DNA of 56,966 nt, counting the filler, from Fonticula-like sp. SCN 57-25 (lineage: Eukaryota), in NCBI GenBank assembly GCA_001724245.1. It is 4 parts of 4 records of this genome, joined end to end, with 100 filler letters (N's around TTAATTAATTAA, not from the genome) between each part and the next. Parts side by side here need not be neighbours in the genome. Positions count along the whole stretch, not along the records: positions 43,101 to 56,966 come from MEDX01000180.1; 3 more parts are not named here. One strand, written 5' to 3'. Positions 1-56,966 of this stretch are shown here, one piece after another. The notes beneath the pieces were generated by a model. That model was not told the DNA's origin. It saw only the letters and a list, made by a program, of their open reading frames with translations, and did not search any database. A program made the translations under genes and the position numbers. Each line of letters begins with the position of its first letter. Positions within the stretch are counted from its first letter, which is position 1.

Positions 1-19
1 GACACAGATAGGCAGTCTG

Positions 20-1585
20 TCAAGCTGTCAAGTGTCTGCGTGCAAACATGAATGATGCCAAGCAGTTCATCATGTTGTTCTTTCAGCAAAGTCAAACCAC
101 GTGATTGTGCAATGTAGTCAGGGGTTTGCAGTTCCTTCAACGCCATATTTTCGCTCGCCACTAAACATAATGCGTTAATATGCAAATATAAACCACATAA
201 TATTGCACGCACATTTGACCTCGAGGTCAGCAATCGATTGTTTCAATTCCTGTTCACGTGACATTCGCTGACGTAATTCACTGTCGGTCTTTTCAATTAA
301 TGTTTCAATGACTTTCACTTGTGCTTGCGCCACTATCAGTCGCTCGCGGACGCATTCATTGGCGGGAAGTGTCACTTGAGGGGCAGCAGAAGGTGCAATG
401 TAAGGATCAGTTTGCCACAATTCAACCTGACCAAGTAGACCAATAGTAATGTTGCCAGACGCAGCATGATACGCCAATGAAGACACCTGCATACAACATG
501 GTGAGCAATAAAAATAGACAAAGGATGACACACCATTCCACCACATTGGTAGTTTGCAGTTTGCACTCCATCAGAGGTGCGCCAAATAATGAATTTATTG
601 ACTGATCCACTGATCACGTGCGACTCGTCACCGAGAAAGGCGCCGCCAAAGACAGGTGTGTTTTTTCCCTTGAATGTCACGTGAGGAGTGGTTGACCACG
701 TGGCATCTGATGGAACATTCCAAATGGAAGCGGTAATGTCAGTACTTGTGACCAATAGCATGCGACCTGAGGGACTGAAGCAGAGGGACCATATCTAGCA
801 AGGATTAGTAATGAGAATTATATAGACGATTATCATACTTGACCTGAATGATGCTTGTTGTATGATACTTGCGCCCACTTGCCATTGGTCAGTCCATAAA
901 TGTACACGTGGCCATCATGAAATCCCACGGCAAGAAGATTCCCATCAGGGGAAAAGGCCAAACGAGTAATCTGCACACCCGTCGATGAGTACACAGCAAG
1001 TAATCATTCGAATACGCACACAAACAGACAATCCAGTCAATGTTTGAATGACTGAATAGTTGTTGGATGCGTCCAAGAGTGTCACTGCTTTATCGCTTCC
1101 ACCGACGGCAACGATCCCATTGGCACTGAATGCACATCCAATCAACTAGACAAGGGATGAGCAAGGAAGGACCAGCAAACATGATGCATACAGCCTTGTT
1201 ATTCTTGTACACGGTCGAGTGTGCATTGTTATTTGTGACTTGGATGACATTGCCACCAGTTGTTACAGCGACAAGACGCGTCCCGTCGGGCGACCACGCG
1301 GCACCTTGCACCTTGCGTGCCGGTCAGAACAAAAGAAGGACAAATGGGCGCGTACTTCTCCATCACACTTCACAGTGTACACCTTTTCCTGCGTGGCAAT
1401 ATTGGTGATGCAGAGTGACATGTCCCAGCTGCCAGTTGCCACCAAAGTGCCGTCGGGGGAAATCACACACCTACACACCTGCAAACGCAAGCAGCATCAG
1501 ATCAGCAGCACATCACGATCAAAGAAAGACGTACACAATCCGTGTGCGGTCGAATAGTCGCCTTCTTGACCAATTGATGCGCCAT
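20..1585 (-). CDS. Multi-exon WD40-repeat protein with C-terminal coiled coil
   Basis: Spliced reading MAHQLVKKATIRPHTDC|VCRCVISPDGTLVATGSWD, then AAWSPDGTRLV, CAFSANGIVAVGGSD, FSPDGNLLAVGFHDG, LCFSPSGRMLLVTSTD..IWNV. Tail is coiled-coil-like (IEKTDSELRQRMSREQELKQSIADLE) and ends in TGA at 20-22. Exon boundaries approximate. Confidence 0.75.
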
Positions 1586-1979
1586 TGCGTCCGCCACGCT
1601 TCTCGCGTTCAATCCCTTCAACCTCAACTGCTGCCAACTCGCGCACAGCAGACACTCGCTCGTCCGCTTGCGCGATTACGAATGCCGCGCGAACACGGCC
1701 ACGTGGTGATAAAATACAGATCACGTGATTTTGTGGGGTAGAGATGGAAGCGGAAACACGTATTCAATGCAAGCGGCAAAGTGTTTTGCAAAAAAGCACT
1801 ATTCGCATGACGCATAAGCAACAAAACGGGCAGAAAAATCTGAGAAAGTATACTATAATATATTGTCTATAGATATTAACGTGGTTTGCAAAACTGAAAC
1901 GAATGCATTTGATTGATGAATGGTCTGCCGCCCTACAAGTGCAAAAATCGGCTAAAAAGCCGCTGCGTGTGTAGAATGC

Positions 1980-3446
1980 TCATGCATAAGGCAGCACTGC
2001 CTCCTTTGTCCCCCCCTCCTTTGACGTCGCCTCCCTATTGCCCGTGATCTGCTCGAGCTCCTCCTTTGATATTGTCGGGAACGACGCGGCGTATTCGTGG
2101 CACCTACTTGGCGGCGGCGGCGTCCCCGTATCCGCAATATGCTATTTAATATTAGTTTAACGTCATTTTGCGCCATATTAATTCATAATTACTGATGTAG
2201 CGCACCTTTCTAACGACGTCGTTAAAGTAGAGGTGCCGCATGCCGCCCGGCGTCACCGGCGTCTGCAGAACGAGATCTTCCGCGCATACATTCTCGCGAT
2301 TGGCTGCGAGGTCAATGCGCTTAAAACCCGTTCCGGCGAGAATAAACCCGACCTCGACGTCCTCGAAGCGGTTGTGGTGCCAGTTGCGGACGCGGCGCGT
2401 GGCGGCCACCTTGAGGGCGAGGTCGCGCGACAGCACGTAGCCGGTGCCCATGTTGAAGCCGGGGCCGTCCTTGAAGGGGAACTCGGAGGTGGAGACGTAC
2501 CACTTGTCCCAGACATTGCGGCGCGCGGTGTAAAAGGATGTCCACCTTAAGTATGTTAGGCAAACACGTGGCAAAGGAAAAGGAAAATTGCGTACTTGCC
2601 GCCGTAGAGCTGGTTGGGGAAGCGCTTGGCGAGGCCGCGCAGGAGGGGGCCGAGCGTCACGTAGACGTCGTCGTCGGTCTTCATGACGTAGTAGGCGCCG
2701 CACTGCTCGGCGCCCCACGCGAAGATGCCGAGCGTCTTGAGCGTGATGTTGTAGTAGTTGTCGTTGACGCCGAGCAGGATCATGTCCTTGTGCGCGGTCG
2801 CCTGGCGGCAACATCAGCATCGCGCATCATCAAATAAAGGTCAATTAAAAAGGCGCACCTCTTCGTCAAGGCTCTTCATGAGCGCTGCGTTGTCGGGCTG
2901 GCCGATGAAAAAGCGGACGGTGTGGCGGAGATCCGACGGCCACTGCGCCCATGTCTCGCGGATGGCGTCGCGGCGATCGCGGTTGGGGCCCGCCGACAGC
3001 ACGCCGATGGCGAGCAGGTGCGGCGGGTGCTCTTCTAATTCGCCCATTCGCTCTACAAATTCGCAGGAATTAACACTCTGGAGCGGCGTCATCGCTCGAT
3101 TGGCGTACGCCCACCGCAGCGGCCATCCAGCCCAGTCTCACCCGATGGAAAGATGTGCGGGTGAAAAAGCGCCTCGTGCGCCTTTTGCAGCCGCTCCTCC
3201 TCAGCGTACGCGTCCACGCTCCCAAACGGCAGCACGCGCAGCTGCGCAAGCCCTACGCCGTCGGACACGGCATCGCCCCGCCCCAGGGCACCTGTGGGAC
3301 CGAGCGTGAGAACGGCAATCACGATCGGCGGCAATCGCACGGTTAAGCAGCGTCTGCGATGACGATGACGACGAGCTCCACAGGGCCTGATGTAGTATTA
3401 ACAAGGTGAGCGCGAGCGCGATGAGCGCCGCCGGTCGAAACCGCAT
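1980..3446 (-). CDS. Beta-1,3-galactosyltransferase-like, GT31 family, type II membrane protein (multi-exon)
   Basis: N-terminal TM (ALIALALTLLILHQALW). GT31 motifs LLAIGVLSAGPNRDRRDAIRETW, DNYYNITLKT, YVMKTDDDVYV, GTGYVLSRD, FEDVEVG. GT-AG introns join the fragments. Confidence 0.88.
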
Positions 3447-3823
3447 GCCGGCGATCCCCTTGACAGCTGTCACCCCACTTTGCAGCGTGTGACAGGTTGA
3501 CAGTTTACGTGCCGATTGATTTGCGTCCGAATATGGCTAAATCCGTGTCCGAATTCTAGCACGTGCAGCGCAATGTCGTACGACATTGTGTGCAACAAAC
3601 TAATGAAAACATTAGAGAATATCTTTGAAGATCTAATGCAGACTTTTTCCTGCATCATATACGAGCAGTAATAGACAATGCAAAGATAAAAGGTGTATTG
3701 TAAAAGTAGAAAATTATCATAAAAGTGAATATCAAGTCATACCATTGTGACATAGGGCTTTTCATTAATGTAGACATTTATACGAGCAATACAAACAAGG
3801 ATACAACATCTCATTTAATACGC

Positions 3824-6102
3824 CTAATAGGCCACATTCCGCGCCTTCAACTTGCGCGCATTGTGGTGCTTCTTGCTGCTTGCCGCGCCACCCGCGGCCG
3901 CCCCTTCCTTTTGGGCGCGCAGCAGATCAGCGACGGGGTTCTTTCCCTTGAGGTGGACGCCCACGCGGCCCTGCGCAAAGAAGGCGTTGTCGACTTCGTT
4001 GATGTAGGCGGGGCTGCTTCGCGAGCCGCCCATGACGCGGAAGGCGGAGCCGCTGCCGGTGGCGGGGGCTGCCGTGCCGTCATAGTCTTCCATCTGGGGC
4101 CAATTTAGTATGCTGGAAGGCAGAAAAGGGACACAAACATACATAAAATACACTTTTCCTTCACAAAACATCAAAACATGCATAAAAACTTCCAATTTCT
4201 CCCTTAAAACTACACTTTTCCATCCAAACCCAATGCCAAAACAAACAACTTTTCCCACAATGACAACGTACAATGTCGCCGACCATGCGCGCCGTGCGCT
4301 TGCTCGCACGCAACTCATTCAGCTTCGCCACGTGGACAGGCCTATTGAACTCTGCCTCGCTCATTCCCGGCGGCGGGTGGCAAAACAGCAGCTTGCCATT
4401 CATATAGTCCTTCAAAATGACACGTGCCGCGCGCTGCTCATCCGCATTGCTATGCCCGCTCTTCATATAGCCACGCATCACTACCGATAGTCAGCCCCCA
4501 ATTCCAGGGCAGATTCCAAATAAACACGTACTGGCGAATCCCGTGAGGAGCTCGGACGCCGTCGGCGGCCTGTTTTGGTCCTCGTCCTCTGCCGGCTTGA
4601 TGAGGTGCAGGCCGTACGTGGCCTCGAGCAGCTGCCGCGGAATACGATTGCAGACGAGCGCCGTCGCCGGCACGCCGTCGCGCAGCTGGTCGATCGGCAG
4701 CACGCCGTTGCACACGAGGTCTTCCTTGAGGACGGCGTAGTTGGGGAAGACGAGACCGGGGCAGTCGACCAGCGTGAGGTCGTCGGCGATCTTGATCGAC
4801 TGAAAGTGCTTTGTCTTGCCGGGCGTCGCGGCGACGGCGACCATCTTTGTGCCAGCGAGCGCGTTGATGGAAGATGACTTGCCGACGTTGGGGTAGCCAA
4901 CAAAGCCAACATTCATATAATCCTTGGTGCTCTCTGTGGGTACGTGGCACAGTCAGCATGCTGAGACCAAATATAGAAAGAAAACGGACCAATGGTGGCG
5001 TGCATGGTGCGGAAGAGGGCAAAGAGTTCTTCGCGCTGGACGATGGCCGTCCGCCGGTCGACCTCGCGCGGGCGAAAGGTAGGGACGCTGACAGAGTCCT
5101 CGCCGAGCGGCACCGACTCGTCCTCCTCGCTTTCCTCGTCGCTCTCATCGTCGCTGGCGTCAGAGAAAGGGGTTTCTTCGGCGTTCTTGGCGGCCTCGGC
5201 GGCCTCATCGAGCTCGGCCTGCGCCATGGCGGCAGACCAAAAGACGTACTTGATGTTGTTCTCCTCAAAGTAGTCGGCCCACTTTGACCTGCACACACAC
5301 GTTTAGCATCAACACATACATAAAACATTATAAAGGCATACCGCTGCTCCTCTGTAAGCAAGTCTGCCTTATTCACGAGCAGCAAATTCTGCTTGACGGG
5401 GTCGATCTCGTGGACGTATGTCTCGAGGTCGGTGCACCGGAAGAGCAGCGGGTTACGCGCGTCCACGATCTGAACGAGAATGTCGCTGCGGTCTACCACG
5501 CGCCAGAGCTGACGCCACACTTCAATATTGCGCTCGAATGGCGTTACGACAAGGTCGCTGCGGCCCTCCTGCAGCCTGCGGCGCGCCATTTGTCAGCAAA
5601 AGTCGATGGGATGCCAGGGGACGTACTGTGCGAAATTGCGCCGCCACTCGAGGAACGCCTCGCGCTCGAGGTGCTCGAGCTCTTCCGCCCGCATGTCCCG
5701 CGTCCATTTCGGTCTCCTTGGGACACGCAAAAGATCTTTGTTGAGCTCCATCTCTTGGAGGATCTCTTCCTCGCGCTCTGCCGTCATCGGCCCCAGCGTC
5801 TTGCTATCCGGCGTCACCAAAGAAATATTGCGGCGCTCTGTTGCACAGTGTTAAAGAGGGCATACAAGCAAACAGCACGGCGTACCTGCGGTAAAGTCAC
5901 GCTGCGCCAGGGCGGCGGTGCTCAAAAAGTCGTCCAGGTCGCGCTGCTCGGTGATGGACTGGTACTTGACCCACTGGGCGCCGTCGTCCATCTCGGTTGT
6001 GTGCAGCTTTGACGCGGAACCAATGGGTTTCCTAGACATTTGCTGGTCGCGGATCATGGCCTTGCCAAGGTTGCCGCCGGGGGCCTTCTTTCCTTTGCCC
6101 AT
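3824..6102 (-). CDS. LSG1: Large-subunit GTPase 1 (circularly permuted GTPase, 60S maturation), multi-exon
   Basis: [60 protein letters not shown]4 NKADLL, G1 [19 protein letters not shown]3 [28 protein letters not shown]. Confidence 0.95.
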
Positions 6103-6224
6103 ACTTGCTGCGGCCGCGGGGGATCGACGCCACGCACCAACAATCGAGAGTGTGCAAACTGCAAACTTTTACACGTGGCACAGGTACTTTCAATCGCCGC
6201 TGCTGCGAGGATCCAGCCGGCACC
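6103..6224. promoter_or_regulatory. Short bidirectional promoter shared by LSG1 and RLP24, containing a CACGTG E-box at 6172-6177
   Basis: Divergent ATGs 122 nt apart; CACGTG seen directly. Function is inferred. Confidence 0.5.
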
Positions 6225-6864
6225 ATGCGTCTCGAAAAATGCTATTTCTGCTCCTCGACAGTGTACCCAGGCCACGGGACTATGTTTGTGCGCAACGACG
6301 CCAAGGTACGCACGAAAAGCAGCGGCCAAGAAGCGCGTTTGTCTAATCTCGCCTGTAGATTTTCCGGTTCTGCCGCTCGAAATGCCACAAGAACTTTAAG
6401 ATGAAACGCAATCCCCGCAAGGTCCGGTGGACCAAGGCCTTCCGTAAGGCCGCCGGCAAGGAGCTCGCCATGGTACGCTCTTTTTGTTTGCTGCGCGCAC
6501 GGCTTTTACTCACGGCGCTTTCCCAGGACACGACGTTTGAATTTGAGAAGCGCCGCAATGTGCCGGTTCGCTACGATCGCGAGCTCATGCAGACGACGCT
6601 AGTGGCCATGAAGCGCGTTCGCGAGATTCGCGAGAAGCGCGAGAAGGCGTTCTACCAGCTCCGGTACGCTCCCTTTCCTTTTCTTTGCTTGTTTGTTGAC
6701 ATGCCGGCAGCATGCGCGCTTCCACCGAGAAGCAGAAGCAGGAGGAGGCCCAGGACATTGAGAAGCATATTGATCTCATTCGCGCGCCCGCTGCCCGCGC
6801 GCTCGACCAGGCCCAGAAGGAGAAGGCGCAGGCGACCGTCCAGAAGGGCGACATGGATATTTGA
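6225..6864 (+). CDS. RLP24: Ribosome biogenesis protein RLP24/RSL24D1 (4 exons)
   Basis: [85 protein letters not shown]. Three GTACGC...YAG introns. Confidence 0.96.
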
Positions 6865-7021
6865 GCAAAGGGGCCATTTCAGAACACTTGTACATATTAA
6901 TGTTGTTTCTTCTACTCTTTCATTGCTTATAAATACACAAAACGATTAGCTCGAAACTCGCCTCTAAAATAGAATAGTTTACAAATAACATAATAAAAGT
7001 CAATAATGCGTTATTTCCATG

Positions 7022-7508
7022 CTAGATGATGCCGATGCGGTGGGCGATCCGCTCGGCGAACGCCCGCCGATGCACGCGCTTTTTCATCGTGACGAGCAGA
7101 AAAGTGACCAGAAACAGCACAACTTGCGACACCTGGACATAATAATTAGCACAAAAAGATAGCATTGTCGCGTTGCGGACCTGGAAAATAATGTAGCGGT
7201 TTCGAAGGACGATGGACGGAACAGGGCATGCGACGTATCTCGTCCCTGCATCACCGCTCTCCGACACAGTGTCATTCCCCTTTGTGCAAAGGTACACCTC
7301 CACGTAGCCCGTCGACGCGCACGCAGAGCTCTCCACATTCAGCGTCGTGCAGGCCGTGCAGGCCTCCTCCACAACGCATTCGTCATTCGCCGCCACCCTG
7401 ACCAACGACGGTTAAATCCCGGCCCGCGCGCAACAACAAGGCGAGAACGTACGAGCTCACAAGCAGCGTAAATAGTAAACCCACAAGAAATACCCGCCAA
7501 CTCGTCAT
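7022..7508 (-). CDS. JTB (jumping translocation breakpoint)-like small membrane protein
   Basis: Signal peptide MTSWRVFLVGLLFTLLVSS; Cys pattern EC....C.AC.......C..TGYVE...C...C; then a TM helix and basic tail (KKRVHRRAFAERIAHRI). Confidence 0.7.
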
Positions 7509-7648
7509 TTTCTAGCGCCGCGGAAAAGAACACAAAGAGCGGTCGGCGCCGATCCCTTTCAGTCGCTTCGGGCGTTGTGTGTTGAGGTTGACGCAGACAA
7601 AGTCTGAGGTGGAATCGGGGGGTGGTTTTGCTGACAAGCACCTCGGCG

Positions 7649-9052
7649 ATGGAGCGGCTGAGCGCCTCGATAGCGCAGTCGCTCGAGGAGGATGCTTTGC
7701 GCGCGGCAGGCGGTTCCATGCTGGCGCGCATGTGGGCCGAGGCCAATGATGGCGGCAAGGGGGAGGATGCGAGGGGGACGGTGGTTCATTTTCTGACCAG
7801 CTGGGCTTGGGAGGAGCTACATGGCCGCCGCTGGGATCGCGTCGACATGATCTGGCGGCAGCTGTACGCACAGGCGTCGTGCCTTGCCGCCTGCATCTTG
7901 CGTGCGAACCGTGCCGTGGCGCTCAACTGGCTCGACAAGGCGCTCATCATGGGCGCGCCCACTCACCGCGGGCTGGTCCTGGCGGCCGCCACTGAGCTTC
8001 AAAAAGCGCACAGCGCCGACGACGATCGGCAGCGGCGCTCCTCGTGGTCGCTTCCACAGACGCCGCCGCCCGTTCCTCCGGAAATCCCGCAGTACGCCGG
8101 TCGGACGTCAATCGATGTCGTACCGCCGCCATCGCTGGTTGCCTTTGTTGAGATCGTCAAGCGCGCTACGCCAGTGATCATTGATGGCGCGCTGTCGCAC
8201 TGGCCGGCGCTGTCGACGCGCGCGTGGTCGGACCTCTCGTACATCCGCCGCTTGATGGGGCAGCGCACTGTCCCCATTGAGGTGGGCGCGTCGTACACGC
8301 ATCGCGACTGGACACAGCGGATGGTCACCGTCAACGAGTTTATTGACACATTCATTCTCGGCAGCGAGGAGCAAGACGAGGAAGAAGAACATGAAAAGAT
8401 AGACGTACAAGTACGAGATAAAATAGAAATTCAAGATGAACAAGATGAGATAGAAGGGCAAGAAGGACAGGAATCAACATCAGATCAAGATGAATCAGCA
8501 TCTCATGCACAAGATTCCGAGTCAATTACGACTCCACTTCCCAAGCGTCGCCGCATCCACCCAAACAAGCACCCACGCGGCTACCTCGCCCAGCACAATC
8601 TCTTTGACCAAGTGCCCGAGCTGCTCGCCGACATTTCTATCCCCGACTATTGCGCCGTTGACACTTCTGATTCTGATGATGATGCTGATGCTGCCGAGCC
8701 AGTGCAGCTCAATGCGTGGTTTGGCCCAAAGGGAACGGTCTCGCCGCCACACACTGACCCGCAAAACAACTTGCTGGCGCAGGTCGTCGGGTACAAGTAC
8801 GTGCGGTTGTTTGCGCCGAGCGAGCGGGAAAGACTTTACCCGCACGATCAGCAGGACATGCTCAGCAATACAAGCAGGGTGGACATTCGGGATCCGGATA
8901 GCAAGTTGTTTCCTGGCTATGCCGAGGCGGCGTATTGGGAGGCGGTGATCGCGCCAGGGCAGCTTTTGTATATTCCGAGAGGGTGGTGGCACTATGTCGA
9001 GTCGCTTTCGCCGTCGTTTTCTGTCAGTTTTTGGTTTGGACCGCGTGACTAA
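7649..9052 (+). CDS. JmjC-domain hydroxylase, JMJD5/KDM8-like
   Basis: WEELH...W..V...WRQLY, LDKALIMG, RTVPIEVG.SYT..DWTQ, GYLAQHNLFDQVPEL..DI.IPDYC, NAWFGPKGTVSPPHTDP (HxD), LYIPRGWWHYV.SLS.SFSVSFW. In-frame acidic insertion at ~8370-8530. Confidence 0.92.
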   Translation: MERLSASIAQSLEEDALRAAGGSMLARMWAEANDGGKGEDARGTVVHFLTSWAWEELHGRRWDRVDMIWRQLYAQASCLAACILRANRAVALNWLDKALIMGAPTHRGLVLAAATELQKAHSADDDRQRRSSWSLPQTPPPVPPEIPQYAGRTSIDVVPPPSLVAFVEIVKRATPVIIDGALSHWPALSTRAWSDLSYIRRLMGQRTVPIEVGASYTHRDWTQRMVTVNEFIDTFILGSEEQDEEEEHEKIDVQVRDKIEIQDEQDEIEGQEGQESTSDQDESASHAQDSESITTPLPKRRRIHPNKHPRGYLAQHNLFDQVPELLADISIPDYCAVDTSDSDDDADAAEPVQLNAWFGPKGTVSPPHTDPQNNLLAQVVGYKYVRLFAPSERERLYPHDQQDMLSNTSRVDIRDPDSKLFPGYAEAAYWEAVIAPGQLLYIPRGWWHYVESLSPSFSVSFWFGPRD

Positions 9053-9264
9053 ATAAGTTTTGGCAATGTACAATAGCATGGCATCAATGAAGAGAGCATA
9101 TAAAGGAAGAGTTTCTGTAATAGAGTACAAAGAATAATGGCTATGGCGACTTGCAGTTGGGGTAACTTTCAATCTGGATTGATTTTGATCCGGATCATTT
9201 ATGTTATGTTTCGCAGTTGCGTTCTGCTTGTACTGTATTGGTCGCCGCGGCAAGCTGCAACAGG

Positions 9265-11397
9265 ATGGCGGAGCCTCCTGAGTCTCCACCGCCTAGCTGG
9301 CAGCCCGCCTCTGATGATCAGCGCTACTTGAAGCGGAGGTTACGAAACTATGCGTGGCGGCAGTGGCATCTCGATCACGCCGGCGAGGCCTCCAATGGCT
9401 CTCCGGTGCCCGATCTGCCGCCTGCCTTGTTCACTGCCCCGCCGCCGTCGGCGAGCATTGATGGGATGGGCGAGCACTCTGTATCGCCCGCCGCAGCGGA
9501 TCTTTGCGTTCGGGATCGCCGCCCGAGGACAGTATCGCTTGTTGTTTCCCCCCTGAGTGCGCCGGCCACGACGCCGCTTGCAAAATCTTCATCGCGGCGT
9601 CTCCCCCTTGCCATCGACACGCACGTCTCGGAGGAATCAACGTCCCCTCCCCGGCATCCCCAGTCCGCTCGGCCTGCTTTCACCAACGCGGCCACTCCCC
9701 TTAGCGCGCAGGTCCTTCCCGCGGAGCCCTCGAGCGCGCCGCTGTTCAGCTGGCGGCGCGCCGTGGACGCTCTGAAACGCGCTCCTCAATCAGCCCTGTC
9801 GTCAATGTCGCTCTTTTCTCAGCGGCCGCCGCCGTCCGCCACCTCTGCGACCGCCCCCGCCGGCTCGCACGACGCCGTTGCGTGCTTTGGCGATCACCGG
9901 ACGCTGTTCAACAAGCCCGCCTCCTTTGACGGCCTCTACCTGCGCGAGCACGTGCGCACCAAGCCGTCATCCCGCCGGCAGACATGGCTCCTGCTCGCAA
10001 AGTACTCGCAGTCGATCTACAAGTCGTCTCCCTTTGAGATGAGCGAGTGTCTCGACGCGATCCGCGCGGCCGACGACACGATCGACATTTTCCTCAAGGA
10101 CAGCGACACGATCTGGCAAGCCCGCCGGCATCAATTCGAGCGTGCTCGCGAAGCCGGCCCTGTGCGCCGCACCGCCTCAACAACGAGCCTGCGCTCGAGC
10201 GCGTCCGCTGATGTGGACCCGCCGGCGCCGCGCCGCAACAACAACAATTTTTTCTTTTCGCTCTTTGGCACGCCGCCTTCCCCTCACGTGGCTACCTCTC
10301 GGCAGGCCGTGACGTCGCGCCTCATTGCCGCCTCGACGTCGCCGACGGCCGCCTTGTGGCCGTTCATGCCGCAGACGTCGTCCGGGTCCCTCATCCCCGC
10401 GCCACCGACGCCCGTCATTGCGTCGCACACATCTTCCTCTCGCCTTTCAGCCTCGCTTCACGAGACCTGCGACCAAATTGAGCGCGACGTTCAGCGGACG
10501 CACGTCGGCCCCGCCACCGAACCGCGCGGCCGCCGCCGCCTCATGCGCCTATTATTAGCACACGCCATGTGGAACACGGACATTGGCTACTGCCAGTCGA
10601 TCTCGATGCTCGCCGGCCTGCTGCTGCTCGGCATGGAAGCCCCCGACGCGCGCCCCAGCCGCCCTGCCGGGACCCTCGACGAGAGCGCGTCGGCGCCGCT
10701 CCCACAGGCCCAAGAGCGCGCCATCCCCGCGCGCACGGCGAGCACTGGCATGCCCGGCGACGAGTCGAGTGACGCCGAGCTCGACGCCGACAGCGAAACC
10801 CTGCTTGTCCTGCGCACCATTGTCGACGTGTACCTCCCGCGCGACTATTACGTCAACCTCTTTGGCCTCATCGCGGAATTCGAGACGCTCATGGTGCTCG
10901 TCGAGCGCATCCTGCCCGACCTCGACGCGCACGCAAAGGCGCTCACAAAGCACGGCGAGCCGTACCCGCTCAAGCCGTTCATGCAGCGCTGGCTCATGAC
11001 GTTTTTTGCCGACGTGTTAAAGCCGGCGTGCGCGCTGCTCGTACTGGACGCTTTTCTGTGTGATGGGCTGCAGGCGCTGCACAGGATTGCACTGGCACTG
11101 CTAAAGGCGAATAGAAAGGGACTATTGGAGACGGACGATTGGTGTGACTTTAGCGCACTCGCCCAGACGGCATGCACTGACCTTCACAAGGTACGCTTGC
11201 AGACACAATCGTATTGTCCAATCACGCTCGTTTGCTGACTCGTCGTTTAGGGTGGGATGAAGGCGATAGAGGCGCTGCTGGTGGACGCGTATCGGCTGGA
11301 TCGGTTCCCGTCGAGCGAAGAGTACCAGCGGATAAGGTCGGACCAGCACGCGCTGTCGGCAAAGTTGGCAGAGGAGCACGGTCATGCCCACCTGTAA
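9265..11397 (+). CDS. TBC-domain Rab GTPase-activating protein
   Basis: Catalytic fingers QIERDVQRTH (IxxDxxR) and IGYCQ (YxQ); ILPDLDAH, QRWLMTFF, LDAFLCDG..ALHRIALALLK. The last exon follows a GTACGC intron at ~11191-11250. Confidence 0.88.
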
Positions 11398-11882
11398 TGA
11401 TGGTAATGGTAACGTGTGATCTTGGTAATGGCCACGTGTGGTCGTGTACAGGTAGACTTGTTGTACATACATTCGTATTGTTACTACATTCGTATTGTTT
11501 GGGGTGGATTCTGAGGCTTTTATACCTACTGTGGCCACTCTGCTTCGTGTGAATACCGAATATATGTATGTATATTGACAGTGTAAGGGTGCCGTGGGTA
11601 AAGCAGGGATAATATGGAAAGGTACACTATAGCCCATTTGCATCCACGTGGACATATTTGTCCACAGTGAGTGCACGGGCGGCGGATCTCGTACAATAAC
11701 AGAAACACAAAACATTGCAATGTTGCGTCAAATGGCAGAAAGGGTCTAAATTGACACGAGCATTCAAAATGGCCATTAACATGTGCCAAATGACACAAAA
11801 AGTCCATTAAAATGACATCAACCGATATCAAAATGACACTAATTGACACCAACCATCACCAATTGCCTCATTCTAACCCTCC

Positions 11883-13341
11883 CTAAAAGTGCGCCAATTG
11901 GTCCTCATCCGACGACACTGCCAAAATCGCCTCCGTATCCGAATGCAGCCCCACCGGCGGCGACTCCAACGGCGACAATTCCTTCCCCCTCTGCCTCTCC
12001 ACCCGCGGCGACTGCGCCATACCGTGCGCAGGCAGCGACGCAGACGACCCAGCAAGCACGCTCGAGGGGTAAAAGCCAAGGGGGGTCAGTGGCGCTGCGG
12101 CCACGTGGAGCGGCGGTGCTGAGCGTGGCGGCTCGGCGAGGGCGGCGGGCGGCGAAAAGGCGGTCTCGAGGGTGAGCTGGTGGTGCTCGGCGGGGCGCGC
12201 GGGGGCGGGGGCGGGCAGCGGGAGGAGCACGTGACTGTCATTGGGTGGGAGCACGTGATCGTGGAGTGGGATCACGTGGCCGTTGTCGTGGGGTGAGGGA
12301 GCGGCGTCGAGGGCGTCCTTGATGAGGGGGGCGGGGAGGAGTTGGGTGGAAGTGCTTAACATGTCATCAACGGGGTTCTAATAAGAATGTTTAGAAGGTA
12401 ATTATGTGGGACAATATGTGAGATAATAGGCATGAGATATGAGACAGAGTAGAGACACACTGCGTCAACATATACACGCATACAGCATTATGTTCACATA
12501 CACATCATTGACACTCATCAATGTCATTCATCATCAACGATACCCATGATACTCATCACCCATCCATGACACTCATCATTGTATCATACACAATACAGTG
12601 CTACAAACCAACACATACCCAGTGTACACATGTATATACTACATCACACTACACACTACAAATAATACTATTCGCACCTGCATTGCCACCTTGTCCTTCT
12701 TCACCTGACGCAGCGCATACACAGGCGGCGGCGCCATGCTCGCCATGATACACTGCACCCACATGGCCCGCTCTTCGGCCGACTCGCTCGCAAACACATA
12801 CGTCTTGTGCGAACCTACGCACCGCACCAATCACTGAGTGACACGTGCACAAAAAAGGCATAAAGTATTATGAAAATATACGTACTTCTAACGGTCGAAC
12901 CGCGCTCGAATTTGACCGCTTTAATTGTCGAGTTTTTGTCGCCGCCTTGTTTGCCGTCGCGGTAAAGTTCAAAGGCAAAGCGCGCGTTTTTGTCGACAGT
13001 AGAGCCGTGGATTTCGCGGACGGAGAGATTCTCAAGAGGAATGATGGCGCAGGGGGTGCGGTCCTGTGGGGGAGAGGGTGAGAACTGAGTAAAAGTGGTG
13101 GAAATGTGGGCAAAAATGGCACAAAAATGACGCAAAGGTGGCAGAAATGGCTTTAAAAGAACAAAAAATGACCCAAAAAGTACACAAAAAGAGCCTAAAA
13201 AGCGACAATTCCTCACAAAATACACCAAAAAAAAAACAAATTACGCACATCTGCCGACTTGAAGTAATACAAGACGCTCCCCGTGACGACGAAGAAGCGC
13301 CTCTGCCACTTTACGCTGCGGTGCCCCAACTTCCACAAGTA
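11883..13341 (-). CDS. Cytohesin/ARNO-like PH-domain protein, 3' part (5' truncated by contig end)
   Basis: Exons YLWKLGHRSVKWQRRFFVVTGSVLYYF, PCAIIPLENLSVREI..FELY..IKAVKFE, VGSHKTYVFASESAEERAMWVQCI match the cytohesin PH signature (GIIPLENLSIRE). The 3' end is uncertain. Confidence 0.75.
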
Positions 13342-13441
13342 NNNNNNNNNNNNNNNNNNNNNNNNNNNNNNNNNNNNNNNNNNNNTTAATTAATTAANNN
13401 NNNNNNNNNNNNNNNNNNNNNNNNNNNNNNNNNNNNNNNNN
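13342..13441. other. Artificial contig spacer (N44-TTAATTAATTAA-N44)
   Basis: Six-frame-stop linker flanked by Ns; identical at three places in the window. Confidence 0.98.
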
Positions 13442-13610
13442 CATTGGCAGCAACGTGACTGAGGGCCGCTTCCTCCCGGTGGAGGATTCGAAGGACAGCG
13501 TCCGCTTTGAGCTGGCTGCCATCATGCGCCAGGTGTTTGTCGTGGAGGCTTCTGCTCGCCCGATGATCTCTGAGATCAATGCTCGTATCAATGCTATTGT
13601 TAGCGAGTAG
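13442..13610 (+). CDS. C-terminal fragment of a probable protein kinase
   Basis: ELAAIMRQVFVVEASARPMISEINARI* resembles kinase subdomain XI (L..IM......RP...EI...L). Confidence 0.5.
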
Positions 13611-13947
13611 TGGCGTGCTTCGTGGATAGTGTCTTTACTTGTCCAACTATGTTTGCTCTCTTTCTCTCTTGTATTTCTTGCCGTTCGTTGCAAAGTTTAA
13701 GCGCCGCTTGCCTTTTCGCATCGTGCCCCTCGCCTCGGCTCCCTCGCCCAGTGCGTAGACCCATGCTTAGAGCATGGACGAGTTTGTAGTTTGGTTTCCA
13801 GTAGCAATGCAGTTTATATCAAATATATTCTCTTCAAATAAGGAAACAACATCAGAGCCCGGCTTCAGCCTGGCTCGGCCTATTACACATAGTACTTTCA
13901 CATGCTTAGAATACATCAGAAAATGTCACGGGTACGAAAGGTGGCAA

Positions 13948-14806
13948 CTATGGCAAAGTGACCGTTGAGATGACAAGCGCGTCTTCGTTCAGCCCTGTGC
14001 GCGCGTAGAGAGACGGTCTCCCAGGAGTGAACTTTGTGATACACGATGTCCCGCAAAACTGCGCTCCGCCCTCCTTGTCGGCCCCTGTTCTATTGCAGAT
14101 GGCGACGACGCAGCCCGAGTCGGCCAGCGGTGTCAAGCGAGTCAGCCAGTAGGAAATTATATCATTCGGTGTATAGGATGCGCTTTTGAGCCACGCCATG
14201 GAACACAGAATAAGCCTGCTTTTGTTCTATTCGCACGCGCACCGGTGAGTACGAGGGGGGACAAGCGCATCATCCTTGGCGTACCCGAGCATGAAAGTGT
14301 CCAAATTCGAACCGATTAAACGGCGCCGTGAACTGGTGCGGATTGAGGTCCATACAAATGCCAAACCCGACGCGGCCGTAGTCGGGGAGGTCTACGCTCA
14401 TGAAGGATGGCCCCGGGTCCGCCCACGTCTCGTCCGTCTCGTACAAGAAGTGCTTTCGGTAGTGATGCAGGATGGCGCCGTCGCGGCCGATGACGCACAT
14501 TGCGTTCGAAAAGCGGCCGCTCTCCTCCCTCATGGGAAAGCCCACCATGACATAGCAGTGGAGCCGCCGCGCGGCCGCCTGCGCCCACTCGACGGTCGTG
14601 CCGCTCACGGGATCCTCCACGTACGCGGCAATGTCGCTCCTGCTCTCGAATTCATACCCAGTGAACGCCATTTCGGGAAGTAATAAAAAGTCAAGCTCAC
14701 CGTGCTTAAGGCCGCCGACGAGTGCGTCCGCGCGCCGCTGGCTGGCTGCCACGTTCTTAAAGACCGGCTGGAACTGGCAGCAGGCGACCACTGCTTGGCG
14801 CATCAT
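13948..14806 (-). CDS. NTA1: Protein N-terminal amidase (nitrilase superfamily, fungal Nta1 type)
   Basis: ACCQFQP, LLLPEMAFTGY (Glu), YRKHFLYETDETWA (Lys), GICMDLNP..FTAPF..FEF (Cys), SMAW, YWLTRL.PL, CNRTG. One intron. Confidence 0.88.
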
Positions 14807-15151
14807 TTCGAGTCAGCACATGCGCAGTCAGCATTGACGAATTTGACCCAGAAGAAGGCCGAACGACCCTCTCGCCGTAAAACAGATTCCTGCACGAGTT
14901 CATAGCTGTAGGGCATGTGTACCTGCTCTCTGTATATAAGGGTCTGTATTATTCGTGTGTATATATCTCTCTCTACTAGTGTGTCTGCGAGCAAGGACAT
15001 CAGATTCTGCATGTACGTCAGATTCTGCAGTGTCACCCCGCACTTATGCTTTGGTATTGGCTACGTATATAGTCATGCAGAGTACCAGACGAATAAGCAA
15101 AAGTAAAGAGTTGAATAACTTTTTGTCATTATAAAATAACGCGGTAAAATA

Positions 15152-17243
15152 TCACAGAAGCGAGCTGTCTATCTCGGGGTCGTTCCCGGCCTCGGCAATG
15201 GTGTCGGCGTCGAGGGTCAACTGGGACATCCTGTCTGCCCCCTCGTCCGCCGTGGTCGATTCGCCGTTGGCGCCAAGGTCAGAGGTGCTGCCCTGCAGCG
15301 GGAGCCGCTCGGCGGTTTCTTCCCGCTCGTCCGCCGCCTCGGCGGCCGGCACGGGCAACGAGGGGATGGCAGGCAGAGTCACCGACGACGTTGTCTCGGC
15401 CGCCGAGCCCATTTGCGCCTCCTCCTCCTTGCGCTCCTCGTCGGGCAGCTCGAGCCGCTCGAGCGCTGCCGCGGCGCGCTTGGCAACGTCCGCGTTGACG
15501 GACGACGAGGCGGCGAGCTGCCTTAACAAATCGCCAACATTGTTGCTCCGGAGCGCACGCAGAATCTCGTCATTCGCTGTAAATAAAACCGAGGTTAATC
15601 ATCGGAAAAAACAAACCCGAGCTTCTTTCCGGTACGTACGGACAATGAGGAGGTTGTCGATGGCGCGGATTGCGTGGCGCTGGATATCCGACGACGCAAC
15701 GTGGCCGAGCCGTACGATCTCGGGGACCGCCGAGACGAGCGCCGCCTTGTTCGAGTCATAGAGCGCGAAATTGGCGAGGCCGCGAATAATGTGACGCTGA
15801 ATCTCCGAGTCGTCCGTCAGGGACGCCGACAGCTCGCAGAGCGCGCTCACGAGCCGGCCGTGGTTGAGCAGCGCCTCATTCGAGTCGCCGTTCGTCGCAA
15901 GATTCGCAATCGTGCAGCTCGCGTGAGAGAGCGTCTCGCGCAGGTTGCCCTTCTTCAACAGGCCGACGAGCGCCTCCACGCCGTCGCTCCGCAGCACGCG
16001 CGCCTTGAGCTTTTCTGCAGCGGCGCATTCAAGAGCGGTTAGCCAAACGCGAATCAGACCAGCGGCGCGGCGCACCGTTGCGCAGCGAAAGGTACGCAAA
16101 CGTCTTTGCAATGTACTTTCTGACGTTCGGGTTGCTGTGCGTCAAGAGGGCGAGCAGCTGCTCCAGCCCGTTGTTCTTGTCCTCAATGATCTTTCCCTGG
16201 TTTACAGCTTTGCGAGGCGTCAGCTAGGCCGCGGAAAAAACGGCAAAGGGGGCGCACATGTCATGGCGAGGTAGGAGATTGCGCGTGCAGCCTGTGCCTG
16301 CACCTCTGCGAGCGCGGTCTCGTCGCTCGGGGAAGACTGGCCCGACGGCAGCGTGCGCGAGCACAGCGACATGAGCGCGTGAAGGCCGTTGTCGGCCACC
16401 ATCGCGCGGCACACTTCGCTGTTTCGCGACAGCGTAAAGAGGGTATTGCTCGCGTAAAAGAGCGTGTTGAGGTTCTGCACCTGCTTGGAGGTGCACACGC
16501 GGAACAGCGCAACAAGCGCGCCCTTGACAACGAGCGTGTGCTGAACCTCCTCGTTCTGCGCAATAAGATTAAGCGCCTGCATCGCCGCAGACAATACTTC
16601 CTCATTTGAGGAATGGCATGAGAATATAATGCCGTCAATGCCTCCCAGGCTAACTAGCTTGTGCATGCCAGTGTCTGCAGCCGGCATCCCGCGTCAGTAT
16701 GGGCAGTGACGCCTTGACAAAGGAAAGAAGGAAAAAACGCACCGTTGCGCTTGGCAACGTCGGCAAGGCGACGCACGCCGGCGACTTGCGTGGCGGGACT
16801 CTCTGCCAAAACGTACGACACATAAAAAGCCACTTCCATGCAGCGCTCGCACACGCGCTCGGGGCGATCATAGCCAAACTGCGGCAGCGGCATCTTGCGG
16901 CCGCAGCAAACTTTGCAGAATACATTGCCGCTGAAACACGGAAAAGAGTGAGAAATTATACGTCAAGCATTGAAAAATTAGGCGTTGATAATAGAAAGAA
17001 GAAAAAGATAGGGGGGTAGGAGAGGGAAGGCGAGCGCGCAAAGAAAAACATGTCGTGATTGTGTGTTTCACCCGATGGTTCGTACCATTGCCTGCAGTGG
17101 TGTCGACGGTTGAGAGAGGAAAAAGTAGAGTTGCAATAATTGCATTGCGGTGCCTCCGCGTCCGGGACCCAGTTCGGCCTCGGCAGAGGGAACGGCGAGT
17201 ACGGCTGCACCTTGCTGGAGCCTGGCGTGGCACCCTTGGACAT
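15152..17243 (-). CDS. FYVE zinc finger + armadillo-repeat protein (multi-exon)
   Basis: WVPDAEAPQCNYCNSTFSSLNRRHHCRQC..VFC..C...PERVCERC, followed by ARM-like helices (GALVALFRVC, ARAISYLA, CTIANLATN, IRGLANFA, IRAIDNL). Confidence 0.85.
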
Positions 17244-17400
17244 GATTGTTGACCACGGCAGTGTAGCTCTGGCAAAATTTGTGATTTGCTATGACACGTA
17301 ATGATTGGCGGATTGATGCGATAAGACGCTCTCATTGGCTAATGGTTTATTACTGATTTTCGAACGAGACTGACAACAGACACGGAGAAACAAAAGCGAC

Positions 17401-19283
17401 TTAGACGAGGTTGTCGGCCCACGCGACGTTTGCCGGGCACTTTGGGCGGCGGTGGTAGATAGTATTGTGCTGGCTGGCCACCTCTGGCGAAAAGTCTGAA
17501 AAGTAGTCGTACATATCGAGCTCTGCGCCCGCGCGGAGGTTTCCTCCCGGCCATCTATGCGCGCGCTGTGTGAGTGCCATATCGGCCGCGCGCCAAAGGG
17601 GACTGCGTACACCATGCCCGGCTCGTGGTCCAAGTGGTAGATAAAGTGGTCCCTGAGCACCTTGAAGCGGTAGCCCATCGCGTTGAGCCAGAGCGCGTGC
17701 GACTGCTTGTCTCCTCCCTGGTTCCTGAACCGCTCGTCGTAGCGCGGCGTGTCGCGCGGCAGGACATAGTACGGCTCCCACTGCGACTGGAAGCAGACCT
17801 CGTACGACGTGCGCGGCGCGCTCCCGATGGGGTGGTCGAGGAAGATGTCGTAGCGCGTGGGCCCGTGGCCGACGCTCGCCGTGACGTACGCGGTGTCCTC
17901 CTTGAACAGCTGGCGCAGCTCGTCGATAGTGGACGGGCGCGCGATGGACGCTGTGCGGCGCACCGCCGGCGACGCAATGACAAAGGCGAGCTTCTCGCTG
18001 GGGTTCGCCTGCATCTCTGGGACGGCCACCGTCTGGATCGCCTGAAGGAGCCCCGCGCTCGGGACAAAGTCCGCGTCGATCACAAAGACATAGTCAGACT
18101 TTGCGGCGCTCAGCGCGTCGTTGCGCAGCTGGTTGATCGGGTAGAGGCGGTAGTCGAGGCGGTAGTCGGGCTGCACAAACGTCACCGTGACGTGCGAGAG
18201 CGAATCGGGGCGGCCCTCAGAGAGCAGGTAGCGCGTTGCGGTGATAATGTCCCACGGGTTCAGCAGGTAAATCGCCACCGAAATGGGGCCGTCCCACGAG
18301 GCGGCGATGCGCTCGAGGCGGTCAAGGCGGCCGACCGTGATCTGCGTGACGAGCGTCGTTACGGAAGAGTGGAAGGGCTGGCGCGCGGGGATCACCATCT
18401 TGTACGGCCGGGCGAGCGCGCGCTCGGGCCAGTCCATAATGTCCGCCAAAGCGGTGTGGTGCGCAATGCTGTTGAGCACGTTGTCCATGTACGTCACGCG
18501 AACAAGATCCACGCCGTAGCAGGGGGAAGTGGCGTCGTCCGTGCGGCAAATATGATCGCCGTTGGACAAAAAGTGCACGAGCGTCGTCCCGCGAAGCAAC
18601 ATCGCCGACATGCCGAGCGGCACATTCAGGCTCCACTGGCTCTTGGGGCGGGGCTTGATCAGATTGCAGCTGGGGAGCACAACGCAGCTGCCATCATCGA
18701 GGTAGCACAGATCAACAACCTCCTCGGCATCAACCAAGTTCATCTCGGAAAGAACAGCAACCTGCATCCAGACGACGGACGAGCATCCGCCGTTAGTGCA
18801 CTCGTGAGATCCCTCCGTAAACGTCATCGAAGCAGCGGGGTCATTCTGCACGGTCCCGAGCCGCACAACAACGTCCGGGCGAACCGTTAGCTGCTTGACG
18901 ACGCCCTCGATTCCCTGATTGCGAAGCTGATTCCTATCAAACTGGCCGACTCCAAAAGTAACGCACTGCCCGTTCGCCTTGCACAGACTCACGGCGGGCG
19001 CCGCCGAGTTATCCGCCGGCACGTTGGCATCAAACAGGCCGATGGGGATGCCGGCCTTTTTGGACGGCCCCGATCCGGCTACAAAGTAGTACGCGACGCC
19101 GCCAGCAACAAGGAGGAAGAAGAGGAAGTAGACCGCGCGGCGAGGCGTCATGCGCGCGCCCGCCGCCACGGGCCGGGTAAAAGTGCGGCGCTGATGCGAC
19201 TCGCCCCCCTCATCATCCCCAAAGGTCACGCCAGTCGAGGGACCGCTTCTTCGGACGAGACCTTCATTTCTATCTTTGTACAT
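17401..19283 (-). CDS. GT49 family glycosyltransferase (B4GAT1/LARGE glucuronyltransferase-like), type II membrane protein
   Basis: TM AVYFLFFLLVAGGVAYYF; TLVTQ...RL..L...A.SWDGPISVAIY, YPINQLRN.A, VFVIDADFVPS (DxD), QWEPYYV, PRYDERF...GGDKQS, GYRFKVL..HFIYHLDH. Confidence 0.88.
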
Positions 19284-19550
19284 CGTGGGCCCCAGCGAGT
19301 CTGAGCAAGATAGAGGTAGAGAGAAACGGAATGGAGGAGCAGAAAAAAGAGGGGCAGAGAAGCCGGCCTCCTAGCTCGCGCCTTTCGACGGCAAATGCAA
19401 TGGAGGGCGGCAACAACACAAAAGCGGTAAATCAGATGAAATCAGAAGAAATCAGTGGGAAAATAAGCATTGAACAAGCGACAAAAAATATAAAGAGTAA
19501 TGAAAAGACGCTGATTCTTGCCATGGGAGACATGCAGCATGCTCTATCTA

Positions 19551-21188
19551 TCAGACGCTCTCGTCCGCTCTAGATGTGCCGGAGAAGGGGTCGGCAGCGC
19601 GGTCCCCCTGTCCCGCCTCTCCCTCGCTGATATTCCTGCTGCTGCCATAGTTGCGATACGACGGCGAGTCCATCGACGCCGACACTGCGATCGACCCGCT
19701 GGCGTCGTCGGCGATTTGGGGCGACGGCATCTCGCTATTCAGCTGGTACTCGTCGTCGCCGCCGACGTGCTCGTAGTTGCGGTTCACCTGGTTGAAGACG
19801 ACCTTGTTGGTGAGCACGCGGGCACGGGCGCCAACCAGCACGAGCTGCATGATGTTGCGCGCAACACTAGACAAAGAAAATGGCGGTTAGGCTAAGCGAA
19901 AAGAGGAGCTAAAGCAGCGCGAGGGGCGCACTCTTGCGCCTTGTGCATGGGCGTCTCGGGCTGCTCGCCGACAAAGTCCTCGTCGGTCGCGAGGATGGGC
20001 TCGGACTCCACGCGCTCGGGCTCCTGTGCAACACCGCATGTGTTAGCACAAACAAGGCGCATATGTACATGCGTACGGCGAGCGACTGGATGGTGTCGTG
20101 GCCGGTGGGCTTGCGCGCGCGGCCCTGCGTGATGCAGTAGACGCCGAGGAAGGTGAGGCCGCAGCCGACGCAGAAGAGGAACACGTCGACGCTCGGCATG
20201 CCGGCAAAGTCATTGTAGAGAACGCCGCTGCAGATGATGGCACCGAGGGTGAACATGAAGAACTGGAACGGGATCACCTCCTGCGGGCGGGAAACAGCGC
20301 GTTAATAATGGGCGAGCGGGGCGCAGAGGCGTACGGTCGAGTCGTAGTACTGCAGGCCGTTCTGGAGGTAGCGGATCTGCAGGACGCCCGTGACGATCAT
20401 GACGGCGAGCATGACGTAAAAGATCCACAGGGTGAACATGCCGAGCGGGTCGTGCTGAAGGAGCGTCGACACAGCCGAGGTCGCCACAACAGTGTAACCA
20501 CCAAAGATACCAACGAGCGACATGTCGATGAAGAGAGTCTTCTTGCCGTAGCGAGGAGAAAGGTACGCCATCACGCACGCGATGACAAAAGTGACGCACA
20601 TGTAGATGATGAAGCGCGTCTCCTTGAAGAGAGCAGCGAGCTGCTCAGGCGAGATATCGCTAGCAGACTCGGGGGCAAACCAAACCTATCGCAAAACAAC
20701 CATAAGCAAGAGCAGAGCGGGCACAATAGAAACATATATGCACAGGAAAACCAACACGAAATAGGACAATGAGATGAACAACGAAGGCGTACCACGACGA
20801 CGGCACCTCCAATCGCGAGCGCGATACCGATCAGATCCTGCGTGCGGAACTTTTCCTTGAGCACAAACGGCGCAATAAGGGCGTTGGTGACGAGCGCGAC
20901 CGTTCCGAGCGGGGCCACGACGGCAGCAGACGCCATACCGTACGCCAAAAAATTACCGAGCTCACCAAAGAGCAGCATGAGCATACCGGCCCACCACATT
21001 GGCCGCTTCAAGTACGACTTTTTGTCAGCCGAATCAGCGTTCTTGTTGTGCGAATGCTTCTGGATATTGAGCGCCACGCTGATAAACATGTTGCCGAGGA
21101 CCGCCAGGATGATACCGAGGTACATGAGCGAATCAGACTCGGGCGCCTCCGTTGGGGCCTCCGTCGGCATCGTTGTGGGGTCAGACAT
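19551..21188 (-). CDS. NIPA-like (NIPAL2/3) magnesium transporter, multi-exon
   Basis: GIILAVLGNMFISVALNIQK, YLKRPMWWAGMLMLLFGELGNFLAYGMASAAVVAPLG, LKEKF, QIRYLQNGLQYYDST, VIPFQF..FT, G.LYNDF. Confidence 0.92.
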
Positions 21189-21616
21189 CTTCAGTTCGAC
21201 GCCCCGTTAGAGATCCAAGCTTGGATCAAGCCAAAAAGAGATAGTCTCGACAAATTAATACCAAGAACGCTCTCGATCCGACGCGCCCGCAGCAAGACTC
21301 TGATGGGTCAAGTCAACCACCACCTGGTCCGTGTCACCTGCTCCGGGGCAAAAACCAATCGATAACAAGATTCGAGGGCGGAATTCAAACGACTTGATCA
21401 CGTGATTTGATCATTACTCTTGATCTTTCCCGGTTATTTCTCTTGGAATGGCCTGTAAATCATTCAAGAGAGGAGATTGCATCGTTCTTGTTTGCATCCG
21501 CGCGCGAAGGGGGAGTTGGTTGACACAGCCAGCATCCAACCAAACACCCGGCTCCTGCACCCCCGCCTCTACATCTGCTTGGAAGGCGCGGAAGCATCCG
21601 CCACTAGACCGAAAGG

Positions 21617-22212
21617 ATGAAGCTCGTTCGGTGCGCTGCGGATGGCGCGCGCCCCTGTTTGCTAACGGATGGTGGATGTGCAGCTTCCTGATGAAGCTCA
21701 ACACCGAAACGGTGACAGTTGAGCTCAAGAATGGCACTGTGGTGCAGGGCACCATTACAGGTGCGTTGTGGTGGGGAGCGCTTCAATGCTCAGCGGAACC
21801 TGTCGGCCTCTTGCTAACTCGTTTGCTTTCTTTCTTGCTGTACAGGTGTCGACGTTTTTATGAACACGCATCTTAAGGCGGTCAAGATGACGGCCAAGAA
21901 CAAGGACCCCGTATCATTGGACACCCTGTCGCTTCGTGGTAGCAACATTCGTTATTATATTCTGCCCGACTCGCTACCGCTCGACACGCTGCTCGTGGAC
22001 GACACGCCTCGCAACAAATCGCACAAGAAGCGTGAGAGTACGCACATTACATTTCGCGCTCGCATCTGTTCTCACACTGATAATTAGCTGCCACGCGCGG
22101 GGGACGCGGCGGAGTCCGTGGAGGGCGAGGCGCTCGCGGAGGGTTTTCGCGCGGCGGCGGTGGACGCGGCGGTCGTGGCGGCAGCGGAGGTTTCCGCGGC
22201 CGCGGTTTGTAA
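21617..22212 (+). CDS. SMD1: Small nuclear ribonucleoprotein Sm D1
   Basis: [72 protein letters not shown], with an RG-rich tail. The exact last exon is uncertain. Confidence 0.96.
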
Positions 22213-22530
22213 TACTACGTGTCTCTTTTGCTTCATTCATTTGTGCAGGACCGCGGTCGCCGGGGCCATTAAACGCATTCTCGCTTTTCGTGTGCTATTT
22301 AATTCAAAATTAATATATTGTGCTTTTTGTTCTTTTGCGTTTAATTTCGATATTGGGGGACGATGATGTAGCCACAACATGTGCGTCGCCACCATCAACG
22401 TCGCGGTGGCGCTACTCGTAAGATCATAAAGAAAAGAAAAAATAGTACATTTACAATGTATCCATAACTAAAATTGGAAGAGGAAGACTCCTTTTCCGCC
22501 GCTGTATGCATCGCTTGGTCGCTGGCCGCA

Positions 22531-23036
22531 TCATGCTCGTTCATACTTGATGCGATCAAAGGCCGAACGCAGGAACGACATCTGAGTGTTGGCGCACTTT
22601 TTCGCGCACGCGCTCATCTTGTTCGTGTCCATTGAGTTGCTGTCTGCGCCGTAGCACCCGCTGAAGCAGCGGTCAAAGCTCGCCTGTCACACGCGCGTTA
22701 AGTGGGAAAATCCTCATTGCTGCGTTAAGCCAGGTTTGCACGAACCTGCAGCTGGCGGAGCTCGTGATCAACGCGCTCCTGCCACTCGTCGAGCTTCACC
22801 GAGCACTCTTGCGAGCACGAAAAGACGTCGGCGTGCGTCGGGTACGACCGCGTGTCCTCCACGCAGGCGAGCACGCACTTTGTGCTCTCGCGCTACCTCT
22901 GGCATCAGCATCAAGCTACCAAGGCGGATCAACCAGCGCGCACCTGGAGCTTGCGTCCGCGCGCGGCATACGCCGCCTGCACCTCCTCCTGGACGGCGTC
23001 CTCGAGCGCCTGCACTTCCTTTTCCACCACGTCCAT
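22531..23036 (-). CDS. FAM136A/DUF842-like small protein (3 exons)
   Basis: Helical protein with paired Cx3C motifs (KCVLAC, SCSQEC, RCFSGC, ACAKKC) and ELRQLQASFDRC; clean introns. Confidence 0.75.
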
Positions 23037-23425
23037 TTTGAAGAGCGGCGGGTCGGCACAGCAGTCTCGCACGTGACACAATGCTGACTCGGATTTACGG
23101 AAGTGGACAGAAACGGAACCAAAGGCCATAGTAAAGATCTTAAGCGAAGGACAAGTCCTTTTTATGCGTCCATGGGCGGCCTTCTAACCGTCACAGTGCA
23201 CGCGCCTTTTTCTTCTTGTAGTAGACCTTCTCTTCTTTCTCTCTTTCGCATGACCAATTCAAGGCCATATATCAATTGAAAATGAAACGACGCCCGCCAT
23301 GACACGAACTGGCGTGGGAGCACGCGTGCGCATATTTAAAGTGGACAGTGAGGCAAATGACACGCAAAAGAAGAAGCAAACGAAATAAAGCATTGAAAGT
23401 ACTGTACAATTATTTACCTCAATCA

Positions 23426-24567
23426 TCACGCTGTTGTCGGCATGTTGTCCTGCGGCGCATACCTCTCGAGCAGTTCCTATTAAAACACGCGCAGTGTAAG
23501 TAAAAATTCAAAAACGGTGACGGAAAATCGTGTACGTACGCGCTTCTTCCGCTCAACGAGGTACTCTTCGATGTCGGACGCCGACGGCACCTGCACGTGG
23601 ACGTACGCGCGCTTCTTTGGCGCGGCCCCCGTGGCCTCTTCGTCCCGCGAGGCCTTCTCCTCGTCGGCCTCGTCGGCCTCCCTGAGCAGCCGCGCGACAA
23701 ACTCCGTCTGGTCGTCCTGCGGGTGCCTCTGCCGCCGCCTGGCCGCGTGCTCGCTCAGCGCCTTGGCCGTCGCCGCCGGCTGCATCTCTGCCTCCAGCCG
23801 CGCCAGCTCGCCGTCGTCGTCGTCGCGGTAGCCGTAATAGTCCGCGTCCACGTTCGCCTGCAGCTCCTTTCGCGACGGCTTGGACGACTCGACAACAACT
23901 GCGGGATCGGTCAGCATGAAATGGCGGCGGGGATGGGATGCGCACTTTCGGTCTGCTCGAGAAGCTCGCGCACGCCGGGCAGGTTCTTTGCAGCGCCAAA
24001 GTACTTGTAGCCGCGCATGCCGGGCGCTTCGGCGCCGTCGGCCTCGAGAGCAGCGCTCTTGGCGCGCTAGATCGTCAAGTGAGAAGGATGGGAAAGAAGA
24101 CGCAAGGGATCTCGGCGTACGTGATCAGGCCCGCCCATTTCCTTAATGTGGCGCTCCCAGTTGGCCTTTTCTTTCAATAGCCGGTTGATCATTTCGTTGA
24201 GCTCGCGGATTCTGTGCTCGCCAATGGTGGCTGCGTCGCGAGCGTGAGCCGGTCGAACGCCCAACAAGGATCAGCGTACCGTTCTGAATCTGGGACACCT
24301 TGCGGGAGATCTCGCGGACGCAGTCCAGGCGGTACTGCTCGCAGTCGTAGAGAGACATGTCTTCGCGGGGAAAGTGCGGACGACGCTTCTGCTGAGGAAC
24401 GAGAGGATGGCCAGCCTCCGCAGCCTGCACCGCGCGGAAGCGCGACAGCATCGACCTTTCAAGATACGTAAGAACCGGAATATAATGGAGGAAGAGAGGA
24501 AAGCAAGGGAGAGACGAGCGATAGTAGGAGGGAGGACGCACTGTGCCTTTTCCTGATTGCGTGCCAT
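23426..24567 (-). CDS. ISY1: Pre-mRNA splicing factor ISY1 (multi-exon)
   Basis: MARNQEKAQ|SMLSRF, REISRKVSQIQN, RIRELNEMINRLLKEKANWE..I.EMGGPD, GYKYFGAAKNLPGVREL, DADYYGYRDDDDG, VPSASDIEEYLVERKK. Confidence 0.95.
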
Positions 24568-24697
24568 GGCTAACGATGCTCCAACGACCGCACGCAGGCA
24601 AAGATGATTGCCTCTGATTGGGAGTTTTGGGCTAGTCAAATAGGAATCCTCGATTGACAAACCCAAAATTTATCGCGGATAGCGTAGGTAGCCAGCC

Positions 24698-25470
24698 ATG
24701 GTGCAGTTTGCGGTGATTTGCGCGAGTAATATGAACCGGAGTATGGAGGCGCACGAGGTGCTGCGGTATGCTTATACGCCGCGCACGCTGGGCGACAGGC
24801 TCTAACCATTTGATAAGGAAAAAGGGGTTTGACGTCCGCTCCTACGGCACAGGGTCCCATGTGAAGCTTCCGGGCACCGCCATTGACAAGCCCAACGTGT
24901 ACCCGTTCGGCAAGCCCTACCGCCAAATATACGAGGACTTGGTAAAGAAAGACGAGAACTTGTGCGTCGCGCGCGTTTACTCTTGCTTCTTGCTCACGGT
25001 AGAATGAAGCTATCGGCAGAACGGCCTGCTGGGCATGCTCGAGCGGAATTGGAAGATCAAGGACGCGCCCGAGAGGTTCCGCGACGCTCGAGGCCCGTTC
25101 GACGTAGTCATTACCTTTGAAGATCGTGTATACGAAGCCGTCTGTGAAGGTACTGGCCATTATTGCCCGCTTTCTGCGATACCAACTCGTGATCTTAGAT
25201 CTTCCGAACCGGACAGACACGATCGGGCAGCCTGCACATATCCTTAACGTGGACGTCATTGATAACCCGGACGAAGCGGCCATCGCTGCGCGGCAAGTGG
25301 CCCAGCTCGCTGCAATGGTACGCTCAGCGACAGCACCTGCAAACTGCGCGGCTAAATTATTGATATAGATCAGGGACAGCAGCGATCTCGACAGCGAAAT
25401 CGACACAATTGTCGAGACATTCGAAAGCAAGTTTGGGCGGCAGGTGCTTCATAGCGTCTTGTACTTTTAA
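24698..25470 (+). CDS. SSU72: RNA polymerase II CTD phosphatase Ssu72 (multi-exon)
   Basis: AVICASNMNRSMEAH (CX5R), SYGTGSHVKLPG..IDKPNVYPFG, NGLLGMLERN..IK.APERF, FDVVITFEDRVY, NVDVIDNPDEA. Confidence 0.96.
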
Positions 25471-25681
25471 GCAATAGAGGCCATAGTTTAATTAACCGCC
25501 TTGAAACATATTTTATGGCTGTGGTGGCCCGGCCTATGCCACCAGCGCAAATCACGGGTGTTGCCTACTGTGAAAGAGTACTGTATTTGCAAGCGCCAAA
25601 ATAAGACAAACGAATAATAATCTCAATAGAAAAAATGCACCACAGAATAAATGTACACTGAATTGTTAAAGAGAAACGCTT

Positions 25682-26547
25682 TTACTGGCTCGACTGGTAC
25701 CACGGCTGACGCATGACCTCATCGAGATACGCGTCGTCGCGTTGATAGCGCGCCTCTGACGGCGACATGCCGTAATCATATGTGCGCTACACTGGCGTGT
25801 GAGTACAAATAAACAAAAAAAAAGTGTTTTCCCGGCGGCGGCACGCACCAAAAAGAGCGATGGGTCGAGCTCAGTCGAGCTGCCGACTGGAATGGACGGC
25901 TGCTGGACGAGCGAGGATGATGCGGGCAGCCCCGATCCTACCCACACGCGCTGCTTCTGGTACGTCTTTAGGAAATTGCGGCTGTCCTCGAGCGCCTTTC
26001 GCTCCTTTGAGCGCTCTGTCTCGATCGCCTTTCTGCGAGCTGCGCGCATCGTGATGCGTCAGAGATCAGCCGGGCAAAAAAATGCAAGCGCACCCTTGAA
26101 GGCCTGCACCTGGTGAAATGTCCCGTCGATCGTGTTCTTTGCCAACGAGCCCTCGAAGCGGAACGGGTCGGGCTCGTCGTCGTCCGGCCCCTCATCGTCG
26201 TACGCCTTGACCCACGGCAGCGGCGCCTTGAGCAGCTGCTTTCGCCGAGCGAGGGTTTCCGGCGCCGATGACCGGCGCGGATGCAGCGCGCCGAGCGATG
26301 ATGACGCACCGGCCGCCGACTTTTTCGTCTCCTTATTAACCACAGGGACTGCGCCGTTCGTGGGCGGCCCGTCATCGGCATCGCTCTCCCCGCCATCGCT
26401 GTCCGTCTCGCCGCCGCCGGCGTCCTCGTTGCGCCCGCCGTCATCTACATCTTCGAGCGCGCCGCCATCAGATTCCATGCATGCCGCACTACAGTACAGA
26501 CGCCCACGCGTGTGACGACCACACACTGTGCACCAGTCCACATCCAT
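25682..26547 (-). CDS. Protein with N-terminal Ecl1-like zinc-binding motif (multi-exon)
   Basis: MDVDWCTVCGRHTRGRLYCSAACMESD (C2-C2 with LYCS..C), followed by a low-complexity region. The 3' exons are inferred. Confidence 0.6.
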
Positions 26548-26760
26548 ATCGCATCGCCGCACCGCTTGGCGCAGGACACAAAAATGTAGGACTTGACTCA
26601 GCAAAACGGTTACGAAAATCCGCCAACTTTGAAAACAGTGAACGTTTTCTTTCTCGGCAGCAGACCGCCCTCGCGCCCTCCTGCGCCGCGCCTCTTTTCA
26701 CGGCGTTCGTTGGCGGATCCGCTTCCCAGTGAGCGTGTCCGGACAAGGGAGACAGCAAGC

Positions 26761-28227
26761 ATGGCGCAATCTATGCAGAATCTGGAGGGGCAAATGCGCA
26801 TCCTCAATGTCGCCGATCCCAAGCAGATGATGGCGGCACCGCGCAATGAGAACGTTGCCGCGGGCGCCTTGAACCGCCCCGTTAGCAACTTGCCGACCTC
26901 CACGGCGGCTCAGCGCCCCGTGGGCATGAGCACCATGAGCAGCGCGTCGCAGATCCGCCGCCCGATCTCGACCGCATCGACGACTACTTTGGGAACCGCG
27001 CAGCCGCGCGCGATGCCGGCCCCGATGTCGAGCAGCAGCACCGCGGGCGCCGCGCCCGCTCGCCGTCAGCTGGTTGCACCCAACCGTGTTCCTATTTCTT
27101 CCGCGCAGGTGAGCGCGCCCGCTGTGTCTCGCGCGGCCCCCGCGCCTGTGTCTGTTGCTGCGCCCGTCGTCGCTGCTCGCACCGCATCGTCAGAATCGAC
27201 GCCCGAGATGAGCCCCGAAGGGACGGAGACAACGCTCGACCTTGACCAGGAGGAGGCCGCTGTTGTTGCTGCTGCGGCTGCGGCGACTGGCTCAACGTCC
27301 TCGTCGTCGTTCCCGCAGGAGGCCGACGCCGCTGTTGAGGCGGCCGTTGCTGCCGCTGTTGCCGGCTCGACCGGCGCCCAGCGCAAGTGGACTCTGCAGG
27401 ACTTTCATATTGGCAAGCGCCTTGGCAAGGGCAAGTACGGAATTGTTTTCCTTGCTCGCGAGAAGCAGTCTGGATACATTGTGGCTCTCAAGATCCTTTT
27501 CAAGGAGGCGCTGCACAAGTATGAGATTGAGCGCCAGCTTCGCCGCGAAATTGAGATTCAGGCTCGCCTGAGGCACCCCAACATTCTCCGCCTTTATGGC
27601 TACTTTTATGACGCCAAGCGCGTGTTTTTGATTCTTGAATATGCGCCGCGCGGGCACATGTTTAGGATTCTTCAGAAGCGCGGCAGCTTCCCCGAGCCCG
27701 AGGCTGCGCACTACATTTACCAGATCGCCCACGGCCTCATCTACCTTCACAAGCACAACATTATTCACCGCGACATGAAGCCCGAGAACCTTTTGCTCAC
27801 GCTAAAGAACGAGGTCAAGATTGCCGACTTTGGGTGGTCGGTGCACGCGCCGAGCTCGCGCCGCCAGACGCTCTGCGGCACGATGGACTATTTGGCGCCC
27901 GAGATGGTGGAGGGCCGCGAGCACGACAACTCAATTGATATCTGGACGCTCGGCATTCTTCTGTTTGAGTTTTTGACGGGCAAGCCGCCGTTTGAGCACA
28001 GCGAGGCGCGCCTCACATACAAGCACATTAGCAAGGTCATGTTTACCGTGCCGCCGACCGTGTCGCATCAGGCCGAGAGGCTAATTCGCGGTATCCTCGT
28101 TCACGACCCCGCCAAGCGGATGGCGCTCGAGGCCGTCATTACGCACCCGTGGATCCTGGAGCACGTCCCGGCCGCGAGGGAAGCGCTCGCCCAGAAGACG
28201 GGCACGCTCAGGTCGACCTCGTCATAG
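26761..28227 (+). CDS. Aurora/Ipl1 family kinase (intronless)
   Basis: [88 protein letters not shown]-terminal RMAL..V..HPWI. Confidence 0.96.
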
Positions 28228-28266
28228 CCTGGAAAGGCCTTTCTGTTTGTCGGTAGATCTTGCCGG

Positions 28267-29775
28267 ATGCCTGTGCTTTTATTGCCCTTTTGTACACTGT
28301 TTTCCCTTTCTTTCGCTTTGTTTTCCAATAATTACCAATGTTTAACGCTCTTTTCCGGCCCCGCTAGCTCCTGCCGCGCGCCCCTTTACGTCGCTTTGAG
28401 GAGATCAGACAAATCAGAAATGAATCAGAGAAATCAGCAAAGTATTGTCAACAAACCAATCTGCTTGGCGCGTTTGGCCGCCAGTTCCCCTCTCTGCCTC
28501 TTTGCGAAAGGAGCGGCCGCGGGGCATCTTTTGGAGACGGCGTCGTCAAGCAAGCCCACGTTAGAGGACGAGTTATCTCGGCTTTCGGTGTTTCCTTCGC
28601 CGACTGTTGCACATCCACCGAGCCCCGACTTTGGCATTGTTTCTTCCCCAGCCGCACCTTTGCCGCCTCGTCGCGTCGCGTCGGCGGTCCAGTTAGATCA
28701 GTTAGGTCAGTCTTCGAGCAGCGGCCCCCCCTCTGCGACGCTTGTGCACGGCACCGGGAGCATTGCTCGCGACTTCAAGTACTCTTCCAATTCCCTCACG
28801 AGTTCAATGATGGAGGGCGAAAGCAACAAGCGCAAGTTTGGCAATGCCGGCATCATGGACCGCGACATTATTGTCGGCGTCTGCGCAATGTCCAAAAAAG
28901 TTCAAGGCAAAGAAATGCGCGAAATTCTCGCTCGTCTGCGCAGCTTCCCCGATTTTCAGCTGGTCATCTTTAGCGACGATGTCATTCTCAATTCCCCCAT
29001 TGAGGAATGGCCGCTGTGCGACACGCTCATCTGCTTCTTCTCGACCGGCTTCCCGCTCGACAAGGCCGAAGCGTACGCGACGCTGCGCAAGCCCTTTATG
29101 GTGAACGACGTCTCCATGCAGCGCGTCCTCATGGACCGCCGCAAGACGTACGCGCTCCTCAAAAAGATCAACATCCCCGTCCCGCGCCACGCGTGCATGA
29201 GCCGCGACGCCGAGCTCGCCCCAACCTTTGTCGTCGAAGAAGACTGCATTTACGTACGAATTTTGTGGTGGTTTTTTAGTGTTTTTTGGGGGGGTTTTGG
29301 AGGGTTTTGGGTTTTTTCAGTGCTTTTTCGTGCCTTTTCGTGCACTTTTCCTTTTAAAGTGCTCATTTTTTTCCTCTTTCCAGGTCAATGGCGATCGCTT
29401 TGAAAAACCCTTTGTTGAGAAACCCGTCAGCGGCGAGGACCACAACATCACCATCTACTACCCCCGCGCCGCCGGCGGCGGCTCGCAGCGCCTCTTCCGC
29501 AAGGTCGGCGACCGCTCTAGCGCCTTTTACCCCGACGAGAACCACGTCCGCACCGACGGCTCCTACATTTACGAAGAGTTCCTGCCCACCCAAGGCACCG
29601 ACGTCAAGGTCTACACTGTCGGCCCCTCCTACTTTCACGCCGAGGCGCGCAAGGCGCCGTCCGTCGACGGCCGCGTCACTCGCAACGAGGACGGCAAGGA
29701 AGTGCGCTACCCAATCATGCTCACCGCCGAGGAAAAAGCCATGGCGCTCAAGATCACTCTGGCGTTCAAGCAAAC
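28267..29775 (+). CDS. VIP1: Inositol pyrophosphate kinase VIP1/PPIP5K, N-terminal ATP-grasp part (3' truncated; start uncertain)
   Basis: VGVCAMSKK...[102 protein letters not shown]. Confidence 0.95.
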
Positions 29776-29875
29776 NNNNNNNNNNNNNNNNNNNNNNNNN
29801 NNNNNNNNNNNNNNNNNNNTTAATTAATTAANNNNNNNNNNNNNNNNNNNNNNNNNNNNNNNNNNNNNNNNNNNN
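29776..29875. other. Artificial contig spacer
   Basis: N44-TTAATTAATTAA-N44. Confidence 0.98.
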
Positions 29876-30705
29876 GCACGTGGCCCGTCCGCGCCGGCTG
29901 CTGGGCTTCATGCGCGCGGGCCGTCCATTCCTGGTGCAGGTGGGCGACCTAATCAGGGGTCGCCACGTAGGCCGTACGTTCAGGTTTTTGTTTACTTTTC
30001 TTTGTTTTTATGGACTTTTTGTCTATTAAAGAGGTTACTTTTGGTTCACTTTTGTCTATTAAAGAGGTTATTCTTGTGTTAATTTTGTCTATGAATCTAA
30101 ACTTTTTTTTACTATTTTGTGTCACATTTGTCTATGAATCTGGACTTTTTTACCTTTTTTGTGTTACTTTTGTCTATCAATCTAAACTTTTTTCCCTTTT
30201 TTGTGTCACTTTTGTCTATGAATCTGGACTTTTTCCACCTTACTTTCTTACTTTCTCTCTATCAAACCCACCTTTTCTCCTTTCCTTCCTCTTTTCCATC
30301 CTCTTTTCCTCACCCACTTTTTTCAGTTCCACTCGCCAGCGCGCCCCCAACCTCTCCAGCTCCCAAACCACCGAAGTCTGGAACAACGTCATCAAGCCCA
30401 CGCTCGTCGAAATGATGGAAGCCGCGCCGACAGCCGAGTCCAAAAGCGCCGTTTCTGCCATCCAAACGCACTTTGAAGAGATTGCGACGACGCAGCCGAT
30501 GCTTCTCGGCGAGTTTTTGACTGACATGATGGACAATTTGCGCAAGCAGCCGACGCTGAGGCGCATGTTTGGCGCGCTCGGGTCGCGGCTGAGTACGATT
30601 GCGCTGCCGCCAGAGACGGCGTCGGTGACGCAGACGAGCAGGTCGGCGGCGTATTTGCAGCATAGGTGGAGGCGGCGCGTGGGCGATGAGATTCATCAGC
30701 TGTGA
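29876..30705 (+). CDS. 3' end of a probable STE20/GCKIII-like kinase (MST3/SOK1/Sid1-type C-terminal helical region); 5' truncated
   Basis: Last exon VWNNVIKPTLVEM..AVSAIQTHFEEIATTQPMLLGEFLTDMMDNL..SRSAAYLQHRW, preceded by a T-rich intron (~29985-30339). The kinase domain itself is not in the window. Confidence 0.5.
30010..30235 (+). repeat. Degenerate intronic tandem repeats (TTTTGTCTATTAAAGAGGTTA x2; TGTGTCACwTTTGTCTATGAATCTGGACTTTT-like units)
   Basis: Recurring TTTGTCTAT core, about 6 copies, seen directly. Confidence 0.8.
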
Positions 30706-30860
30706 TGCGATTATTGCTTTGGTTTTCGTACGAGTACGCACAGCGCAATGCACTGCTTTTCGATATAATTATTGTACACAATCCTTGCTAAACGAAATAC
30801 ATTTTTAATTGGAAAAGATGCAAATATGACAATTTCAAGCCCAAAAATCTGCTTTTACGG

Positions 30861-31020
30861 CACATAAAAACCTTTTTTCTGCTTTTAATGTATTCAAATA
30901 TAACTATTGTCTCTGTACAAGTTTTCTTTTTAAATCTGCTTCTACGACACATAAAGAACCTTTTTTCTGCTGCTTTTAATGTATTCAAATATGACTATTG
31001 TCTCTGTACAAGTTTTCTTT
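30861..31020 (+). repeat. ~90-nt tandem duplication between convergent gene ends
   Basis: CACATAAA..CCTTTTTTCTGC..TTTTAATGTATTCAAATATrACTATTGTCTCTGTACAAGTTTTCTTT occurs at ~30861 and ~30949. Confidence 0.85.
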
Positions 31021-31045
31021 TCCTTCTCCCTTTCCTTTCCTCACA

Positions 31046-34000
31046 CTAGTCGCTATCAGAGCTGCTGTCGCTGTCGCTATCGCTGTCCGAATCGCTATCG
31101 CTGTCACTATCCGAGTCGCTGTCGCTGTCGCTGCTGTCTGAGCTGCTGTACTGAACCGCGACGGGCGCCGGCTTGGGCGCATTCTTGAGGAACTCGCGCA
31201 TGTCCTCCCTATCAAAGCAAACATTTGTGAGTCCATAGTGCCAGCAATAAGGTCCATAATCACAATAAGATCCATAGTCACATCAACAAGGTCCATAATC
31301 ACAATAAGATCCATAATAAGGTCCATAGTCACATCAATTATGTCCATAGTCAATAAGGTCCATAGTCACATGGTCCATAATGACATCAACAAGGTCCATA
31401 GTCACATCAATAAGGTCCAACATCAACAATGTCCATAGTCACATTAACACATTAATAATGCCAATAATCTACTATTAAATATACGTACGTGAGAGCGCCG
31501 AGACCGATGGACGTAAAAAAGTTGATTGCAAACCTTGTCTTTTTCGGATGGTCCTTTGGAAAGATCCCCTCAAACGCCGCCCTCAGCGTCGCCTCCTGCA
31601 ACCTCTCATTCAACTTGCGCAGCCCGAGCGTCTCTGCGAGCTCCTGGAAGAGAATCTTTATAAAGATGCGGCTCGACGCGTTCGTCTCGTCCTCATTGAG
31701 GTGGATGTGGTGCAGGTGCGCCCAGTTGATGGCGTCCTTTGCAAACAGAAACGCAAAGAATTTGGCCACGTTGCGTAACCGGTGCGTCTCGAGGCGGTGC
31801 ACCGACTCGTACTGCTCGGCAAAGGCCGCTTCAAAGAGGCCCTGCCACTGGCGGTTGAGCAGGCAGAGGCGCTCGCCCATGAGGCCGTAAAAGGTCGAGT
31901 AGTTGCGCTCCTGGCTGCAGCACTCGATGATCATGGAGACGTAAATGTGCTCGGTGCCGGGCACGCGCTGCATCTTGAGCAGCTTGTGAAGGGCTTCCTC
32001 AAAGGTGGCGGACGACATGAGGGTGAGGTAGATGGACTTGCGAAGGTTGATCAGGTTCGTTTCGGTGAGATCGGTCACTTCGTTCGTCGCGGGCGCGGCG
32101 GCGCCGCCCTATCAAAAGAGCAGAAATCATGTCAGAAACACTCGCAAAGCACGTAAAAATGTATCAAAAGGTATCAGAAAAGATGCGTACGTCTTCTTCG
32201 TCGTCGTCCTCGTCTTCCTCTTCTTCCTCGTCCGACTCGCTGCCGAGAATCTCCTTCTTGACCTGCGCGTACTTGTCCTCATTCGCGACATACTCGGGGT
32301 CAAACTTGAACACATCCAGCGTCTCCTCAACATCCAGCTCCTGCAAGCATGTCAGACAGGCCACAAAAAGGAAAGAAAAAACATGGCAAAAGTGGCGCGT
32401 ACGTCTTCGAGGTTGAGCATGTGCGTGATCTGGTCGTCTTCCTCGACCAGGTCGAGGTCCTCGGGCACGGCCGGGTTGTCCTTGAACTTGTCCTTGCGCA
32501 CCTGCATGAGCACCTCAATCATGTACTGGACACTGTCGGCGACCACGTCAGCGCACTGTCGGCCATGCTGCATGTTAAAACGTACCGCTTGTCGATCTGG
32601 CTCTCGTGGAGAATGCTGCGGAAGCGCTCGAACACGGCCATGGTGCCCTTGGGCGACACGTCGGTGAGGTACTGGCCGCACTCGCGGATGAAGCCGACGG
32701 CGATCTCGACAGAGTCGTCTGTGGGGCGCTCGAGGAGGAGCATGAGGATCTGGAGAGGGACGAGCTCGTGGACGACGCGCTGGTTGACGAGGTGCGCGAG
32801 GAAGCGCGTCGTGGAGAGGCAGACGGTCTTGTCATTGCGGCGGAAGGCGCGCCTAAAGTTGGACTGCAGCGGTGTCAGAATCGGGAAGGCATAAAAACGC
32901 ACAAAAAGGCACAAGAAGGCAGCAAAAAAAGGAAGAATATGCAACAAAAAAGGGCCGAATATGCAACAAAATACGCTTAAAATACGCTAAAAAGCATTTA
33001 ACGACGAGCAAAAACATACATTTACATATTCAAACACACACTTTACTTTCCCATTTCCAACCCAAATTCAAAATGATGTCGCACCATGAGACGCGTTACG
33101 ATGAGCTCGCCGTTGGCGGGCAGCTTGGTGTTGACGACGGCGACGAGCGCGGCGTAAATGGGCGTGAACGTGGGCGACGCGGCCTGGGCGCGCATGCACG
33201 AGCGAGCAAAAATGCCCCTTCCGCGGATCAAATTCTCGCCAAAGAGTTCCGGAACGAGGTTTTTAATGTTACCGACGTTGACCTTGTTGATGATGCCGTT
33301 GATGCTCTTCTTGAGCGCCTCCCACGCCATGCGCTGGAACTCGACCGTGCTGGGGTCCTTGACGTCGCGCTGCATCATGGCGAGGCGGGCCGGCGGAATG
33401 TACGCGCCGCCCGTGCGGGACTTTGACTCTAGCCAGGCTGTCACATCGGTGTTGTGCTGGCGGCGGACCTCTTCATCAGGGTTCACGGGCGCGCTGAAAA
33501 AGAAGGGTAAGTCAAAGGTACATATAAAGAGAGAAAAAATAGGTAAAAATGACAAGAAATGAGCAACATGGTGCACAAACAGCATGGCAAAAGGGCAAAG
33601 AAAAGCACGACGAATGTCATGAAGCAGATCGGCATAAAGGCCTCCTGAGCATCACGAGCGAGCGAGAAAAAGAGCAAAGCATCAAAGCCTCTCTCATGTA
33701 ATTCGTACCGCGAAGACGGCTCGCGGCGATCTCTCTCCTGTCGCTGGCGTTCCCGCTCTCGTTCCCGCGATGGGAACCTGTCACGCCTGTCGTATCCACG
33801 ACGGCGGTCGCGGCTCCGGCTCCGGCTGCGACGGCGGTCGCGACTGCGGCTCCGGCTGCGGCGGCGGTCGCGACTGCGGCTACGGCTGCGGCGGCGCTCA
33901 CGGCTGCGGCTCCGGCGACGACGATCGGGCGATCTGCATGCCATCGCCAACGTAAGTCACTCTTCTGAACGTTACAAGAGATGGACGCACCGCGAGCGAG

Positions 34001-34332
34001 AGCGCGAGCGTTTCCGGGACGCGGAAGGCGACGCGGAGCGCTCCTTTGACCCTGACCGACTACAAAAGAACGAAAAATGGTGTAAGGTACTGAATTCGAC
34101 AAAGCGGAAAGGAAAGCCGTACGGTGGCGGTGCGGCTGCTGACGGCGCAACTGACCTGCAAAATCAGGCAACGACACGAGTCAATTCACATGAATAAAGC
34201 GATCCACTTTCCCATTCCAATACTCCTACACCACACTACCCTCTGGACAACATCACATTGACACCACAGCTACACTATCTCGACGAAGGAGCTCATCGCG
34301 TACCGCTGGGCCTCGATCACCACATCCCCCAT
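31046..34332 (-). CDS. CWC22: Pre-mRNA splicing factor CWC22 (RS-rich N-terminus, MIF4G + MA3 domains), multi-exon
   Basis: [119 protein letters not shown]-repeat tail. Confidence 0.96.
31230..31450 (+). repeat. Intronic minisatellite (GrTCCATArTCACAwyAAyAA-like, ~18-21 nt units) in the last CWC22 intron
   Basis: About 12 degenerate head-to-tail copies of a TCCATA core, with no unique spacers. Confidence 0.85.
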
Positions 34333-34691
34333 GTCGGCGATTGAGCGACGAGCTATTACTACGTCATCAGTGACGTCACTTGATATAAACACAGGCTTGT
34401 CACATCATTGTCATTGCTGAGAGGGGTGGCTCGACTATTGGCAGCCCTTGGCAGGTCTCCGGTAAGGCTGTAATCTCCGAGCCTGCAAGGTGCGCAACCC
34501 TCTTCCGCGAGGGCTGTCGATAACTTTAATGCTCACCATTTGTAAAGAGCGTGTCTCTGCTCCGCTTTTGTGGTAGAACGTTTTCGAGAAACCCGTCTTA
34601 CCATTTTGGCAAAGTTTCTTGCGCCCGTCTCCTGCCGCCGAGCGCGAGCCGCCCTTTAAGCAACATTTCGGGCCTACCTAATTAGACTAGG

Positions 34692-36612
34692 ATGTCGACT
34701 AGCGTGAGTGGCACGCCCACTACGCCGGTATGGCAATTCGCTTGCTTTGCGTTGTTTCATTTACTCATTGCTCGCGTAGGGTCCGAATGGCATCGCGCAT
34801 GCGGGCCCGACACCATCGACACCAGGAGTAGCAGGAGGCGCAAGTGCGGCGGCTACGCCGTCGTCTGCGTCGACTTCCCAGCCACAGCAACCGCAGCCGC
34901 AGCAGCCGCAATCGACGGGGCCGGCGGCACAGGCGCAAGGCGCCCGTCGGCCAAAGTGGGAGGCTGACCGCATGTGCGTTTGCCCATCTCTGTTCAAGTT
35001 TCCTGCACTCACAAAATTTCCCCTTTGTTGATCAGGTTGCACGCGTACATTTATGACTATATGTTGAAACGAAACTTTAGCGAGTCGGCAGCCGTGTTTC
35101 TTCAGGAGGCGTCTGTCCCCACGGACGCGACGCCGATCGACACTTCGACGGGTTTTCTATTCGAATGGTGGAGCATCTTTTGGGACGTTTTTTCGGCGCG
35201 CGCCAGCAAGCAGTCCACCCGCGAGGCGTCGCTGTACGTCGAGCGGCAACAGCTGAGGCAGCAGAACCGCGTTCCTTCGCAGTTTGCCTCCGTGACACAT
35301 ACCACGCCGTACATGGTGCAGCCGCAGGCAGGCTCCTCGCCCGCCGCCTCGGCGGCTGCCGCGCGCACCGGGCCGGTCATCATGAGCAACGCGGCCACCG
35401 CCGCGGTCAATGCCATGATGCCGGCATCGATGGCCTCGCCGAGCACAGAGTTTTTTGAGCCGCCGCTCGGGCTAACGGTGCGCTTCCTCTAGTATTTGAA
35501 TTTGCTTGCTTACCTGCCGCGATGCGCAGCCGACCCCCACGACGCCGGGCACCGCTCAGCCCCCGCAAGTCCCCTCGCAGCTGACGGCTCAGCAGCAGCA
35601 GGCCGCCATGGCGCTGGCCATGCAGCAGCGGGCCATGCGCGGGCAGACCATGCAGGCGCACCAGCTCAAGTTGCAGATGCAGCAGGCGCAGGCCCAGTCG
35701 CCGCACAGCCCGCAGATGCCGAGCGCCTCGCCGTCGTCGCAGCAGCAGCAGCAGCAGGCGGCGGCGGCGGCGGCACGCATGATGATGTCTGCAGAGATGA
35801 GCGATCTGTCTGCGAAGCGCGTCAAGTTGGAGGGAGCGCAGCAGCAGCAGCAGCAGCAGCCCCAGCAGCAACAGCAGATGATGCAGCGTGCGTTGATTGG
35901 CTGTAAACCTCTTTTTACGCTTCCTAACACGTGACAATAGAGTACAACGGGCCGCAAGGGCAGCCGCAGCAGTACGGGCGCACATGGTCAAACCAGCAAG
36001 GGCAGCCGATTGTGAGCCCATCGGTACGGCTGGCTTTTTTTACGGCTTGTTGCTTACCGCTGCACAGCAACAACAGCAGCTCCTTCAGCAGCAGCAGCTC
36101 CTCCAGCAGCAGCAGCAGTTGCAGCAGGCGCTGAATAATGCTGGGTCCATGGGCCCCAGGTTTTCAAACATGCAGCCCCATATGCAGCAGCAACAGCAGC
36201 AACAACAGCAGCAGCAGAAGCAGTTTGCGGTTCGCCTTGCTAATTTTGTCAATTTTCATTCTAATGTCTGTTATAGGACGCCATGAAGCTGCTCCAAAGC
36301 AACCAGATGCTTAATTCCCAAGTTTCAAACACGACGCAGCAGCAGCTCCACCTCCAAGCTCTCATGGCGCAGCTACAGCAGCAGCAGCAGTTTGCCCAAA
36401 TGTCGCAGCACAAGGGTGAAGACGACGCCGGCTCGGCCAAGAGCCAACACCAAGAAATGGACGCGCAGCAGCCGCAGCAGCCGCAGTACGATAGAGCTGC
36501 CTTGTTGAAGCAGCATCAGCAGCAGCAGCAACAGCTGTTCCAGATGCAGCAGGCGCAGGCGCAGGCGCAGCAGCTTCAGATGCAGCAGCACCTCTCGCGG
36601 CAGATGAAGCAG

Positions 36613-36651
<39 letters not shown>

Positions 36652-37976
36652 CAGCAGGTGTTCCACCAGCAGCAGTCGCAGATTCAGCAGAGTCATCCGC
36701 AGCAACAGCAACAGCACCAGCAGAGCGCCCACCCCCCGGAAGGCGAGGCGGCCGCAAAGGACGATGGGATTTATGCTGTGCGCCATTCTACTCTTTTCTT
36801 TTACTTTTGCTGACGCTTGCTGCAGTTCCTCTCGACGACGCTGGCGAATGAATCTGACTTTGAGGCGGACCCGTCGTCATTCACCGACTATTTGCACACT
36901 TCCAACGACGTCGACGCCTCGACGCCGTCGACGGGCGGCTCGGGCGCGCCCGGCGCCAAGCTGTCCCCCGCGGACGCCGAGCTCTCTCTGACACTTTCCG
37001 CGACGCTCTCGGGCCACTCGGTAAAGGTCGCGTGCTGCGCCTTTTCGCACGACGGCGAGCTGCTCGCCACCGGCGGCCACGACAAGACGGTCCTCTTGTG
37101 GAGCGTGGCGTCGCGCAAGCAGATTTGCACGCTCGAGGGCCACACGCAGCTCGTGACGGACGTGCGATTCAGCCCCGACGCGCGCGGCCTGCTCGCGGCG
37201 GCCTCCTTCGACCACACCGTGCGCATCTGGACCGTGCCGTCGGCGGCGGCGGCGGCCTCGGCGGCGGCGTCCGTCAAGGTGCTCCAGGGGCACGGCGTGT
37301 CGGTGACGGCCGTCGACTTTGCCCACGGCGCCGCCATGGCCGACACGCTCTGCTCGGGCGACGCCGACGGGACGCTCAAGGTGTGGTCGCTCAGCACCGC
37401 GTCGTGCAGGGCAACAATGCGGGTACGCAGGGAAAAGGCGTCTTTTTGGTTTATTTTCTAACTTTTATTTGCCAGATTGGCACGGCCATCAAGAGCATAC
37501 GGTTCAACCCGCAGCAGCCGAGCCTCGCCGCGGTCGCGACCAATACGCTCATCCACCTCGTGGACGTGTCGCGCGGCGTGGTCGTGCACACTGTGAACGG
37601 CCAGCACCAAAAGACGGTCAACGCGTGCGACTGGTCGCGCGACGGCAAGCTGCTCGTCAGCTGCTCGGCGGACGACGCGATCGTCGTGCTGGACCTCAGC
37701 GGGTCGTCGCCCACGGTCAAGGCGTCGCTCGCCGTGAACGAAAAGATGTTTTCGTGTGTATTCTCGCCCGTCTCCTCCTCTGTAGTCTACTTTGGCTCGT
37801 ACCAGTCGATCCACGCGTGGAACTTTGCGACGTCGTCCCGCCACGTGCAAGCCGCCCACGACAACCTCATCCCCTGCCTCGCCACCACCGTCATGCCGGC
37901 GGCCGGCGGGGCACGCGCAGCGCAGCTCGCGTCCGTCTCGCACGACGCCAGCGTCAAGCTGTGGGCGCTGCATTGA
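34692..37976 (+). CDS. LUFS(LisH/SSDP)-polyQ-WD40 transcriptional co-regulator (LEUNIG-type architecture), multi-exon
   Basis: LHAYIYDYMLKRNFSESAAVFLQEA..PIDTSTGFLFEWWSIFWDVFSAR (LUFS), long CAG/polyQ tracts at ~35580-36730, then WD40 repeats (GHSVKVACCAFSHDGELLATGGHDKTVLLW, LEGHTQLVTDVRFSP, GHGVSVTAVDF, LASVSHDASVKLW). Confidence 0.9.
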
Positions 37977-38943
37977 GTTTTTTTTCTGAAAAGTTTCCTT
38001 TTTCGTCCCATATCAAGAGTGCCAAGAGCAATTCCGTGAATGGCGCCCGCTTCTGCCGCTCGCGATGTGGTCGACCTAGTCTTTGGTCGTCTGATAGTCT
38101 ATCAACCAGTTTTTGAAGTGCTGTAGTTCTTTTTCAGTTTTCTTTTTGTTTTCTTTTCCGTTACGTCTCCTTTCCACTGCATGGCATTCCTTTTCCTACC
38201 CCATAATGTATTTTCTAGCCCTTTCTTTCGCCTGTCTTGGATTGGCCAAGCAGCCGTGACACGTCCTTGATTCGGACCACGTGGTCGTGTGGTAAAGGTA
38301 AACAAATCATTTAACCACCCCAGATTCTGGCCCGGATTAAATTCCACAATTTTACGGGGGACCCGAATTTTGTCCCCCCGTGGCTATTCATTTCCCAAAA
38401 CACGCCTAGCCCTTTCCTAGTAGGGTCTGCTTTTTTCCTGAGCGCCTGCGTTGCCGGTCAAAGCCCCGCGTGTCTAACCCATCCCGTTTGTCCGGGGAGC
38501 CAGAGTAGGCTCGTCAACGCGCGCCCACCAAAGAAATACGCGCAGGCGTTCTTGTGGGAGATCCTGTTTGGAATCGACTGATTCGGGGATTTCTTGGAAT
38601 CGCGCGTGAAAAGCATCGCCACGCAGCATCGGCTGACACACGTTGCGATTTGCCGAGGACAAGCGGAGGAGAGCAAAGGGAGAGCGGAGTAAGAAAGAAG
38701 ATAACTATCCCCGCACTCTACTCTTGCTAGTGTAGAGCGGTGGATCCTTCTTTCGTCCGCTTCCTCGGATTCTGGTAACTATTTCTGTGGTATGCATCAA
38801 TCTCGCTGGCATGTCGTGTTTACTGACCTCTGGTGTGCTGCTGCCGGCCCTTTCACCCTTTAGGTTGCTTGTTTTGGTTCATTGAACACTTTTGCGCTGG
38901 AATCGGAGAGAGATCGGTAGCTTGAGCCGCCCATCTTTGACCC

Positions 38944-41900
38944 ATGCGCCACGCACCTCAGAATTCGACGTGCACTGTGGTGCTTGCGTCCGCGGCCGAG
39001 GATCCCGCCGTGCTTTCTCTTTTGCAGGCGCACTATTCTCTTGGTACGCCGCTGTTCTGTGCTCTCTATTTGCCTGTGGAGCGGGTAGTGGATCCGAGAT
39101 GTGCCGCATTTATGCGTTGGTTTTGGGGCCATGTGGCCTTAACCTCTGTGTCTCGTTCTGCCCCGTCCTTGTTCCTCTATTCTCGCTGCTTATTTCGTTT
39201 ACTGACCTCTTTCCTCTTTCCAGTATTTACTCACCGGACGCTGCACTCATGCATCCAATTTTTGCGGACGCTTGCCGGGAGCAATACGAGCACGCTCGTT
39301 GTGCTCGACATGGACAGCCCGCCGTCGCTGGTGCCCACCGCCGCCGGCAGTCCTAGCGGCTCGCCACACCACTCCCCGTCGCTCCGCAACAGCAACAGCA
39401 ACCTGCACACGCAGACGCTCGCGCGCAGCGAATCCATCGCGCTCATCAAGATCTTGCAGAGCGAGGTCGGCATGGCGCGCGGCGCGGCCACGATCGTGAT
39501 CGGGAGCGTGTTTGACGAGGACGTGACGCTCAGGGCGCTGCAGGCGGGCGCGCACGATTTCTATCTGAAGCCGCTCACGCCACAGCTCGTCTCGACATTG
39601 CACCTCGTACGTACCATTGTTGGGTGTGCGCGCGCAGGTCACTAACAGGAGACGCAGGCTGCGCTGAGGCGCCGGGCGCTCGCGCTCAAGTCGGGTGGGT
39701 CGAGCGAGTCGCTGTTGCTCGATGGCGATAACAGCCGCACGCCGTTTAACGCGAGCCCGAGCGATCGGTACGCCGCGGCGGCGCTTTTAGACATGTGAGC
39801 GCTGACCCTTTTGTGCTTGTTTGCAGGGCCGTGTTGACAATGCTGCACTCGTTTGGCAACCCGCTCATCGACGTTCGGCTGCTTGGGACATTCCCGACGG
39901 TCGACCCGTCCGACGCGGCGATGCGCAAGGTTGTTCTTAATTGGGACTTTAACGCGCTGGCAATGTCAGAGAACGATCTCTTGGCAGCGACGGTCGTCAT
40001 TTTCCAGGAATTGGATCTGTTTGACACGTTCAAGATTTCTATTGGTGCGTACATATAAAGAGATCCAATCGCCGCCGTGCTCACCTTTTTTCCAGATGTA
40101 TTTAAGCGTTTTGTCCTTGCACTGCGTTCAAACTACAACAAGAATCCTTTCCACAACTTTGAGCACGCGGTCGATGTGCTCCAGGCGACCTTTTGGACGC
40201 TCGCCACTTCGGGTCTGCGCACGCAGCTGAAGCCGCTCGAGGTCCTGGCGCTTGCCATCTCTTCGCTCGCGCACGATGTGTGCCACCCAGGGACGAACAA
40301 TTTCTATCACGTACGCCTTGTTTTTAATGCTAAAAAATGGTTTACTTATATGGTTTTTCAGATTAATGCCCGCTCGTCTCTCGCGCTGCTGTACAATAAC
40401 AAGGCGGTTCTTGAGAACCTGCACGCGTCGATGACCTTTGCGCTGCTGCTGCGCCCCGAGCTGAACCTCTTTGGGCACATGTCGCCCGCCGAGGTGAAGG
40501 AGCTGCGCGGCCTGATCATTAGCGCCATCCTGGCGACCGACATGGGCATGCACTTTGACTTTATCTCGACCGTCAAGGAGCGCAACGCCAAGAAGACGCC
40601 GCTCGTCCTGCAGGCCAAGGAAGACGCTTCGCTGGTCAGCACCGCCGTCATCAAGTCGGCGGACCTGTCCAATACCGTACGATAGCAATGATGAAAAACA
40701 CGATATTGATTACTTTTGCTGACAATGCTGCTATAGGTGCGCTCGTTTTCGATCTGCCAGGGATGGGCCCACAAGCTCTTTGAAGAGTTTACGAATCAGG
40801 GCCAGACCGAGAAGCGCCTCGGCCTGCCCATCCTCCCGTACGGCGCCGAGTCGGTCGTCCTGTGGATCACGCAAAAGGAGTTTTTGACCAACGTCACGTT
40901 GCCATTCTTTGAGCAGTGCGCTCAGCTGCTGCCGAGTACGTCTTTTTTTCTTGTTGTTTGTGCTCTTTTTTGGCGCATGCTGACCCGTAACTCTCTTGCA
41001 GTCTATGATCGTCAGGTGGAGATTATGAAGCAGAACGTGCAGCGCTGGATGGAGATTGGTCAGTCGGAGGACGGCGGCGTTGCCCAAATGGTCGGCAAGC
41101 GCTGTACGCTCATTTATTGTATGCGTGCGTGTTCCTCTTGCTAATGCCAATTGCGCTTTCCTTTCTCTTTTACAGCGATTTCTCGCGGCGCCATTCCGCC
41201 GACGCTGCAGGGCCACCACGCCGCGCGGGACGTTGACATGGACGCCGCCTCGCCCGGGCCCGCCTCTGCGTCGCCCGCGGCCGGCGCTGCTGCCGGGACG
41301 CCCGACGGCGTGAAGCGCACCCCGAGCGTCAAGGAGCGGTTCGCCGCCAACGCCGGTGTCAAGATGAAGCCGCGCCGGAAAGGGGTATGGGACGGGGGCG
41401 ATGGCAGTGGCGGTGAGGAGGGGGAGGAGGGTGAGTAGAGGGTGGGAAGGAAGCATGGGATCTGGCGCTGGTATCTGGTGAAATGTGTGTGAATCGTGTG
41501 TACGAGTAGCGATGTCTTTATGTGTGCGATTTGGTTATGTCTGGTAAAACAGCGCCGGGTCTCGTTCCGCTCCTTTGCTTTCAATTATATGATAATGTAG
41601 TCATGCTTTATTGACGAGTGATGTGTTGCACTTGAGCGTTTTTCAATAAATGTTTCTCTTGCTCTTACTTTTCTATGCCTGAATGCCTCGTTTGTGCACG
41701 CACGGCCATTGAAACTGACGCGCTTTGGCCTGTAGTTTACTCACCGCCGCGCGTGCTCTGACGCTACGCTGGACATGCTCACGGCCGTCAGCAGCTCGGC
41801 CATGTACACGACGCCCGCCCACTCGATCACGAACCTGCTCGACGAGGACGCCGGCGTGTCAAAGTACCAGCCCGAGCCGTCGTTCTCGCGCTCGTCGTTA

Positions 41901-42118
41901 AGGAACGTCACCGACGCGTCGGGGGCGGCCGTCGCGTCGCCACTCGCGGCGGTCGCGCAGGGCGGGTTTGGCGCCGACGCGGCCATGGCCGGCAAGGCCG
42001 CTGATGGTGCGCACCGATCGATGCACTAAGTAATTCATCCGACGCTAACCAATGCTTTTTTTCCTACAAAATAGTGCTCGCTAGGAGGAGACACTCGGTT
42101 GCGGTCCCCGGCTTTTGA
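38944..42118 (+). CDS. Class I 3',5'-cyclic nucleotide phosphodiesterase with N-terminal receiver-like domain (multi-exon; start uncertain)
   Basis: YNKNPFHNFEHAVDVLQ, AHDVCHPGTNN, LYNNKAVLENLHAS, ILATDMGMHF, IKSADLSN, W..KLFEEF..QG..EK.LGLP. REC-like VVLDMDSP...ALQAGAHDFYLKPL. In-frame downstream exons at 41736-~42007 and 42075-42118. Confidence 0.92.
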
Positions 42119-42598
42119 GGGCCCGCCGCATAGCAGACGACAAGGTAGTTTTTATTTTACGGCGAGTCTGGCGGCGGTGGCGGCGACGGCGATTCAGCGA
42201 TATGAGATATGATTTAAATGCATTTTGATACATTCCGCGCGGCTGCAGGGGCGGCTGGGTAAGGATAGCGACGGTCCGGGTGGTTTCAGAATTGCTCTCT
42301 TTGTTAGATAGAGCGAGACGAAGAAAGACTTTTTTCGATTTTTGTGTATGGAAAAAAACATTATTCGGGAACCAAAACGGGTCGTATGACGCGGATTTAT
42401 CAACTCTTTTCTTGCCTTTTCTAAATAAACATAGCTTTTGCATGGCCTTTATTGTGACTCTTTTGAACTTGCAATGTTATGTACATGGACCGAAAAAGTG
42501 CCAAAATTGCCGCGAAATTCATGAATTTCCCTTTTCAGCATCTTTTTGCCCACTTTTGCCCTCAATAAGATCACAAAATGTATTAATACTACTTTACC

Positions 42599-43000
42599 TC
42601 AGTGCAACGCCGAATTCCCCTTTGACGGCTGCGACCTCCTCCACTTCCCCCCACACACGCACGCCCGCCTCCACAGCGCCGTCCACGTGGCAATATTCCC
42701 CTGCCCCCCCTGCTCCGCATCGCTGAACCGAAAGCACCGCGCGCACTGCTTGAGCGGCTGCGATGGCGACAGGTACGACATGCGCACCACGTCAACGCAC
42801 AGCCGCGTCGGACTCACCGGCCACGTGGGCAGCAGCGGGTTCACCCTAAACACGGGCGCGTCTTTCGCCTGCGCGTAGTAAAGCCCGCCGTCGACGATCG
42901 CGGGCGCGAATTCAAGATCGTCCGTGATCGTCCCGAGCGCCGGCATGCGGCCGAGCTGCACGTCGGGCGACAGCTGCGGGACGTACACGCGGTGGCCAAA
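42599..43000 (-). CDS. MED16: Mediator subunit MED16/Sin4 C-terminal fragment (5' truncated)
   Basis: DVVRMSYL....LKQCARCFRFS....WTALWRRACVCGGKW matches the MED16 C-terminal CxRC...CxCGGxW motif. Confidence 0.75.
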   Translation of the reverse strand, partial: FGHRVYVPQLSPDVQLGRMPALGTITDDLEFAPAIVDGGLYYAQAKDAPVFRVNPLLPTWPVSPTRLCVDVVRMSYLSPSQPLKQCARCFRFSDAEQGGQGNIATWTALWRRACVCGGKWRRSQPSKGNSALH

Positions 43001-43100
43001 NNNNNNNNNNNNNNNNNNNNNNNNNNNNNNNNNNNNNNNNNNNNTTAATTAATTAANNNNNNNNNNNNNNNNNNNNNNNNNNNNNNNNNNNNNNNNNNNN
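43001..43100. other. Artificial contig spacer
   Basis: N44-TTAATTAATTAA-N44. Confidence 0.98.
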
Positions 43101-44083
43101 GTGTCTTCCGAGGATCACTTCCGACGTGAACGCGAAGCGAGCGAAGGATACAACGACGAAGATGATGATGACGTCGGATCCCTAGCAGAGTCCTTCGATA
43201 GAGTTTCTGTCAGAAACATCAGTCAAGTCAAGAAGAATATATTGGACCGCTTTGGAGTGATAGATAGAGTCAAGATACGACGCACCATAGGACTGGGTAT
43301 CACTGCCGACATTGACTGCCACAAGAGCGTTCTATTCAAAAACAAAGTGTCACTCTCATCGCTATTTGCATTGGGATTGAGTATTTCAGACATTGCAGCC
43401 CTGTGGGATATCAAGAGTCGAGACGACGTGATTAATCTCTCTTTCAAACCATTCGACTTGCTGACCAGAGACCTGTTTCCTTCTTCCCTGGCAAAGACTC
43501 TCTATCAAATTGACTACGGATGGTTAAAGACCGCATACCATGTCAAGCCATCCTTCTTCGCTCACGAGGCGTTTGGTGCGGGAGATTTGATTCACTACGA
43601 CTTTCCTATAAAAGAATACCTGAGCAACTCTATGGCGTCGCAAGGAATGCCCCTGAACAAATCTACTTTCCTTCAATTCAACGTCACTTACAAGGAATGG
43701 CTAGACTACTTTAACGTTCCCAAATCCCTGTTCAAGGAGTTGAGAATCACCAACTTGGACGCAATCTTGCACAAGTGGGGCAAAGAATCGTTAGTAGATC
43801 TGAAGGGAGAAATAGCGTTGGTTAAATACATCGAAGTAGAGAACGACCAAGGAAGAATCGTCAAGACTTACTATTGGGACTACGAAGAGTACCCGGACAT
43901 TGAATACGTACCTCGGCCCCNNNNNNNNNNNNNNNNNNNNNNNNNNNNNNNNNNNNNNNNNNNNNNNNCCGTAATGCTAATACGGCGACCGCTACCAACG
44001 ATAATAACACCAACAACTCAAGCGCTTCGAAAGAGAAGGACTTGAGTTTGAAAGACTTGATAAGGTTCGCTAATAAAAAGTAA
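43101..44083 (+). CDS. Hypothetical viral protein (5' truncated; spans an internal N gap at 43921-43968)
   Basis: Open frame from the contig start to the gap. After the gap the frame RNANTATATNDNNTNNSSASKEKDLSLKDLIRFANKK* (stop 44081-44083, AATAAA at 44072) is the more plausible C-terminus. Confidence 0.7.
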
Positions 44084-44179
44084 AGTGGAGGAAGAGGATT
44101 GTATTTTTTGTAATAATGTATATGCGCGCTCTCTTCGTACGTAACGTAATAAAAAAATATTGTTAAAAAGAGTAATCTC

Positions 44180-44188
44180 GCTTACCGA
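44180..44188 (-). promoter_or_regulatory. Putative spliceosomal 5' splice donor TCG|GTAAGC (phase 0) ending the terminase exon
   Basis: Minus strand reads AAG GGT GGA TCG|GTAAGC GAGATTACTCTTTTTAACAATATTTTTT; abrupt shift to non-coding composition. Confidence 0.65.
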
Positions 44189-44896
44189 TCCACCCTTGAG
44201 GATATTGGGTGATGAGAACATTGTATTTTCTGTTCCATAATGACCTTTGACCACCAAGAATTGATCGTTTGATTCCAGTATTTTGCAGTTGATTGTGCCA
44301 TCTTTTAATATCTTCTCGATGAACAACTCCGTCCCCTTCAAGACTTCGTGTCCAACTTTTCCACTGACGTTAAATACGTTGACTTGCCAATCGCGCTGAG
44401 TAGACATCATGATACTTTGAGTGTACATTTGTAGGTAAGTTTTGCCAAAACGACGTCCCATCATAAACGCGAGCACGTCCCAATGATCCACCAGTCCATA
44501 CTTTCTCGATAGGTAAGCTTCGTGGGTAATCAATTCGAATCCTAGAATGCCCTTCGCAAAGGCTTGTATGAGTGATTTAAAGCAGTCGTATTGCTGAGGA
44601 CTTAGTTTGATGTCGTTCTTTGCCAAAATCTTTTGCGCTTCGAATATCATGAGGAACTCTTTTAGTTTCTCGGATTTGCTTCCACCGGTAGTTCTATTCG
44701 ATTCTTGATAATACTCGTGCTTCATGTGCAGGCCCCGACTCTCGTCTTGTTTCATGTGCTCTTCAAATTGCTTCTCGGCCTTTTTGCTAATATAACAACT
44801 CCACAGGGGAGTGGCCACGCGCACTCGTATACCGGCCACTTTTTTGACCATGAGGTAACGAAACTTTGTATTGTCGATGCCAGGATTTTTCGCCAT
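44186..44896 (-). CDS. DNA-packaging terminase ATPase, N-terminal exon (herpes UL15/mirusvirus-like)
   Basis: LSPQQ (adenine-binding Q), VLAFMMGRRFGKTY (terminase Walker A; cf. herpes PRRHGKT), then a helix/strand pattern up to ENTMFSSPN. Walker B and nuclease domain are absent; the frame runs into a GTAAGC donor and AT-rich sequence. Confidence 0.8.
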
Positions 44897-45094
44897 GTTT
44901 GGCAAAAATGTTCAAGTCGAGGGCTCTGTTATGCCAGTTTATCTATACTCCAAACCGACGACGGCAAATATTAGGCCCGGTGGACTAAAAAAAATTAATT
45001 TTCTTTTTTGAATTCGGAAGGGTGCAATCTGTTACCCACGATCACTTCGACAACCACCAAACTTACTCGTTTCTCGATTCGTTTTTTTCCCCTC

Positions 45095-48000
45095 ATGGAG
45101 AATAACGCTTTGGAAGTAGGGGATGGGAGAACCTCCTCTTTTGTCAGTTTGGAAACGTTCATAACCGACCCCGAAGATGACACGTACTACCTGTTGGCGT
45201 TCTTCGTACCCGACAAGAGGAGTGGCATCGTACCGGGGTTCGTTCCTTACGACAAACAAACGGTGGACACCTTCGACGGCAAAACCATGACGGGTCTCTT
45301 TTACGGACCGTTTTGGCTCGACGTGAGGAGGTCCAAGGCCGCCCTCGGAGATTTGCGTAGAAGATTGATCGACGCTCCGAAACACATTTATCGCGGTAGT
45401 TTCTCTCGCTACATTAACTACGACAATTCCAAAGAGTTTGGCGAGTCGAACTTTAACATTTACGGTCCGTTGGGACGAATATCGCAAGAACCGGGAGTCA
45501 AGATTGCAAAAGGATTGGATTTTAACCTCGAGGAGACCGAAGACGTTCAAAGAAGTTTGTTGAACCAATTCTTGGACATCGTCATGGTGGTCAAAGAGCG
45601 CGATGCCGACGCCGATGCAATATACGCCACTCTACGCGGCCAAGTGGAAGCACAAGAAGACGGTGATAAACCGTTACTCTTTGCCTACATACCCGTCAAA
45701 CAAGTCAAGATTAACTTTCCCGATCTGTACCTGGGCAAGTGGAGGTCGCTTCAGCAAAAGAAAGACAACTACCTGACGGTAGAGTACAAACCAGATCAAG
45801 TGTTGGCAGCAAAAAAGGTTGGACCTGTCGTGAGCTTCATGAACGTGTTAGAAGAACCCCCCAACGTGTCAGAACAACCGTTGAAAGAATTATTGAAAAA
45901 GATTGATTGGAACACACTCCCTCGAGACGATAATCCGGAGGGTGAAGAAGCCGTGGCCGCGCTCGCCAATTACGTAGAAGCCTCGCAACTCAACCGTAAA
46001 TTCGAAAACTACATTACCAACCAAGAAGACACCATCAAGCGGTACAAGACGTACCAGGAGTCGATTCAACCCGCAAGCGACGCACGCAGAGATTACGCCA
46101 AAGCGTTCGCAAACCTCGGTATCGACGACGCTCTGAGGAATCGGTTGGTAGAAGCCATTTCAGCCGCTGACGCACGCGAACACGAACTCGCACGTCGCGT
46201 AGCCATGGACGAGAAGAAGTTTGAAGAGAAACTGCAAGTTACCATCGACTTGTACGAAGATCAATTGAGAACCGCCAAAGAAGCATTCGAAGAGAACCAA
46301 ACCAAGATGAAACTCCTCGAAGAAAAGGCCAAGAATTACGAGGACAAGTACGTCGATCTCAAAGGTCGCTACGCGAATAACAAACGTGAGCTGGACGAAA
46401 ATTATCAGAGGAGCAAGCGTGAACTCGAAAACAAGTTTAAAAAGGAGCTGTTGGACAAGGAATCTTCCCAAAGACAATCTTACCAACTCCAGTTGAACGA
46501 GCTAGAGAGGGTGTACAACGAAAGACTCGAAAGGATCACCCAAGAATCCAAGGCACTCGTGGAGGACATGAACCTCCAGAGAAACACCGTCCTAGAGATG
46601 ATGGAATCTACCCAATCGGACATAAACGACGTGACTAGGAAATTGGAAGAAACGCTCGAAGAACTCGAACGACAAAAGTCGGTCAAAGACTCTGAAATAG
46701 AAGAAGCAGTAAAGAGGATTGTCGAAGAGCGTGACGAATTGGTCGAAGAGCACGAATCTCTCGTGAGGATGCTCGAAAAACAAATCGAACAATTGACTAT
46801 GGAACGAGACGAAGTCGCCGAGGCTCACGACGAATTAGAGGACAAAATCAACATGATAAAGAGTGGCGTCTACACGGAAATCAAGCGTTATCACGATTTT
46901 ATAGGTGACCTCAAACAATCCATCGAGAATGAACGCCAAAAGAACGCTGCCATCACAAAGGATCTTTCTCAGGCGCGTCAAAGACAAGATGCATCCAGAG
47001 CCGAAGCAAAGTACTTTATCGAGAGGTATAACGACACCAAGAAAGAGTTGAAAGAGGTCAGAGACACGCTGATAAAATACATTGCATTGCAAGACGTCAA
47101 GTCGAGAGAGGCTTCCATCGCCACGTCCGATTACAGGGGCATCGCAAAGAGATTGGAAGTGGCAAACGATCGCATCAAAATACTGGAAAATATCGACAAG
47201 GACCAGCGCATCGAACTCGATAGTTTGAGAGAAGAGAAGCAACGATTATTGGACGGCATGAGAAAGGCCGCGAGACAGGTGGCAGACACCGACCTGGAAT
47301 TGAAAGAACTGAGAACAGAGTACGAAGAACTCGAGAGAGCTAACGCTGGTCTCCAGACGAAGATTAGAGATCTCGCGATTCACAACAAGGGCTACGCCGA
47401 CACGCTCAAGAGATTGAAAGTGGAGAATGCTGGACTCAAACAATCCAAAGAAGATTTGGCCGTTCGATTGATAGCCCTCCAGAATGCACCTCGCCCTCAG
47501 ACGGTGGACGTCGATGCAATCAAGGCACCGCTCCAAAATACCATCGAAGAACTCGAGGACGCCCTGCAAGATCGCAAAGACAAGCTAACGCGAATGGCAA
47601 AGCTTTACGACGATAATCAAAAAAGGCTCGAATTGGCGACGAACCAGATTGCTTCGTTGGAGGACACACGCAGGGGTTTGGAACACACTATTGAAAAGCT
47701 AATGGTCCAAGCCAACAATGGTGGCTATTTGCACGCCATCACGTCCATTTCACGCAAAGCCACACACGATAAAAAATTCAAAACCTCCGTGGACAAATGG
47801 CCTGCGTTGGCTGCCAAAAAGGAGACGATCACGGGTTTCTTCAAGTTTAGCAGTTCGCAACTGGAAATGGACGATTTTGTCAACCCGAAGAAACGAACGT
47901 ACACTACGGGCACCATTTACCAAGAGATCAATCTGGTCGACCTTCCGCCGTCTATAGCGAGCGACGAAGATAACCTCGAAGTGTACGACGACTCTCGCTA

Positions 48001-48394
48001 CCTGAGACAAATGCTCGACTACCTACACAAACCCCAGTACAAGTTGTGCATTCCCATTTGGACGGAAGGTGGCGTATTGCAACCGCGTCGTTACGTGAAG
48101 GTCACCGACCACGAGGGTGATCTCGTCAGCTCACCTCACATAGAAGCCGATGGCACCATTTTTGTACACGTCCCCGAGTTTGGCGATCTCAAGGCTATCA
48201 TCAACTACGACGCTAGACGACAAGTCGACAAACTTCCCGACAATTCTTCGACATGGATCATCAGCAAAATTCAAAAGATAACATCGGACGCACCAGAAGA
48301 ATTGAGCACTATTGCCACACTCATGGTAAAAATGTACAAATATGCCGGAAGTGATTCTTTAAAGGTCGAAAGGATGATACTATGTCTGTGTTAA
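45095..48394 (+). CDS. Large viral protein (~1100 aa) with a long central coiled coil and globular ends
   Basis: Uninterrupted ORF; E/K/L-rich heptads over roughly aa 300-870; no Walker A, so not an SMC. Confidence 0.8.
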   Translation: MENNALEVGDGRTSSFVSLETFITDPEDDTYYLLAFFVPDKRSGIVPGFVPYDKQTVDTFDGKTMTGLFYGPFWLDVRRSKAALGDLRRRLIDAPKHIYRGSFSRYINYDNSKEFGESNFNIYGPLGRISQEPGVKIAKGLDFNLEETEDVQRSLLNQFLDIVMVVKERDADADAIYATLRGQVEAQEDGDKPLLFAYIPVKQVKINFPDLYLGKWRSLQQKKDNYLTVEYKPDQVLAAKKVGPVVSFMNVLEEPPNVSEQPLKELLKKIDWNTLPRDDNPEGEEAVAALANYVEASQLNRKFENYITNQEDTIKRYKTYQESIQPASDARRDYAKAFANLGIDDALRNRLVEAISAADAREHELARRVAMDEKKFEEKLQVTIDLYEDQLRTAKEAFEENQTKMKLLEEKAKNYEDKYVDLKGRYANNKRELDENYQRSKRELENKFKKELLDKESSQRQSYQLQLNELERVYNERLERITQESKALVEDMNLQRNTVLEMMESTQSDINDVTRKLEETLEELERQKSVKDSEIEEAVKRIVEERDELVEEHESLVRMLEKQIEQLTMERDEVAEAHDELEDKINMIKSGVYTEIKRYHDFIGDLKQSIENERQKNAAITKDLSQARQRQDASRAEAKYFIERYNDTKKELKEVRDTLIKYIALQDVKSREASIATSDYRGIAKRLEVANDRIKILENIDKDQRIELDSLREEKQRLLDGMRKAARQVADTDLELKELRTEYEELERANAGLQTKIRDLAIHNKGYADTLKRLKVENAGLKQSKEDLAVRLIALQNAPRPQTVDVDAIKAPLQNTIEELEDALQDRKDKLTRMAKLYDDNQKRLELATNQIASLEDTRRGLEHTIEKLMVQANNGGYLHAITSISRKATHDKKFKTSVDKWPALAAKKETITGFFKFSSSQLEMDDFVNPKKRTYTTGTIYQEINLVDLPPSIASDEDNLEVYDDSRYLRQMLDYLHKPQYKLCIPIWTEGGVLQPRRYVKVTDHEGDLVSSPHIEADGTIFVHVPEFGDLKAIINYDARRQVDKLPDNSSTWIISKIQKITSDAPEELSTIATLMVKMYKYAGSDSLKVERMILCLC

Positions 48395-48398
48395 TAAA
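48393..48398 (+). terminator. AATAAA polyadenylation signal overlapping the stop codon
   Basis: TAATAAA followed by a T-tract. Stop-overlapping AATAAA also occurs at 50575, 51162, 56618 and on the minus strand at ~56646-56651. Confidence 0.6.
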
Positions 48399-48554
48399 GG
48401 TAATTTTTTTAAAGCGGATTTTTTGAAGAGATGACCTTCCAAAATGAAAAAAGAAGTACGTTGACCAAAAAAGGTTTTTTTTTCTCCCCCATACACACAA
48501 ACCTCTCTCTCTTTCCGTGCAAGCTTGACCAGCGAATCCGGTCACGCCGTTAGA

Positions 48555-50576
48555 ATGGAGAAAAACAGCGTACAACGAGTGGGTCGTAAAAACAACGATA
48601 AGCCGAGCCCCTATCAACACGACGAAAGCGACGAGCAAGGCGATGACGAAAAGCACCACCATCATCACAGCAGTGACACTGACAGCAGTGACACCGAGAG
48701 CGATCACTCAGAATCGGAGAAAGAGGCCAAGAGAGAGAAAAGAAGACGACGCTGCAAAAAGGTCCTGGGTTGGATGAAGAACAACAAAGTCCTCCTCCTT
48801 TTCGGTCTCATGCTACTCATCCTCATCGGTCTGGGTGTGGGTGCATACTACATTATCAGCGAAGTGTTGAGTTACGCACTCTTATTGACCGATTGCAGCA
48901 TTTATGCTAACAGTACGACGGTCCCTCAAAAATGCCCCAACGGTCGAGAATTCTGGGCTAGTTTGTGCCACCTTCCCTGTCCACCCGGATTCTATCACAC
49001 CGCCTCGTGCACGTGCACCAAGGGAGCCATCGTCACGGACTGCGAAAAATACGGTGTTTCCACGGGACCACCCATGATTTGTAAACCCTTCAACGGAAAA
49101 GCCAGGGAATACTACGCCGGAGGTTGTTACGACGCGTGTGACCCCGGCACTCAAAGATCCGCAGCATGCACGTGCGTCAGTGGCACGACCATCACCAACT
49201 GCACCCGATTCGGAGCCGTCGGCATACCGAGAGACTGTGGTTCGAGAGAACTATACGGCACCTCTTGCCTCACGCCGTGCCCGTCCGGATACACTCGCGC
49301 GGACATTTGTGCGTGCTACAGGGGATCCGTCGTGACCGACTGCGGAAAATACGGCTCTTCGGACCTTCCCAACGTTTGCCCTAGCTACAAGGAGTACTAC
49401 GGTTTGGGATGCTTCAACAAGTGCCCCAGCGGTTACTCACGAACTGCAGCCTGCACGTGTCAAAGAGGTTCTACCACCATCAACTGTATCAACTATGGTA
49501 TTCGATCGCCCTTGCGTTGCCCTCCCGGAAAAGTGTACGCCGGAGGACTTTGTTACGACCCTTGTCCAAACGGCGGCACTAGAACTGCCGTGTGCACGTG
49601 TCAATGGGATGGACTCATCAAGCCTTCTCCCAAGCTCGGAGATTGTTTGCCCGGAACCTATGACATTGCCAGTCTCTGCTATACACAAAATGGCCCTCTC
49701 ACCAGTTGCTATCATTTTGGTTCGAGCGTCAGCCTTCCCTCCGTGTGCAATCCAGACGAAGAACTCTACGCCAGTGCTTGCTACGCAAAGTGTCCCAGCG
49801 GACAACCCAGATCTTCTGCATGCGGTTGCGGCAAGGTCGATGTGATAACCAACTGTTTCCTTTACGGAAATGCCACTTACACGGGACCCGAGGGACCCAA
49901 ATGTGCCGCCGGTTCCGAATACTTTGGTGGTATTTGCTACAAAAGCCCTTGCCCGTCCGGACAGCCTAGAACGGCTTCCTGCACTTGCGACAACCTGCAA
50001 CGATTGCAAGATTGCTCTTTGTACTCGAACGCGGCTAGCGTCGGTTTCCCCGGAGGACCTGCGTGCGGACCCAACGAAGAATACTACGCGGGACTATGCT
50101 ACAGCAAATGCCCTCCCGATCTCCCCAGAACTGCGGCTTGCACGTGCGACAGTTTCAAGATTGTCACCGATTGCAGCCGTTACGGAAACGGAATTATTCC
50201 CGGCTTCCCCGGTGGACCAGAGTGCAAAGAAGGTGAAGATTTACACGGTGGTGTCTGCTACAAGGCTGCGTGTCCATCTCACCAGAACAGAACGGCCGCG
50301 TGCACTTGCGACGACTACAAGACGGAAACAAATTGCAAAGATTTTGGTGACGGTAGAAGTTTGCTCGATCCGGAACGATTGGGTCCTCAATGCGAGGATG
50401 ACGAAGATTACATGCTCGGTTTGTGTTACAGAACGAAATGCCCGGAGGGTTACACTCGCTCAGCCGCTTGCACGTGCCAAAGAAACGAAGAACCCGACAC
50501 CACTGCGATACTCAAAATTATGTACGAGTATGTCTTTGGTGGAGGGTCACAGACCATTACTTCACTAGTGCTGTAA
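48555..50576 (+). CDS. Type II membrane protein with 10 six-cysteine repeats (paralogue A)
   Basis: His/acidic/basic cytosolic tail, TM VLLLFGLMLLILIGLGVGAYYII, repeats TDC..YG...P..C...E.YxG.CY..CP.G..RTAACTC, N-glycosylation sequons (NST, NCT, NAT, NRT). Confidence 0.85.
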   Translation: MEKNSVQRVGRKNNDKPSPYQHDESDEQGDDEKHHHHHSSDTDSSDTESDHSESEKEAKREKRRRRCKKVLGWMKNNKVLLLFGLMLLILIGLGVGAYYIISEVLSYALLLTDCSIYANSTTVPQKCPNGREFWASLCHLPCPPGFYHTASCTCTKGAIVTDCEKYGVSTGPPMICKPFNGKAREYYAGGCYDACDPGTQRSAACTCVSGTTITNCTRFGAVGIPRDCGSRELYGTSCLTPCPSGYTRADICACYRGSVVTDCGKYGSSDLPNVCPSYKEYYGLGCFNKCPSGYSRTAACTCQRGSTTINCINYGIRSPLRCPPGKVYAGGLCYDPCPNGGTRTAVCTCQWDGLIKPSPKLGDCLPGTYDIASLCYTQNGPLTSCYHFGSSVSLPSVCNPDEELYASACYAKCPSGQPRSSACGCGKVDVITNCFLYGNATYTGPEGPKCAAGSEYFGGICYKSPCPSGQPRTASCTCDNLQRLQDCSLYSNAASVGFPGGPACGPNEEYYAGLCYSKCPPDLPRTAACTCDSFKIVTDCSRYGNGIIPGFPGGPECKEGEDLHGGVCYKAACPSHQNRTAACTCDDYKTETNCKDFGDGRSLLDPERLGPQCEDDEDYMLGLCYRTKCPEGYTRSAACTCQRNEEPDTTAILKIMYEYVFGGGSQTITSLVL

Positions 50577-50668
50577 TAAATCTTTTTTTGAATGCTAACC
50601 ACTACATTTGCAACGCGTTCTTTTATTATCAACAAACAAAAAGAACCTCAATTTGTATTCAGAAAGAA

Positions 50669-51163
50669 ATGGGCAAAAGTCATTACGGCACTCATTTTTC
50701 TTATCTCGCTTTGGCGGTCGTTGCGTACTACGCCTACGACTACTACACGTGGAGCGTACAAATTCCCCACCCTCCCGTGATTTGTGGCTACGGTACAGAA
50801 TTTTACAAAGGAGATTGTCTTCAACGTTGCCCCGATACTTTTAAGAGAAGTGGCCCTTGCAACTGTACTCGACTCACTATCGAAACCAATTGTGAGGCAT
50901 ACGGTGTGCGACAACAACCCAAAGACGGTGGATGTCCAGAAGGAATGGAATTGTTTGCCGACATGTGTGGACCCAAATGTCCAGGTGATATGATCAGAGA
51001 GGCCCCGTGCACGTGCACGAGAGTGGAGAAATTGGACAGTTGTGAAATGTACGGCCAACAAAAAGGGCTTATCAGACACACGCCTCAATGTGGTGCAAAG
51101 GAGTACATGTCGGATAAACGCTTGTGCTTCAAAAAGTACATGCCTTTTGGCGTGGAGATCTAA
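50669..51163 (+). CDS. Short membrane-anchored Cys-repeat protein (paralogue B, ~2.5 repeats)
   Basis: Hydrophobic FSYLALAVVAYYAY, then C......GDC...CP..FKRSGPCNC..TNC..YG..C...CGPKCP...REAPCTC. Confidence 0.8.
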   Translation: MGKSHYGTHFSYLALAVVAYYAYDYYTWSVQIPHPPVICGYGTEFYKGDCLQRCPDTFKRSGPCNCTRLTIETNCEAYGVRQQPKDGGCPEGMELFADMCGPKCPGDMIREAPCTCTRVEKLDSCEMYGQQKGLIRHTPQCGAKEYMSDKRLCFKKYMPFGVEI

Positions 51164-51296
51164 TAAACTTTTTTTTTAATCAACTCTGTTTGATGCCATT
51201 TTTTTTTGATTTTCCGTTCAGCAATATTGCACACTTTTTGTAAATATTTACAAGCGCTTCGCGTCGGTACGAAAAGGAGAAAGGTATCCGCACACC

Positions 51297-54245
51297 ATGA
51301 GCGAACTTTCGCTTTTGAAGCCCCTTTTTTCCTTCAAGTCGACGGATGCAAAGGACCCCAATCGAAAGAATAAGAACAAGGGAAACAACTCTTCTTTCCA
51401 TCACGAAAGTCACACCCAAAATGGTAGTACCCACAACCATCAACACGTACACGTCGGTAAAGACATACACATAAACTCTGGACACGGAGGTGGACACGCT
51501 CACGGTGGCAAGAGCAAGAGCAAGGGTATGGGAAAGAGCAAGAGCAAGTCCAAATATGGAGGCAGAAGAGATAACATGGACGGTGACGACGGCTACAACA
51601 ACAGCAACAATTACAATAACTACGATCCCAACAACCCCAATAACCAACAACAACAAAACCCAGCATGCTCTCCTTGCACCAGATATATGCTTATTGCCAT
51701 GATCATCATGATCGTATTAGGTGTGGCAATCATCCTCATTTTCTACGGTATCAAAGCCGCGTGGCTCGACAAAGGAGCTCTAGAAAATTGTGCGCGTTAC
51801 AACCGTCTCGGCAGCGGTTTGCTACCCATAGACTGTTCGAGAGGGCAGCGGCAGTACTTTGCCAGTACTTGTCTGTTGTCTTGTCCCGATGGTTATAATC
51901 ACACGGCAACGTGTACGTGCGAAAGGGGATCGACGGATACAGATTGTACCAAATGGGGTACATCTTCCGCCCCGGACGTGTGCCCACCAGGAAGAGATTT
52001 GTACGGATCCAGGTGCTACACCGGATGTCCTCAAGGAACCACGAGAACTGCCATGTGCACTTGTCAATCGGGGAGCATCAAAACCGATTGCAACCAATTT
52101 AACGTGGCGAGTTCTACCCCAAAGAAGTGCCCCAACGGAAGAGAGTTCATCGACGGTCTGTGCTACAAACCTTGCCCCGTGGGTTCGAAGAGAACCGCAT
52201 CGTGCACTTGCGAGACCGGCTCGCTGGATTACAACTGCGACGTTTACAACCAAGAGAGTTACATCCCCTCCAAATGCCCCAGCGGAAAGGACTACTACGG
52301 ACTCACGTGCGTTCTCGCGTGCCCTGCGGGTTACAACAGAACCGCAGCTTGCACTTGCGAGTACGGTACCAGCGTCACCGAATGCAGTGCTTTCGGTATG
52401 CAACAGTCGTATGCTTGTCCTACCTCAAAACAAGAATCCGGTGGTTTGTGCTACACCCCTTGCCCTTACAACGGAAAGAGAACCGCCGCTTGCACGTGCT
52501 ACTACGGAGATAGCCAATGGACGACCACAACCCCCAGCACAACGTGCGACTCCGCATGGAAGTACTTTGACGGTGGCGCACAATGTTTCTATCCCTGCGG
52601 TATGGTCAGCTCTCCATCGCAGTTGAACGGTGGCGCCTCGGTTCAAGCGACCGTTCAATGTTCTGCAACTTCCGGTTACCCAGTTCAGGGTAGCGATTCG
52701 CTCTGCTGGCAAAACTACTGCCCCAACGGCGGTAGCAGAGGAGGCCCATGGACGTGCACTTACGGTGGCGTCGAGCAATCTATCCCAGCAACTTGGGGAT
52801 GCCCTTCCAACACTATTCCCACTTGCGGTCAACCTTCAAACTGTCAAGAACCCAACGGAGTCGTTATATCTTACACGGACAAGTGCGCTACGTGGAGCAC
52901 AAACTCGCGTGGTGTGTACTCGTGGTACCTGGCAGTTGGTATCGGTTTGCCCTGCCCCTCTGGTATGGTTCGTGGAGTGGACGAAAAATCGGGATGCTAT
53001 TCCCCGTGCCCAGTCTTTGGTGGTGTCTCCGGAGTGCGCTTGGATCAACAAAGATGTCGATACGGTAGTAATACCGGTATTGCACCTTACTATCAGGCCA
53101 CCAAACAATGCCCTTGGGACTACCCGATCAATCCTCCTTACACAGCTCAGTCGGGATTCAATTTTGGATGCTACAAGTACTCGGGACCTCTCACGTTCAT
53201 CGGATACAACGATTTCAACGGCGGTTCTTCAATCGCAGGAACTCTTTTGTGCCCTTCCGATAAGCCTTACCGCGTCCTCACTACATGCTACACCAACGGT
53301 TGCCCTACGAATCCTGAAGGAAAACCGGGTACGCGAGAGGGCCCCGTCACGTGTTCGTGGAATTGCAACAAGTCTCCCAATCCCATCGCACCCACCTACA
53401 ACTGTCCCGGAAATTATCCTATTCTCTACGATGGCCTCTGCCATACTGTAGAGGGTACTCAAACCAGCTGCATTGCCATGAACGGTGGTGTGGGTACGCT
53501 TCCAGACTCTTGTCCTGCCGGTATGGAAGACTACGCGTCCGCATGCTACGGAAAATGCGCACCGGGTACATCGCGAGCTGGAGCGTGCACGTGTCAAAAC
53601 AAGGATTACATTACCGATTGCACTCTATTCGGACAACCATCGGACTCTCCCGTCTGCGACGAGCAATCCGACAACTTTGGTGGTATTTGCTACAAGAACA
53701 AGTGCCCACCCGGAAAGAAGAGAACGGGAGCTTGCACGTGCGACGACAGGGCGCTCATAACCGATTGCGCCAAGTTTGCCGACGCGAGAGGACCCGACGA
53801 CCCCGAAGGACCCAAGTGCGAAGACGACGAGGACTACTTTGGAGGATTTTGCTACAAGCCCAAGTGCCCACCGGGTTCGAAGAGAACGGGTGCTTGCACG
53901 TGCGACGATTTGAAGGTCGACACCAACTGTACGCTGTACGGCGACTACAAGGATATTGGAGACCCTCTGGGACCAAAATGCAGTGGAAGCAAAGACCTCT
54001 GGGGTCTCGTGTGTTACGATCAAGCTTGCCCGAACAACAAGGCGCGAACTGCCTCTTGTACGTGCGACAATTACTCTGTTTTGACGGATTGCGACAAGTA
54101 CGGCGATCCAAAGATGATCGGAGATACCGCCGGCTTGGGACCTCAATGTTTGCCCGGTTACGATTGGGTCGGTGGACTTTGTTATACCGAACCTTGTCCT
54201 CCTGGTTACACGAGAAGAGATATATGCGCATGCGTAAAAGATTAA
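51297..54245 (+). CDS. Type II membrane protein with 5+5 six-cysteine repeats and a ~290-aa central insert (paralogue C)
   Basis: His/Gly/Lys/Asn-rich tail, TM YMLIAMIIMIVLGVAIILIFYGI, the same repeat as paralogue A, and a divergent G/S/aromatic-rich middle. Confidence 0.85.
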   Translation: MSELSLLKPLFSFKSTDAKDPNRKNKNKGNNSSFHHESHTQNGSTHNHQHVHVGKDIHINSGHGGGHAHGGKSKSKGMGKSKSKSKYGGRRDNMDGDDGYNNSNNYNNYDPNNPNNQQQQNPACSPCTRYMLIAMIIMIVLGVAIILIFYGIKAAWLDKGALENCARYNRLGSGLLPIDCSRGQRQYFASTCLLSCPDGYNHTATCTCERGSTDTDCTKWGTSSAPDVCPPGRDLYGSRCYTGCPQGTTRTAMCTCQSGSIKTDCNQFNVASSTPKKCPNGREFIDGLCYKPCPVGSKRTASCTCETGSLDYNCDVYNQESYIPSKCPSGKDYYGLTCVLACPAGYNRTAACTCEYGTSVTECSAFGMQQSYACPTSKQESGGLCYTPCPYNGKRTAACTCYYGDSQWTTTTPSTTCDSAWKYFDGGAQCFYPCGMVSSPSQLNGGASVQATVQCSATSGYPVQGSDSLCWQNYCPNGGSRGGPWTCTYGGVEQSIPATWGCPSNTIPTCGQPSNCQEPNGVVISYTDKCATWSTNSRGVYSWYLAVGIGLPCPSGMVRGVDEKSGCYSPCPVFGGVSGVRLDQQRCRYGSNTGIAPYYQATKQCPWDYPINPPYTAQSGFNFGCYKYSGPLTFIGYNDFNGGSSIAGTLLCPSDKPYRVLTTCYTNGCPTNPEGKPGTREGPVTCSWNCNKSPNPIAPTYNCPGNYPILYDGLCHTVEGTQTSCIAMNGGVGTLPDSCPAGMEDYASACYGKCAPGTSRAGACTCQNKDYITDCTLFGQPSDSPVCDEQSDNFGGICYKNKCPPGKKRTGACTCDDRALITDCAKFADARGPDDPEGPKCEDDEDYFGGFCYKPKCPPGSKRTGACTCDDLKVDTNCTLYGDYKDIGDPLGPKCSGSKDLWGLVCYDQACPNNKARTASCTCDNYSVLTDCDKYGDPKMIGDTAGLGPQCLPGYDWVGGLCYTEPCPPGYTRRDICACVKD

Positions 54246-54407
54246 TCTGCGCCACAAACGAAAAAAAAAACACCCCCCATCTGTAATATTTTTTTTTACT
54301 TCCTATCGTCAATGGAATAAATCACTTTTTTTTGTAATGTAGTCAAAATTCGAGACCCTCTTTCGCGTGATCGTAACAAACACGGTCTAATTTACCAAAC
54401 CCATACC

Positions 54408-54902
54408 ATGAAGAAGATTATCGTAACCTTATTACTCGCCATCGTGGCGTTAGCCGCGTGCGAAGAACTCGTACAAACCCAAGAATTGCCAGACCAATCT
54501 GACTATATGGATCCCGATAACATGTGGATCTATTGGAGAGATGGCATCGAAATTGATAGAACCGGCATTGTCAGAGACTGCGATTTATATGGCAAGACCG
54601 CCAATCGTCCTTCTGTTTGCCCCCAAGGAAGAGAGCTTTTCCAAGAGTGGTGCGTGATCAAGTGTCCCGCTACATTTACTAGAATTGCTCCTTGTGCTTG
54701 CAGATCCCCCAGCGGTGAATTATTCGACGATTGTGCCACTTACGGAGACGCACGTGCCATCGGCATGCCCGACGGTCCCATTTGCAAAGAGACCGAAGAC
54801 GAGTTTACCGGATTCTGTCACTCTCCCAAGTGCGAAGAAAATCAAATCCGTTTCGATGGATGCTCGTGCGCTCGTTACAGACGGGTTAAGAAGATTGAAT
54901 AG
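54408..54902 (+). CDS. Secreted Cys-repeat protein (paralogue D, 2 repeats)
   Basis: Signal peptide MKKIIVTLLLAIVALAAC; RDCDLYG..PSVCPQGRELF..WC..KCP..FTRIAPCAC and DDCATYG..GPIC....FTGFC.SPKC....RFDGCSC. Confidence 0.82.
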   Translation: MKKIIVTLLLAIVALAACEELVQTQELPDQSDYMDPDNMWIYWRDGIEIDRTGIVRDCDLYGKTANRPSVCPQGRELFQEWCVIKCPATFTRIAPCACRSPSGELFDDCATYGDARAIGMPDGPICKETEDEFTGFCHSPKCEENQIRFDGCSCARYRRVKKIE

Positions 54903-55083
54903 AAGAAGTGCTTCCATTTTTGGACATTTTCCGAAGTTCGTAAAATAAAAAACGTTTTTAATTTTTTCCCCCAAAAAACTTTATTTTCGGGTATTCTAGC
55001 CGGCCGAAAACATTTAAATTCGAGTTTTCGGCACTTGACGGTTCATTCCAAAATTTCTCCACAACGCAACAGCACAAAAGAAC

Positions 55084-55956
55084 ATGACAACGATGACCAC
55101 CACTAGAGCAACCACCTCCGAGATTGACTACAGACTCTGCAGGAATTCGGTCGAACACGAAAGCAAACGCCCCGAAGGTGATCCCAAGAAGCACTCCGAC
55201 GTGTACAACCGCATAAGACTATGCAAAGACTATTACAAGGGCTACTTGGAAAACTTGTTCATGAGCGGCCACAATATGGTGTGGAACGGCATGTTCGACT
55301 ACAGTCAAAAGGAGTTATTGGAAGAGATTTTGCCCCAATTACCCAAGGCCATTTCGACACAGGACGCCGACGCACAACGCGACGGCTACGTTTACAGCGA
55401 AGATAGCGATGAAGATGAATCGGAATCGGAATCGTCTTCTCAAATCAATTCCAATATCGAGTCCTATATCATGGAGGCGCTCCGACGCATTCCCTTGAGA
55501 ACCCACTCTCATCGCAACAGCAAGCAGTCTCTCATAGATAAATACATACCAATTCTCCCCCTCGAAAAGGCCATGCAAAGTGCAGAGCGCGACATGGCCT
55601 ACGAATCCATGACGATTGCAGATGACACCAACAAAGTCGGTGGCTACTTGCGCGTCTCCGTTTACAACAACGTCAAGGCCAGAATTGGTGTCAAGGATCC
55701 CTTCAATAACTTGTGCATAACATCGGGAACGCCGATTCCTTATTGCGTGGCCGTCGAATCTGCCATCGAAAACCCACACGCCGGTGAATTCGATAATTGC
55801 GACGACACCATATACCACGTTATTTTCATGGACGAATCGTTCAACAGGATAGTGCGCATCCGTGCCGAGGAACCTCAAGATTGTAATTCCTTTGAAGGAG
55901 TCGAACTCGATGGAGACTCGAACGACAATGACAATTCAGAGCCCATGGACGAATAA
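55084..55956 (+). CDS. Hypothetical viral protein (290 aa)
   Basis: Uninterrupted ATG ORF with coding-like composition, flanked by AT-rich spacers; no recognisable motif. Confidence 0.7.
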   Translation: MTTMTTTRATTSEIDYRLCRNSVEHESKRPEGDPKKHSDVYNRIRLCKDYYKGYLENLFMSGHNMVWNGMFDYSQKELLEEILPQLPKAISTQDADAQRDGYVYSEDSDEDESESESSSQINSNIESYIMEALRRIPLRTHSHRNSKQSLIDKYIPILPLEKAMQSAERDMAYESMTIADDTNKVGGYLRVSVYNNVKARIGVKDPFNNLCITSGTPIPYCVAVESAIENPHAGEFDNCDDTIYHVIFMDESFNRIVRIRAEEPQDCNSFEGVELDGDSNDNDNSEPMDE

Positions 55957-56034
55957 TAACCATTCATTTTTTTTAATAATTCTATGCACTTTTTTAAATG
56001 TCACGCTTCATCACCAATAAACCAAACGATTATC

Positions 56035-56622
56035 ATGGATTACTCTTCGGATTACGTGACGCCCGTTCACATTGTCAATTTGGCGATCAGCGTCGCTGCG
56101 GGTTACGTGTCTTTGGTTCTATCGCAAAAGATTATAGAAGAGTACCCCGGTAACATTATACTGGGGTTAATATGGCCCGGAATCACTTTGATATGGTTCT
56201 TCGTGGACAGGTTCTTCAAAACGAACATCATTTCGAAGATTAAGAACAGAGTGTGGAAAAACTTGTGGCACTGCTTGCTCAACTTTGTGACTATCAACTT
56301 GGTGATCATTTCGTTCAATTACTGGCTCGATATTGTCAAGAGACTGTACGGGTTGACAGCCATTCCACCTTACAACCTTTTTGTGATCGTGGTGATAGGA
56401 ATCACGTTTTTATTTTACATTTTCCAAGGAGCTTACATGAAGAAGCGCAAGGACATTGTATGCATCAAGAGAGTGTTGGAAATGGTGCTCTACCACAATT
56501 GTGCCATTAACCTATCCAATACGGACAAAGCAACCCTTTGTCTCAACGAGATAAACGAAGAACTGAGAAGTTACAAACGAGAGGAAAACAAATCGCAAGG
56601 TGTACACAAGAGAAAGAAATAA
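56035..56622 (+). CDS. Hypothetical viral multi-pass membrane protein (~4 TM)
   Basis: Four hydrophobic segments (IVNLAISVAAGYVSLVL, IILGLIWPGITLIWFFV, LLNFVTINLVIISFNYWL, LFVIVVIGITFLFYIF) and a basic C-tail. Confidence 0.72.
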   Translation: MDYSSDYVTPVHIVNLAISVAAGYVSLVLSQKIIEEYPGNIILGLIWPGITLIWFFVDRFFKTNIISKIKNRVWKNLWHCLLNFVTINLVIISFNYWLDIVKRLYGLTAIPPYNLFVIVVIGITFLFYIFQGAYMKKRKDIVCIKRVLEMVLYHNCAINLSNTDKATLCLNEINEELRSYKREENKSQGVHKRKK

Positions 56623-56646
56623 AAAAGGGAGGGATTCGACACTCTT

Positions 56647-56966
56647 TTATTTTGTCACAAATTTGACGGTTGCTCTACAAATAATACACTTGATGCCTTC
56701 GGGTTTTATCTCCACGGGGGAGCTCGAAACGTACGCATTGGCACACCATAAACACCCTACTGGATGGTTGCACTTGTCCGTGTAAATGGTCAGTGGTCTT
56801 TCCGAACACATGGTGCACGTGTCCCTTTCTTTATCGTCGGTAATTTCGAAAATGGGTAATATGCCATATTTCTCTGCCATTTTGAGCCTCTTGTTGTTGC
56901 GCTCCACTTCTTGTTCTGGTGAAATGTCTGGGATCCGGCGGGTGTATTGCTGCTCAATCTGCTGTA
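56647..56966 (-). CDS. C-terminal C3HC4 RING-finger protein (putative E3 ligase; 5' truncated)
   Basis: CTMC...KCNHPVGCLWC...KCIICRATV; the frame is open to the window edge. Confidence 0.82.
   Translation of the reverse strand, partial: QQIEQQYTRRIPDISPEQEVERNNKRLKMAEKYGILPIFEITDDKERDTCTMCSERPLTIYTDKCNHPVGCLWCANAYVSSSPVEIKPEGIKCIICRATVKFVTK

Follow-up and report, generated by a model that had tools for sequence, protein, structure and literature searches.

Four neighbouring genes, here called A–D, encode proteins built from a six-cysteine unit, and in the two largest proteins, A and C, ten such units are laid out as five units, an insert and five further units. Paired losses of cysteines among homologues indicate that the units very probably pair in nested order, the first with the last, rather than as beads on a string; the disulfides and the hairpin that follow from this pairing are deduced from sequence comparison. 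Most likely, A and C are membrane-anchored hairpin stalks with five two-unit rungs and a variable tip (9–323 aa), and D is one free rung. The five-insert-five layout and its nested pairing go beyond the original prediction for this locus.

Four adjacent genes share a six-cysteine unit

The window, meaning the whole stretch of 56,966 nucleotides analysed, includes the contig carrying A–D as a separate 13.9-kb record (43101–56966). ORF analysis of this contig placed the four genes side by side, co-oriented on the plus strand and intron-free (Table 1). Two contigs from another study (32.8 and 36.2 kb) cover positions 43101–56932 at ~99% and show no indel inside A–D, so gene order and reading frames are no assembly artefact. 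A longer B ORF beginning at 50438 would overlap A in another frame.

Table 1. Features of the A–D contig, in window coordinates
Feature	Position	Strand	Basis
Terminase-ATPase-like first exon, ends at GTAAG donor (44185)	44186..44896	-	P-loop motif, language-model features
Gene A, 673 aa, type II membrane protein	48555..50576	+	ORF, hydropathy, orthologues
A inner tail, 78 aa, charged	N-terminal to anchor	+	Sequence
A transmembrane anchor, ~aa 79–101, basic cluster before it	48789..48857	+	Hydropathy; topology inferred
A outbound arm, units 1–5, aa 114–349, short-linker type, 8-residue spacers	48894..49601	+	
A tip, aa 350–384, single lone two-Cys hairpin	49602..49706	+	
A return arm, units 6–10, aa 385–641; units 7–10 of long Gly-Pro-x-Cys type	49707..50477	+	Nested pairing with units 5–1
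A C-terminal tail with hydrophobic residues	50478..50573	+	
Gene B, 164 aa	50669..51163	+	ORF starting at the ATG that follows the A stop codon and AATAAA
Gene C, 982 aa, type II membrane protein	51297..54245	+	ORF, hydropathy, orthologues
C inner tail, 130 aa, low-complexity	N-terminal to anchor	+	Sequence
C transmembrane anchor, ~aa 131–151	51687..51749	+	Hydropathy
C outbound arm, units 1–5, aa 165–401	51789..52499	+	
C head, aa 402–724 (323 aa), putative binding tip; degenerate hairpins with 24 Cys	52500..53468	+	
C return arm, units 6–10, aa 725–979	53469..54233	+	
Gene D, 164 aa	54408..54902	+	ORF, unit pattern, AlphaFold2

The pattern C-x10-18-C-x9-14-C-x3-4-C-x9-C-x-C matched 23 times in the four proteins (A, 10; B, 1; C, 10; D, 2), compared with a mean of 0.06 and a maximum of 1 in 1000 shuffles of the same proteins, and was absent from all six frames of window positions 1–43000. 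In the alignment of these 23 units the six cysteines are invariant and an arginine is nearly so. The original prediction of four adjacent, co-oriented genes sharing this unit is borne out by these counts; its unit length of ~48 aa roughly fits the N-terminal arm, where the period is 47–53 aa, but not the C-terminal arm, where it is mostly 53–56 aa. It had also named three formats, among which the type II ten-unit form of A and C and the signal-peptide-like start of D were recovered, whereas B, described as a small anchored protein of ~2.5 units, has a weak anchor (19-mer hydropathy 0.72) and consists of one complete and two partial units. From its N-terminus, B reads as a weak anchor or signal, Cys2–Cys6, one full unit and Cys1–Cys3, with 14 cysteines in total.

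No matching family for the repeat was found in Pfam at E≤1, nor in PHROGs, NCBIfam, PDB sequences or phage and plasmid records, and 11 long homologues gave no match to a TNFR, furin-like or EGF family of Pfam at E≤0.1. A full-text literature search covering mainly open-access papers listed none on the repeat; the supplements of the two mirusvirus articles cited below may contain these genes as unannotated clusters. The repeat is an unnamed, disulfide-rich one with no curated-family or solved-structure match, and the claim that it differs from EGF, TNFR, furin-like and chitin-binding repeats held in the Pfam searches, the fold comparisons giving no clear match (best Z 2.2).

The anchors of A and C are strong (19-mer hydropathy 2.8 and 3.3), and each protein is predicted to carry a disulfide-rich, glycosylatable extracellular part, with four predicted N-x-S/T sites after the anchor in A and five in C. 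Orthologues of A (P0002, P0153, P0154 and P0155) are 45–59% identical to it, and unit order is kept, nine of the ten best unit matches between A and P0002 being in register. The tip spans 9–37 aa in these orthologues; P0155 lacks a tip altogether, its arms being joined by a turn of 9 residues, so an A-type tip cannot be the essential binding part. A C-terminal tail (13–39 aa) is kept in 4/4 A orthologues and missing in 3/3 C-type proteins, which have 3–6 aa instead; in A it may lie beside the anchor, touching the membrane. Orthologues of C are P0003, with a head of 217 aa, and P0152, with P0009 and P0019 as fragments.

Paired cysteine losses indicate nested pairing of units

Tandem repeats are usually pictured as strings of beads. 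In 35 homologues, when Cys1 and Cys5 were compared in the register unit i with unit n+1−i, none of 141 pairs was mismatched, whereas the same pairs gave 40 mismatches under neighbour-unit pairing and 38 under self pairing; about 34 of the 141 are co-lost, and the majority keep both cysteines and are uninformative. Among the first 22 proteins, which were chosen by eye from 150 matches and hand-curated because an automatic site parser missed degenerate units, nested pairing left 0/66 mismatched (neighbour, 26; self, 20). The four full-length ten-unit orthologues found later, which are all of that kind, were read from alignment columns and gave 0/40 (6 and 12, respectively), and nine further later matches gave 0/35 (8 and 6). 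For these counts the sites were assigned with knowledge of the hypothesis, a cysteine lying as many as 3 residues downstream could count as Cys1, some counted proteins are related (28–40% identity), and most proteins with all cysteines present were excluded, as were unparsable proteins, the fragments P0009 and P0019, and P0169, P0171 and P0174.

Individual proteins illustrate the register: P0153 has lost Cys5 of unit 2 along with Cys1 of unit 9, and P0155 has lost Cys1 of units 3 and 4 along with Cys5 of units 8 and 7. Nested pairing is favoured in all 18 proteins that discriminate it from neighbour pairing, and in P0152 and the fragment P0009 the two fit equally well. Cys6 is co-lost with Cys4 (p = 8e-6) and not with Cys1 of the following unit (p = 1). 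The five-insert-five layout recurs in 8/8 long proteins aligned, and the number of ectodomain cysteines is even in 6/6 proteins counted. One bacterial family of phospholipase C carries a block of two units within its N-terminal segment, an insertion that requires both ends of the block to lie close together.

A link from Cys5 to Cys1 of the next unit (47 both present, 5 neither, 2 discordant) was considered and dropped, as its cases are ambiguous with respect to nested pairing and longer proteins contradict it. An AlphaFold2 model of the A ectodomain, built on a 4-row alignment, was uninformative either way (pLDDT 41.8, pTM 0.18).

A TNFR- or furin-like ladder, in which each unit closes on itself or on its neighbour, would be compatible with P0152 and P0009, with the 8-residue spacers if these are tight turns, with the eukaryote-like matches P0118 and P0079, which look like plain tandem copies, and with the weak local likeness of two hairpins to TNFR and R-spondin domains described below. 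The mismatch counts and the 18 discriminating proteins nevertheless oppose it, and it leaves the equal arms unexplained; we regard it as very improbable.

D is probably a single secreted rung

D has a signal-peptide-like start (hydropathy 2.5) followed by a rung at aa 58–154 that joins a short-type and a Gly-Pro-type unit, and such a rung is the entire secreted protein in D and three orthologues. AlphaFold2 predicted one compact domain (pLDDT 86.6, pTM 0.70). The best hits of this model had an E of 1.2 against the PDB with Foldseek and an E of 0.017 with a TM of 0.23 against BFVD; VIA-align placed 3 of 48,161 chains at Z≥2 (best Z 2.2) and none at 5, and a second comparison gave 3/387. Such weak matches to a predicted model are no proof of a new fold. 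In the Atlas, D lies closest to unnamed clusters from Nucleocytoviricota, Oomycota and Verrucomicrobiota (features 0.81–0.88, TM 0.55–0.58). The structural check proposed with the original prediction thus yielded a confident D model with no clear fold match, and failed for the A ectodomain.

The unit is shared by viruses and bacteria

Profile searches recovered 519 representatives at E≤0.001, many through a shared hairpin core only, and a hydrophobic segment precedes the first unit in 52/61 unit-bearing proteins. Kaumoebavirus proteins carry the unit too, as do secreted proteins of bacteria, where it neighbours lectin domains or lies within a phospholipase C. The unit is not virus-specific, and the earlier idea of a dedicated viral module is not supported.

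A second repeat, C-Y-x-x-C-x-x-G-Y-x-G-V-G-P-x-C-W, is found in giant-virus, oomycete-like and bacterial proteins and has the two-hairpin core in common with the A–D unit, but is without its Cys1/Cys5 cross-strand pair. This GVGPxCW-type repeat is present in 39/176 collected proteins, both types occur in two, and no Pfam model for it was found in these searches. It is a relative of the A–D unit and not an explanation of it.

Probable orthologues of A, C and D (P0155, P0003 and P0046) share one JGI record set of nine contigs, the longest of 152,619 bp. Scans of IMG/VR with the terminase exon, the C return arm, the A alignment, P0046 and P0003 found no locus, and a single metagenome scan returned one contig, which belongs to the same virus (5 differences over 2263 bases). 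Conservation of the cluster beside a terminase in related viruses, as originally expected, was not seen: at the DNA level only the same virus and the 99% strain were recovered.

The contig is likely viral

Relative to the rest of the window, the A–D contig has a lower GC content (0.479 vs 0.555–0.576) and GC3 (0.556 vs 0.751). It is gene-dense, its stop codons run into AATAAA, and it carries a C3HC4 RING gene and, 3.7 kb from the A–D cluster with a 1099-aa gene in between, a terminase-like ORF. Language-model features of the latter are terminase-like (0.92–0.94), the splice donor follows the P-loop region, and indels between strains near this exon lie only beyond the GTAAG donor. The exon matched no Pfam or PHROG profile, the call resting on features and motifs and not on an alignment score, and no longer homologue was present among 1052 candidates. 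PF03237 had no match in the assembly; neither did PF02499 and PF02500, for both of which the controls were silent, and a second terminase half was not found in the assembly with a likewise silent positive control. The contig holds no capsid, portal or triplex gene.

With good confidence we assign the contig a viral origin, and the viral setting proposed originally is upheld by GC, the AATAAA signals at stops and the terminase-like exon, which is the main marker for a herpes-like (mirusvirus-type) source. That the virus is herpes-like, of mirusvirus type and from a microbial eukaryote is probable at a lower level. A piece of cellular genome swept into the bin, with A–D as surface proteins of that cell, would suit a contig with no profile-level virus hallmark and a repeat that is present in cells. 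Its gene density, intron-free genes, AATAAA at stops and terminase-like exon with a donor site speak against this, and neither D nor the arm of C matched any other contig of the 9.5-Mb assembly; we think it improbable.

Proposed architecture and function

We propose that a large DNA virus encodes A and C as type II surface glycoproteins, which would enter the secretory pathway. Each unit would form two local disulfide-stapled beta-hairpins (Cys2–Cys3 and Cys4–Cys6), and the chain would then fold back so that unit 1 meets unit 10, unit 2 meets unit 9, and so on. Two cross-strand disulfides, from Cys5 to the partner's Cys1 in both directions, would lock each rung. In A these links would be Cys114–639, 152–594, 163–583, 205–540, 216–529, 252–487, 263–476, 300–434, 311–423 and 347–385; D would have Cys58–152 and 96–109 together with 71–82, 86–98, 126–137 and 142–154. 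The product would be a stiff, two-stranded, five-rung stalk whose two chain termini sit at the membrane, the variable insert lying at the far tip; D would amount to a single soluble rung and B to roughly one and a half. On the virion envelope, or on the infected-cell surface, the stalks could offer their tip, and perhaps rung faces, to host glycans or proteins. The decoy role and the association of the four proteins suggested originally are both unsupported. We lean slightly towards a virion location for A and C, an attachment role is about as likely to hold as to fail, and the joint explanation (fold-back surface stalks of a mirusvirus-like virus, serving attachment), our best, is just as evenly balanced.

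The same fold-back could instead present the rung itself as the binding module for glycan, cell wall or membrane, so that A and C would be multivalent arrays and D would bind in soluble form, by coating, cross-linking or competing. The rung that forms a whole secreted protein in D and three orthologues would suit this, as would tipless P0155 and the fusion of the unit to tachylectin (P0011, P0014 and P0161), WSC (P0041) and metallophosphoesterase parts, to ricin-type (P0044) and tectonin-like (P0100) domains below the cut-off, and its insertion in Zn phospholipase C; such places are the usual seats of targeting modules. A unit beside lectin domains may, however, be a mere spacer, its conserved aromatics and arginine are explicable as packing, and the fold comparisons linked it to no lectin and no chitin-binding domain (Atlas TM 0.31 to a CBM14 cluster). 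We consider this rung-centred alternative unlikely, if worth serious attention.

A purely structural role, in an envelope or outer-coat lattice or in remodelling of the infected-cell surface, with no specific receptor, would fit four formats side by side, the probable orthologues of A, C and D in one record set and the conserved unit order. Even cysteine counts and nested co-loss leave no free cysteine for inter-chain cross-links, though, and the large variable head of C is better suited to recognition, which makes this role rather improbable. Least probable among these functions is entry or fusion by C, or by A and C together, through a hydrophobic hairpin tip inserting in the host membrane. 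The most interface-loving 11-mer of the C ectodomain (aa 541–551, Wimley-White −4.8) does lie near the middle of the head, at the predicted apex, but is not conserved in P0003 or P0152; type II topology and cross-strand disulfides along the stalk would leave little room for refolding, and the D model gave no fold match to a fusion protein.

For the preferred stalk reading, the novelty lies in how the protein is built; its probable task, surface attachment, is of a familiar kind. Paired cysteine loss in evolution predicts which cysteines should be bonded, a map open to testing, and a stalk whose tip is a natural free site for insertions (9–323 residues); the rung itself can be inserted into an enzyme, phospholipase C. 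The unit also offers an entry point to several hundred proteins that lack annotation. As concrete candidate envelope proteins, A–D can be expressed and assayed without virus culture; in the report on a cultured mirusvirus, an envelope-like layer is described, and envelope acquisition and cell exit of the particles are named as an open task (PMC12606086). A bolder and doubtful extension would make A–D one spike and the first recognisable envelope attachment apparatus of a mirusvirus lineage, based on a new class of repeat protein: a 'Russian-doll' hairpin that nests two-unit rungs, carries exchangeable tips and serves nucleocytoviruses and bacteria, too, as a mobile targeting scaffold. In other giant-virus-like proteins, the commoner GVGPxCW-type repeats on either side of this same tip would then also fold back.

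Comparison with known systems

PMC12768974 reports split forms for most mirusvirus terminases and lists RING proteins as a core function of the group. The A–D contig carries a C3HC4 RING gene and a terminase-ATPase-like exon that stops at a putative spliceosomal donor and would resemble the terminase, split near Walker B, of the Okeanovirales/Styxvirales type of Mirusviricota; capsid, portal and triplex genes are missing from it. The words 'cysteine', 'envelope', 'glycoprotein' and 'membrane' are absent from the main text of that article (PMC12768974).

The cysteine-rich domains of TNFR proteins (HVEM, CD40 and cytomegalovirus UL144; 6nyp_E, 7msj_A, 8yx9_K and 4rsu_D) likewise place small beta-hairpins, stapled by disulfides, in extended extracellular chains, and were the best structural matches of the D model (Z 2.0–2.2, a value reachable by chance; rmsd 2.0–3.5 Å over 34–38 residues; Foldseek E 1.4). 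The match spans only about the two hairpins of one A–D unit, no Pfam match was found for A–D, and the cysteine spacing differs from that of TNFR. TNFR domains close their disulfides within a single repeat; in the A–D unit, by the co-loss counts, Cys1 and Cys5 appear to pair across the arms.

Furin-like repeats, as in R-spondin Fu (PDB 4qxf), are likewise two successive hairpin modules, and the C-x10-C-x3-C-P-x-G stretch aligns with R-spondin-1 residues 79–100, although not significantly (E 0.64). PDB profile searches reached a best E of 0.38–0.64, and no furin-like chain was among the structural matches at Z≥2. A furin-like repeat starts with a four-cysteine knot and has eight cysteines; the A–D unit has six per period, misses the knot and gave no Furin-like Pfam match, and its TDC-x-x-YG segment and R-x3-C-x-C end have no counterpart there. 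In EGF domains a terminal C-x-C-x8-C closes within the domain. For A–D no Pfam match to EGF or laminin-EGF was found, Cys6 going with Cys4 and not with the next Cys1, and none to CBM_14/peritrophin-A, to whose Atlas cluster the likeness is slight.

Out-and-back stalks are known from the stalk-and-knob CDR H3 of bovine ultralong antibodies, the phage T4 gp37 needle and the antiparallel arms of SMC/Rad50, although no sequence or fold match of A–D to these was found. In all of them the chain runs out and back, with both ends at the base and the function at the apex, as proposed for A and C; we know of none that is made of a repeated domain whose copies are disulfide-paired first with last.

The six-cysteine repeat cluster and its contig

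Four adjacent genes, A to D, lie on G000:C180 (MEDX01000180.1; 13,866 bases) and share a six-cysteine unit of the pattern C-x10-18-C-x9-14-C-x3-4-C-x9-C-x-C (Cys1 to Cys6), confirming the co-oriented cluster described in the original prediction. We counted 23 complete copies (ten in A, one in B, ten in C and two in D); shuffled sequences gave a mean of 0.06 complete units, and a pattern scan found no complete unit in the first 43 kb of the window. The earlier interpretation of the cluster was partly supported. Of its three formats, two were recovered: A and C each contain a strongly hydrophobic internal segment, lack a signal peptide and are probably type II membrane proteins, and the N-terminus of D resembles a signal peptide. 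The third, anchored B, has only a weak anchor. All four proteins, and the homologues P0002 and P0003, have an even number of ectodomain cysteines.

Features on G000:C180 and at two bacterial loci
Feature	Location	Strand	Length	Description
G000:C180	window 43101-56966		13,866 bases	contig bearing A-D
Open frame	43101-43900	+	>250 aa	enters from left contig end; antisense to terminase-like gene, inside its inferred intron
Terminase-like ORF	44186-44896	-		putative terminase-ATPase-like first exon
Gene 5' of A	45095-48394	+	1099 aa	immediately 5' of A; long charged coiled-coil-like middle
Gene A	48555-50576	+	673 aa	
Gene B	50669-51163	+	164 aa	
Gene C	51297-54245	+	982 aa	
Gene D	54408-54902	+	164 aa	
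Orphan	55084-55956	+	290 aa	downstream of D
Membrane protein	55984-56622	+		multi-pass; weak MFS-like score
RING protein	56647-56880	-		C3HC4 type; contig end
Contig end	56933-56966		34 bases	possible assembly artefact
L015	3001-4179			phospholipase-C-like, near-N-terminal rung
L016	1715-2899			phospholipase-C-like, near-N-terminal rung

The window joins four contigs by spacers, and the first three are unrelated to the last, with genes resembling those of an intron-bearing eukaryote at higher GC. GC is 0.479 in G000:C180 versus 0.555-0.576 in the remaining pieces, and GC3 is 0.556 for A-D versus 0.751 for four host-like ORFs. D and the outbound arm of C had no match on any other contig of the assembly. 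Eleven public DNA runs, two of them possibly the source runs, contained at least half of the sampled words; they come from four studies, and the labelled ones were bioreactor or wastewater metagenomes. Two runs of another study each have one contig (32.8 and 36.2 kb) that spans 43101-56932 at ~99% and extends 16-19 kb leftward beyond G000:C180, with all indels outside A-D. Contig, composition and independent-run evidence together thus show that the cluster is real and comes from a genome other than that of the window's host contigs. Because three other runs diverge at 56932 into one common, different continuation, the terminal bases may be an assembly artefact.

The contig is densely packed with intron-free genes, and AATAAA occurs at their stops or downstream of them. 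Compared by language-model features with unnamed and terminase clusters, the terminase-like ORF scored 0.92-0.94, and it reads into a GTAAG donor; the ~99% strain has three indels in this ORF, all past the donor, consistent with an intron at that point. Features and motif point to a terminase-ATPase-like first exon ending at the donor. A C3HC4 RING gene at the contig's end also favours a viral origin: in mirusviruses most terminases are split, and RING proteins belong to the core functions (PMC12768974). Against such an origin, no profile or alignment score supports the terminase call and the contig carries no capsid gene. We regard G000:C180 as very likely viral, a cellular origin being the weaker explanation, and as probably mirusvirus-like.

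Among the neighbouring genes, the 1099-aa gene had no significant family match in Pfam or PHROGs and could encode a tegument- or scaffold-like partner. A Pfam search of part of the protein from the leftmost open frame gave no match. For the multi-pass membrane protein, a strain indel at 56031 suggests that the second ATG is the start.

Probable pairing of first and last units

A unit-profile search, as the original prediction had proposed, was run with the 23 units against 1.84 billion representatives and returned 519 matches at E<=0.001. The complete six-cysteine unit is present in 48 of the best 150 matches, and many remaining matches have the two-hairpin core only. Orthologue-like proteins were found for A (P0002, P0153, P0154 and P0155; 45-59% identity), C (P0003 and P0152, with fragments P0009 and P0019) and D (P0032, P0040 and P0046; 32-47% identity); for B, no protein stood out as a clear orthologue. 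P0155, P0003 and P0046 are all listed under JGI (9 contigs, longest 152,619 bp), which suggests that, neighbourhood aside, one distant relative encodes A-, C- and D-type proteins.

All long proteins have two five-unit arms separated by an insert, and spacers elsewhere are nearly always 8 residues. Insert length varies: 35 aa in A, 9-37 aa in the A orthologues, 323 aa in C and 217 aa in P0003. Long Gly-Pro-x-Cys units are concentrated in the second arm, and D comprises one short and one long unit. Cys2-Cys3 occurs alone as a hairpin (A tip, B end), and Cys4 and Cys6 are kept or lost jointly in alignments; such co-lost cysteines point to disulfides.

For Cys1 and Cys5 we compared pairing within the same unit (self), with the next unit (neighbour) and of unit i with unit n+1-i (nested), counting in every model a cysteine up to 3 residues downstream as Cys1. 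The first set comprised 22 hand-curated proteins chosen by eye among the first 150 matches (non-blind, some related); of its 66 pairs, 0 were mismatched under nested, 26 under neighbour and 20 under self pairing, and the eight-unit P0005 alone gave 0, 4 and 4. Fragment P0009 initially seemed to favour neighbour pairing. All four later full-length ten-unit orthologues, read by alignment column, had 0 nested, 6 neighbour and 12 self mismatches of 40. P0153 lacks both Cys5 of unit 2 and Cys1 of unit 9, P0155 lacks Cys1 of units 3 and 4 and likewise Cys5 of units 8 and 7, and P0152, compatible with nested and neighbour pairing alike, lacks the two sites lost in P0009 plus their nested partners on the opposite arm. 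The joint chance of these three agreements under random Cys1 loss is ~2e-5, assuming independence. Nine further later matches gave 0, 8 and 6 mismatches of 35. Over all 35 proteins and 141 pairs, 34 of which lack the cysteine on both sides, nested pairing had no mismatches, against 40 for neighbour and 38 for self, totals that weaken the alternative of plain tandem folding of units. Nested pairing was favoured in 18 of the 18 proteins able to separate it from neighbour pairing. On these sequence patterns, a fold-back, first-with-last architecture is highly probable.

Spread beyond the cluster

The unit had been proposed as a dedicated viral module, which was not borne out: it occurs in two Kaumoebavirus proteins (P0044 and P0167) and also in secreted bacteria-like proteins, joined with tachylectin, WSC, ricin-type or metallophosphoesterase parts. 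In one family, a two-unit block lies within the N-terminal segment of a zinc phospholipase C (E 2e-25 to PDB 2fgn, the match beginning at chain residue 11); in enzymes of this type Trp1 and His14 presumably bind zinc. Both units are complete in 2 of 58 genome loci, which belong to Bryobacterales and uncultured Acidobacteria. Besides L015 and L016, phospholipase-C-like proteins with a near-N-terminal rung (two paired units) include P0026, P0039, P0043, P0049, P0052 and P0084, and at L015 and L020 the adjoining gene bears a related GVGPxCW-type repeat.

Nine mostly signal-anchored, giant-virus-like proteins (P0021, P0027, P0031, P0035, P0095, P0124, P0159, P0160 and P0162) have a mid-chain nested rung with a self-closing mini-unit and two-hairpin repeats on either side, suggesting that the wider two-hairpin family may fold back too. 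In five secreted bacteria-like proteins (P0014, P0028, P0034, P0041 and P0161), a rung at the N-terminus precedes a long helical stretch containing hydrophobic segments, and the C-terminal part varies (tachylectin, WSC, beta-trefoil-like); these proteins appear to be an uncharacterised modular family.

A proposed stalk

Mature D, modelled with AlphaFold2 from an 18-row alignment, formed one confidently predicted two-unit domain (pLDDT 86.6, pTM 0.70) made up of short strands, each Cys1 lying at a one-turn helix; the A ectodomain, with four rows, gave a low-confidence model (pLDDT 41.8). We propose that a rung would consist, as in D, of two units running antiparallel and joined by a pair of cross-strand disulfides, and that five stacked rungs would build a two-stranded stalk in A and C, with both chain ends at the membrane and the insert as its tip. 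Such a stalk would measure 20-30 nm if a rung spans an assumed 4-6 nm. A-type proteins have a short hydrophobic C-terminal tail in four of four orthologues, which would sit at the membrane, and in three of three C-type proteins the chain ends within 3-6 residues of the last unit. New rungs and heads could nest at the turn with the rest of the stalk undisturbed, and this would also account for a rung being found inside an enzyme loop.

The disulfides and N-glycosylation sites argue that the proteins travel along the secretory pathway. For one mirusvirus in culture, acquisition of an envelope-like layer in the cytoplasm is reported (PMC12606086). A and C may therefore be attachment stalks on the envelope or on the surface of the infected cell, C carrying a large recognition head and A being a possible partner or multivalent binder; D would be a minimal soluble form and B a minimal anchored one. 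P0155 has no tip, so the rung surfaces themselves may be what binds, which we consider rather unlikely; lattice and fusion roles are likewise weaker explanations. The full proposal, fold-back attachment stalks in A and C, seems to us as apt to be right as wrong.

Comparison with known repeats

A-D and 11 long homologues gave nothing significant in Pfam, PHROGs, NCBIfam or PDB sequences. Fold searches with the D model gave no clear match (Foldseek best E 1.2 in PDB, 0.017 in BFVD), and structural alignment reached Z of at most 2.2 over 34-39 residues, mainly with TNFR domains; these weak matches show only that two of D's hairpins are a common kind of element. The full-text literature searched, largely non-subscription papers, gave no description of the repeat. 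Its novelty lies in the first-with-last architecture, which is unusual and well supported, and its carriers are probable mirusvirus-like surface proteins, other giant viruses and bacteria.

As predicted disulfide-stapled hairpin rods, the repeats resemble TNFR and furin-like repeats, but they differ from these, and from EGF and CBM14, in profile, spacing and, judged by cysteine co-loss, closure within one repeat, in line with the mismatch to EGF, TNFR, furin-like and chitin-binding repeats claimed at the outset. In plan, the proposed A and C stalks resemble other out-and-back stalks with a variable tip. Closest to the six-cysteine unit is a second unnamed repeat, known from giant viruses and microbes and carried by 39 of 176 collected proteins (two have both types); the two-hairpin core is common to the two repeats.
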